Shown one piece after another: positions 1-64,000 of a stretch of DNA of 64,000 nucleotides; position 1 is the stretch's first letter, and the number at the start of each line of letters is the position of its first letter. Below the pieces are notes generated by a model. That model worked only from the letters and a program-made list of their open reading frames with translations, was not told the DNA's origin and made no database searches. Origin of the DNA: the human T2T-CHM13v2.0 reference genome, Homo sapiens. The translations under genes were made by a program, and so were the position numbers. The stretch lies in NCBI RefSeq assembly GCF_009914755.1, contig NC_060938.1; one strand, given 5' to 3'.

Positions 1-339
1 CCATTCCACTCTCTCAGATCCTTGGTTTCCCCATCTCTGCACTACAGATGGTAGGAGTTGTGAGTATTAAATGAGTGTAACATGTGACCTCTCAACTTTT
101 GCAAGACCCCTTTCTTGTTTTTATCATTGTCGTTCTTGTTAATTACTTATGTAGTTACTCCACTTTCTCTCCACTCTCTTCTCCTTTTCTCCTCCCTCCA
201 TATAAGCAACTGTTCCAGTAAGTTTTGTGGAAATTACCGTTTTGATTTACATGAACAGTTGTGTGTGTGTGCCCTCTGTCCAGTGCTTCTAGCTGCTACA
301 CAGAGCTCCATGGCGTGTCTCTGCTTCATTTTCCCCATT

Positions 340-1098
340 TATGTTAGTCTGTTCTCAGACTGCTATAAAGAAATACCTGAGACTGGGTAATTCATAAATA
401 AAAGGGGTTTAATTGGTTCATGGTTCTACAGGCTGTACAGGAAGCATGGGGGCTGGGGAAGCCTCGAGAAATTTACAATCATGGTGGGAGGTAAAGGGGA
501 AGGAGGCATGTCTTCACATGGCTGGAGCGGGAGGAAGAGGAAGAGCAAGGGGAGGTGCCACACACTTTTAAACAACCAAATCTCAAGAGAACTCTATCAC
601 CAGAACAGCACAAAAGGGAGAAAACCGCCCCTGTTTTAGTCCGTTCTCACACTGTTATAAGGTCATACCCGAGACTGTGTAATTTGTAAAGGAAAGAGGT
701 TCAATTGACTCACAGTTCCACAGGGCTGGGGAGGCCTCAGGAAACTTACAATTATGGTGGAAGGGGAAGTAAAGATGTCCTTCTTCACATGGTGGCAGGC
801 AAGAGAACCTGTGCTGGGGAACTGCCCTTTATAAAACCATCAGCTCTCGTGAGACTTATTCACTCTCATGAGAACAGCATGGGAAAACTCGCCCCCATGA
901 TTCAATTACTTCCTACCAAATCCCTCCAATGACATGTGGAGATTATGGCAGCTACAATTTAAGATGAGATTTGGGTAGGGACACAGCCAAACCATATCAG
1001 CCCTCATGATCCAGTCATCTCCCACGAGGCCCCACTTTCAACATTGCATTACAATTCAACATGAGATTTGGGTGGGGACACAAATCAAAACTATATCA
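340..1098 (-). mobile_element. MST-family MaLR solo LTR (MSTB-like), split by a THE1 insertion
   Basis: Reverse-complement MST termini (tgttagtctgttctc...ctatatca); the two halves 340-631 and 1005-1098 join in consensus order. Confidence 0.85.
632..999 (-). mobile_element. THE1 (THE1C/D-like) solo LTR nested in MST
   Basis: tgttttagtcc...agccaaaccatatca; 5-bp TSD gcccc (627-631) / gccct (1000-1004). Confidence 0.9.
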
Positions 1099-1734
1099 CT
1101 GTCATTCCCAGATGGCTACCAAATCCACAAACACCATGTCTTAGAGATTCGAAGATGCACATTGTTGATTATTTTAACATCTCACACTGGGTGGCTTCTT
1201 GTGCTTGCTGTCTTCAGTAGTGACAGTTGCTACTGCCTGCCCTGCACAAACATTATCAGTATTAATGTTGGAACTGGCTCAAGGGGCGACTGTACCCTGG
1301 AAGCATATCAGGAGGTGATAGTGGAGCATGCTGAAGAAATGCTTCATGATCACACTCTTGAAGGCAGTGCTGTGTGGGTAAAGATGGACACTGATAACTT
1401 CTGGGTCAGAAGGTGATTCAGAGAGCTGGGCTTGGGATGTGAGGGAGAGCTAAAAGACTCACTCAATTTGCTTTACTTCTATTTTTCTTTCTATATATGC
1501 CTAAGGGTGAAAAATGATTTGAAAAAAAACCCATATCAATGAGGTTAAAAGATTCAAAATAGGCATTTTTGAATTCCAATTGTATAAAAGTCTCTGACGG
1601 GAGAGGATTTTTTCATTGTTTTTCCTTTCTTAGTGTTACATAAAATACTGGTGTGTCTCACAGTGGAATGAGCCTTGGTTTGAAGGGAATACAGTGATCC
1701 TGCAGAATGACCTTCTAAGTCACCATGTAGGCCA

Positions 1735-2095
1735 CTGTGGGAATTCCTGTGGACTGTAAACCTGGAAGTGGAATTGTTTGTGGCACAGGATGTCTAGTTT
1801 GGCTAAGTCGTGCCATGTCATATCTTCACCAGCACTTGGCACAACTCATCTTTCTAATTTTTGTGAGTCTAATATGTGTACAGTGATCTTTGTTTTAAAT
1901 AGCATTTCTCTAATTGCTAATACTTTTGAGTGTCTCTTCATGTACTTGCTGGTTCTTTTGTTTTCTTCCTCTGTAAGTTGCCTGTTCTTTTCTTTTGCCC
2001 ATTTTCCCATTAGGCCTGCTTTTTCTTATCTATTTGCAGGAGTTTCTTGCACATTCTAGATGTAATCCATTGCTGGCTTAGATGTTTCAAATATG
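1735..2095 (-). mobile_element. Old L1 (L1M) fragment
   Basis: Antisense L1 3' motifs (gcatttctctaatt, tcttttgcccatttt, cattctagatgtaatcc). Confidence 0.65.
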
Positions 2096-2554
2096 TTTTT
2101 CTTTTCTATCCCCCAGAGCTCTTTGGAAACTGCCATGTGCCTTCTGGGCACTGGTTAATTACAGGTTCTCAGTGTGATGTGGATATGGGAAGATTTAGCT
2201 TTGCCAAAAGAGCACCCTGCCATGACCTGGCCCCTCAGTGTGCTGCGCCTTCCCCTAAAGCAGTTCCTGAAGGAGCTGCATTTTGAAAGAGTGCTCATGC
2301 CACTCAGGAGACCCACTTTCAGCTCTGCAGTTGCCATGCACCAGACTGGCAAGTTAAACTTTGCATTGTTGTTTAGAAACAGCTCCCTGTGTCTGTGCCC
2401 CGGGTGTCTCCATGAAGCCAGCTAGTATTTTCTGAGCACAAAGTTGCTTTTAGGCTCCAGGCTTCCACAGATGACTGGGGGAAGCTCAGATATGGCAGAG
2501 GCACTCAGACTAGCACAAAGTGTAATGTGAAAGGGGCAACAGGGAGCAGCTTGC

Positions 2555-2696
2555 CAGGTGCTGCTCAGGCACAGAGCAGGTATGGAGGGACAAGGAAGGC
2601 TTCCTGGAGGAGGCAGCATGAGACTCAGGTGCTGCCTGGGCACAGAGCAGGTATGGAGGGACAAGGAAGGCTTCCTGGAGGAGGCACCATGAGACC
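2555..2696. repeat. Tandem duplication, 2 x 71 bp
   Basis: caggtgctg...ggcacagagcaggtatggagggacaaggaaggcttcctggaggaggca..atgagac at 2555 and 2626. Confidence 0.9.
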
Positions 2697-4059
2697 AGGG
2701 CCTTGTGGATGAGAAGGATTTCTGGCCTTCCTTCCCAGACTGTAAGGTCCTGAGAGCAGTGATCAAGTTGGGGGACTCTGCTTCTCTTGAACAACAACCA
2801 CAGCTCCCATGTAGAGAGTACTTCAGAGTTGGGCAAGCACACTGACAAGGAGAGACTGCAGCTCTCACCCAAGCCTGCAGGGTGATTTCACTCTGCAGAG
2901 ATAGGCACTAGGGCTCACCTAGGATCTCTGAGGCTCTGTGACTTTTCCAAGGTTACCCACTCTAAAAATGACAGCCTGCATCTAGAGCCTGACCCCATGT
3001 GTTCCTCATGCTTGTAACCAGTCACGTGGCAGGAGCAGGGGTGATACTTGGTGCTGCTGTCCAGAGTTACAGACTCTTCTCCATCCCAGACCCCAGCACC
3101 CAAAGCTTGGGATGCCCACACAGATCTACCGTGCCCTCTTGAGCCTGTGGAATTTCATTCTCATTAGGCAGGTGAGGGTGGGAAAGAGTGGAGAAGGTCG
3201 GGCTTCTGCAAGTCTTAGGGATGGACCCAGGGAAAAGAGAGTTAATTCAATTCTCTTTTGCTTTTTCTTTCCCAAGAAGTCAAAGACACTCGAGTTTAGC
3301 ATGCCTGTTGTCTACTCACATAATATTTGTGGTAGAGAGAAACTCATTCATGTTAAGAAAAAAGAGTTATCAAAGATACACATTGATAGAAAACATATTG
3401 CTGGAAAAAAAAAGTAATGAATAACATTCCACATAATAGTGACTAAAAGCAAAATAGTCTTCGGCTGTGGTTACAAGTTGAGTTCAAATTGAAGGTGCTT
3501 TGTAATACTGATAAAACAGCTGTCCTTTCCAGGAAAAAATATTGTACTATATTTTATCAAGTGGCAAACGGAGGGGAAATGAACTAGGAAGAAAATCGCT
3601 CCGGGTGGATATTGTGGGTGGGTGATTGGCACCGCAGCCTTCCTGCCTCAGTCAATGTGCTGCTGACTTCAGAGAGGACCACAAGCATTGCAAAAAATGC
3701 AGGGCTTGATCAAAGGAGTGATTGTTATTCACAGCCAAGTGTTCTATCTCTGTCCTTGCACTTCTGTTGCACTTCTGTTGAAGGGGAAGCAGCTGTGACC
3801 TATGACGTTTGCCTCATGGGCTGTTTCCAGAACTTCCCCCCTTACTTCTCATGGAGTAGGACTTATGGGAACTGGATTGAGGATGCTAGACTGGGCCATG
3901 AGAGACTTCGGCACAGGCTGCCTCTCCTCTAGTGAATTAGGGAAACTTGGGCAGACCATGCCAACTCTGGCCTTGCCTGGTCCCTCTCACAGGCTGGCCT
4001 GGACTCCTCCACTGTGCAGGCTCTGCAGTGCTCCACTTCTGAGACTGCTTAAGCAAGGC

Positions 4060-4400
4060 TGTTGGCAAACCTTACTAGTTGCCTAGATAGCATCCCTTCC
4101 AAACTCACCTCAACCTCACCTACCTTCTACTCTAGAGGCCCAAAGACCCTAACATGCCCTTTCCCAGGCTCCCTTGAAACTAAGGGTGGTCATGTGTGCT
4201 GGGTTTGGATGATGAAAGTCATAGGAAAGCTTCTGGGAAGGATTTCCTTCTCTGATGAGGAGAGAGAGGTGGATATGGGGAGCGCCCCTTCTTGCCTCTT
4301 ACATTGGGGGCTGCAGTGTAATGTTATTCTTGGAGTCATGGCAGCCATCTTGCAACCATGGGGAGAATCATGAAAACAGGAGCAACCTCACTGAGGATGG
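4060..4400 (+). mobile_element. Old MLT1 (J/K/L-like) LTR fragment
   Basis: gcagccatcttgcaaccatg and ctgaggatgg motifs. Confidence 0.5.
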
Positions 4401-4539
4401 TGGCTTTTAGTTTTGTGGTAGACATGCTTCCTAAATGGGCCCAGATTCAAGAGCTGGAAAAGGCCGGTCTACATTTCATGGTGGGGCTGGGGCAGAGTGA
4501 ACAGGGAAGGGGGATGGAGAGGAGAGGAGATGAGGTCTA

Positions 4540-4900
4540 AGAGAACATGGGTTGTGACCCCTGGGTCACTTCGAGGACGCTGGCTTGGGTGAGATGTGTC
4601 GCTAATGGGCAGTTTTGGCATAGAACAGATCTCCAATTCCGTTTTGAAAGGATTATTCAAGCTGCTGTGACGAGAAAGGGCTGGAGGAGGAGCAGGTAGT
4701 AGCTCTAAGCCCAGTGAGGAGGCAACCGTGATTACCCAGGTGAGAGATGATGGTGACATGGACCAGGGTGATGGAGAAGAGGCCAGGGTCTAGAGATGCC
4801 AGGGCAGAGCCAGAGGGATTTGCTAATGGATTTGCTGTAAGGTAGAAAGCTTGAAGAGTTCAGGGTGAGTCCAGGGGTGGACTGGACCACTGGCAGAGTG
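4540..4900 (+). mobile_element. L2 fragment
   Basis: ccaggtgagagatgatggtgacatggaccagggt, ggatttgctaatggattt. Confidence 0.6.
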
Positions 4901-5009
4901 GTCTCTGTGGGCAGATGGGGGGAAAGGGAGAGAGCCCAGGCACTTGAGGATGTAATGAGCCGCTGAGCCTCTGACCTTCTTTCCTATGGGCAGACGCTGG
5001 CTAGCTCCT

Positions 5010-5400
5010 CACCAAGCCCCTTTCCCTTTCTCCTGGGTGTGCCGCCAGACTGTTTCCCAGTCTCTTTTTGTGGTTAGGTGCAGACCTGTGAATGGGTTCT
5101 AGACCATAAATTGTAGGTGGAGGTGATGGGCACTTCTTCCCCATCCACAGCCCCCAGCCCATCCTCTGTGCTTTTTGCCTTTCTGCATGTTTGATGTAGT
5201 TTCCATGGCGACATTGGGAGCCACATATTGAAGATAGGGGACTCACAAGATGGAAGGAGCCTGGGTCTCTCAATCACGCCTTGGAGAAGGGACACCTGCT
5301 AATCAGAACCCTGCACTGGGCTTCACATGAGTGAGAAATAAAGCTCGATTGTGTTTGGAGCTCAGTATTTAATCATCTGTGAGTTTGTTTTTGCTTGCTG
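5010..5400 (+). mobile_element. MLT1J-like LTR
   Basis: ggaaggagcctgggtc...catgagtgagaaataaagc...tgtgttt. Confidence 0.6.
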
Positions 5401-5528
5401 CTAGGGATCCTTGAATGAATACAATGTGCCTGGAGTTTACCCCAATTCTAGTCTTGTAGTTTTAGCAAGGAAAACATTTCCTTTAAGAGAAAGGCAGCTC
5501 AAGGCAGAGCTTTGGTTTATGGCAGCCC

Positions 5529-5900
5529 TGCTATGGTCTCAATGTTTGTGCCCCCCCCAAATTAATGTGAAACCTAATGCCCCACGTAATGACAACTGGA
5601 GGTGGGGCCTTTGGGAGGTGATTGGGTCATGATGGTGACTAGGCCATGAGGCCTCATGAATGGGATTAATGCCCTTATAAAAGATTTCCAAGGGAGCTTG
5701 TTTGTCTCTTCTGTCGTGTGAGGTTACAGTAGAAAGATGGCTGTCGACGAACCAGGAAGCAGGCCCTCACCAGGCACTGAATCTGCTGGCACCCTTATCC
5801 TGGACTTCCCAGCCTCCAGAAGTGTGAGAGATAAATTTCTTTTGTTTTTAAGCCACCAAGTTTATGGTATTTTGTTATAGCAAGCTGAAAACCTAAGACA
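5529..5900 (+). mobile_element. MLT1A-like solo LTR
   Basis: tgctatggtctcaatgtttgtgcccc...ttttgttatagc...ctaagaca. Confidence 0.85.
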
Positions 5901-6774
5901 GCAAGTGTGGGCTTTGGCTAGGCAGCCTGGAACAGCTGTCCCTGGTGGGCAGAGCACCTCTAGAATCAGGGAACAAGCAGCAGGTCCCCTCCCTTCAAGC
6001 CCCAGCCACCCTGGAGAGATGAGTCTTCCTTAATGTGCAGACAGATTCCTAGAATTACCTGGTAAACGTCCCTGTTAAGGCTTCAAGGGCAGTGGTTGTG
6101 GGTTTGCTTCGTGCTGGTTTAGGAGTCCTGCCCCATGGCTGGGGTGAGCCAGGAGCCATACCCATCCCTCCAGCTTCTCTGGCCACACGATCCAGCTTCT
6201 ATTCCTTTCCCAGGTCCAGCCACATCAGAAATCCTTTAGGAGCTTTCTAGGTTGGGGATGGTCAACCTCAGAAAGCTTAGATTGTCTTGGAAGGAACTGG
6301 AGGCCTGTGGTTTCCATGAGTGAGAAATAAACCTCTGTTATGCTTGGAGCCCTAAACATACACTCAACACTTCTGCCCTACTCTTCGTATACACTCCAGA
6401 GTTTGTGGCAGATTGTGCTTTGCCAAGATGGGTGGTACAGTAACTCCTGTCCCATGTGCTCTGCTGGAACCCTGCCACTTTCCATCAAGAGGTGGAAATT
6501 CCCTTCCCCTTGAATGTGGGTGGGCTTGTACATTAGTTTCCTAGGGCTCTGTAACAAATTAGCACAAACTGGGTGACAAAACAACAGAAATGTATTCTCT
6601 CACAGTTCTGGAGGCAGACATCCAAAATCAAGGTGTTGGTTGGGCCAAACTCCCTTTGAAGGCTCTAGGGGAGAGTCCTTTCTAGCCTCTTCCTAGTTCC
6701 TGGTGGCTGGCAGCCATCCCTGGCGTTCTTTGTAGCTGCATCGCTTCAATCTGTCTTCCTCTTCACATGGCCTT

Positions 6775-7213
6775 TGATATGGTTTGGCTCTGTGTCCCTG
6801 CCCAAATCCCCAGTGTTGGAAGAGGGACCAGTGGGAGGCGACTGGATCATGGAAGTGCATTTCCCACTTGGTGCCATTCTCGTGACAGTGAGTGAGGTCT
6901 TATGAGATCTGGTTGTTTTAAAAGTGTGCAGCCTGGGCCACAGAGCGAGACTCCGTCTCAAAAAAAAAAAAAAAAAAAAAAAAAAGTGTGCAGCACCTCT
7001 CCCATCTCTCTCAGTCCTGCTCCAGCCATGAGGACTCCTGCTTCTGCTTTGCCTTCTGCCAGGAACAAAAGCTCCCTGAGGCCTCCCCAGAAGCAGATGC
7101 TGCCATGCTTCCTGTACAGCCTGCAGAACCACGAGCCAGTTAAACCTCTTTTCTTTATAAATTACCCAGTCTCAGGTTTTTTTTTTATAGCAATGCAAGA
7201 ACATAGGAAGGCA
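6775..7213 (+). mobile_element. MSTB-like solo LTR
   Basis: tgatatggtttggctctgtgtccc...; perfect 5-bp TSD gcctt (6770-6774 / 7214-7218). Confidence 0.9.
6933..6981 (+). mobile_element. Extremely 5'-truncated Alu (27 bp plus polyA)
   Basis: ctgggccacagagcgagactccgtctc + A-tail; 13-bp TSD aaaagtgtgcagc (6920-6932 / 6982-6994). Confidence 0.93.
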
Positions 7214-7305
7214 GCCTTTGTTCCTGCCTCCTCTGTGATGCCTTTGTGTCGGAACCTCCCACTCCTTATTAGGACACCAGCCATATTGGATTTAGGGTCC
7301 ACCCT

Positions 7306-7684
7306 TGATATGGTTTGTCTCTGTGTCCTCACCCAAATCTCATCTCGAATGGTAATCCCTGCATGTCAGGGAAGGGGCCTGGTGGGAGGTGACTGGATCA
7401 TGGGGACGGTTTCCCTCATGCTGTTCTCGTGATAGTGAGTGAGTTCTCATGGGAGCTGATGGTTTTAAAGTGTTTGGCAGTTCCCCCATTGCTCGCACTC
7501 TCCTGCTGCCATGTAAGATGTGCCTTGCTTCCCCTTTTGCTTCCCCTTTGCCTTCTGCCATGATTGTAAGTTTCCTGAGGCTTCCCCAGCTGTGTGGAAC
7601 TGTGAGTCAATTAAACCTCTTCTGTTTATAAATTACCCAGTCTCAGGTAGCATCTTTATAGCAGTGCAAAAATGGACTAATACA
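7306..7684 (+). mobile_element. MSTA-like solo LTR
   Basis: tgatatggtttg...ggactaataca; TSD accct (7301-7305) / gccct (7685-7689). Confidence 0.9.
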
Positions 7685-8167
7685 GCCCTTCTCCAGTAAG
7701 ACCTCACCTTAACTAAGTACGTCTATAATGGTGCTGTTTCCAAATAAGGTGGCATTCTGAGGTTCTGGGTGGACATGAATTTTGGGGGCAGTACTCAGCC
7801 AAGCACGGTGTGACTGTAACCAATAGAGGAGGCGGAGGTGGTGCTGCAGCATGGCTCTGTACACCTGCCATCTTGCTCGCTGGACCCCCTGGGTCTCACA
7901 CCCTGTACTGCTGTACAAGCAGACTGACTGCCTGAGGGTCACCATACCATGAGGAAGCCCACACTAAACCACATGGAGAGACCACCTGGAGAAGCCTTGA
8001 GACTATGTGAAGAGAGAAATGCTGGGCCAGTCTCCGGGTGCTCCAGCCCCCAATGTTCCATCTCCATTCCCCCATCTGAAAAAACAATGGCATGAAAGAG
8101 ATGCTGAGCCTAAACTGCCCAGCTGAACTTTCTGGAATTCCTGACCCACAGAAACAGTGAGAGGTCA

Positions 8168-8576
8168 TGCTGTGGACTGAATTGTGTCTCCCTCCACAAC
8201 CAACCCGCTGTCCAAATTCACATATTGAAGTTCTAACCCCAGTGCCTTAGAATATGGGTGTATTTGGAAACAGGGCCTTTAAGGAGGTAATTAAGATCAA
8301 ATGAGGTCATAAGTGTGGGCCCTAATCCAACAGGATTGATTTCCTTACAAGAAGAGGAAGAGACACCAGGAGTGTGCCTGAACAGGGAAGAAACCACCAA
8401 GGACACAGCAAGAAGGCAGCCGCCTGCAGCCGAGGAAAGAGGCCTCGGGAAAAGCCAACCTGCCGGCACCTTGATTGTGGACTTTTAGCCTCCAGAACCA
8501 TGAGAAGATAAATGTCTGTTGTTTAAGCCACCCAGTTTGTGTTTTTTTGTTACGGCTGCCTTAACAAACTAATACG
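8168..8576 (+). mobile_element. MLT1B-like solo LTR
   Basis: tgctgtggactgaattgtgtc...gtttaagccacccagt...aaactaatac. Confidence 0.85.
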
Positions 8577-8959
8577 ATAATAGAATGACTGTTACTGTTT
8601 TAAGCCATTATGTTTTGGGGATATTTGCTATGCAGCAAGAATAATGGATGCATATGAACAGAGAGGGGGGTTATGAGGGGAAGCTTAGGGGCTGGGCTTC
8701 ACCTCCTTGCTCTGCCACTGACTTGCTGGGTGGCCTTGGCCTACCTGTCTCCCTTTCTCTGGGCCTTGTTGTCCCCATCTGTAAAATGGACAGATCAAAT
8801 GATTTCCAACAACCCTCATAGCTCCATGTTGTGCTAATTTTCTCTGTGAGTTTTGGGAAGAGGTTAGTTCAACAACAATAATTTCAGCCATGTTCCTGGA
8901 GACTTCTTGGGTTTGAGAGACATTTGCTGAGGTATTATTATTAATAATAATAATACCTG

Positions 8960-9180
8960 CTGTTTAAGAAGCTCGTTCTCAGTGTCAGATCCAAAGTGAT
9001 TTACATAGATTACCCCCATTAAATTAAATCTTCACAAGAACTCCACAGGGAAGGAGTTATTTTTATAGCTAAGACGCTGAGCAGAGAAAGTACAACGACT
9101 GGTTCAAGGTCACAGAGCTAGTGATGAGGAAGCCAGGATCTGAAACACAATACAATTGACTCCCAAGTCCACATCCTTTC
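8960..9180 (-). mobile_element. MIR
   Basis: aaggtcacagagctagtga...gccaggatctgaa. Confidence 0.6.
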
Positions 9181-9789
9181 CATGTGGCCCTGTAAGCCAA
9201 CACTTAGAGCAGAGGTGGGTGGGTTACACCTGTCCCACCCCAATTGAAATACTCTGCCTATGAGTGCTTGTATCAGCTCCATCCTCACTGTAAAGTACCC
9301 ACCCCCACCCCTAACTCTCTCAGGTGGTGTGGTAGATAAGGCAACAGGCAACTGTCCAGCCATCTGTGAGAGGAGCCGGAGAATAAATTGGTTCTTATGT
9401 AAGAACGGATAGGGTATGCATGTCAAGGCCAAGTGAAGGGAGATTGGATCTGCCCTTTGAGGTCCTCGGAGGATCAGACCCAGGACAGATGGCAAACTGT
9501 TGTCACTCGATATGGAATTAGGCCAAGTCGAAGTTCAGGTTGAGAGGCTGCAGTTCAAGTTTCCATTCAGCTGTCAGGCAAATAAGCCCCCTTAATGAAT
9601 GGCCTCCCCCGGCCACTGAGATCCTCTTTTCCTTTTCGAAAACAGCTTTTGTGTCTGTTGCTCCTTTCTGGTTACAATGAGACAGTCCAGTTGGGTGATT
9701 TATGGTGATCTGGCTGCCTGTTCAAAATGCTCCTTTGATCTGAGTGCCTGATGTTTGATGTAGAAGACAGTCCAGAGAGTGGAAGTGAC

Positions 9790-9975
9790 TAAGGCCTGGG
9801 CGCGAATCTTGTCTCTACAACTTTGTACCTGTGTGATCTTGGGCAAATAAATCATTTAATGTTTTCAAGCCTCAATGTCCTCATCTGTGCATTAGGGGTC
9901 AAATACTGAACCCCAAGAGGGCTTGTGATGATTAAATGGATCATGCGACTGCACCCATACGGCAAGTGCCCATTT
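9790..9975 (+). mobile_element. MIR
   Basis: ctgtgtgatcttgggcaa...gcctcaatgtcctcatctgt...gattaaatg. Confidence 0.7.
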
Positions 9976-10013
9976 AATAATTCCTTTTCCACTTACTCCT
10001 TCCCTTCAGGGAG

Positions 10014-10377
10014 TGATATGGTTTATCTCTGTCCTCACCCAAATCTAATCTTGAATTGTAGCTCCCATAATTCCCATGTGTCGTGGAAGGGACCTGGTGG
10101 GAGGTAACTGAATCATGGGGGCAGGTCTTTACCCTGCTATTCTTGGGATAGTGAATAAGTCTCACAAGGTCTTATGGTTTTATAAAGCGGAGTTCCCCTG
10201 CACATGCTCTCTTGCCTGCCACCATGTAAGACGTGACTTTGCTTCTCATTCACCTTCTGCCATGATTGTGAGGCCTCCCCAACCATGTGGAACTGTGAGT
10301 CCATTAAACCTCTATTCTTTATAAATTACGCAGTCTTAGGTATGTCTTTATTAGCAGCCTGAGAACAGACTAATACA
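10014..10377 (+). mobile_element. THE1B/C solo LTR
   Basis: tgatatggttt...gagaacagactaataca; perfect TSD gggag (10009-10013 / 10378-10382). Confidence 0.93.
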
Positions 10378-11249
10378 GGGAGTGACCTGTTATTCCTGTA
10401 TTTGCTTGCTTCTTTGACGGTTATTTATTGAATGCTTGCTGTGTGCTGGGCCCTCATCTGGATGCCATAGCTGTGGAGACACACTGGTGAATGAGACCAC
10501 CAATTCTCCCTTTCTAGTTGGGGGAGGCAGGCCATGGACAGGTGAACAAGTAAAGATAATTCCATAAATGTTAAGTGTGGTACAGAAATGTAAAAGGGGG
10601 ATGTTAGAGAGTGACTGGGTATGGGGGACCGCTTCACTGAAGCTCTTGATCTCTATGCACAGCCGTGTTTGATCCTCTGCTGTGCGGGATACTTCCACAA
10701 CAGAGCCCTTCCCAGGCCTTCCTAGAACAGCTTTCCTATTTTCACAAGAAGGGTTATTGCAGTTTCCTTAACCTCAGTCAGAAAGGCTCTTTATTCCTTT
10801 CTACACCTGTTCCAAATTTCAATTACACAAGATATCTTTAGCACAGAGTTCAACCAGATTCCTTAGGAGGAGGAAAAAAAATGGTGCTTTAAGTATTCAT
10901 AATGTGTTTGCATTATGGAATAATTATACATAATTGCTCTGCCTCGTAAATAGTATAAAACATTTACCAGTCGACAGTGGGAGCAACCGTGAACTTACAT
11001 TCTCCCACGGAGGATTCGCTGGTGGGAATAGGCCGTGACATCAGCAATCTTTTTAACTTGCCAGGTACCTTTGTCTGTTTCCATAGACAAGTACAACTAG
11101 TGGTCATTTCTTAGCCTGTGCAAATTATGCCAACTTATTGGTTTATATTTTATTCCCTCATTCTCTTTCTTACTCGCCTCTCATGAATTAAACACTCTTG
11201 AGGTGCCAGAGACTGGAGATACAGAGACTGTTATTACAGTTACCCTCTG

Positions 11250-11460
11250 CTGATGGCTCACTGTGTGATGGCACTGTCCTGGGCATTTCACCTGCATCCT
11301 CCATTTTAATTCTCACAGTCACCCTAGGGGATAGATACTATTATTTTATTCTCATTTTACAGAAGAAGGAACTGAGGCTTGTTGGGTTTTAAAAAATTGC
11401 ATAAGGCCACAGAGCTAGCAAAGAACAAAGCTGGAGATTCAAACCCAGGCAGCATGGCCA
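11250..11460 (-). mobile_element. MIR
   Basis: cattttacagaagaaggaactgaggctt...ggagattcaaacccaggcag. Confidence 0.75.
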
Positions 11461-11635
11461 AGGGCTGGCCCCCTTGCCAAGACAACCCAACAAATATCAC
11501 CCCCAATTTCTCTTTATTCCCCGTCTCCAGCTCCCCGAGCCACAAATGGTTGACTGACTTCTGGAAGGATCTGTGCCCTCTAGTCACTTAGATGTGAGAA
11601 AGAGCAGGATCAACATTTTTTGGTTGTTGTTCCAG

Positions 11636-12042
11636 TTTTATGGGTTGAATTATGTCCCCAAATACCTCAGAATGTGCCTTTATTTGGAGATTGGGTTTTT
11701 ACAGAGGAAATCATGTTAAAATGAGGTTATTAGAGGGGCCTCTAATCCAATATGGCTGGTGTCCTGGTAAAAAGGGGAAATTAGGGCATGGACACACAGA
11801 GGGAGGAGGATGTGAAGACACCAAGAGAATTCAGTCATTTATAAGCCAAGGAACACCTGAGGCTACCAGAAGCTAAGAGAGCAGAGTGGAAGATTCTTCC
11901 TCAAATTGCTCAAAAGGAACCAACACTGCCGACACCTTGATTTTAGACATCTGGGCTCCAGAACTGTGAGGCAATACATTTTGGTTGCTTAAGCTGCTCA
12001 GCATGTGGTACTGTGTGCCAGCAGCCCTGGCAGACTAATACA
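11636..12042 (+). mobile_element. MLT1C-like solo LTR
   Basis: ttatgggttgaatt...cagactaataca; perfect TSD tccag (11631-11635 / 12043-12047). Confidence 0.88.
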
Positions 12043-12561
12043 TCCAGGAAAGTGCCCTTTCTCAATCTCATCCAGGGTAGACGTGTCTTCCCCGTGGTGA
12101 CTTTGCTCTGAGCAGACTAAGGTCACCAGACACCCACCATGGCCCTCTGCAGATGGCTGTGCAGGGTCCAACTACTAACTCAGTTGTCAGTGAGGCCACC
12201 AGCAAGAGGGCTCCAGATTTCCCAGAGAGAGAAATGACAGACCCACAGCCACACACCAATAGGAAGGTGGAGCTGGGGCTGGAATCCAGCCCAGGGCTCC
12301 CCTACCACCTCTCCTTGGCTGCTCTTGTCTAACAAGACTGTGTGTGTGTGTGTCTGTTACTTCCCCCAAGCACAGCATTGACATTGGAGAAAATAAGCAA
12401 GCCCACACCAAGAGGCCTCTGTGACAAGGCCCAGAGCTGCTAATGGTGCAGAGAGACGGCCGGATTCAGTTGGTCGGTCGGCTTGCCCCCAGCAGCTCCC
12501 AGGCCACCCTCCCTGGAGGCGGTGGATCTGTGTGTCAGCCAGACCTGTTGCTCCTTCCTCT

Positions 12562-13125
12562 TGTCAATCAAGAAAAATAACAAGACAAATCTCATTCATT
12601 TTAGGAAGTCGATTTGCCAAAGTTAAGGACATGCTCCCAGGAGACAGGTTTATGCCTTTCTCTAAAGATGATTGTGAGTGCTCCAAATTTAAAGGGAAAA
12701 GGGCAGGATATTGAGAAGTACACAATTTTTATGTAAGTGGGGGTAGGGGAAAAGAGTCATTCATGCCTTTGTCTGGCTCAGTGAGTCTGCATTTTTACAC
12801 AAGGAAACGTAGACAAAATGGGGCAGGGGAACAATCAGATATGTATTTGTGTCTGGTGGGCCGGGGTGACTGCACCTGTAAAGATAAGCTATCGATTTAC
12901 ATGGCCATGGTGAAATTTTAACAGAAACACCTTAGGGTTAAGATCTTGGAGCTCACTAGGAATTTCCTTGTGGGCAAAATATGGGGGAGACATGTAGCTT
13001 TTTATCTTGTAGTCATCTTATTTAGGAACCAAAAAGGGGAAGCAGGTTTGTGTGACCCAGTTCCCAGCTTAACTTTTCCTTTGGCTTAATGAGTTTGGGG
13101 TTCTAAGATTTAATTTCCTTTCACA
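12562..13125 (-). mobile_element. MER4A-family ERV1 solo LTR
   Basis: Reverse strand starts tgtgaaaggaaattaaatcttagaaccccaaactcattaagccaaagg; 4-bp TSD ctct on both sides. Confidence 0.85.
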
Positions 13126-13146
13126 CTCTGCAGTAACCAAATGGGA

Positions 13147-13601
13147 TGCATTAGCTTTCTGGGGCCATCATAACCAATCACCACAGACTGGTGGCTTAAA
13201 ACAATGGAAATTTGTTCCCCCTCAGTTCTGGAGGCCAGAAGTCTGAGGTGAAATCAACATGTGGGCAGGACCGTGCTCCCTCTGAAGGCTTTGGAGTAGG
13301 ATCTTCCAGTCTCCTAGTGCCCTTGGCTTGTGGCAGCATCACTCCAGTCTCTGCCTCTGTCTTCGCATGATGGCCTCCCCACTAAGCCTGTCTGTGTCTC
13401 AAATCCCCTGCTGCCTTTCTCATAAGGGAAAACCAGTCATGGAGCTGGGGCCCACCCTAAACCCAGGGTGACTGCACATAGAGATTCTCAACATAATTAT
13501 GTCTGTGAATACCTCTAATTCTAAAGAAGGTTCTATTCACAGGTTCTAAGGGTTAGGAGTTAGACAAATCTCTTTTGGGGGACACAGTCCAACTCCCTAC
13601 T
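13147..13601 (-). mobile_element. MLT1B/C-like LTR
   Basis: cacagactggtggcttaaaacaa...cagttctggaggccagaagtctgag...tttgggggacaca. Confidence 0.8.
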
Positions 13602-14169
13602 CAGGGTCTGGACCATTTCCTCTGAACTCCATCAGACCTCCAGCCATATTGCTTCTGTATCCTTCTGAAACAGGGACCAGTGTGAATTTAATAGTATCCT
13701 ATAGAGGAATTCTTACAGCCTCCAAAGAAAAAGACTATGTCTGTTCTTCCATCACCCCTGTCTCCTGCAGAATGCAGCCCCTGATTTCTTGGGTTCTGCC
13801 TTCTCTGCACTCCTGCTTCAGGGGCGACCTCACAGACTTGTTCCAGGACAGTTCATCTGTTCCAACCCACAGGCCCCAAACATAATCAGTTCAGGCACTG
13901 TTAAGGTCTCAGGAATTTTTCCACCCATCCCTCAACCAAAAGAAACACCCAGGAGTTCTGTTTATTATATTAGGTAAAAAAAAAAATAACATATGTATGT
14001 CCTAATGATTTAGTAGCCATTTGAAAGACATAGTACATATACATCTAAAAATATATATTCTTACTTTATTCTTGAATAGCCACAATTGCTTCCTAATGGA
14101 AAGTGTACCTCATTGGATCCTCCAGAACTTCTCAAGCTCACAGACACCAAATTTGCATCTTTGAATTAT

Positions 14170-14420
14170 TTTGGAGCAGAACATCTTTTTACGTGTTTGT
14201 GGGCTATTTTGTTTACGTGTTTGTGGGTGTTTCTTCTTCTGTGAAAACCCTGTTCAAAGTCTTTCCTCTTGGGTTGTTTTTGTCTCCTTCTTACTGATTT
14301 GTAGATGTTCTTTATATATGTTTGGATCCTCTCCCTTTGCTGGTGATACAAATGGGAAACACCTTCTCCCAATCTGTGGTTTGTCTTTTCATGTTATGAT
14401 GATTGGAAGTTTTTGACTTC
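14170..14420 (-). mobile_element. Old L1 fragment
   Basis: ttcttcttctgtgaaaaccctgttca...gttctttatatat...ctcccaatctgtgg. Confidence 0.6.
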
Positions 14421-14631
14421 ATTCTTCCCACACTTGTCCCAATGATCAGGCGGTCCCTCTGCTAAACCCCTCTGATGGCTTCCCATCCTGAGCCCGTAGG
14501 GTAAAAGCACACCCAGGGGGCAGCATGATCTGCTTCTCCCTCCTTGGGTTCCTCTCTCCTTCTGGCTCACTCTGCACCCTCCCTCCCCCTACTGCATTGT
14601 GCGCTGTTTTTTTCAGTTTCTGAAACATGCT

Positions 14632-15329
14632 CGTTACAGGTGGCAGTCAGGCAGACGTGATGAGCAGAGCAGGAGAGGCGCCCCTCACCAGGAATGTCAG
14701 GCAACCATCAGGTGATGGTCAGGAGGTTGTTAGAACTGTCTCTATAAAATAATAATTGGTTGCAGCCAGTGCCAGGGAAAGGTCTCCCAATAGACAGGAA
14801 CACCTGAAACTGGTGATCAGCAGCTTCCCAGTAAGATCTCAGGAGTTGGGTGAGTGGGCTCAAGCATGTGCACTAACAGGCAAAATGGCGGATTAAACAC
14901 TCAGCTGGTGAAAGAAAAATGCCTCAAGTGAGCATGCGCACAACTTGAGTAAACACACTGCGCATGCAGCCCCGCCTGAGTGCTGGCAGGCCGCTGTGAG
15001 TGCAGACAGCTCACCCCAAGGGGAGAATCAGGGGAGAAGGAGCGCAACCTCCCAGAAGCATGCCAACATATAAAACCCAAGCCAAAGATCAGATTATGCA
15101 CTTGACTCTCTCCAGTCGCCCGCTGGAACCTCTTCCAAGTGTGCTTTGCTTCCTTTCATTCCTGCCCTAAAACTTTCTGATAAACTTTCACTCCTGCTCT
15201 AAAACTTGCCTCAGCGGAATTCTTTCTTTTGAGGAGTTAAGAACTGAGGTGGCTGCAAACCCGTATGGATTTGCTGCCACTAACGTAATTTGGTGCTGTG
15301 TGACTTGGATACGTTCCTTAGTGGTAACA
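14632..15329 (+). mobile_element. MER50 ERV1 solo LTR
   Basis: ccaggaatgtcaggcaaccatcaggtgatggtcagg...tataaaaccc...ggatacgttccttagtggtaaca. Confidence 0.88.
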
Positions 15330-15455
15330 TGGCCAGCTCATTTTCCTCTGTGGCCCATGTAAAACACACTCCTCCCTTTGCCTGAGTAACTACCTACCCT
15401 CCCTGCACCCAAGCCTTTCTCCTCCTTACCTTCTGCCCTCAGTCACTTCCCCCAA

Positions 15456-16017
15456 GAGGCTCAGGCTGTGTCCACACTGGTCCCCTCCCCCCAGGGGCTC
15501 AGGCTGTGTCCACACTGGTCCCCTCCCCCCAGAGGCTCAGGCTGTGTCTACACTGGTCCCCTCCCCCCAGAGGCTCAGGCTGTGTCTACACTGGTCCCCT
15601 CCCCCCAGGGCCTCAGGCTGTGTCCACACTGGTCTCCTCCCCCCAGGGGCTCAGGCTGTGTCCACACTGGTCCCTTTCCCTCAGGGGCTCAGACTCTGTC
15701 CACACTGGTCCCCTCCCCTCAGAGGCTCAGGCTCTGTCCACACTGGTCCCCTCCCCTCAGAGGCTCAGGCTCTGTCTACACTAGTCCCCTTCCCTCAGGG
15801 GCTAAGGCTGTGTCCACACTTGTCTCCTCCCCTCAGGGGCTCAGGCTGTGTCCACACTGGACCCCTCCCCTCAGGGACTCAGGCTCTGTCTACACTAGTC
15901 CCCTTCCCCTCAGGGACTCAGGCTGTGTCCACACTGGTCCCCTCCACCCAGGGGCTTGGGCTGTGTCCACACTGGTCCCCTCCACCCAGGGGCTCAGGCT
16001 GTGTCCACGCTGTCCCC
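15456..16017. repeat. GC-rich minisatellite (VNTR), 38-bp unit, about 14.5 copies
   Basis: Unit ggggctcaggctgtgtccacactggtcccctcccccca; ORF starts at 15468/15506/15544 confirm the 38-bp period. Confidence 0.97.
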
Positions 16018-16293
16018 AGCCAGCTCTGGTCATCTGTACTCTAGGGTGTTATGTATCCTGGTGTGTAATCATTTTCTTTATCCTTCTTGCTCTACGTGGG
16101 TGTCTTCAACAGGAGCTACAGGACAGAGCGACTTTGTCACTGTCACTGCTCTTTCCCAGTGCCCAGGACATAGTCAGCATTAGCCTCCTGCCCCTGGAAT
16201 CTCTGGATTGGGACTTCTGTGATCACTCTGGGGTCTCAGCGGCCAGACCAAGGACTCACAGTCCATACCGTAACACAACTGAAATCGGTAACC

Positions 16294-16618
<325 letters not shown>

Positions 16619-17787
16619 TCACTTGTTGCCGAGGTGAGGAATGGCAGCCTGGGGCCACCATGATTTTAATGTCTGAAACCTCCCTGGAGCTGCTGGATGA
16701 CCTCCTGGGGAGGGCTGGTGCCAGGGAGGGGGCCTGACAGAAGGAGCTGGGCTGGCTGGGGACACATTTGCATGAGAACTAGACTTCAGTGGAGAGGAGC
16801 AGGGGGAGCAGTTGGTCAATTGGAGGTCTGGGATTTGTCTTTAGCAAATTTTCTGTGATTTCCCCAAACACTTGAAATTAATTAGTGGACTGGAGCCTTC
16901 ATGAACCTCTCTCTCAGCTGGGATCTCACCCCTGCCAGGGCTGAGCTTGGCACAGCATTCTGCACAGTGCCCTGGATGTTCTGTGCGTTGGCTTCCTCCC
17001 CACTGCACCACTGCTTGGGTGGGAGAGCTTCACATGCAAGTCTTCATGCATTTGCACACCTGCCCAAGTACCGAGGCTGGGCCCATGGATTCTGGGGCTC
17101 CTGTCCTACGGGGGTCAGAGGGCAAGGCTATGCCTCCTTGGGAGCAGCTATTCTCGCTGTTAGTTGACCCACAGACAGGCCCACCCTTGGACAGGAAATT
17201 CAGGCTAGGAGGGGGCTTTCTCTCTCTGGGCCTCATGGGATGTGGGGCCTGGACTTGGAGGTGGCTCCCATGGTATGGCTTGAGTGGCCCCCCGGGCTGG
17301 AAAGTGGGAGCAGCGTTCAGCAGGGTCTGTGGCCTCTGGGTCCCCCTATCCAGAAGCAGATGTCCTGTCTGCTTTGTCAGGCTTGAGGTTTCCCTGATGA
17401 ATGGAAAGATATGCAAGCCTGGTCTCGGCTGTGTCTGAGAGAATCAGGGCAGGGGCCCCTCCCTGAGGCCAGAGGGCAGTGTTAGCAGCCACCACCATGG
17501 GGGAAAGGCTCTTCCGAGAGGAAAGTGGCCTCCTTAGGGCTATGGGCATCCACAGCCACCCCTGTGACAGAGTGGCTTTATAGGAGGCCCAGAGAGGCAG
17601 GAGACTGGAACTTCTCAGTAATACCAGCACACTCATGGGGTGTGTGTGTGTAAGTTTCTCCATGGGTGTGTGGGGGGCTCAAAGTCAGTATTAATGGTTT
17701 TTACAAAATAATTTTATGTATTTTTTTAATAGGTTATGCATTTATTTTTAAAAATAGGTCAAAGTTCAACATTTAAAAGGTAGGAAA

Positions 17788-18450
<663 letters not shown>

Positions 18451-18454
18451 AGAA

Positions 18455-18820
18455 AGAATAGCAGTGAAACTTGTCCTATCTACTCCCGTGCCTCAGCCAT
18501 TCCTCCTCTACCTAAAGACAACCAATGTCACCAGCTGCCTCTGTGTCCTATCGGAGACATTTCACAAATATTCAATTGACTGTATATATATCCCCTTCTG
18601 CCCAATGGCAGTATTCTGTGCATTCTGTTCTGTGTAATAATTTCTTCATTTCATAATATATTTTGAAATTATTTCATATTGATACATTCTCTTTTGAAAC
18701 ATATCAGTGCTTTCTCTTTGTGATTAAAATGTATTCTATGATAGATGTGACATAATTAATAACTTCCCATTGATAGACATTTAGGCTGTTTCTAATCTTT
18801 TGTCATTGAACAGTGGGCAT
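18455..18820 (-). mobile_element. Old L1 (L1ME-like) fragment
   Basis: attgatagacatttaggctgtttctaatctttt. Confidence 0.6.
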
Positions 18821-18909
18821 TTAATGGAAAAGTGACCTTATTTTGTTGTCCCAGGCTGGGGCAGCTTGGATATGCTGTTTATATCTAAGGTAGAGACAGG
18901 AAAACTCAC

Positions 18910-19300
18910 TTAATATTCCATTCACCTTCCCACATTTCTCAGCTTCCTTGCAGGTAGGTTGGGTCCTGTGGTCAGTTCTAGCCCATGGACTTGAGAAGGA
19001 ATGATGTCTGAGACTTCTGGGCAGGGGTAGTGGAAAGCCCATGTGAGATTCTCTAATCTCTCTTCTTCTACCATTGCAACTAAAGAGGCAGAATCTCACA
19101 GATGGTGAAACTGTTCACTGGTAGAACATCTGTCAGCCTGGATCTCTGAGGGACGCTATGGAGCAGAGTCTCCTGTAGATTCACAATGGACATTGTGACA
19201 TTTAGCAGGAGCAAAAGTAAACTCCGTTGTGTTAAGCCACTAGATATTTAGGTTGCTTACTTCAACTGGTCTATCTAGGCCAGTCAGAAGCAATACATAG
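18910..19300 (+). mobile_element. MLT1 (J/K-like) LTR
   Basis: agttctagcccatgg...cagcctggatctctgag...tgtgttaagccact. Confidence 0.6.
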
Positions 19301-19505
19301 ATGTTTGTGACATTGAATTTAATAAGTGACTTTTAAATGAATAGTTTATTAAGAAATGTCCTGGAGAGTCTCCATGAAGCTTGTGGAGCTGCAGAGGCAG
19401 ACAGGAATTCTTAGAAGAGCCACCTTGGATATCTTCATCTTTCCTTTCAGCCCAGATGGTGTGTGATCCCTAAATTACCTCTCACCACTGGACCTCTTGT
19501 TCCCA

Positions 19506-19571
19506 GCATGTTCACTGAGAGCACCTTAGCTCTCTGCATGTTCACTGAGAGCACCTTAGCTCTCTGCATGT
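19506..19571. repeat. Perfect tandem duplication, 2.2 x 30 bp
   Basis: gcatgttcactgagagcaccttagctctct at 19506 and 19536. Confidence 0.95.
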
Positions 19572-19959
19572 CACCTGTCCTCTTCACCCTCCCTTTGATC
19601 ACAGTCAAACTCTTGGGAGCCCTTGCAAAGATCAGTTATTTAGAACCAAAATCACAGGAAGATGCATATGATAGTGAAAACCTAGAAATAATGTAAATGC
19701 CTGACCATAAGAGATAGTTTCAGTAATTTATGACATATTCATAAATTGAAACAGCCTTTAAATGATGTGGGAAAAAAAGGATAAATGAAAATGTCCATGA
19801 TATTTTTATTGAGAAAAGAAGCAGATTACAAACTAGTGTTTAAAACTTAAAAGATGTAGATTTTCACGTAAGAAACGTGCTATAGAAATGTGTAAATGTT
19901 GCCCCTTGAGTCTGCTCCAATTTTGCTAAAATAAAGTCTTTGATTTCAGAGTTCTCTCT

Positions 19960-20500
19960 TCTACCCTTGCAGCTTGAATTCCCATCAGTGTGCTGAGGGC
20001 TCCCAAATCTAGATTCCTTCCCAAGATTTCAGCATTTTCCAAATGGTCAGTTTATCACTGCCTTCTAAAACCTGCTCTTTCTTTATGTTGCTGTCATAGT
20101 CAGTAGTTCTAATATTCTACCAGAAACCTGGGAATCATTTAGGATTTCTCTCTCCACTATACAAATCCAGCCAGTTAACCAATTTCTGTTGATTATTGCT
20201 TTCTAACATCCCCAACCTGTTCAGTTCTCCTGATCTCTTTCAGCACTTTCTCTTGGGCTGTATTATTTCATAGGTGGGAGTTTGCAGCAGACTCCTCTCT
20301 CATCACCTTGCTTCCATTATCACTGCCCACTTTGCTTGCACACACTGAAGCCAGAGCAATCTTTCTACCATGCAGACCTGGCCATGTCGTTCCCAACTTC
20401 AAACCCTCCACCTTGAACATAATCTAAACTCTTAGCAAGATATTTGATACCCCAAAGGGCCGGCTCCAGCCTTACCTGCGAATCATCACTTTTTGACTCA
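19960..20500 (-). mobile_element. L2 fragment
   Basis: ccagaaacctgggaatcatt...gccagagcaatctttcta. Confidence 0.6.
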
Positions 20501-20509
20501 CCTCTGAGC

Positions 20510-21160
20510 TCATCTATCCTTCCATCCATTTAGGTATCCATCCATCCAATTCCCCCATATGTCCCCCTATCCATCCACCCATCCATCCATTTCTCCACCT
20601 ATACATCCATCTATTCATCCCCCAATCTGTCTACCCAAACATCCCCTATCCATCTACATAGCCATCCATCCATCCTTCCATCCATCCATCCATCCATCCA
20701 TTCCCCTAACCATCCACCTAACCATCTAACTATCCCTCCAACTATCCATCCACCTATCCAACCAACTATCCCTCCACCTATCCATCCATCTACCCATCCT
20801 CCCATCCATGTATCCATCCATCCATGTATCCATCCATCCATCCGTGTATCCATCCATCCATCCGTGTATCCATCCATCCATCCATCCATCCATCCATCCA
20901 TCCATCCATCCCCCTATCCATCCCCCTTTCCATCCACCTATCCATTCACCCATCCATCCAACTATCCCTTCACCTATTCTTCTATCATTCCCCCATCCAT
21001 CGACCTATCCATCCCCCATCCATCTACCTAACCATCCCTTCATTCATCTACCTATCTATTCCCCATCCATCTACCTATCCATTCACCCATCTATCCAGCT
21101 ATCCATTCCCCTATCCATCTACCTATCCATCCATTCATCCATCCAGCTATCCATCTATCC
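20510..21160. repeat. Degenerate (TCCA)n/(GGAT)n simple repeat
   Basis: About 650 bp of ccatccat variants, purest around 20870-20910. Confidence 0.95.
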
Positions 21161-21829
21161 AATAAAATCCAACAGCACTCCATTATGCATCCATGTGACT
21201 TGGGTATAAAAATATTTTTGTTCACTGGGACAAGCAACAATTCCAGAGGTCCCATACAGGAAATTAAAGACAACAAAATGAAACAAAACAAAGCATAGCA
21301 AGACAAAAAATTGGTGATTCTAACTTCCTTTCTGAATGCTTCCTATTTTGTGGCCTTGAGTTAATTTTTCGTGATGGTATATCTCACCTGTCTGTACACC
21401 CTCCTCCCAGTTTCTGGCTCTTTGCTTGGGGTGAAAATGCCATTATTTTCATTGGAGACCAGTGAGAAATTCACTTGTGGGGTGCCTTTGTGAAATGTCT
21501 CTGTGACAGCCTCAGCTTGGCAAATGGGACCATCTCTCAAAGTACTCATGGAAATATTTGTACAAACACACAGAGAAAGAATTATTTCATTCTGGAATTT
21601 GTGTTTCCTTGATCTTGGTGAAGTTAAAGGAAGAAAGGAAGAAACAAATCATGAAGATGGAAGATGAGGTCAGGAAGAAAAGTTTATTTTATTTTAAGCC
21701 CTCAAGAAGAAATTTACAAACATTTGGATTTATTTTTTCTTTTTTTTCTTTCTTTCCTTTTTTTTTTTTTAAATACCAGAGTAGGCCTTTGTCCATGTGT
21801 TGTTCACTTAGGAGCTTATTTATTATTTA

Positions 21830-23130
21830 TTTATTTTAATGATGGAAACTCCCATCCAAGGAGGTGCAGAGCCCTAATGAGAACTCGCAGCATCCGGAGT
21901 GCTTCCAGCATTCCGCCCTCAGCCCCACGCATCCCGAGGCTTACTGGCATGCATATGCCTCATTACGGACACATGCCCTGTCATGTGTTATTCCTCACTT
22001 AGTGACAATTTGTCACTGTCACCCTTGACATGTCACTCCTCGGCAGACGGATTTGACTCTGGTGCCAAGTCTGACACTTAGATGAGAGGCAGTTGTAATC
22101 TGAATTGAAATAACGGGTCGAGAGTGGCTAATTTCACTCTGACATAATTCTAATACCACGTAAAGAGACAGAAGTGCGGTATTTAAAGGGGAGTTTTTTT
22201 TTTTTTTTTTAATAAAGCTTTGGCCGCCCCCTCCCCTTGCTCTGAGTCTGAGTATTCAATTATTCTTTAGGATAATGCTTTTATTTTTGAAGGATTAAGT
22301 CTTGGATTTTAATAACATTCATTTTCAATTAAGTGCACTAAGATCCATGGATATAACTATTACTTAAACTATAAGTAATGGTTGCCTGTAAAAATTAGGA
22401 AACACTGTGCTTTAGATAAATTACATTCAAATTAGATCTTATTATAAATGGGATAGAAAATGGATTTTTTAGCTCTGGCTGGCCAAAGAGCCAACATTTG
22501 TATCTACTTCATTTGTTTAAATATATTTCAAGCCAGATTGAAATCCATACGGCCTGACATTAATTGAGTGCTGCCACATCAACGTATTCAAGTTTCATAA
22601 ACCACTGAAGAGTGAGTTTTTACTGGCTTGAATTAGAAATATTCCAACCCTCTTATGCTAAAATGGTATTGTTTATGTAGCGATTCTTTAAGCCATCATT
22701 AAGTGGTATAACTCTTAATAAAATGCATTTAAACAGACCATATGCAGAGTATGGCTGTGTTTTTAAGAAATTGCATTTTTTTTTTCACTAAATAGATGAT
22801 TACATCTTTTTTCTTGTGGGGAGTGATTCTTTTGTACAATATATTTCAGTAAATACTGCTTTTCTTTTGCAAAGAGATGAGACAGATGCAAGATTACTGT
22901 CAATTTTTCCTGTCTTCTCTCCACCCCTCCTTCTTTTCTGGGGGGTGGGAGGAGACCAAGTGGGGACCGTTTCAATATTTGTCCTGGGAGAGAGGGTGGT
23001 AGTGGGCAAACCTGTGGTCAATTGCCTGCAAGGAGTCACTGTGGTACTTGGTTTTATTTTAATGAAGCCAGAATCAATATGCTCAATTCCAGTGAGAATT
23101 ATAAACAGTGTGTCGTTCAGAATTCCTGAG
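21830..23130. promoter_or_regulatory. Candidate conserved non-coding element / developmental enhancer
   Basis: Repeat-free; dense TGACA/TGTCA and TAAT/ATTA motifs; retained CpGs. Conservation not checked. Confidence 0.55.
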
Positions 23131-23384
23131 TTATGACCGAGATGTTCTCTCCTATAGGTGGGCCTCATGAGAGATGTGGAGTCCTCATCACGGGGTTGCC
23201 TGGTGATTATGGAATAAGCAGCGGACTTACAGACACTCAGCGTCCAGGCGCACCAGGCCACCACATCCCAGACATGAGTACCTGTGCAAAATGCATTCAT
23301 TCCTCCATCTTGGACGAGTTTACTGAGCACCTGTGATGTGCCAGGCACTAGGGGTGCTGCAGCGGAAGAGCTAAGCATTGAGGG

Positions 23385-23708
<324 letters not shown>

Positions 23709-24803
23709 AGGTTTGATGGTTTTTGATAGGGATGCAGCTGGAGAAGAGTGCTGCGGAAATGCAGGCAAGATGGGGGCTTGTCCAAGAGGGAGGGAAGGAC
23801 GGCCTTCCGGGAACGCCACATCTAGGCGGAGGCTGAAACCACAGGGAGGAGCATACAAGTGGTTTGAAAGCAGCGGTCAGGGCCCGGCGGTGTCTGGGGG
23901 ACGCTGGAACAGTAGGAGAGCTGGGATTCAGAGTGCACGGGGAAGTAGAGGAACTGGGCGAAGTCAGGGGCCCAAACGTTCAGGTGAAGTCCCTCCACAT
24001 CCACTGACCACTGGGCTATGATGGCTTTGCCTCAGCCTCTGCTTGACCATGCATCACTGAGCTTGAGCCTCACTTCCACAAAAATGCAGCTTTGAGTGTC
24101 GCTGCTATGTAATCACCCCCGTTTAATGTTGTGTGCTGGGCTTCTGTAAGTACGCAGTGTCTCTGGAAGAAGTTGGAATAACCTGCATAGAAAAGACCTT
24201 CTGAGAGCCGAGGAGCCTCTCTCTGGCATGCTGGGTACCATGGTCCTGGTTAGAGTTCAGTCCCGTTAGCTTACCTTTCTTTATTCATTACTCACCCATT
24301 CATGCATTCAATACATGGTTAGTGTCAGTGCTGCGCCAGGCTCTGGACAAACTGGCGAAACTCGTCTCTATCTCAGCCCTCCTGGAGGTTATGGCTTAGT
24401 AGGGATGGGAGACAGGATCATGAGGAATGCAGGTGCCATGGGCACAGACTCCTGCAGGAACTGGCATGAAGACATGGTCTGAGGATGGACAGGAGCCACC
24501 AGAGAAGGTGGGATGAGAGCTGGGCATAAGAGGGAGGGCGTCTGCCAAGTTCTGGAAAGGAAAGAGACCCCGGCAGTCTGGGATCTGGAAGATGGGGTTC
24601 CAACCTGAGCTTCAACAGATGATGACTTAGGTCTCGGGTGAGTCAGCTGATGCCGGAGCCTCAGTTTCCTTACCTGTGAAATGTTGACAGTAATCATGGT
24701 GAGCATTGAATGGATGACGCTCATGAAAAAGAGTCTGGGACATGGCAGGGCTCAACAAGGGTCAGGTGAATCTGAATCTAGCACTAAGTTTCCTGTGTTT
24801 TTA

Positions 24804-25091
<288 letters not shown>

Positions 25092-25346
25092 AAAGGAAGA
25101 TGTACAGTTGCATGATAGAGCAATGCCTATTGACTGTCAGCATTACTCATGGCTGCTACCCTCAGCAGCCCTAAGGCACATGTCATTATCCCCATTCGAT
25201 AGGTGAGGACACTGAGGTTCAGGGAGGGGAGACATCTTGCTCCTGGACACCTCAGCTGGGGAGGAAGGCAGTGGGGATCATTCTCAGGAATCTCTGACCG
25301 CCATGGGCTCTTGCTCTGTGCACCCTCAGGAGCTTAGGGTCTGGCC

Positions 25347-25498
25347 CAGGCGTGCTTAACCAGGGGCCGTTCTGCACTCTCGGGAACCTCTAGCAATGTC
25401 TGGAGAAATGTTTAGTTGTTACAATGCACAGAAAGTCTCTTCACAACAAACAACTAACGGGCCCCGAACATCGGTAGTGCCAAAGGTGGAAAACCCTG
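25347..25498. mobile_element. MER20 (hAT-Charlie), internally deleted
   Basis: gcaatgtctggaga...tagtgccaaaggtggaaaaccctg; 8-bp TSD gtctggcc / gtctagcc. Confidence 0.8.
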
Positions 25499-28430
25499 GT
25501 CTAGCCGGGAAGGACACCCAAACAAATAATTTCAGGTCTCTGCAATGAATGCCGTGTTTGTGGTTAACATAGGCTATTGTGGGAACAGAGCGAGGGAACT
25601 TCAATAAGAACCATGGGGATGCGTGGAGGTCCCAACCGGAGTTTTCTGCAAGGGAATAAATCTGCAGTGAGGCCTGGAGGACAGAAAGAGGGGGGCAGAA
25701 TGACTTTTGGGAAGGGGGTGCAGCTGCAGTAAGGCTCAGGGTGCAAAACAACAAAAGCACATGGACCCTAACCCTAACCCATAGCACCTGGGTATTTCTA
25801 GGGATCAAGTCTGAGGAGGCACATGGGGGAGGGAGGTAAGACTGGAGATGCAGACTGAGGCCTTGTATTACACCCTAAGAAGCTTGGATTTTACTCAGAG
25901 GACAACAGGGAGCCATTGAAAGATTGTGAGCAGGGAGGGGCCATCGGCAATCAGATTTACATTTTACGTAGAATAGGAGGTGTTGCAAATCTTAGCAGGC
26001 TATAGTCAAGGTGAAACAAGGAGGTTCTGGAGAAGAAGAAATCCTTGTCCCATTCCATTTGGGAAGAGCACGTTTGCCTGCCTCTCCCTTGGGCATCTTG
26101 GGGACTGACCTTTCTGGCTGACCCCACTTTTAGCATAGACCCATTTTCCAGGCAGCTGCTTGAAGTCTCTGGTCCTGTGAGCCTCACTCACTGGGGTCAT
26201 TATCAGGCTCCTAATGAGTAGAAATGGAAGTGTGGCATGTTGAGGATAAAAATTGATTCTTGGTCACCGAGGGGCCTGGTGTCCACTGCTCAGATGTTGG
26301 CCACACAGGCCTTTTTCAGGGCGGGAGAGCAATTACATCATACCAATTTAGGCCTTTTTCCAGGGGCTGGCCTGGGAGTCACTTTGCCACTCTGGTTTTT
26401 AAGCCCGGGATTAACTGGGGACTGCTGTATGTTGAAAGGGAGTCCTGAGATGAAGCTGTGTGCGCTCTCTGTTGTTCAATAGTCCATTAGGCAGGGACTT
26501 TAGAGTCGAAGTGGTCATATGAATCTCTGGAGAGAAAACTCATTAATGGGACAGTAAGTTCCAATTAGTGGCATGGCCCAAAAGCAGCAAAGGTGCAAAA
26601 AAACTCAGTCCTCAGCTCCTCTCCCAGAGGGGCTCCATTACCCAGCTGCCTGCTCTGTGCTGCACAAACACGGTCACAAACAACACAAATATTTGCTCAG
26701 AAAATCCATCTTTGTCATCCACGTTGTCAACTGGAAGGCAAAAAACCCTTCCAACCATTGAGAGAAAATAAAAAAGGCCACTGGCTTTCACAAGGCAATT
26801 TCCTCTGTCGGCAAGGAAAGAAAAAGCCATTTAGGTGTGGCCCAGAACCGGGGAACTCTTTCTGTCTGGGCGTGTGAAGCTGTGGGATTCCAGTTCTGGG
26901 ATAAAGTGCATCATCGAAAGGGTCCATTCTTCAGCGACTGCCCCTCTTTGTTCTGCTCGGGCACCCCGAGGAAGCCCCATGGGAAGTCTCTGTGACTCCA
27001 CCCACTGAGCGGCTACAGCAGAGACGTGGCATGGAGAGTGTTTGCCTTGGCCAAGGATGAAGATATTTCTCCCTAGGGTGGTGGATCGTGGGCTTTAACT
27101 TCAGAAGGACCTGATTTCTAGCTTTCCCTGTAGCACTGATGAATCAGTTAACTGTTCCGAGTCTTCACGTGGCCATCTTCAGAATAAAGACACTGATGAC
27201 ACTGATGCAGTAAAGTTCTTGGTATATTTGCAGATGTTTGATACACACTGGCCCCCCAAGAGTGTGCTGTGGCGAAGGCGATGTGTAAACTGACATTTTT
27301 CATTCGCTTTCCCATTCATTCCATTGTCCCAAGAGCCTGCGGTTTAGGCAGGGTGTGTTTTTATTCCCATTTTAGAGATGAGGGAAGTGAGGCCCAGCAG
27401 GGGCCGCTGGTTTACTGAAGCCTTGACCCTCAGCCTTATTTTCATGACATCGCGAGGCCACCATGGTGGCTTTTGCCAGGCTCTGCAGCCTACATTGATT
27501 CTGATAGAACGTGGGCTCCTGAGGGAACCCATCAACCCTTGCCTCATAGCTGTGACAGGTTTTAGGAGGCCTGCCTTCTGGAAAGTTCCAAGTAGAGAGA
27601 GAAGCAGGACCCAAACGAGAGATGCTGAACTGAACAAAACTGCATGTGAGGCAGCGTTAAAGGCAGAGGCTTTGGGCTCAGACGGACGGGGTGTGGGTCC
27701 TGTACCCACTTCCTGGACTGTTAACAGGTCTTCTGAGCCTCAGTGGCCTTGTCAGTACCGCGGGGACAGCAGGACGTACCCTGTTGGGCTGTTGAGAGTC
27801 TAAACAAGCTCACACTCTGCAAAGGGGACACAAGAAGCAGCTGAAATGGCCCCTGTTGTTCCTGTTCTGTTTCTTTGCAAAGAGTAGCTCAGAGGACCAG
27901 ACACTGGGAGTCCCTTCCTCAGGGAGGTCCCTTTCATCCACACTAGGTCACCTCCCACCTCCCTTCTCCCTCGTCACCCTGTTCATTTCCTTCAGAGCAT
28001 TCATCACAATCCGCATTTTCCTTGATTGTATACTTATTCACTACACACTTTGGTCTCCCCCCACCGGACTGTAAACTCTGTGAGGGCAGAGGCTTTCTGT
28101 GTTTGGTTCTCTGCTGAGCCCCCAAAGCTTAAACCACTGTTTGTCCCTAGCACCTGCTCATTGACTGGTTGACTGCACCAATGAGCTGGCATTCTCGCCC
28201 ACATGTTCTTCCGGGCTCATCAAGCTGATCTCTGCTTTCTTTCCAGAGATAGTGGCCGCACCCTCTAGGCAGCCCTTCTCTCATCTCCTCCTCAGCAGAA
28301 GGGCCTGCTGATTCTGACCGGATTCCAGAATTGGGAAGCGTGGGTTCAAATCCCGGCTCTGCTGTGTGGCATCCTCTGTAAGCCTCTTTCTCTTAGGGAG
28401 AAAGACTTTCTCCTAAGTCTCTTTAGAGAC

Positions 28431-28552
28431 TTTTTTATCTGGGGTGGTCAGAGCCTCTTATGGTAGAGGAGGTATTTCAGCTTGGACATGGAGAGATGGG
28501 CCAGAGGGGTCATGGCAGGGCTAAAGGAACAGATGAGAGACAAGGACTGGTT
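28431..28552 (-). repeat. Inverted copy of 29865-29993
   Basis: Hand alignment: 5 substitutions plus one 7-bp gap over 122 bp. Confidence 0.93.
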
Positions 28553-29359
28553 ACCTATGTGCTGCATAGGTAACCACACCCCAAATTACAGAACTTAGTT
28601 AAAATACTTCCTTACTGGTTTTATGTTGCTAACTTATGAGTATATTATCGCATTGGTCCAATCTGTAACATTTGTATAAAACTTACCTTTTTTAGGTCTC
28701 CCTAAGAGAAAGAGACTTTCTCCTAAGTCTAAACCAGGAGGCTAGACTTTCTGATCCCTAAGGTCTCATCCTAGGCCTGACCATCTGTTCTACTAGAGAA
28801 CACTTGGGTGTAGGTTAAAACTGGGCAACAGGTTAAAATCCATTTTCTCACGTTCAAAGGGCAGAGGTCTCTCAGCTGCAAATCGGATAAATTCTGAGAC
28901 AAGATATTATGGGCTGTGTACTCGCTGGAGCAAATGCCTGTTTCAGTGGGTACGTGTGCTTCCTGTGCCTTAGATGCTATGATATAGCCATTTCTTGGCA
29001 TATTTTAACTTGACTGTCTCTGTCGCACAGCCATGATAATGGACAGTGAATATTACCATGACATTCTGAAATTATGTTTAGCCATGCAGCAGAAAAAGAA
29101 AATTAATTTCATTCATTGACAGGCTTGTCAATTTACTCATATTGACTTTTTGATGCCTCTACCACAGATAGCAAAGTTCATATACTGTAAAATACATCAT
29201 TATTAAGATTGTCTTGAGCCATCCTAAGTCTTTGGGAGTGGAGAGATAGGGGGCTATTTCTTCAAATCAGATAAGTATTAAAGAATATATGATCGTGTGT
29301 GTTCATATTTATATTTTATATTAAAAACACCAAAGGCATCTTGAATAAGTCATCTTTGA

Positions 29360-29640
29360 CTGGCTTCATTCCCCCACATCCAATCAGTTGTCGAGTCCTG
29401 TCAATTCTATTCCATCATATTCTTCAGTTCCATCCCCCTCTTTCTATCACTGCTACCTCTACTCTGGTTTAGGCTGTCATTACTTGATGCCCGGATGATT
29501 CCAACAGTTTCCCAGGAGGGCTTCTTGCCTCCAGTTTCTCTCCTTCCCAAATCTATCTTTCATCTTACATTCACAGCAATGATGGTGCCACTTTTCCACT
29601 CTAAAGCCTTCTCTGGCTCCCTTCAGATTAAAGTTCATCA
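29360..29640 (-). mobile_element. L2 fragment
   Basis: cacatccaatcagtt...gtcctgtcaattcta...tcttgcctccagt. Confidence 0.65.
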
Positions 29641-30085
29641 TCCAAGGGCCATTGTGGTCTGCCCTTTGCCTATAACCTCATCCTCCCTCCTCATTTGGAA
29701 CTTGTGGGTCCACCCAGAGCTCTGCTTCTGCACCTGAATCTTGTTCAGGAACTGGTTAAAGAGAGATTCCTGGGTTCCTCTGTAGCTCCTGATTCCGGAA
29801 GGGCCTGGGAAACTGTTGAAGATCTGATGTAGTGGACCCAAGGCCTGCTGATCTGGTGAAACCCAACCAGTCCTTGCCTCTCATCTGTTCCTTCAGCCCC
29901 TGCCCATGCCATGACCCCTCTGGCCCATCTCTCCATGTCCAAGCTGAAATACCTCCTCTACCGTAAGAGGCTGTGACCACCCCAGCTAAAAAAGGACCTC
30001 TTTCTTCCCTGAGCTCCCACAACCCTTACAATCTTATTGGATTACACTTTTCATCATTACCGGGATTCCCTGGCTTCCGTTAACT

Positions 30086-30741
<656 letters not shown>

Positions 30742-33045
30742 CATTCACTGAAACATAAGTGGATCTTCTATCTTTCTGTTTCTTCTGATTTTCATATCTG
30801 TGGCAGAATGGCTAGGACATTTAGTGTTTCTGCTGTTAATAACAATTCACGTTCTTTTGGCACTTTACAGTATTTTCACAATATTTTCCGTTGTCTTTAT
30901 TCACTTGGCTAAGATGGAGCGCCTCCTGTGGGTGAGCTGTGGTGATGCACCGTGGTGCTCGCACACTGAGAAGCCACTGTCTATTGGGTGAAACCATGGG
31001 TCAGCAGATACTTATCATAAAATATAGGCATTTGATGGCTGACAGTGTGATTCCCGTGTCCACCATTAAAGTTCCAATGTCTAGCACAGCGCCTGGTGCA
31101 TAGCAGGTGCTCTAATGACAATATGAGTGGCTAACATGCACTGAGTAATTACTTACAGCAAAGCAAAGTGCCCCAAATTAAAAATGAGTGGACACTTCAG
31201 GAATATCAAGAGGCTGCTCTGTCCAGCAGGGCATACAGGGGTGGAGAAGTGTGGGTGGAGGGCCAGTAAGGTTCCGTGATCTGCCCAACCACCCTGAGAG
31301 ACAGGCAGGTGTCACGAGCCCAGTGCATAAGCCTTCATTCGGTGTGGCTCATGGAGTGACAGTGGGTAACCAGGAAAGTGGCACCAACAGGCTGAGCACC
31401 ACAGGCTCTGACTTTTGGGCTGATGGACTGGACTGGACTGATGGACACTTTTCATCATCACCAGGATTCCCCTCGCTCCCATTAACTGAAATGTGAGTGG
31501 ATCTTCCTTCTTTCTGCTATTTGGACTAGCTTCCTGCGGGGAGTGGGGTAGCTCCCCAGGGCCAGAGAGGAGTCAGAGCCAACCTGAGCAAAGCCCCGTG
31601 GGCTTCTCTCCTATAAGGGGGAATTACAGGAAGCATCAGCTTGGGACTCAGGTGAGGCCCATGGGAGGCCTGAGAACCTTGCCTTCAATTAAACATCTGC
31701 CCTTCTTCTCTCTCTGGCCCGAGGATCAGAGCCCAGTGGGCTCCAGCCTCCCACTCCCCCACTCACAGAGGGTGTCAGAATACCTGGCATCTGTGGGGCT
31801 CCTGTCAGTTTGGAGGAAAATGGCACCTGGAAAAAGTCTCCAAGTGCAGTGCTGAAACATTGAATTGAATCCAGCAAAACTTGGCACCTGGTTTGCTAAT
31901 AGTGCCACAAAATGTCATAAGAGGAGAAAGTGGCCCTGAATATGGATTAGGAGGACAGGTCATAAAAGCCCTAGTGGGGATCTAGGTAAGAGCTGCATGC
32001 TGGGTGACTGACACATGGGATGGCCGTGTCTCTGTCCCTGGTGCTGACCAACCACCCCCCTTGGGTGCTGTGCCTTCCCCTTTGGTGTTGGTGACTCCCG
32101 ACCAGACATTCCCAGGAATTTCCAGCCTGGTGATAGAGTGGCAGTGAAGGAGAGTGAGGACAGGCAGATAACTTGGTAGAGGTTGCTGGAGCAGCCTAGC
32201 CATACAAAACTGTGAGGCAGAGAAAACTGACTTTTCATGTCATTGCAGTTGTCAAGAAAGTTTTTAGTTTACTCTCCAGGAATTAAGGAGAAATGTATTT
32301 CCCTGGGTCACTCAGATGCACAGTACATTGGAATTTTAATCTTGACTCCCCGAGCCTGGTGCCAGGCCACATCAATTCATCCTTCAAGGCCCAGCCTGAG
32401 TCTTTCTAGGAAGCCTTCCCTGGCTTGTCCAGGCAGAGTTAGTCATTCTGTCCCTCATGCCCCCTCCAAATTTCACTTAAATGGTCTGTCACTTTGTGCT
32501 GTGAGACCTCACCTGACAGGAACTGAACGTTATTTATTTCTGTCTTTCAAGCACGAACCCTGGGTCTGAATAGACCAACAGCCCAGAAGATGTGTGTTGG
32601 GTGAATAACCCGCCCCCCTACCCAATACTGTCCACCTGCCCATGCCCTGGGGTCATTTTCTCCCAACGTGCTCCGACACCTGCCTTGAAGGGAACAGTCC
32701 GTGGGTATCCACTCATAACCGCCATATTGTCTGATGGCTCTGGTGCATTCATGGGGTTTCCAGGGCCCTACCCTCTAGTCTGACCTTGCAGACCTTGATC
32801 CCCATGCATTGACAGGTGAGATGGAGATAGTCTTCACCTGACTGTACAGGGCAACTGAGGCTCACAGAGAGGAAGGGAGTTTTCTCAAGCCCCATGGCTC
32901 TGTAATGGTGGAACTGTGACTCTAATCTAAGCCTCAATTAAGCTGGTTGTTTCTGTTTTTTTTCTTTTCTTCAGGTTTTTTCTTTCTTTCGTTTCTTCTT
33001 TTTTCTTTTTTTTGAGGGAATTTCTAAACAGTCAATGTTACCTGA

Positions 33046-33469
<424 letters not shown>

Positions 33470-33489
33470 TCCACCATATCTTTATCACA

Positions 33490-33650
33490 CATTTACTGGG
33501 TGCCAGGAACTCACAAGAGCCCTGCACAGTAGATATTATCATCCCCATTTTATGGATGAAAACTTGAAACTCTGCAAGGATAAGTGGCTTGCGCCGTGTT
33601 GCAGAGTCAATAGGTGCAGCAGAAAGGATTCAAACCCAGAGCGAGCTAGC
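33490..33650 (-). mobile_element. MIR
   Basis: attatcatccccattttatggatgaaaa...ggattcaaacccag. Confidence 0.75.
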
Positions 33651-34629
33651 TCCTCTGACGCCATGTCCCCCTTGCCCTGAAATCCCTCATTATTGATGTC
33701 TAGGGAACATCTGGTCAGGTATCCAGAGCAACGAATCTGTGGGAAGGAGCCCACTGTGATTTATTTTCTCTGAGGTTCCCAGGGTATTTTTTTCCTCCTT
33801 TTAAAATGCAGCACTGCCATATTCCCACTTGAGGTCATTAGCCCCAGCATAGGTTAAAAACAAAGTGTTTGTGTCCATCCGTCTAATTGCACAGAAACCA
33901 TCAAACCCTCATTACCATCAGCCTAATTATTTTGAAATCTAGCATATTATCGTGTTCCACAATTAGGCAGATGATAAGCATTTGCCTCACCTGCCCAGGG
34001 ATAGGAGGTAAGCTTGGCATGAGGGAGGTGGAGAGGAGGGGGCCGTGGGCTGCCTTGTGAGGAAGTGAGATGTCTACACTTGCAGGAGCCCACCCACCCG
34101 CTTCTGATGATTTCCCGTCCCCCAACTTGCAAAGCCACTAACAAGAGTTTCACCCTAATGAGCAGGGAGGATGGGACCTGACTGGTTGAAGGGGACAGTG
34201 TTACAGAACTGGAAACTAATTGTCATCATTCAGCTTTCTAGGCATAAATAAAATGCCTACCTGGATATAGTGAAACAGACCAGCCTACAAGGTTCCTAAG
34301 AACAGTTGTAAACCTCAGCACGAATGCTTCTGCTTGTCCGCTGGCAGGAGTTGTCCCTTCCTGCACTGTGGCCTCCCTGCCTCTGCATGCTGGTGTGTTG
34401 GTTTGGTGCTGGAAGGGGACAATCCTGGGGACTGGGGGAGGACTTTGCATGACCGTCTGAAATGCACCTCCAAATCAGAAAACATAGAGTGGGACAGAGG
34501 TTGATGATCAGTTCATTTAATCCCCTTGTTTTATAAATAAGGGGACTCTTCTGCTGGGGTAAGATCATTTGCCTTTGACTCATGTACCAGATGTTGGAAA
34601 GAGAGATGGGTCAATAATGAGAAGAAAAG

Positions 34630-34850
34630 TTGCCATTTACTGAGCACTCACTGTGTGCCTGACCTTTTTCCAAGTGCCTTATGTGGATTTGACCCACATA
34701 ATGGCCGTAAGGGTCACTTGTATTCTCCCCATTTTATGGACGAGGAAGCTGAGGCACAGGGCATTTCAGCAGCATACTCAAGATTCTACAGAACGACTAA
34801 GTAGCAGAGCCACAGTTTGAACCCAGGCAGCCTGGCCCCATGGCCAGTGC
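34630..34850 (-). mobile_element. MIR
   Basis: catttactgagcactcactgtgtgcc...cccattttatggacgaggaagctgaggcacag...tttgaacccaggcag. Confidence 0.8.
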
Positions 34851-36199
34851 CCCCAATTATAATATGACCCTCCCAGGTACTGCCCAACCCTACCCAAGTA
34901 CCGAATAACGAGGGATGGAGTTCAGGCCACCTTGCAGGCAAAGTCCTCTGCCAGCTCGTGGACTGCCCCTTGGGTCACTTCGAATACATCGGCATAGACT
35001 TGCACTTTGCAGTGCCCCCACCCCCAACTCAGCAGCCCACAGTCAGGCTGGCAAACAGCACCGAGACATTGATAATACAGGGGGTATGTGTGTCAAGGGC
35101 ACGGGGTGCCTGTGGGCAGCTTGCCCAGGCTGTGCATGGTGGCGAGGCCTGGAAGGTTTTGCAAGGGCAAGGCTTGAGCTAAATCTTGAAGGAGGTTTAG
35201 ATGTTGGTCAGAAGAAGAGGCGGGGTGGAGGCAAGGCTCACAGAGCTAAATCGTGGCAGGTGGGGACAAGATGGGAACGTGACTTGCCGGGCTGCCTGCC
35301 CTGTGCTCATTCTGCCTCACCAAGTGTCCCCTTTCTCCTTAGGAGACCAGAACTGCCTTCTGAATGCCATTATGACTTGACTCAGCTGGGAACCACGAGA
35401 GGACGAGATGACATCTCTTCAGGATGGTGTAGAGACGTGGGCGGAGTGTGCAGGGCTGGCGTGCAAGGGGTGGGGACACGTTGCATCCATGGTGCTGTTT
35501 GTGCAGGTAAGATGCACAGGTGACAAGGAGGAGGCTGTTTTAAAGCCAAGGCAGGCACCAGTGCCTGGATAGGACTTTTTGGTCCTTGGAACGGGTTCCC
35601 CCAGATCTTCGTCTGTGTCTTGGAGAGAGGTCCTCTAGTTCCGCCTAGCCCTGGCTGCCCCAGCCACTGGGATGGAACTCTTTTCAACCACGTGGAAGAA
35701 AACCTGCCCCCAGATCTTGCTGGCGTTGCTGCCGTGTGCGACTGCAGAGAGGGCCTGGTTCTTAGCAGACCTTGAAGTGTCCCGCAAAGATTGGAAAGTC
35801 CCACATTTGGGTTCATGTTTCTAACAGGTACTGGTCTAACAGGAGGAGTTAAAAGATGGGCCCTAGCTTTCCTGAGCAAGGCAGGTGAAGAGCACAAGAT
35901 CGTGGGAAGGGTGAGGCTGGCCTGAGGCTTATTTCCCACCCATCAGAGAGGCCAGCAGCTCCATGGCCCCTTCTCCCCCGGAGGGGCTCAGTTGCAGGGA
36001 GTCTCTGAGCTGTGCCCCTGAGCCCTTCGCGAAGTCCTAGCCGGAAACCAGGTTCCCACAGCCTCGGGTCCCTGGGGCTCCGGGTCAGCCTGAGCTGGGT
36101 TCAGTCCCACTCTCTTCCTGCCATGAGATCTTGGGTGGCTCCCTTTCTTTGAGCCTCAACTTCTCCATCTGTGAAATTGAGACAAATAACATGACCCAC

Positions 36200-36628
36200 T
36201 GTATTAGTTTCCCAGGCCTGCCATAACACAAGGCTGCAAAAGAGCAGCTTAAACAGCAGAAACGTCCTGCTTCCCAGGGCTGCAGGCTGGAAGCCTGCGT
36301 CAGGGTGTGGGCAGGGCTGTGCTCCCTCTGAAGGCGTTGGGGAGGCTCCGTTCCAGGTCTCCCTCTGAGCTTCTCGTAGCTCCTTGGCTTGTGGCTGCAG
36401 ATCTCTAATCTTCACAGGGTGTGTTCCCTGTGTGCCTGAATGTGTCCAGATATCCCCTTTTATTCTGACAGCGGTCCTATTGGATTAGCTCCTAGCCTAG
36501 TCCAGTAGGACTGCATCATAACTATTTACATCTGCAAGGACCTTATTTACAAATGCAGTCACATTCGCTGGCGCTGGGAGTTAGGATTTTGACGTCTTTT
36601 TGGTGGGGGCACAATTATACCGGTAACA
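36200..36628 (-). mobile_element. MLT1C-like LTR
   Basis: tgtattagtttccc...gctccctctgaaggc...acatctgcaaggacc...taaca. Confidence 0.82.
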
Positions 36629-37779
36629 GAAGGTAAAAATGTATGACCCCTTCCCTCAAGGAGTTCCCAGATATTGATAGAAGCAGAAAATTCTTGTCAG
36701 GGGAAGGGGAAAGAAATTTCAGGAAGGTGAATACAACCACACAACTGATAGAAGATAGAGTAGATTCACAGGTGGGACTGTGGGGGGCAGCTCTTTCCCT
36801 AAGATCCAGATCCAGAGACAGACAGTGTGACCCCGGAGCAGCTTCTGAATTTCACTTCTTGTCTTCGACTTCAGGTGGCCTCCAGGAGGGCAGTTTCCAG
36901 AGATGAATTTCCTTCCCCTTGCCCAGCCCACCACTGCCCAGCCCTGTGGGCTCTGAGGCTGACGGAGAGAGACCTGGTAGGTCACCTCGTCCCTTGTCCC
37001 TGGGAAACTCCATGTTACCAGCATGTTATCAGCATGGCTCCGAATCCTATATCCACCCTCCAGCCACACCCCGGGACACTCTGGATCGAAGCCACCCAGC
37101 GTCAGAGCTTGGACGATCAAGGTGGACCTACCCGCTCAGAAAGACAGTGGCGCTTCTGTCAAGGGAGACCTCAACGACCTTCCTCTGAAAAGAAAAATGT
37201 CCTTGCAAGTAGGTAAATGAAAAAAAAAAGAAAAACAAAAAAAAGATTTTCATTTCAAAATAATCTTCATTACCTGAGGATTGCAAGAATTGTCATTTCA
37301 ATTATGCTGACGTCTATTCTTAGAAGGAGGTATAATGGCTTTCCCCTTCCAAGCTGGAGTGACTGTCATTATGTGTGGGATGTACTCCATTGCTTAACTC
37401 CCTGCCATTAGAAATGTTTAGTGGAGACACTGGCTGATTTTTCTTTTTCTTTTGCTTCGCTCAACCCTCCAACTCCTCTTCTTCCAGCACAAAAGCACAA
37501 GAAGCAGCAGAAAATGCATATGGGCTTTCGAGGCAGGGAATCCTGGGTTCAAACGGCAGCTCTCAACTCACCTGCCGAGAGACCCTGGGGATTTTGGCAG
37601 CTGTAAGCGGGGATGATCGTGTGATCTGATGGCAGTGTTAAATCACTAAGGAGACAAATATGAAAAGTGCCCAGGAGTGTGTCTAGCACATAGTGAGGGC
37701 TTGTAATGGCAGCGAGTGCTTTTCACAAGGCAAGCCACATCCTGTTTCATACCTGACTTTGTTGTTCTCATGGACATCG

Positions 37780-37998
37780 TGCAGTGGTTGACTGTAGACT
37801 CTGGAGCTAGTCCCTGGGTCTGCATCCTGACATACCAACTGCGTGGATTGGGAAACTTGCTTAGGCTCTCTTGTCTCAGTTTTCTCATCTGTAAAATGGG
37901 GATTAAAAACTCCACCCACTTAGTAGAGCTGTGATGAGAATCCAGTGAGTTTCTGTGTGTAAATTTCTTGGAATGGGATCTGGCCCAGAGTGAGTACT
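37780..37998 (+). mobile_element. MIR
   Basis: ctcagttttctcatctgtaaaatggggat. Confidence 0.8.
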
Positions 37999-38361
37999 TG
38001 TTTTGGTCCATGTGGGCCCTGCTATGACAAAATATCATAGGCTGGGTGACTTATAAACAACAGGCGTTTACTTCTCACAGTTCAGGAGGCTGGAAAGTCC
38101 AAGGTCAAGGCACTGGCAAACTTGGTGTCTGGTGAGGTCCTGCTTCCCAGTTCATACATAGACAGCACCTTCTTGCTGTGTCCCATGGTGGAAGAGGCAA
38201 GCTAGTTCTCTGGGGTCTTTTATAAGGGCACTAATTCCAGTCTTGAGGGCTCTACCTTCAAGACCTAATCACTTCACAAAGATTCCACCTGCTAATGCCA
38301 CCTTGTGAGTTAGGATTTCAACATATGGATTTTGGGAGGATACAGGCATCAGACCATAGCC
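37999..38361 (-). mobile_element. MLT1A/MSTD-like LTR
   Basis: cttataaacaacag...ggtgtctggtgagg...ttaggatttcaacatatg...cagaccatagc. Confidence 0.82.
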
Positions 38362-39442
38362 ATGCTGTATATAAAGTGTTAACTGGTATGAACTCCAGGA
38401 CACTGCAAATAATTGATGTCATGCTCCTATGTTAATGCCTAAACTAGAGACTTTTATGCCTGGGGACTCAGTCAAGTGAAGACCTGGTCAAAACTAACTG
38501 AGGCATATAGGGGCTTGGTGCGAACACAGTGGCCTCTTGTGACATTTAGCTGCCACCGTTCTTCTCTCATTCATTCAGTTGAGGGCCTGCTGTTTGCCAG
38601 GTGCTATGCAAAATTTAAAAATAAAATGAACTTGCTCCTTTCCCACATGGCACTTACAATCTATTGAGTAGCAATAGATGGCAAACAAACTGGTATCACA
38701 TTTAAAATGTGGTAACTGTTATGTTTCGAGAAGGGAGAGGAGAAAATGGAATGAGGGCCTAATTAGTTTGGTTAGGGATGGCCACACCTCTGCAGGAAGG
38801 CCATACCTGCAAATTAAATTTGCAGCAGGAAGCAGAACCAGCTACAGGGGATGCAGGAATGGGGACAACGTCCAAAGCAGTGGGAAGAGCCTGCCAAGGC
38901 CCTGAGGTGGGAAAGAGCTTGGCAGGCCAGTGTCAGGGTTGGGGAGAGTGGCTTGATATGTCCTTGGAGAGGCCAGCAGGGGCCACATCATATCCGGTTT
39001 TGTGTATCCGTGTCTGATTAGGGCACAGCACATTTACTATGATGATCTGTAAGGGAGAGAAAGATCAGAAAGTACTTTGCCACGTGGGTCAACTTGCTGG
39101 CATTCCAGGCGGCTCTGCAGTCCCATTCTCTAGGTGAGAAGAGAGAGGCATCAGGGTGGAAGAGGCTTGTTAAGCTGGAGCAGAGAGATTTTGAGGGAAG
39201 AGTTAGAGAAGGTAAACTGGTGGTCAGTTCCCCAGATTCTCATCGTGCTGGAAACTTGTTTTCGTTTTTTTTTTATAACTCTAATTTTTATTGTTGTGAT
39301 ACATACATGGAGTTTAAAATCAAATTGTTCTATATGGCTTATAGTGAAAAACACAAGCCCTGTGTCTGAACTTCCTTCTCTTGATTCCTGATCCACAAAG
39401 CAAACACCTTCAACTATTCTGATAGTTTCTTCTGATATTTAT

Positions 39443-39590
39443 CTCTCCAGTTCCAAAAACATGCTATATACTCTCTCTCTCACACACACACACTCTCTCT
39501 AGATCTATGGATGTATCTATAGAGAGAGATCTAGAAAGATCTAGAGGGAGAGTGAGAGAGAATATATAGCATGCTTTTGGAACTGGAGAG
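39443..39590. repeat. Inverted repeat (fold-back palindrome)
   Basis: ctctccagttccaaaaacatgctatata... / ...tatatagcatgcttttggaactggagag. Confidence 0.9.
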
Positions 39591-39700
39591 GTATATATAT
39601 ATAATTTATGCTGTATATATTTTTTATATGTAAAATAAATCTCTTCATATATAACAAATCTCTTGATAGATAATAAATCTATGTACATATTTTGGGGTAT

Positions 39701-40081
39701 TGATGTGGTTTGGCTGTGTCCTCACCCAAATCTCATCTTGAATTGTAGTTCCTATAAGCTCCACGTGTAGTGGGTGGGACCTGGTGGAAGGTAATTGAAT
39801 CATAGGGGCAGCTTCCCCTATGCTATTATTCTTGTGATAGTGAGTACATTCTCATGAGATCTGTTGGTTTATAAGGGACTTCCGCATTTGCTCGTCTCTC
39901 ATTCTTCTCCTTCTTGTCGCCATGTGAAGAAGGATATGTTTGCTCCCCCTTCCACCATGATTGTAAGTTTCCAGAAGCTTCCCCAGCCCTGTAGAACTGT
40001 GAGTCAATTAAACCTCTTCTTAAAAATAACTTATCCAGACATGGGCAGTTCTTTTTAGCAGCATGAGAATGGGCTAATACA
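39701..40081 (+). mobile_element. THE1D-like solo LTR
   Basis: tgatgtggtttggctgtgtcc...gggctaataca; perfect TSD ggtat. Confidence 0.92.
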
Positions 40082-40119
40082 GGTATATATACCTAATATA
40101 TATATTTATAAATAGATAG

Positions 40120-40197
40120 ATATGTAAAAATCACTATCTATTATCTATCTAACTATCTGATTGGTTCTGATTCTCTGAACAATCCTGACTGATACAC
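40120..40197 (+). mobile_element. MLT2 (ERVL) LTR 3' end
   Basis: attggttctgattctctgaacaatcctgactgataca. Confidence 0.65.
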
Positions 40198-40253
40198 TAG
40201 GTACGTGACTGTGTCAGCTACTTAATAATTTTGTCCTTTAGTTTCTTCATCGG

Positions 40254-40618
40254 TGTAGTCCATTTTCACACAGTTGTAAAGAACTCCTTGAGACTGGGCA
40301 ATTTATAAAGAAAAGAGGTTTAATTGACTCACAGTTCTGCATGGCTAGGGAGACCTCAGGAGACTTACAATCATGGCGGAAGACAAAGGGGAAGCAAGGC
40401 ATGTCTCACACGGTGGCAGACGAGAGAGAGAGAGAGAGCAAGGAAGTGCCACACTTTAAAACCATCAGCTCTTGTGAGAACTCACTTCCTATCACAAGAA
40501 CAACATGGAGGAAACGGCCCCCATGATCCAGTCATCTCCCACCAGGTCCCTCCCTTGACACATGGGGATTATGATTCGAGATGAGATTTGGGTGGGCACA
40601 CAGAGCCAAACCATATCA
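40254..40618 (-). mobile_element. MSTA-like solo LTR inserted in a MIR
   Basis: tagtccattttcacac...cacagagccaaaccatatca. Confidence 0.9.
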
Positions 40619-42289
40619 ATTGCTGAAGTGGCTCTAATTGAATTTATCTCAGGGACCATCAAATTAGATGACGCCCATTAAACACTCAGCATAGTACCTG
40701 GCACATAGAAAGTATTAAGTAAGAAAATTTTAATAGTCATTACCATATTTTCTTATATCTAAAGTATCATCTATTGTTAGCTGTGTTGCTTATTTTACGC
40801 ACCAAGAAAGAAAACATTTCTGCCACTTAATTGTAAGAATATGTCAGCTCTCAGATGCATTCTGATTTCCAAAGATGCTAAACTAAATAAGTAATTTAGA
40901 ATATAATAATCTCGTTACTGTTCTTATTGGCTGCAGCATACAACCTCTGTGGCCTCTACTGAATTATTTGCATAATAGTAATAATGCAAATTGTTTGGAA
41001 TGGAGTGAGATGGTTCGTGCGGGTGATTTAGTTATTTTCTCCATGTCTAACTGTGGTCTTTAGTGCAAAGGACAAGAAGGGACAGGGCAACACTTACCAA
41101 ACTGGTGGGATTAATACAAGCCCATTTGATGTATGGAGAAACACAGGCTAACTGAGGTTAAGTAGCTTGTCCAAGGTAATATAATCCTAAGTGTTGGAGC
41201 TATTAGTTTAACCCAGGCGCATCAGAATTCAAGTCATTCTTCAAAAAGGAAAGTCCTTTTCATTTGGCCAAACATCCTGGCTCCATGCAACCTGCTCAGT
41301 CACTTCGCCTTTTCTTGTCTCCATAAGCCAATACCCTGGGTCTGCTTCCATCCTGCTTCTCTGTCAAGGCCCCTCTGGGCTCTGCCTGTGTTTGGAGGAC
41401 CCCAGGCTCAACACAGCTGGTTTTGCCACCTATTCTTTGTATGGCTCAGGGCAAACCCCGCTGCTCTCTTCAAAGGACCCAACCATAGTCCTTGGTGTGT
41501 ACAGTGTCTGTAAGGACTTAATCATATCAAAGGCAGGATTTTCTAAGAGGGGAACTGAACTTGTTTCTGGTCCACTGTGTGATTTTGGGCAAGTCGTGAA
41601 ACTCTCAGAAGCCACAGCTTCCTTCTCTGAAGTTCCCTGCACACTCTTTAATGAAGTAAACAAAACAAAGGGGAGATGGTTCCTTGTTGGGTGGAAGTGC
41701 CAGGCAACTACCAGGAACCATTGCTTTTGGGGGGCGTGGGGACTTCAGGCTTAGCTCTGTTCCTGCCTCATTTAGTTGGTTATGAGGCTCCTGGCTGCTG
41801 ACCCTGAGAGGGCCCAATTTGGAAGGAAAGGATTTATAGGAGCAATAAGTCAGTCCCCTAGGCACTGGGCTGACATTGCATTTTACTGTAGGGAGACACA
41901 GAAGAATCCAGGCGAGAGCTGAAGATTCTCCTAGAACCTAGAACAGAGCTCCTTAGAATACCTCAGAAGTCCTGTTGTGAATGCCTCAGCTGTCAGTGTC
42001 CAGGGCAGTAAGAAGAATAATCATGATAACGACAAGACTGGCGATGGTCATGTGTGTTTCCTGGGTGCTAAGCACTGTGCTTAGTGCTTCCATTACAGTG
42101 ATCCACTCATTTACTTCTCAAAGCAGCCTGCGAGCAAGGTGCCAGTGTTGTCTCATGCACAGATGGGTAGAGAGCTGCTGCAACTCCTCATCAGGATGTC
42201 CAGCTCCTGCTCAGCAGAACTGGCATTTAAAGGCAAGTGTGCCTGAATTTCTGATCACCAGGTGATTCTGTCTTTTACTTCTAGTCTAT

Positions 42290-42620
42290 TTTATGTATTT
42301 ATTTATTTTATATCAGAATGCACTCAAGGATTATAATTTATTTTATTCAGTGGGTTGTAATCTGTTATGATTATTATATACTTCATTGCTCAACAGTCCC
42401 AGATTTGGCCAGTGGGAACTCTTTCACACTGGCATCTATATCTTTGAACGTCTTTCCATCATCCTTTGAGTGCTTTCTTATTTTTTTGGCACAAAAAATA
42501 TTCCTGGCTCATCTTATATTTTTTCTTGCCCAAGCCCTGAGGTCAGCCGTTTTTCTATGGAACCTTGGTTCGTTTTAGTGCAGAATGGTATTTAGAAGCC
42601 AAGATCTACACGTGATTATT
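42290..42620 (-). mobile_element. L1MC-like fragment
   Basis: gtcccagatttggccagtgggaac...gaatggtatttagaagccaagatct. Confidence 0.7.
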
Positions 42621-42979
42621 TCTAAGTACTTCATGGGAAATTGAGAGACCACAACCCTTTGTGGTGTTGTCAGCCCTCAGTGTAGTGTCATTTTAACTCT
42701 ATCACCAGAAAAATCCCCCAACGGAGCCATGGGGCCCCAAGACCCCCTTATTCCCTTGATACTCACTTTTTCCTGCTCAGGAGTCACCAGAGTGGGCAAA
42801 TGTTTATCATTCTCTACTTACCCTAGACATTCTGGAAGGGAATGGGGAGGCAGAGATTCCTGAAGAATATCTGGGTTCTGACATCCTCTGGTTTGGAATG
42901 TTTTGCTGCCAACTCCTTTCCTCCCCTCCCCTTCCCCTCTTCTTAGAGGACCTAAGCTTTCTGGATATCCTAGTCCCTG

Positions 42980-43420
42980 GCCCACAGCAGTGAACAAGGC
43001 AGTCAAAATCTTTGCCCTGGTACGGCAGTGAGAAAGACAATACACAAGTAATGAATGAACAAATATTACAAATAGAGATACATGCTAGGAGGAGAAAGGG
43101 TGGGGCCCCTGATGCAGAAGAATCGGGGAGGTGGTGATGGTGATGGTGCTTCATTTGGAGAAGGGTCCAGGAAAACCTCTCAAAGAGGAGACCTGCAAGA
43201 GGAGAAGGAGCTGGTCACGGGAAAAGCGAAGGAAGAGTGTTACCAGCAGAGGGAAGGGGATGTGGGAATGCCCAGAGGCAGGGAAGAGCTTGGTGTGTTC
43301 CAGCAACTGACAGGAAGCTAGGAGGCCGGCATGGTGGGTAAGGGGAAGGGAGGCACGGGAGGAGGCTGGGGCCAGGGCCGATTGCACTGGACTTAAAAGC
43401 CACAGCAAAGACTTGGATTT
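42980..43420 (+). mobile_element. L2 fragment
   Basis: cagcagtgaacaaggcag...gagcttggtgtgttccag...cagcaaagacttggattt. Confidence 0.65.
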
Positions 43421-44465
43421 GGACAGTGCTGAAGCTCCGAGAACTGGGAAGCACATCTGGTAATTGAAAAGATGAAAAAAGTAATAATAAAGTGCTCACT
43501 CACAGGCAGCCGTGATGAAGGAAATGGATGGTGGCCAGGCAGGCCATATGCACTTGGCTAACAGAATTAATCATGTTCGGTACGGCACAAAACAAGAATG
43601 ACAAGCACAATAAAACATTTAAAGACGAGAGTGGATTTTAATTTTAGGAGTAGTCTAAAACAATATGATAATGATGATAGCCAACTTGGCCCTGTGAATG
43701 TAAAATCCAAATAGGACACAAATTAAAGTCATAAATAATATTTAATTTGCTATACCAATGCATTCTCAAAAGTCATATTGATGAAAAAAGTTATTAGAAT
43801 GAATCAAATGAAGACTCTTGTATGTCTGGAATATTTAGTGGACTGGAGAAATGCTAGCAGAAAAAAAAATCCATAACACGATGTATGAGTTGGAAATTGG
43901 ATGAGAACATTATGATTTTCAACTTGCATTTATCGAGCAAACCACAGACTGTATTTCCAGGGCCATTTAGCTAGATTAGAACAAATAAGAAAAGACCGAT
44001 TTTTAAGAACTTGTGATTAATGACATGCAATTCTTTTAAAGTAGTTTTGTAAATACTCTATCCCGAAGATATGTTGTGCTCTCATCTGTTACTGAGCCTC
44101 GAGCTACGGGGCTTGAGGGACATTGTTTTGCTGTCACTGATGGTTTCTCCATGCATCGTACTTTTATGAACTGGGATCTTAAATTCAGTGAGCCTACCTT
44201 GTACATTGGATGTGCAGAACTGGGAGAGGCAATGAGTGGTGCCAAAAACTATATACGTATCTAGAAAGAGGTGGATTGTGGAAAAAACAGCTATTAATTT
44301 GCAGAGTATTAAGTATGATTATGGGGAGTGTTAAGGCAGGCTCCTGTAAGTAAAGAGAAGAATGGCTAAATGCAGAGAGCAGGAGAGAACAAGAAATGCA
44401 AAAGGAAAGAGTGATTACCAATGTGAATGAAAAACACAACATGACTAAGAGTGTCGGTGTGGAGG

Positions 44466-44546
44466 AGGGGGACCACCGATCTGGAGCAACGTGTCCACCT
44501 GAGCAGGGGGACCACCGATCTGGAGCAACGTGTCCACCTGAGCAGG
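44466..44546. repeat. Perfect tandem duplication, 2 x 39 bp
   Basis: agggggaccaccgatctggagcaacgtgtccacctgagc at 44466 and 44505. Confidence 0.95.
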
Positions 44547-44582
44547 TAATGCTGCTTTATAAACTTTATAAAAAAAACTTTA

Positions 44583-44936
<354 letters not shown>

Positions 44937-44938
44937 TT

Positions 44939-45029
44939 AACATATTGTGTTCCCTTTCTATACATGGAACATATTGTGTTCCCTTTCTATACATGGAACA
45001 TATTGTGTTCCCTTTCTATACATGGAACA
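44939..45029. repeat. Perfect tandem repeat, 3.1 x 29 bp
   Basis: aacatattgtgttccctttctatacatgg at 44939, 44968, 44997. Confidence 0.96.
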
Positions 45030-46434
45030 ATGGCGTTCTGTAATTAATGCTGGGACATGACAGTTCCAACTGTGTCATTGAATGAGCTTCCCCTGACCCC
45101 AAACAAAAAGGATCCCGAAGCTTTGTGTAAATTTAAACTAAGCCCGTGGTGTTGCCAACCCAAGGAGACATCATGACTGTGTCTTTGCAGAGTTCATTGG
45201 TCAAGAATGAAAAACAAAGGTGAATGGCATCCACTTTTCATCTCCAAAGAAAACGTGTTAGGTAATGGCCCATTGGAGGTCATGAGCTCTCACCAGACTC
45301 TTTTCTCTAGAGGGATAGCTTAGGGTGGCTGTGTTCCTTCTCCTTGCTTCCTCATGCCATTGAAAATGGGTGCTGGTCCAGCTTTCTCGGCTGATGTTCC
45401 AAATGAGTCCTGCTCTTGCCCACCTCCAGTCTTCATTCAGGGGCCAATGAATCACCCAGCGCTGAGCTCCCCACCACGAGATGCCTCCATTCTGGCTCCT
45501 CTTCAGCTCCCTGGCGATGCCTGTCCTGGTCATTTCTCACCTGCATGATGGAAATCGCCTCCTTGCTGGTCTCTGACTTTCTCTCCTCCTCTCATCCATC
45601 TTCCACTCAGCAGCCTGAGTGATCTTTCTGAATTGCAAATCAGATCCCATCAGTGTCCTCCTTAAAAGTCTTTTAATGGCTCCCTAGGGTGGTGTTTTTC
45701 AACCTTTAAAAAAAAATCCCATGTGCTGGTTTGATAAATAATGATAATAGCTCCTATTTATCAATAGCCACTGTTACTATTTATCAAGCACTTCCTGTGT
45801 GCCAGGCCCTGTGCTTGTGATAATTCGTGTAACCCTGACTGGAACAGGCACATGTCTCCTGTTTTAAAGGTGAGGACACAGCTTTAGAGGGAGACGTGTC
45901 TTGCTGGAGGTGAGGTCACACAGCTGGCCAAAACCCAGGTCTGATTGGCACCTAAGGGGAGGCTGCCAAACGTGATGTGAGGTGGCCTCTCTATTGCATG
46001 CTTCCACACACCCCTTTTATAGTTTGCTATTTCTCCAGGGCCCAGAGTCTCCCTCCAGGTGATGGGGCCTCACCCCTCTGCCCACACATAGATTGCACTC
46101 CCTTTTGGAACCATCACCCAGTGTCTGTGGGATAGACTCCAGGACTCTTCTGGTGACCTACAAGGCTTCTGCTGGCCTCTCTCTGTCTCCCCTTCTATGC
46201 ATCCACTCTACTTATCCTGGTCCCGCCTCTCTGCTTTGGGTTTGCTTCCCCTGCCTCTTCGGATTCTAGCTCATTCTTGAGACTCAACATAAGCATCACC
46301 TCCTCCAGGAAGCCGTTAATGCCCCAGGCTGGATCAGGGGCCCCGCCTGAATGTTCCTGCTGCATCAGGTACCTCTGCCCTTGATCACGCTCTAGCCAGG
46401 TATGTTTCTCCTTTTTCACCTCCTCCAGACTGTG

Positions 46435-46575
46435 AGTCTATTCATTCATTTGTTCATGTATTCATTTAAGAAATATTTACTGAGTGCCTACTATGTGATA
46501 AGCATTGTGCTAGGTACTGCAGATGCTGTAGTGACAAGAACAGACAAGATTCGTATTCTCATGGAAATTACATTT
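46435..46575 (+). mobile_element. L2 3' end
   Basis: ttcattcattt...aaatatttactgagtgcctactatgtg. Confidence 0.75.
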
Positions 46576-47209
46576 GTAACAAGATGTTGGAATGGAAATT
46601 TTGGGCAAGATCCAGGATGAAGTTGGGTACTACATCCCAAAGATGCGGACATGAGGGCCTTGTTCTCGGTGGGGGAGGGGATACTCTACTTTGAAATGTA
46701 CATGCATGGCTTTGGAGTCAGATGGCCTGGCCTCCAAGCTCAACTCTGGTGCTTAACTTGCTGTGTGCCCTCAGGCAGGTTACATTGCTTCTCTGAGCTG
46801 AAAAACAAGTTCACTGATTCAGACCCCACAGGGTTTTGGTTGGGATTAAAAATGTGGGTGATCACCTGGCATTTGGCTGGTATTCAGCTGATGAAAGACC
46901 CTTCACTATCCTCCCTTTACCCCACCACAATTGTTCAGCGAGTCCTGCATCTCCAGTTTGGTTTGGAGGTAGCAGGTGCTCCTGGGGCATTCCTGAATCC
47001 CAGCCCCCTGGACTTGCCTCTTTTGGACCTCTCCTTCCTTGGGGGATCTGAGACACACCTTTGAGGACAGGGGCAGTGATTTGCACATCTGCCGTCAATG
47101 TATTTGATGGCCTAGTTCCACTCACCGCTTCCAAAACTGTGTTTTATTCTTCTCCTAAATTACTAATAACATGAGAATTGAAGAATCTAGATGTTTAAAA
47201 TCTGTTAAA

Positions 47210-47835
47210 AACTAAACAAAACCTAGGAGCAACCAAGATGTCTTTCGATAAGTGAGTGAATAAACAAACGTGGTACAGCTATACAATGGAATATTATTTA
47301 GAGATAAGAAATGGACTGTCAGCTTACAAAAGGACATGGAGAAACTTCCAGTCCACATTGCTGAATGAAAGAAGCCAGTTTGAAAAGGCTAGCTAGTGTA
47401 TGATTCCAACCATATAACATTCTGAAAAAGGCAAAATTATGGAGATGGTAGAAAGATGGGTGGTGGCTAAGAATTGGGAGGAAGTGCAGAGGGATGAAAA
47501 GGTGGAGTTCAGGGGCTTTTGAGGGCAGTGAAGCTATTCTGTACACCACTGTAATGCTGGATACATGCCATTTGCCAAAATCCATGGAATGTATGACACA
47601 GATGGTTAACCCCAATCTAAAGTAAGGACTTTCATTATTAATAAGGTGTCAGTACTGGTTGATCAGTTGCAACAAGTGCAATGGCAACACTCATGCAAAA
47701 TGTTGACAGTGGGGGAAGCTGTGAATGTGAGGGCAAGGGGAATACACAAGAAGCCTCTGTATTTTACACTCACATTTTCTGCAAACATAAAACTGCTCTA
47801 GAAAATAGTCTAAATAAAATAAAATAAAATAAATA
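47210..47835 (+). mobile_element. L1MC-like 3' end
   Basis: caaccaagatgtc...gaagccagtttgaaaaggct...aaaactgctcta plus A-rich tail. Confidence 0.85.
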
Positions 47836-48043
47836 AAGTTGATTCCTTTGAAGAGCACAAATCTCATGCACCCCAGGCACTAGGGGTTCTCCTCTGGGAT
47901 TTCAGGCTGCAGGTTTTGTGCTGTAGAGGAAGGAGTCCAGCTGTGGGCTGGGCTACACCCTCCTCACATACGTTTGTGGCCAGAGCCCAAACCTCTGGGA
48001 CTGGTCCCAGCACAGGCCGTAATCACCTGTGGAAAGTTGAGAG

Positions 48044-48351
48044 CAGTGCTGGCCCACAGAAACATACAGCGAGCCACATGTGTAGGAGGTTTTTTAGTAG
48101 CCAGGTAAAAAGGAACAGGAGAAATAAACTTTAATACTATAATTTAACCCAATTATCCAAAATATTATCATTTCAACATGTAATTCATATAAAAATTACT
48201 AGTGAGGTATTTTGCATTCTTTTTTTTCCACACTAAGTCTTTGAAAGCTGGCGAGTGCTTAAGACTCATCTCAATTCAGACTCAATTCAGGCTGTGTTTC
48301 CAGTGCTCCGTAGCCTCCTGGAGTCTGTGGTCACTTCAGTGGACAGCACAG
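48044..48351. mobile_element. MER33 (hAT-Charlie)
   Basis: aaaatattatcatttcaacatgtaat...ggacagcacag; degenerate TSD gttgagag / gttcagat. Confidence 0.75.
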
Positions 48352-49621
48352 GTTCAGATGGTCACTGGGCCATGTGGGGAACCAGGAGGTTGTTCAGGGA
48401 GGCTCCTCCCCACCATCTCCTTCCCTCCTTTGTTCCTTCCCGTGTCGAGGGTGTGCCAATTAAAAATTAATTTTTAGAGCTGCACTCGTCTCGCAGACTC
48501 CTTGGGGCCAAGTGTCTGTGCCCAAGGCTCTGTGCACTCGAGGCAGAGGCAGACCCATCTTAGTGAAGCTGCTGCAGCTTCATTCCACCACAGCGGGTGG
48601 ATTTTTCTCCTTCCCCTACCTGCACTTTGATTATTTAAGACAGAGCTAAATGTGAGGGAGAATGGGGTCCCACAGAGCTGCAGGCTAACTTTGCCCCAGA
48701 AGAGCCTCTTATGGGGAAAATCCTCTTAGCAACATCGCCAGAATAAAATGGTATTCCTTAGCTTGCCATCCCTGCTGAGACAAGGAGAGCACAGGCTATG
48801 TGCGGATTCTTCAGCTGTTTCCCTTTCTGTGTCCATGACAGACATCACTAATCAATCTCAGCTCTTTCTGAACTATCTGCGCCTGCATCCTCTCTGTACT
48901 CCACCTCCTGCTCCAGGCAGACAATCCTGATTGATAGACTACAGACAACCAGTTGGCTCTCCCTCTCCAGTTTGCTATCCTGCTCTATGAGATGGCCCAT
49001 CTCATCTTTCCAACATTACTTCTCATTGCACCCTTCTCTCCATGGACATCACATTCCAGCAGCATCAAATGAGTCTTTATTTTCTTGAACACCTAAAGCC
49101 CTGTGTATGGCTGGTCAGGTTGTTCACTGTATACGAGGGCTCCCAGCCAAGGGGTGGGTAGGGCATGGCATATGGCCCAATGCCCGTTCATCAAGCTGTA
49201 CACTTTAGACTGAGGATGCCTGCACTGGGTTCAAGGTAGCTTTTGTTCAGTTTACACAAAGGCATTATATATTCTAGTAGTGATCTGCGAACAGTCTCCG
49301 GCCCTTTGTGTATGCAAATCCTTCTGCCTGGAATGCCCTTTCCCTACCATTTTGTCCTCATTCTTTGAGACCTGCTTCAATCCCTCAAACCCTGTCCAGG
49401 TCTAGTGGCAAACACTGCAATTTCCCTTGCGTCTCTCAGCCATGGCTCAGCTCACAGCCAACCTTATGTAAGAACTAAGTGGGGTCATTTTTATCCACAT
49501 GGAATTGTGAGCCTCTTGAGTCTGGAGGCTGTGTGTGATTTTCCAGCCTGGGGCAGCCTGGCATAGCCACCTGAAACAGAAGTGCACGGACTTGACCAAA
49601 CCAGACATTTCTAATGAAGTT

Positions 49622-49924
<303 letters not shown>

Positions 49925-50689
49925 CTAATGAAGTTCTAAGACAGACCAGGCTGCGACCACTAGCGACATGAACAGGCAGCACTTACGGAATGCTTCCCCC
50001 GTGCCCGCACAGCTCTAAAGACAGCATGGGCGATCTCAGTTAGTGCTTGCAACAAGGCCATGAGGTGGGGGTTATCACTGCTGTCCCTGGTTCATGGATG
50101 GGAGTGGCAGAGGGAATGAGTCACAGACAGATTGAGAACCTGCCCCGGGGTATGGGACTGGGTTAGGGACAGGTGTGCTGACTCCAGGCTCCTGCTTATC
50201 ATTTTCTCTAGGCACCCCCATCACCTCCCACTGTATTGATGGTTCAGCTTTTCCATCATGGATGTGGGAGGGTGGTTAAAGAGCATTAACAGTAATAACA
50301 ACAGCAGCGGTAACTCGTTCTTAGGGACACTCCACCTGTACCAGACACTGTTCTGAGTGCTTTCTGCAGATCACCTTGATTGTGCCTGCATGTCTGTGCC
50401 AAATGCTGGACACGCATCTCAAAGTGGGCATAGCCTCTCCCCACCTTTTGTTCCTGCTGAGTAAACTGAGGCCCGAGGTTCTCGCAGCTAGCAAGTGCTG
50501 GCTCCTGGATTTGCCTTGGGGGCCTGCCTGGCTTTCATGCCTGGCCTCGGGCTCCACGTGCTGCTGCCCCTCAAAGTCCCCTCCCACAGGGCAGGGAGTC
50601 TAGGGTGTTCCTGCCTTCCAAAACCTAAGTTTATCCCCTGGGGGAGGTAGCAGAGCCCACTTGGTGGGCACATGAGCCCTGGGGGCAGC

Positions 50690-50860
50690 CTGCTTGGTCC
50701 AAATCCCAGCTCTGCCACTCACCTGTCGAGAGCCTTGGTGAGTTGCTCAACATCTCTGTGCCTCAGTTTCCTCAGCTTTAAAATAGATGCAACGCTAGGC
50801 CTGTTGCTGTGGTTGCTATGGACACTGAATGAGACAACATGTTGATGCGCTTATACGCTT
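50690..50860 (+). mobile_element. MIR
   Basis: aaatcccagctctgccact...ctgtgcctcagtttcctca. Confidence 0.8.
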
Positions 50861-51879
50861 AAACATACAGGAAACGTTAACCTCTCACTATGATACCCAG
50901 CACCGCTGAAGGCGGCAGCTAGAGAGGATGGAGCCTGGACTTTGGAGACGGGTCCTGGCATTGCACAAATTGCACATCCTCTCTGGATCTCAGTTTCCTC
51001 ACCTGCAAAACAGGTGTGAGAATCTCTACCTGGAGTTACTTCGTCATTCAGCACATGTGTGGGGGCTTGTGATGGGCTAGCCCATGTTGGGTGTCAGGGA
51101 TTCCACAACAAACCCATCCCTGTTCCTAAGAAGCTTGGAGGCAAGCTCAGAGGTACTTAATCTGGGGTCTGTGGGTCCCAAGGCTGTCCACAGTAGGCTT
51201 CAGGGGGCTCTACAAACCCCCCAGGCATGTAAGAAATAGGTCTGGGGCTTTCACTGGATCTTTGAGAGGCCCTGGGCAGAGAGGAGAGCTGTGTCAAATT
51301 CTGGATCTTGGTGCTTGGGGGAGCCTAGCCTTTACACCTGCCTGTGCTGGAAGGCCGGGCTGCTCACCTACTCCAACCCAGGGCTGGTATCAGGCTGCTG
51401 GACCAGCCTTGCCCAGTGCCATGGTTCCCCATCAGGGCCCTTGGGGATCCAGTCCTGAGTGCAGGGTAGAAGCGGGCATGGGCCTCTGTGCAGGTGAGTC
51501 CACATTTCCCTGGATTCAGCCCACACAGCCTGCCCTCCTCACCACAGCCTCAGAAAGAGCTTGGGGGAAAAACACATTCCTAAATAAATATGGGCAGAAA
51601 AAATAATACAGAAAGTTCTTGCCTTGTCCAGGACTTTTGACAGGACTGGTCTGCCTGGCTCTGGGCTCTCTCTGTCTCTCCCAATTACTGCCTCTGCCTT
51701 CCACATGTTGCCATGGGAGCGCTAAGTCAACTCACCATCAGCAGCTGTTGCTGGAAAGTTCCTAGCATCCATGTTTCAGCCCCTCTCAGTGCTCTGGGGG
51801 CATGCAGCTATGAGGACTCAGGTCCTTCCTCTGGAAAATTTCACATCTTCCCACAGTGCAGAGGGGAGGGGTGGAATGG

Positions 51880-52090
51880 CCAAAGCATGTGGGCTTTGGG
51901 GTCAGACTGCAGGGTTCCAATCCTGGTTCTACTTCTGTAGCTCAGCCAGGTCATTTAAACTTGCTAAGCCTCAGTTTCCTCATCTGTAAAATGGGAACAG
52001 TGATAGAACTGACCTTGGACAATGCTGAGGCTGGACAGTGGCATGATGCATGTAAAGTGCCTGGTCCATTGTCAGCACTCAATCAACCTG
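51880..52090 (+). mobile_element. MIR
   Basis: gcctcagtttcctcatctgtaaaatgggaac...gcatgtaaagtgcctgg. Confidence 0.85.
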
Positions 52091-52684
52091 GTTGTTACTA
52101 TTACCACCACCATTGGGCCTGGGAAGGCAAAGGAGGTGTTTTCCTCTACACAGAGGGTGGTATGTAGGAGAAAGACTGAGACCAGTGCTATGAGATGGAG
52201 TGAATCAAGAAGGCTGAGTTCTCACAGGGTGTTTTGGCTGAGTTACTGCCTCCCTGTAGGCCTCAGTTTTTGCATTTGTTTAGCGGGCCACATACTTCAT
52301 TAGATGCTTCCTAGGTCTGCTCCTTAGATGCTTAGAGAAGTGTTGATCTGGGAGCACACTGCTGGATTTGCAGTCAGAGGACACTTACTTCAGCTTCAGG
52401 GACAGGTTGCTGAGAGAATAGAATCCAGCTTGGCTATGTGAGTTGCATGGCCTCACCCCAACCTGGCAAGGGTCCAGTCCTGCTCTTCTCTGGCCCTTCC
52501 CCTCAACAGTCTAGTCCTGCCCTGATGCCCTCCCTCTCAGCACCCATCAGGTGCCTCATCCTCCAATGATTTGCTCCAATTGCAGCTCCTCCTAGAAGCC
52601 TTCTGTATCAGCTAGGGCCCAACCAGGAGATGGAGCCATGCCTGTTAGTCCAACAGAGCAAATCTAACATAAAGTAGTGGTCTA

Positions 52685-53757
<1,073 letters not shown>

Positions 53758-53854
53758 TAGTAAGAAAGAAGTGTTAACTATTTATGAGATTGTTAATCAG
53801 GTCCTTAGAAAGAGCACATTAAGGTATCATGGGAGCAGGAAGCAGCCCCAGGGT

Positions 53855-54016
53855 TTGAGCTTGTCTTCTGCCCTTCTGCCATAGGATGACCCTTGCTGGA
53901 TGCCAGTGACATGCTCTTGGACTTCCCAGGCTCCAGAATCATAAGCCAAATAAACCTCTTTTCTTTATAAATTCCTCGGTGTGTGGTATTCTGTTTTTGC
54001 AGAAAATGGCCTAACA
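53855..54016 (+). mobile_element. MSTC-like LTR 3' fragment
   Basis: ggatgaccct...catgctcttggacttc...aataaacctctt; similar to 55044-55210. Confidence 0.75.
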
Positions 54017-54838
54017 CCCTCCCAGGGCTGGGGACAAAGGAAGCAGGTAGAATTGCTAGAACTTAGAAAGCACAGCAGAGCCTGTGGAGCTTGAACCCAG
54101 ACCTCTGAGGAGCAGGCACTGCTTGGCTGGTTCTGGTGTCTCTGAGATGAGAAGGGTGACCAACCATTCTGGTTTGCCTTGGGATGGAGGGAATTCCTAG
54201 GGTATGGAACTTTCAGCACTAAAACTTGGTCTCCCTAGCGTGGTGCACAGGAAAGCTGGTCTGATAGGTACTGAAAACATTCAAACTAGATTCAGTTCCG
54301 GCTGCAGGAAGGAACTGCTGCTGCTGGAGTGAAGAAGCAAAACAGGAAGGACAGAAGAACAGGAAGTGCAAGTTCATTTTTTCTGCAAGCCTACCAGGGA
54401 GCAGCAGAGAAAACAAAAATGCAGCTTCCAGAGCCTAACCCAGTGTCTCAGAGCAGAGAGCTCTGAAGGGTAGGGTTTGAATAAGAGATGATATCTTGGT
54501 GTGTCTGTCACTTCACTGATTACTTCAATCCCCACTGATACTTTCTAAAGTCAGGGTGATTCATCTTTGCTTACAATTATTTGCTAATTTCTTGTATCAT
54601 GTTTTTTGGTACTGGTTTCCCTGTGACACCCACCTGGACTCCACCCTTCCTGAGGATAGGCAGAGACTAGCCTAATTTATTTTTTAGCCCAATAATAAAA
54701 ATGCAAATTACCTATCATGTGCTTGGTACTGTGATGAGGTTTTAATACTTATGCCATGTAATTCTTGCCACACTCTGTCCCCTTTTCGCAGTTGAGGACA
54801 TTGCAGCTCAGAGACATTAAGTAATAGCTCAAGGTCAC

Positions 54839-55210
54839 TGCTGTGATTTGAATGTCTCCGCCAAAACTCATGTTAATATGAATTGCCATTATAATGGTAT
54901 TAGGAGGTGAGGCCTTTAAGAGGTGATCGGGCCAAGGGGGCTGTGCCCTCATGAATGGATTATCTAGGGAGTAGGTTAGTTATTGCAGAAGTTATTGCAG
55001 AAGTCCTGATAAGTTTGGCTCCCTTTCTGTCTCTGTCTTGCCCTTGAGCTTGTCTTCTGCCCTTCTGCAATGGGATGACCCTCACCAGATGCCAGTGACA
55101 TGCTCTTGGACTTCTCAGTCTCCAGAACCACAAGCCAAATAAAATTTGTTTCTTTATAAATTACCCAGTCTGTGGTATTCTGTTATAGCAGCAGAAAATA
55201 GAGTAAGACA
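54839..55210 (+). mobile_element. MSTC-like solo LTR inserted in a MIR
   Basis: tgctgtgatttgaatgtc...taagaca; TSD gtcac / gtcat. Confidence 0.85.
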
Positions 55211-55849
55211 GTCATACAGCTTTTAAGTGGTAGAGTTTGCTATGAATATTAAGTCTTTCTCTCTGGTCACTTATATCCTACTGTGACCCTCCAGTGCTAG
55301 GCACTTAGTAGCTGTTCAATTTTACTCATTGGTCAAATGTCCAATGGAGGATTGATGAATATGTAGATGATGGACTCCCCTGCCTCTCTCTTTCTGGGGG
55401 AGTATTCCACCTGAAGAGAAGGATGGCTACTCCAGGAACATCCCCTCAGGAATTGGTCTGAGTGGCTGAAGATGGAGTTACTGAGTTGCATTTTATTTCC
55501 TGTTGAGCTTGGATGTCTTCTCACCCTCACAATCCTATCACAGTCCCATAGTGAGAATTAATCTCAGGGAATGTGAGAGAATGCAAGACAAGCTGCTCTG
55601 AGTTCTGCATAAAAATAAAATCTGGAGATGAATGATGTTGGAGATACATCATTTCTGACTTGTCGAGGGTTTTTTCTTTTTGTGTAAGTATAATGCAGGA
55701 GATATATGAGTCCATTCCTGGATAGGGTGCTGGCTTCCCAAGGGGTTTGTACCAAGACTGGGGGCAGAGAAAGAGAGAGGGAGATAGACAGACAGACAGA
55801 GAGAGAGAGAGAGAGCAGGCAAGCAAGGAGGAAGGAGAGGCAGCATTGA

Positions 55850-57330
55850 GTATAAAAATGACAGATGCCCTGGTGTAAAAGGTGACAATTTGCCTACACA
55901 GTGAAATGGTTCTGTCAAGACATCAGGGTATTTGGGGGCCTGAATTCAGAAAGGAGGTGTTTGAAAATGCAGGCAGCCGGGAGCTCCTTCAGCCGACTCA
56001 GAGCTCCAGAAGTGATGTTTTGTAATTTTGCCTTATGATCTGTGAGGGTTTATCATGGCGCTAATCGGCCTAATGATGACGGGAACTCAGTTATTCCCAC
56101 TTAGATGCCAGGTTTTAAGTAATAATACATGCTCAGCAGGCCCCCTCGGCTGTGTGCTGGGAGGACCTGGTGGGGGATGGCCCCTTTGCAAGCTTCTGGT
56201 AAATGAGCCCAGCTCCCACAGGGCCATGTGGCTTCTCGGGCTGTGGGCTGTGGAAACAGCCCCCTCAGGCTGCCTGGGACCCTTCCTGGCTCCCCTCTGC
56301 CTGCTGGTCCTGACCTGAAGAAAGGACAGCTTTCCTGGTCCACCCATCGGGCTTGGGCATTGGTCATTAGAGACAGTGAAGGCTGCACAGGCCACTGCCC
56401 TTTTGGGTGGTGCCTGGTCTTGCTCCTTCAAGTTGCCACTCTTAATGGGGAAATTTAAAACCCCTTGTTCCCATGGACACCAGTGAGCTGCACAACCAAG
56501 ATTAATGGAGAACCATCGAGACCGGTCCTAAAAGATGGTCCCTCTTGTGGATTACGGTCTGTCACGCGACATCCATTAGCGCCGGAGCGCGGGGTCCTCA
56601 TCATGTTGGTATCATTGGGACCAGCGCACGCCACTGCAAGATGGCATTTCCACCGCGCATCAACAGATCATTTCACCACTGCTCAAGGCATCGTAAATTG
56701 GACTTATAGCTCAGCTGCTGGCATAAATAAGTCCCTTTGATAGTTAGTGGAAGACGTTATGACACTCCAGGGTACAGGAGGGGACATTGGCACTGTCATT
56801 TTTTTTCTCCAGCCCTGGCACCCTGGTGCCTGTGATCTTTCTGAAGATTCAGGGCACGCGCTCTTCATTACGGCTTGGGCACCAGGGACTTGTTTTTTTT
56901 GCAAGATTAATGAGCGCCACGGAAATTCTCCAGCGCATCTCGATAATTAAGTCTTTGTTTATCAAAAAACAAGTTATATTAGGAGCAGAAAATTCGCAGT
57001 AATTATTCATAATTCTAACAATTCAAGTATAGCTACCTCATTTGCCTGGGTAATTCTGCTTTTTAATTTCTTGCATACATTTGCATATTAATTTTGCCCG
57101 TCGGCTGCAGCAGGCTTGACAGTTTGCTACTATGTGATGGTTTTCACAGGGGTGCGACTCAGTTGGGTGGCATTTCGACTGGGTGCAATGATAAATTATG
57201 AATTTTCTAATTTGCTGCATAATGAAGTAACCCCTTCCAACCCAATTAAAAAGAATCAGGATCTGTTTTTTTTTTTTTTTTTTTTGGTAAATATATATTT
57301 TCCAGGTATCTCATCTTCTTTTCTTTGCTG
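55850..57330. promoter_or_regulatory. Candidate conserved non-coding enhancer cluster
   Basis: Repeat-free with retained CpGs; octamer, TCF/LEF, posterior-HOX and TAAT motifs. Conservation not checked. Confidence 0.6.
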
Positions 57331-58439
57331 TTTATAAACAAGGCATATATATATTTTCTCTTTGAAAAAAATCAGTGCTTGTATTTTCAGACATTGGGGT
57401 GATAATGTCTCACTATACACCAAAGGAGACTCAGAACTTGGGCTGCTCTAAATGATTCAGACCTTTGGTTGGTCACTCCTCAGCCTGCCTATCTAACAGG
57501 GTCCGGTCTGCTGGGCAAGTCTCTTTGAGTTTGAGTGGCAGCCTTGTGCATGGTATATGGAGGTGGTGGGGGTGGTGTGACAGCAGACACACAGGTTCAA
57601 GGGAAAAAATGGTTGGGGTTGCATTCTATCCATTTAAGTTTGTCCTACCCACAAATTAAGTACCAAGGCTCTTCAAGCTTCTTACTGAAAAGCAAACAAT
57701 AATAATAATAAATAAAAAATGCCCTGCTGAAAGATCCCTAGGCAGTATCTCTCTACCAGACATAGTTGTGAGAAGACCCAAGAAGAGGTGGAAGTGTGCA
57801 GAAGAAGTGTGCTTGGCGGGTATCTGTGGTTGAGTTAAAGATACGTATGGACAGCGGGTGAAGGGGCTGTTGCGGCTGGTGCGAGCCGTGGCATTTCATT
57901 TTCTATGCCAGGCCTGCTGAGCTGAGCAGAGGATCCAGGCAGCAGGCCGAGTGCCTTCCTGCCTTTCCAGATGGTTTTGGCATAACCCAGATAATATCTT
58001 CTAATGGTACAAAAAATAAATTATATAAAAAAGCTTTGTACAATCTTGTTGTAATTCTGATGTAAAACAATCCTTGCAAGTGGTGTGGTTTGGGCAGTTT
58101 AGCTTTGCTGGGAGTGCAAATAATTCTGAATAGGGGAGAGGAAAACTATCCCCTGCCTACTGGCATGCTAATCTCCTCTGCACTCCCCACACCTCCCCCA
58201 ACACTTAGCAGCTAGAGGAAGTGTGGCTCATGGAGCCTGAGCCCAGCTCCCAGCTCGGCTGTCAAGCACAGTATCATCTCAGCTACAGGCTTGATCCTTG
58301 AGTAATGTGGACAACCCCGAAGTGGAGGATGCAATTCAGGTACTGGTTACATTTCACACTAGGTGCAGACTGAACCACGAAGACCAGTGTGGCCAGCTTC
58401 CTGTGGACTCTTTCGTACAATATTCCCACAAAAGAATGT

Positions 58440-58700
58440 CCAGACTTCCCTTGTATGCCTCCAGTGACATGGGACTCACTGCTTCCCTGTGTCATTCCCT
58501 CTGTCTTTAGATAGTTCTACTTGTTAGAAACTACCTTCAAATATGCCTTCTTACAATTTCTCCTCACTGGTCCTAATTTTCTCCCCAGAGGCCACATAGG
58601 GCACACCAACTTTTTCCTCCTCATTCAATATTATGCTTCATCTCTTGTTTTCTGGAGGTTTAAAGTACCTATCTCTTCTCTCTGACTGTGCGGACCTGAG
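58440..58700 (-). mobile_element. L3/CR1 fragment
   Basis: cctccagtgac...ctcactgcttc...ttgttagaaa...ggtcctaattt. Confidence 0.55.
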
Positions 58701-59603
58701 GTCACATTACTGGCTTACGCTTTTCTGAATTACACCTGTGCCTTTCATAGGGCTAATTTCCAGTAGCTGCTAAAGTAGCACTTGCTGGTGGTTGTTTAAC
58801 CACTTACGTAAATTCATTGCAAAAGTCAATCCAGAGACTCCAATTGGGCAGTGTGAACTGGCAGTGTCAGGACACAGCTTCACAGGATGAGGCCTGGATT
58901 AGTCCCGAACAAAACAACCCCATTCTTAGAGGCTCCAAAAGACACCATAAATCGGGTGTCTCTTGCATGCTGTCATCTCTTGTTTCCTGGAGGTCTTTAG
59001 TGCTCATCTTTTTAGCTAGACTATATGCTCATTAAGATGTAACCTGGTTTCTCAATGCATATTTACTGGTGGATTCTAGCACCAGTCCAACCACTGACCA
59101 CAGAGTTATCTATTTTGGCCTTTTTAATCTGCAAGATGATCTTTTAATGGTTTACTCAATACTATTAATTGAGCTTCAACTCACTGTAGGCCATGTGCTT
59201 GTGATGGAAATATACTGTTTAGGAAAACAGGCATGATTCCTGCCCTCAGGGAGCTTTCTTGGTTTGCTTAAAATAGATGCTAGGTTGGGATAAGTGGTTT
59301 CCTGAACTATGTGCCACAGAGCCCTAGGGTTCCGTGGAGGTGTCTTGGAGGCAGAATTTTGATGGCCACTTCATGAAAAGATTAGAAAGATAATAATAAA
59401 ACAGTTAAGTAGCATTTACCATGTGTCAGGCTCTGTTCTAAATACTTGACATGTGTTAATTTACTTACGAGGTAGAGACTTATTATCACCATATTGCAGA
59501 GGAAGAAGCTTAGAAAAGACTGTCAGATTAAATACAGTATGCCCTGTTAAATCTGAATGTCAGATAAATAACACATTGTTTTTTAATATAAGTATGTCCT
59601 AAA

Positions 59604-60631
59604 GATAAGGGTCCAATCACATTCTTTTGCATGTGGAAATCCAGTTTTCCTAGTACCTTTCATTGAAAAGATTGTTTTTTCCCCATGTGTCTTCTTCACA
59701 CTGTTTCAAAAATTATTTGACTATATATGTTAGGCTCTCTATTCTATTCCATTGGCCTGTGTGTCTGTTCTTATGCCAGTACCATACTGTTTTGATTGCT
59801 ATAACTTTGTAATATAATTTTAAATCAGGAAGTGTGATGCCTCCAACTTTGTTTTTCTTTCTCAGAATTGCTTTGACTATTAGGGGCCTTTTGCGACTCC
59901 ATACAAATTCGAGAATTGTTTTTTGTATTTCTGTGCAGAATATCATTGCAATTTAGGGACTGCACTGAATTTGCATATTGCTTTGGGTAGCATAGACATG
60001 TTAACATGATTAATTCTTCCAATCCATCAACATAGGATATCTTTTTGTGTGTGTGTGTTTTCTTCAATTCTTTCATTAGAATTTCAGCATACAGATCTTT
60101 TACCTCCTTGGTTCAATTCATTCTTAAATCTTTTATTTTATTTTATTTTTGATGCTATTATAAATGAAAAATTTTTTTATTTCTTTTTCAGATAGGTCAT
60201 TATTCATGTGCAGAAATGCAACTTATTTTTGTATATTGATTTTGTATCCTGCAACTTTACTAAATTTATTAGTGAATTTAGTAAATTCACTAATAAATTT
60301 ATTAATAAATCATTTAATAAATTGACAAATAATTTAAAAATACATAAATAATTAATTTATGAAATTATCTTTATTAATAATATAATATAATATAAAATTG
60401 AATAGTGTAATATAAAATATAATAAATTGTATTTATTAATTTATAAATAAATAAATGAAAAATTATAAAGAAATTAATTAATGAAAAAATTTAATAAATT
60501 TATTAGTAAATTTACTACATTTACTAAATTAGTTCTAACAATATTTTTATGGACTCTTTGTGGGGTTTATACATATGGAATCATGTCATCTGCAAATATA
60601 ATTTTATTTCTTCCTTTCTGATTTGTATGCT
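59604..60631 (-). mobile_element. L1MA: inverted 5' segment (decayed ORF2 remnant)
   Basis: Minus-strand frame gives the ORF2-like peptide [36 protein letters not shown]. Confidence 0.92.
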
Positions 60632-61461
60632 TTATCTTACACCATACCTCAAAAATCAACTCAAAATATATACAAACCTAACTGAGACCTGAAACCATAA
60701 AAGTTTTAGAAGAAAACATAAAGGAAAAACTCCTGGACATTGGCCTTGGCAATGATTTTTTGGCTATCACACCAAAAATTCAGGCCACAAAAGTAAAATT
60801 AAATGGAACTACATCAAACTAAAAAGCTTTTGCACAACAAATGAAACAATAAAAAAGGAGGCCTGTGGATTGGCAAAAATGGCAAACCATTTATCAGATA
60901 AGGGATTAATATCCAAAGTGTACAAAGCACTCATACAACTCAATAACAGAAAGACAAACAGCTAGATTAAAAAACGGGCAAAGGACTCGAATAGACATGT
61001 GTTCAATGGAGACAAAAATGGCTAATAGGTGTATGAAAAGGTGCTCAACCTCACTAATCATCATGGGAGTGCAAATCAAAACTACAATGAGATATCAACT
61101 CACAAATGTTAGGATGGCTATTGTCAAAAAGACAAGAGATAACAAACTGTTAGGATGTAGAGAAAAGGGAGCCCTGTACCCTGTTGGTGGGAGCATAGAT
61201 TGGTGCAGTCATTGTGGACAACAGTATGGAGGTTCCTAAAGAAATTAAAAAAAGAACTGTCATGTGACCCAGTCATCCTTCTTCTTGGTATATACCAAAG
61301 AAAATGAAATCACCACCTCATCTGTTCTCCCATGTTCGTCACAGCATTATTTACAATAGGTAAGTTATGGAAACAACTGAAGTTTCCATCTACAAGTGGA
61401 AAAAGAAACCGTATATATATAATACAATAGAATATTAATTAGCCTTAAAAAAGATCCTGCT

Positions 61462-61751
61462 GGCCAGGTGCAGTGGTTTCTTCAGGTAATCTCAGCACTT
61501 TGGGAGGCTGAGGTGGATTACCTGAAGTTAGGAGTTTGAGACCAGCCTGACCAACATGGTGAAACCCGTTGTCTACTAAAAATACAAAAATTAGCTGGGT
61601 GTGGTGGTAGGTGCCTATAATCCCAGCTACTCAGGAGGCTGAGACAGGAGAAGCACTTGAACCCAGGAGGCGGAGGCTGCAGTGAGCTGAGATCGCACTA
61701 TTGCACTCCAGCCTGGGTGACAGAATGAAACTCTGTCTCAAAAAAAAAAAA
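61462..61751 (+). mobile_element. AluS in L1
   Basis: TSD aaaaaagatcctgc / aaaaaagattctgc. Confidence 0.93.
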
Positions 61752-62035
61752 AAAAAAGATTCTGCCATTTACCACACCATGGATGAAGCTGGAGGGGATT
61801 ATGCTAAGTGAAATAAGGCAGACACAGACAGAAAAATACTGCATGGTCTCACTTACATGTGAAATCTGAGATGATGGTGGTAGGGGAGAATGGGAAGTTG
61901 GAGATCAAAAGATACAAATTGCAAATATGTAGGATGAAAAAGTAGAGCTGTCTAATGTACCAGACGCGGATGATAGTTAATAACATTGTATTGTATTCAG
62001 GATTTTTGCTAACAGTAGATTTTAGGTATTCTTGC

Positions 62036-62037
<2 letters not shown>

Positions 62038-62078
<41 letters not shown>

Positions 62079-62084
62079 ACACAC
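62038..62084. repeat. (CA)n microsatellite
   Basis: Over 20 CA units with one GA interruption. Confidence 0.95.
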
Positions 62085-63406
62085 AGCGGCTATGTGAAAT
62101 GATAGATATGTGATAATTTGTTTAACTATAATAACCATTTCACTAGGTATATGTATATCAAAACATCATGTTATACACCTTAAAAATATACAATAAAATA
62201 TTTTTAAAGTACGTCTCAAATATTTCATGAAACATACTTCTACTATTGTTTTTCATTGTTTACCTAAAACTCAAATTTAATTGGACATTCTGTATTTTTA
62301 AACCTGGCAACCCTAAGCTGAGACATAGAGAAGTTTGGTTACTTAGTCAAGATCCTACAACTAGTAAGTGGTTTCAGAGTCTGCACTTTTGAGCCATTGT
62401 CCTTTCTCACTTTTACAAATTCACTATGAATATCAATTGAGCAAACAAAGTATAAACAATGCCTAACATTTGCCTTGGCATATAGCAGGCACTCCATAAA
62501 TGCCAGTTTCCTTCCCTCTTTCCCACCTGTTGAACCCTTTGGGCTCTGCTTAATGAAGTTACTGTTTTTCAGCCTTCCATCATCCCTTGAATTAAGTCAC
62601 CATTCTTTGCCACAGTCACTGCACTTTTGTTTATTCAATATTCTTCTTTAACTAATTTTAAACTTAAATATATTTACTTAAAAAGGAATTTTATATCACT
62701 ATTACAAATGGAAAATCGAGATCCCATGCCATAGATCGAAGGTAACTGTGAAATGTACGATGGAAATACACTTACAGAGTTTTGCCTACTGTGGGAGTTA
62801 GACTCAAAGGGAGACCTGCAAACATTAGAAAAATGCTATAGTCATCCTAGCATGCACCAGAGGCTTCCTATTGGATGTAATCAGAAAAAGATAACACGTG
62901 AATCAATTTTTTAAATGCTATGTCTGTAAGCCACCTAAAATCATTGTGTGTTCTCCCTCAGAGGGAAATGCCCCCACTTTTGGGAAACGACTGAATTAAT
63001 GACTAGGTCTAGGACATTTGACTAGCAAGCACAAAAGCAATGCACATGAAGCTTTCTGGTTCAGAGAGCCAAGGACCCGATAAGAGTAACTGTACTCTAG
63101 CATGACCATCACTTTTTAGATCTGCTATTATATAGTCGGCAAACTCCACCAGGACCTGGATGAGGCATCAAACGAGTGACCATGGCTCTCTTTTTGACAA
63201 CTGTGGTTCTTTCCAACTCTGAGACTCTATGAACGGGTGATATTCCTGTCCATATACCCAGCTTGATGGATAGACCCAGAGCTGTCCTCAAATGCCAATT
63301 TTAGTACTTGAGAGAGAGATTTAAGGCCAAGAATGGTAATTTTACATCAACTTCCCCTCTTGGTCTTAATTCCCTGGCCCTTAAACAGTAGGTCCTGATA
63401 TGTCTC

Positions 63407-63859
63407 TATCTCAGTTCATTCAGGCTGCTAAACAAAAGTACCATAGATTGGGTGGCTTAAACAATAAGTATTTATTTCTCATAGTCTGAAGTCTGGGGAG
63501 TCCAAGACCGAGGTGCTGGCAGGTCTGATGTCTGGTGACAGCTTGCTTCCTGGCTTATATACAGCACCTTCTCTTTGTAGTTTCATATGGGGAGAGAAGG
63601 AGGAGAAGAAGGGAGGGAGAGAAGGAGCTGGGGGAACTCTGTGTCTTTTCTTTTTTTAAAAAAATTCCATTTATTTATTTATTTTTACCCCAAGCTATTA
63701 AGCGTTAAGTGTCTTCTTATAATGGCACTAATCCCACACATAAGGGATCCACCCTCATGACCTAATCATCGCCTAAGAGCTCTATCCCCCAATACCATCA
63801 CAATGGGGGTTAGGATTTCAAGGTATGAATTTGGGGGACACAAACATTCATCCATAGCA
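63407..63859 (-). mobile_element. MLT1A-like solo LTR
   Basis: caggctgcta...gggttaggatttcaa...aaacattcatccatagca; TSD gtctc / atctc. Confidence 0.85.
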
Positions 63860-64000
63860 ATCTCTAAGCCCTTAACTTTTCTTATCGCCACCTGCACCCT
63901 CTCCATGACCTGCATGGATTTCCATCAGGGCCTTTTCTTACAATATTCTGCTTGGGAAAACATCAATCAGCACAAAGCCCTTCCTTCTGCCCTATGCCCT

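What the first reader, a model, noticed from the sequence alone, without database searches (positions are those of the whole stretch)
28384..29993. Complex templated insertion: inverted distal copy, hairpin junctions and duplicated flank
Seen: an ~290-bp insert interrupts a MIR-like sequence and is bracketed by an 18-bp direct repeat agactttctcctaagtct (28403-28420 / 28713-28730). In order it contains: a junction hairpin aagtctct-tt-agagactt (28415-28432); a 122-bp inverted copy of sequence 1.3 kb downstream (29865-29993; 5 substitutions plus a 7-bp gap); a perfect 12-bp-arm hairpin tggttacctatg-N5-cataggtaacca (28548-28576); ~120 bp of unplaced sequence; and an 18-bp inverted copy of the left flank (28697-28714 versus 28384-28401). 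There is no polyA and no transposon terminus. Established: serial template switches with snap-back synthesis are hallmarks of FoSTeS/MMBIR and polymerase-theta end joining. Inference: a germline repair scar, plausibly ape- or catarrhine-age given ~4% divergence between the copies. The long inverted pair could also promote inversion of the intervening 1.3 kb or form dsRNA.
Basis: partly seen in the sequence, partly recalled or inferred. Interest (0 to 1): 0.8.

Follow-up and report, generated by a model that had tools for sequence, protein, structure and literature searches.

The report
Two-donor templated insertion repair scar
An old DNA-repair scar inside a MIR-like repeat on human chromosome 14 was patched with a flipped copy of sequence 1.3 kb away plus a 136-base copy from chromosome 4, which makes it a clear but not unprecedented example of copy-and-paste break repair in the germline.

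Summary

The main new result concerns the "~120 bp of unplaced sequence". Window 28560-28695 matches chr4:48,631,567-48,631,702 (minus strand) of the same assembly at 132 of 136 bases.

The 310 added bases are therefore a mosaic:
- a duplicated 18-bp flank;
- a 9-nt filler;
- a 123-bp inverted copy of 29865-29994;
- a 7-nt fold-back filler that creates the 12-bp-arm hairpin;
- the 136-bp chr4 copy;
- one extra base;
- an 18-nt inverted copy of the left flank.

The insert occurs once in the genome, and both donors are single-copy. Two other MIR-like copies in the window align straight across the insertion point.

The copies differ from their donors at 9 of 259 positions. That makes the event old and inherited.

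In the insert's orientation, both donors carry the same 10-nt word at their outer ends, which is unlikely by chance (23 of 100,000 random pairs). This is not explained.

Best reading: one complex templated insertion made by serial microhomology-primed template switching during break or fork repair. It is a new member of a known kind. No primate orthologues could be examined, so the empty site and the age remain inferred.

The parts
28320..28420 (+). Left part of the interrupted MIR-like SINE (tRNA-like head, then body)
   Evidence: The tRNA-like block matches 3 other copies in the window. The family name MIR is recalled, not tested against Dfam.
28384..28401 (+). X: the left-flank segment that reappears inverted at the right end of the insert
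   Evidence: I3: 22 nt, 95%. (18 nt exact).
28403..28420 (+). Y, left copy of the 18-bp duplicated flank
   Evidence: (D1).
28421..28429 (+). Junction filler J1 (9 nt). Together with the end of Y it forms the 8-nt-arm hairpin at 28415-28432. Its last bases overlap the start of the next piece by 3-4 nt (CTT/CTTT).
   Evidence: Only 6-nt matches to the flank were found, so the template of J1 is not securely assigned.
28430..28552 (-). A': inverted copy of the local donor 29865-29994
   Evidence: 118 of 123 positions identical plus one 7-base gap. Homology stops abruptly at both ends.
28553..28559 (+). Junction filler J2 (7 nt). It is an exact inverted copy of 28565-28571 inside the chr4-derived piece.
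   Evidence: matches chr4 plus strand 48,631,691-48,631,697..
28548..28576 (.). Perfect 12-bp-arm hairpin with a 5-nt loop, spanning the A'/J2/B' junction. The last 5 nt of A' (TGGTT) are complementary to AACCA at 28572-28576, giving the junction a 5-nt microhomology.
   Evidence: The native chr4 donor does not contain this hairpin.
28560..28695 (+). B': copy of chr4:48,631,567-48,631,702 (minus strand of the assembly)
   Evidence: 132 of 136 identical. In the reciprocal search with 641 bp of chr4, homology is limited to these 136 bp.
28696..28696 (+). Single base (G) between B' and the inverted flank copy, with no assignable template
28697..28714 (-). Inverted copy of X. It overlaps the right copy of Y by 2 nt (AG), or 5 of 6 nt if one mismatch is allowed.
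28713..28730 (+). Y, right copy of the 18-bp duplicated flank
28731..28830 (+). Right part of the interrupted MIR-like SINE
   Evidence: 2 of 3 other copies align without a gap across the point where 28420 meets 28731.
29865..29994 (+). Local donor of A', 1.3 kb downstream, in opposite orientation to the copy
   Evidence: The flanks are single-copy in the genome search.
29986..29995 (-). 10-nt word at the outer end of the local donor. Read in the insert's orientation, it is identical to the last 10 nt of the chr4 donor (28686-28695 in the insert).
   Evidence: In random 20-mer pairs from the window, a shared word of 10 or more occurs in 23 of 100,000.
28686..28695 (+). The same 10-nt word (CCTTTTTTAG) at the end of B'

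Best explanation
This is a single, ancient, inherited templated insertion made while a break or collapsed replication fork inside a MIR-like element was being repaired.

Shown:
- 310 bases were added at one point of the element.
- The added DNA consists of a second copy of an 18-bp flank, a 123-bp inverted copy of sequence 1.3 kb downstream, a 136-bp copy of chr4:48.63 Mb, an 18-nt inverted copy of the left flank, and fillers of 9, 7 and 1 nt.
- Both donors are still intact, so the process was copy-and-paste.

Inferred path, read on the + strand:
1. A 3' end copied the 18 bp of Y from an intact template and then dissociated.
2. It made a short fold-back (J1).
3. It re-primed through 3-4 nt of T-rich homology on the opposite strand 1.3 kb downstream and copied about 130 nt.
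4. It dissociated and annealed by 5 nt (TGGTT/AACCA) to a chr4 duplex, copied 7 nt of one strand, then switched to the other strand and copied 136 nt. This step created the perfect 12-bp hairpin.
5. The other broken end had meanwhile been extended by an 18-nt copy of the left flank. That copy runs up to the position next to the break.
6. The two ends were joined with 0-1 nt of homology.

This behaves like microhomology-mediated break-induced replication / FoSTeS, finished by end joining. The short flank-templated fillers are of the kind attributed to polymerase theta or to fold-back synthesis. Which polymerase acted cannot be read from the sequence.
For: - The genome-wide search with the insert finds 3 places only: the insert, the chr4 donor and the local donor.
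- Reciprocal searches with donor flanks show homology confined to 130 and 136 bp, and the flanks are single-copy.
- An exact-match parse of 28403-28745 against the reconstructed empty site and the two donors yields the segment order given above.
- Junction homologies are visible directly in the sequence: TGGTT/AACCA plus a 7-nt inverted filler at A'/B'; CTT(T) at J1/A'; AG at inverted-X/Y.
- The 12-bp hairpin is absent from the native chr4 donor, so the event created it.
- The MIR-like host is continuous across the insertion point in 2 of 3 comparison copies.
- The two copies are equally diverged from their donors: 5 of 123 versus 4 of 136, Fisher p = 0.74. This fits one event.
- 3.5% divergence means the event is old and inherited, not a cell-line artefact.
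- Published comparators, as I read them:
  - Distant templated insertions of 73-414 bp at human breaks, and the TSIP classes (PMC5110952, parts 1-2 of the text).
  - Yeast break insertions with fold-back copies of the flank of about 5-34 bp, distant donors of median 88-187 bp, 5-7% multi-fragment events, and longer homology between fragments (median 6) than to the break ends (median 2) (PMC11724301, abstract and sections 18-20).
Against: - No orthologous empty site was seen, because no primate genome is available here. The pre-insertion state is inferred only from the flank duplication and from 2 of 3 diverged MIR-like copies.
- An 18-bp flank duplication is in the range left by L1 endonuclease, and it is not a feature of class 2 templated insertions as defined in PMC5110952.
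- The order of the switches is not unique. The same product can be read on the other strand.
- J1 has no secure template (only 6-nt matches).
- The 10-nt identity of the two donors' outer ends is not predicted by the simple linear path.
- DNA and RNA templates cannot be distinguished.
- The left flank already contains overlapping short hairpins (28385-28405 and 28397-28413). Part of the flank symmetry may therefore predate the event.
Confidence: 0.63

Rival explanations
1. Capture of a pre-assembled extrachromosomal piece. In this reading a chimeric single-stranded or double-stranded fragment of about 265 nt was made elsewhere by microhomology-mediated template switching, including the fold-back at the chr4 end. 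It contained local chr14 plus chr4 sequence. It was then ligated into a two-ended break by NHEJ or alternative end joining. The flank-derived inverted piece would come from a local fold-back at one break end.
For: - Both long pieces are 123-136 bp, inside the size range of captured fragments: 73-414 bp in human cells (PMC5110952) and medians of 88-187 bp in yeast (PMC11724301, section 18).
- Homology is longer at the fragment-fragment junction (5 nt plus a 7-nt fold-back) than at the outer junctions (0-4 nt). This is the pattern reported in PMC11724301, section 19.
- Fold-back within a single extrachromosomal ssDNA was shown experimentally there (section 20).
- The shared 10-nt word at the two outer ends is easier to accommodate if the donors had been joined or cycled before integration.
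Against: - One donor lies only 1.3 kb from the break in cis. That is what a searching broken end would find, and it is not expected for a random free fragment.
- Simple ligation does not explain the 18-bp duplication of Y.
- No trace of such a chimeric molecule remains elsewhere in the genome.
Confidence: 0.17
2. Reverse-transcriptase-mediated patch. This could be L1 ORF2p acting in trans, or endonuclease-independent retro-insertion. A cDNA would be primed at the break, jump between two RNA templates, snap back at an RNA end, and then be sealed into the break.
For: - The 18-bp duplication is within the usual L1 target-site duplication range.
- The + strand reads GTCT/AAAC at the right edge of Y, a partial match to the 5'-TTTT/A-3' preference quoted in PMC5110952.
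- The first long piece begins at a T6 run, as would happen with priming on an internal A6 tract.
- The chr4 donor lies on the gene-sense side, 58 kb upstream of the most 5' detected exon of the MOR2-PAG1-family gene on chr4. Those exons are at 48,507,253-48,573,525 on the minus strand. From recall this is FRYL and the donor lies within its long 5' introns, which would make it transcribed.
- PMC5110952 reports that templated insertions are enriched for transcribed sequence and are reduced by RT inhibitors.
- Hairpin self-priming at template ends is a classical RT behaviour (recalled).
Against: - There is no poly(A) tract and no AATAAA or ATTAAA on either strand. The only A6 runs are copied from the donors.
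- There is no splice junction.
- If the + strand were the first-strand cDNA primed at the GTCT/A nick, the chr4 template would have to be antisense to the gene.
- On the other strand the nick site does not fit (GTCT/TT).
- The 18-nt inverted flank copy requires a DNA template.
Confidence: 0.12
3. Two or more separate events. Examples are a first insertion of the local inverted copy with flank duplication followed by a later insertion of the chr4 piece, or later small template-switch mutations that sharpened the hairpins.
For: - The confidence range on age is wide (1.6-6.6%), so events a few million years apart cannot be separated.
- The left flank carries further overlapping 8-nt-arm hairpins, suggesting the site may be prone to repeated small template switches.
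Against: - The left arm of the 12-bp hairpin is made of the last 5 nt of the local copy plus a 7-nt filler templated from the chr4 piece. A second break would have had to fall exactly at the end of the first insert.
- The divergences of the two pieces do not differ (Fisher p = 0.74).
Confidence: 0.05
4. This is not an insertion event at all. The similar pieces would be independent copies of a dispersed repeat family, a segmental duplication, or an assembly artefact.
For: - The local donor region resembles, from recall only, the tail of an ancient LINE/SINE family.
- The genome search skips very common words, so its counts are lower bounds (tool note).
Against: - 96-97% identity over pieces with abrupt ends.
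- Only 3 places genome-wide, with single-copy donor flanks.
- All other pairs of 100 bp or more within the window are below 90% identity.
- The copies differ from their donors at 9 positions, so they are not a collapse or mis-join of reads from the donors.
Confidence: 0.02

Closest known systems
Templated sequence insertions / templated sequence insertion polymorphisms (Onozawa and Aplan; PMC5110952, parts 1-2 of the text read)
   Same: - Sequence copied from a distant chromosome is pasted into a break while the donor stays intact.
- The size is within the reported 73-414 bp.
- The junctions have microhomology and a stray base, as in class 2.
- The event is heritable.
   Different: - It has an 18-bp flank duplication, a class 1 feature, but no poly(A) or polyadenylation signal, which matches class 2. 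It therefore fits neither class cleanly.
- It combines a trans donor with an inverted cis donor and flank-derived inverted fillers.
- It is old and probably fixed rather than polymorphic. Polymorphism was not tested.
[quoted passage not shown]
   Same: - Several consecutive template switches at 2-5 nt microhomologies.
- A nearby cis template used in inverted orientation.
- Return upstream of the departure point, which duplicates the flank.
- Donors are unchanged.
   Different: - The pieces are a hundred-odd bases rather than kilobases to megabases (genomic disorders) or tens of bases (MMB-TIs).
- One donor is on another chromosome.
Fold-back and distant inverted insertions at yeast double-strand breaks (PMC11724301; abstract and sections 18-20 read)
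   Same: - An inverted copy of the flank next to the break (18 nt here, about 5-34 bp there).
- Distant donors of about 90-190 bp.
- Multi-fragment inserts.
- A short inverted piece from the same distant locus, separated by a few nt from the main piece (7+5 nt arm and 5-nt gap here, against gaps of about 2-20 bp there).
- Longer homology between fragments than at the break ends.
   Different: - That work used yeast mutants and induced breaks, whereas this is a natural primate germline event.
- Here the two long fragments come from different loci.
Polymerase-theta-mediated end joining with templated fillers, and SD-MMEJ (PMC4912351, PMC5068794, PMC5728401: seen only in the search listing)
   Same: Short fillers (J1, J2, inverted X) are copied from sequence within tens of bases of the junction, in direct or inverted orientation, as if made by repeated anneal-extend-dissociate cycles.
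   Different: - Fillers of that pathway are typically short.
- The two 123-136-bp pieces, one of them from another chromosome, are beyond what is usually ascribed to it.
- The enzyme cannot be identified from sequence.
Short-range template-switch mutations (Löytynoja and Goldman; PMC5453318 and PMC7954356 seen in the listing)
   Same: It creates perfect hairpins and inverted copies in one step, and the model is replication-based.
   Different: Those events replace sequence in place using a template within a few hundred bases and return. Here there is a net gain of 310 bases, two long donors, and one donor in trans.

Membership tests
Class 1 TSIP (L1 ORF2p-mediated; criteria from PMC5110952) | Target-site duplication of at least 5 bp | tested here: met
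   Exact 18-bp duplication at 28403-28420 / 28713-28730.
Class 1 TSIP (L1 ORF2p-mediated; criteria from PMC5110952) | Non-templated poly(A) tract of 10-40 A | tested here: not met
   The longest A run on either strand is 6, and both such runs are copied from the donors.
Class 1 TSIP (L1 ORF2p-mediated; criteria from PMC5110952) | Polyadenylation signal 10-20 nt upstream of the tract | tested here: not met
   No AATAAA or ATTAAA on either strand of 28421-28712.
Class 1 TSIP (L1 ORF2p-mediated; criteria from PMC5110952) | Insertion at a 5'-TTTT/A-3' site | tested here: inconclusive
   The + strand reads GTCT/AAAC at the right edge of Y, a partial match. The other strand reads GTCT/TT at the left edge, which does not match.
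Class 2 TSIP / templated sequence insertion at a break | Insert copied from a distant genomic region with the donor intact | tested here: met
   The chr4 donor is present, single-copy and continuous with its flanks.
Class 2 TSIP / templated sequence insertion at a break | No target-site duplication, and junctions with microdeletion, microhomology or untemplated bases | tested here: inconclusive
   Microhomologies of 0-5 nt and one stray base are present. An 18-bp flank duplication is also present, and no deletion can be assessed without an outgroup.
MMBIR / FoSTeS complex rearrangement | Two or more template switches in one event, with microhomology at the junctions | tested here: met
   At least five junctions. 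Homologies are CTT(T), TGGTT/AACCA and AG. A single event is supported by the shared junction hairpin and the equal divergence.
MMBIR / FoSTeS complex rearrangement | Templates copied, not moved, and often nearby and inverted | tested here: met
   The local donor at 29865-29994 is intact and in opposite orientation.
MMBIR / FoSTeS complex rearrangement | Arises from a collapsed fork or one-ended break by replicative synthesis | not testable with these tools
   Sequence alone does not distinguish replicative from two-ended break repair.
Polymerase-theta end-joining scar | Short fillers templated from flanking sequence close to the junction | tested here: met
   J2 is an exact inverted copy of 28565-28571. 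Inverted X is an exact copy of 28384-28401. J1 has only 6-nt matches.
Polymerase-theta end-joining scar | Dependence on POLQ | not testable with these tools
Transposable element insertion | Multi-copy family with defined termini (TIR, LTR or poly(A)) | tested here: not met
   The insert matches only its two donors genome-wide. It has no poly(A), and reading its ends shows no terminal inverted repeat.
Short-range template-switch mutation (four-point model) | One switch-and-return to a nearby template, replacing sequence in place | tested here: not met
   Net gain of 310 bases, two long donors, one of them on another chromosome.
MIR SINE (host element) | tRNA-like head followed by the conserved core, continuous across the insertion point | tested here: inconclusive
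   The head matches 3 other copies in the window. 2 of those 3 align across the 28420/28731 join. No repeat library was available, so the name is recalled.

The most novel reading that the evidence does not exclude
The two donors end in the same 10-nt word, and they are also linked by the fold-back junction. Together they close into a cycle of about 263 nt, and the insert is almost exactly one turn of that cycle plus 9 nt.

The boldest reading not excluded is that the template was a small chimeric circle or cyclically copied intermediate, made from a chr14 fragment and a chr4 fragment (microDNA-like), and that one turn of it was copied or integrated into the germline.

A milder version is that one donor was a physical fragment with an end at that word. 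It would have been visited more than once and left each time at the same point.
Probability: 0.12. Interest if true: 0.6.

Novelty: new member of a known kind. Interest (0 to 1): 0.35.

Why it matters
This is a well-preserved natural record of how a primate germline break was patched. It used a cis donor in inverted orientation and a donor on another chromosome within a single event, and five or more junctions are still legible after roughly 3.5% divergence.

It shows that complete assemblies allow the "unplaced" parts of such scars to be traced to their donors, so events of this kind could be mined systematically.

It left two structures with possible later consequences:
- a perfect 12-bp hairpin;
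- a 123-bp inverted repeat pair at 96% identity, 1.3 kb apart.

No annotated gene or functional element overlaps the site, so no phenotypic effect is indicated.

Tried and rejected
- **BLAST of the empty site.** A BLAST of the computed empty site against the rest of the window found only the tRNA-like head of three MIR-like copies. Continuity across the join had to be judged from a MAFFT alignment. In that alignment 1 of the 3 copies (37536) did not align convincingly.
- **Age of the local donor's surroundings.** I tried to show that the local donor sits inside an older repeat continuing across both copy boundaries. A sensitive within-window BLAST of 29650-30200 gave a single 43-bp match outside the donor, so this was not shown. 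The own-genome search detects only near-identical DNA. The direction of copying therefore rests on the insert's position inside the MIR-like element.
- **Alternative source for J2.** I considered that the 7-nt filler comes from a near-repeat about 25 nt upstream of the chr4 donor. A local alignment did not extend into it, and the native donor does not fold into the hairpin. Rejected.
- **A possible third copy of Y.** A degenerate copy at about 28744-28766 was seen by eye. The repeat finder did not report it, and it lies in the MIR-like body. I treat it as chance or family-internal similarity.
- **Rfam.** The scan of 27500-30600 found nothing inside the finding, only Alu/SRP-like matches from 30236 onwards.
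- **L1-mediated class 1 insertion.** Rejected as a family assignment because there is no poly(A) and no signal.
- **Not possible here.** Primate orthologues, human pangenome or structural-variant catalogues, and a repeat library (Dfam/RepeatMasker) are not available through these tools. The empty-allele, polymorphism and inversion questions remain open.

Full report
**Observation**

- The 18-bp direct repeat 28403-28420 / 28713-28730 is exact. It is the end of a 32-nt direct repeat at 84% (D1).
- 28384-28401 recurs inverted at 28697-28714. This is exact over 18 nt and 95% over 22 nt (I3).
- 28430-28552 is the reverse complement of 29865-29994, with 5 mismatches and one 7-base gap.
- The hairpins at 28415-28432 (8-nt arms, 2-nt loop) and 28548-28576 (12-nt arms, 5-nt loop) are perfect.

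**Is it more than chance?**
- In a self-BLAST of the whole window, the 28430/29865 pair is the only pair of at least 100 bp at 90% identity or more. Every other pair of that length is below 90%.
- Perfect hairpins with arms of 11 nt or more and loops of 12 nt or less occur at only 4 distinct places in 64 kb. The other three are A+T-rich.
- Folded as DNA, the 12-bp hairpin gives -11.4 kcal/mol, z = -5.0, with 0 of 200 shuffles as stable.
- The 8-nt-arm hairpin is unremarkable by itself, since the window has 38 entries of that class. The left-flank fold is only mildly unusual (z = -2.3, 5 of 200 shuffles).

**The unplaced stretch has a donor**

A search of the window's own assembly with the 292-bp insert returned three places only:
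- the insert itself;
- the local donor;
- chr4:48,631,567-48,631,702 on the minus strand.

The chr4 match covers window 28560-28695 with 132 of 136 identical bases and no gap.

The reciprocal search with 641 bp around the chr4 segment found only itself and the same 136 bp of the window. A search with 321 bp around the local donor found only itself and 28430-28552.

Both donors are therefore single-copy, are intact, and share with the insert nothing beyond the copied piece. The tool warns that it skips very common words and that its counts are lower bounds. Even so, a common repeat family would not give two isolated 96-97% matches with abrupt ends.

**Anatomy**

I made an exact-match parse of 28403-28745 against three templates: the reconstructed empty site, the local donor region and the chr4 region. 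It gives this order:

| Segment | Coordinates | Content |
|---|---|---|
| Y, left copy | 28403-28420 | 18-bp duplicated flank |
| J1 | 28421-28429 | 9-nt filler |
| A' | 28430-28552 | inverted copy of the local donor |
| J2 | 28553-28559 | 7-nt filler, exact inverted copy of 28565-28571 within the chr4 piece |
| B' | 28560-28695 | copy of the chr4 donor |
| (one base) | 28696 | G with no template |
| Inverted X | 28697-28714 | inverted copy of the left flank; overlaps Y by 2 nt |
| Y, right copy | 28713-28730 | followed by the flank |

The net gain is 310 bases.

Junction homologies, read:
- The last 5 nt of A' (TGGTT) are complementary to AACCA at 28572-28576. With J2 they form the 12-nt left arm of the hairpin.
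- J1 ends in CTT(T), which overlaps the start of A'.
- Inverted X and Y share AG, or 5 of 6 nt with one mismatch.
- B' meets inverted X with a single stray base.

The native chr4 sequence does not contain the 12-bp hairpin, so the event created it.

J1 has only 6-nt matches. I do not assign its template with confidence.

**Host element and empty site**

The left flank carries a tRNA-like block that matches three other elements in the window. In a MAFFT alignment of those three with the computed empty site, two of them (at 50683 and 34828) run without a gap across the point where 28420 meets 28731. The third aligns poorly.

This supports an insertion into a once-continuous SINE. The name MIR comes from my recollection of the family. 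No repeat library was available to test it.

**Age and heritability**

The copies differ from their donors at 9 of 259 aligned positions: 5 of 123 local and 4 of 136 chr4. That is 3.5%, with a Poisson 95% range of 1.6-6.6%. The two pieces do not differ in divergence (Fisher p = 0.74). Two of the nine differences are CpG/TpG differences.

A recent somatic or cell-line event would be identical to its donors, so this one is old and inherited.

Against recalled human-primate divergences, about 3.5% corresponds roughly to the great-ape or ape stem. The range runs from about the gorilla split to about the Old World monkey split.

**Context of the chr4 donor**

Pfam MOR2-PAG1 N-terminal and C-terminal domain exons lie on chr4 minus strand at 48,549,499-48,573,525 and at 48,507,253-48,507,609. 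A paralogous set lies on chr13.

The donor lies 58 kb upstream of the most 5' detected exon, in the gene's sense. The + strand of the insert has the gene-sense orientation. From recall the gene is FRYL and its 5' introns extend that far. I could not verify this here.

**Mechanism**

The mosaic of copy-and-paste pieces, the short homologies at the joins, the fillers templated from adjacent sequence in inverted orientation, and the flank duplication are what serial template switching during break or fork repair produces. The most likely path, in my judgement, is set out under Best explanation. Its steps are inferred and only the product is shown.

One detail favours a break close to 28402/28403. 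The inverted flank copy reproduces 28384-28401, ending next to that position, as if the copying ran off the end of the left fragment.

Published systems behave the same way.
- Human break-repair assays and polymorphisms contain distant templated inserts of 73-414 bp, and fall into class 1 (L1-type) and class 2 (end-joining-type) junctions (PMC5110952, parts 1-2 read).
- Yeast breaks acquire the following (PMC11724301, abstract and sections 18-20 read):
  - fold-back copies of the flank of about 5-34 bp;
  - distant donors of median 88-187 bp;
  - 5-7% multi-fragment inserts;
  - short inverted pieces from the same distant locus;
  - longer homology between fragments than to the break ends.

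The present case matches that second description closely, except that its two long fragments come from different loci.

It fits neither TSIP class cleanly. It has a class 1-type duplication but no poly(A) or signal, and it has class 2-type junctions.

**An unexplained regularity**

Read in the insert's orientation, the local donor begins with the same 10-nt word that ends the chr4 donor. The word is the reverse complement of 29986-29995 in the local donor and 28686-28695 in the insert. In 100,000 random pairs of 20-mers from the window, a shared word of 10 or more occurred 23 times. The test is post hoc, and several boundary pairings could have been examined.

These two ends are not adjacent in the insert. 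Together with the fold-back junction they would close the two donors into a cycle of about 263 nt, and the insert is about one turn of it. Possible readings, none tested:
- One donor was a fragment, or carried a nick or barrier, at that point. It would have been visited more than once and left each time at the same place.
- The nascent end re-annealed to the first donor when it regained this word, which ended the excursion.
- The template was a small chimeric circle.

Weaker coincidences are a 6-nt word (AACCAG) shared by the right flank start and the local donor boundary, and AAACC following the chr4 donor as it follows Y. Each is within chance (6-nt sharing in 5.9% of random pairs).

**Rivals**
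- Capture of a pre-assembled chimeric fragment, and a reverse-transcriptase-mediated patch, both remain possible. Neither is excluded by sequence.
- Separate events are unlikely, because the junction hairpin uses the last bases of one piece and a filler templated from the other.
- Independent repeat copies and an assembly artefact are contradicted.

**What was not done**

No primate orthologue, human variation catalogue or repeat library could be consulted. The inversion and dsRNA suggestions were not tested. Rfam shows no known RNA family in the finding, and the hub annotation lists no gene there.

**Verdict**

This is a real and well-resolved complex templated insertion with one cis donor and one trans donor. 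It is a new example of a known kind of repair scar. It is of moderate interest mainly as a clean germline specimen and for the shared-end regularity.

Noticed in passing
window 28385-28413: The left flank itself holds two overlapping perfect 8-nt-arm hairpins (28385-28405 with a 5-nt loop, 28397-28413 with a 1-nt loop). The host sequence next to the break is therefore a zig-zag of short inverted repeats. Whether these predate the event or belong to it cannot be told without an outgroup.
   Followed up: partly
window 28731-28737, 29865-29870, and L002 just past the chr4 donor: The right flank starts with AAACCAG. The local donor boundary carries AACCAG, and the chr4 sequence immediately after the copied segment starts with AAACC. 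These are possible extra microhomologies, but each is within chance expectation.
   Followed up: partly
window 15446-15561 and 15903-16017: A direct repeat pair of 116 nt at 89.7% identity, 457 bp apart. It is the second most similar long pair in the window.
   Followed up: no
window 60256-60301: A perfect A+T-rich palindrome with 20-nt arms and a 1-nt loop (60261-60301). It is overlapped by a second hairpin with 11-nt arms (60256-60285). This may be another template-switch product.
   Followed up: no
window 8930-8958: A perfect 14-nt-arm palindrome made of ATT/AAT repeats.
   Followed up: no
window 2555-2699: Two adjacent units of about 73 nt at 93% identity, forming a tandem duplication.
   Followed up: no
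window 30236-30519: SRP-RNA-like and mir-1268-like matches below the gathering threshold, typical of an Alu element, just downstream of the local donor. This coincides with the masked stretch 30190-30587.
   Followed up: no
window 30044-30085 and 31445-31487: A 43-nt match at 86% identity between the region just beyond the local donor and a site 1.4 kb further on. It is probably a shared old repeat.
   Followed up: no
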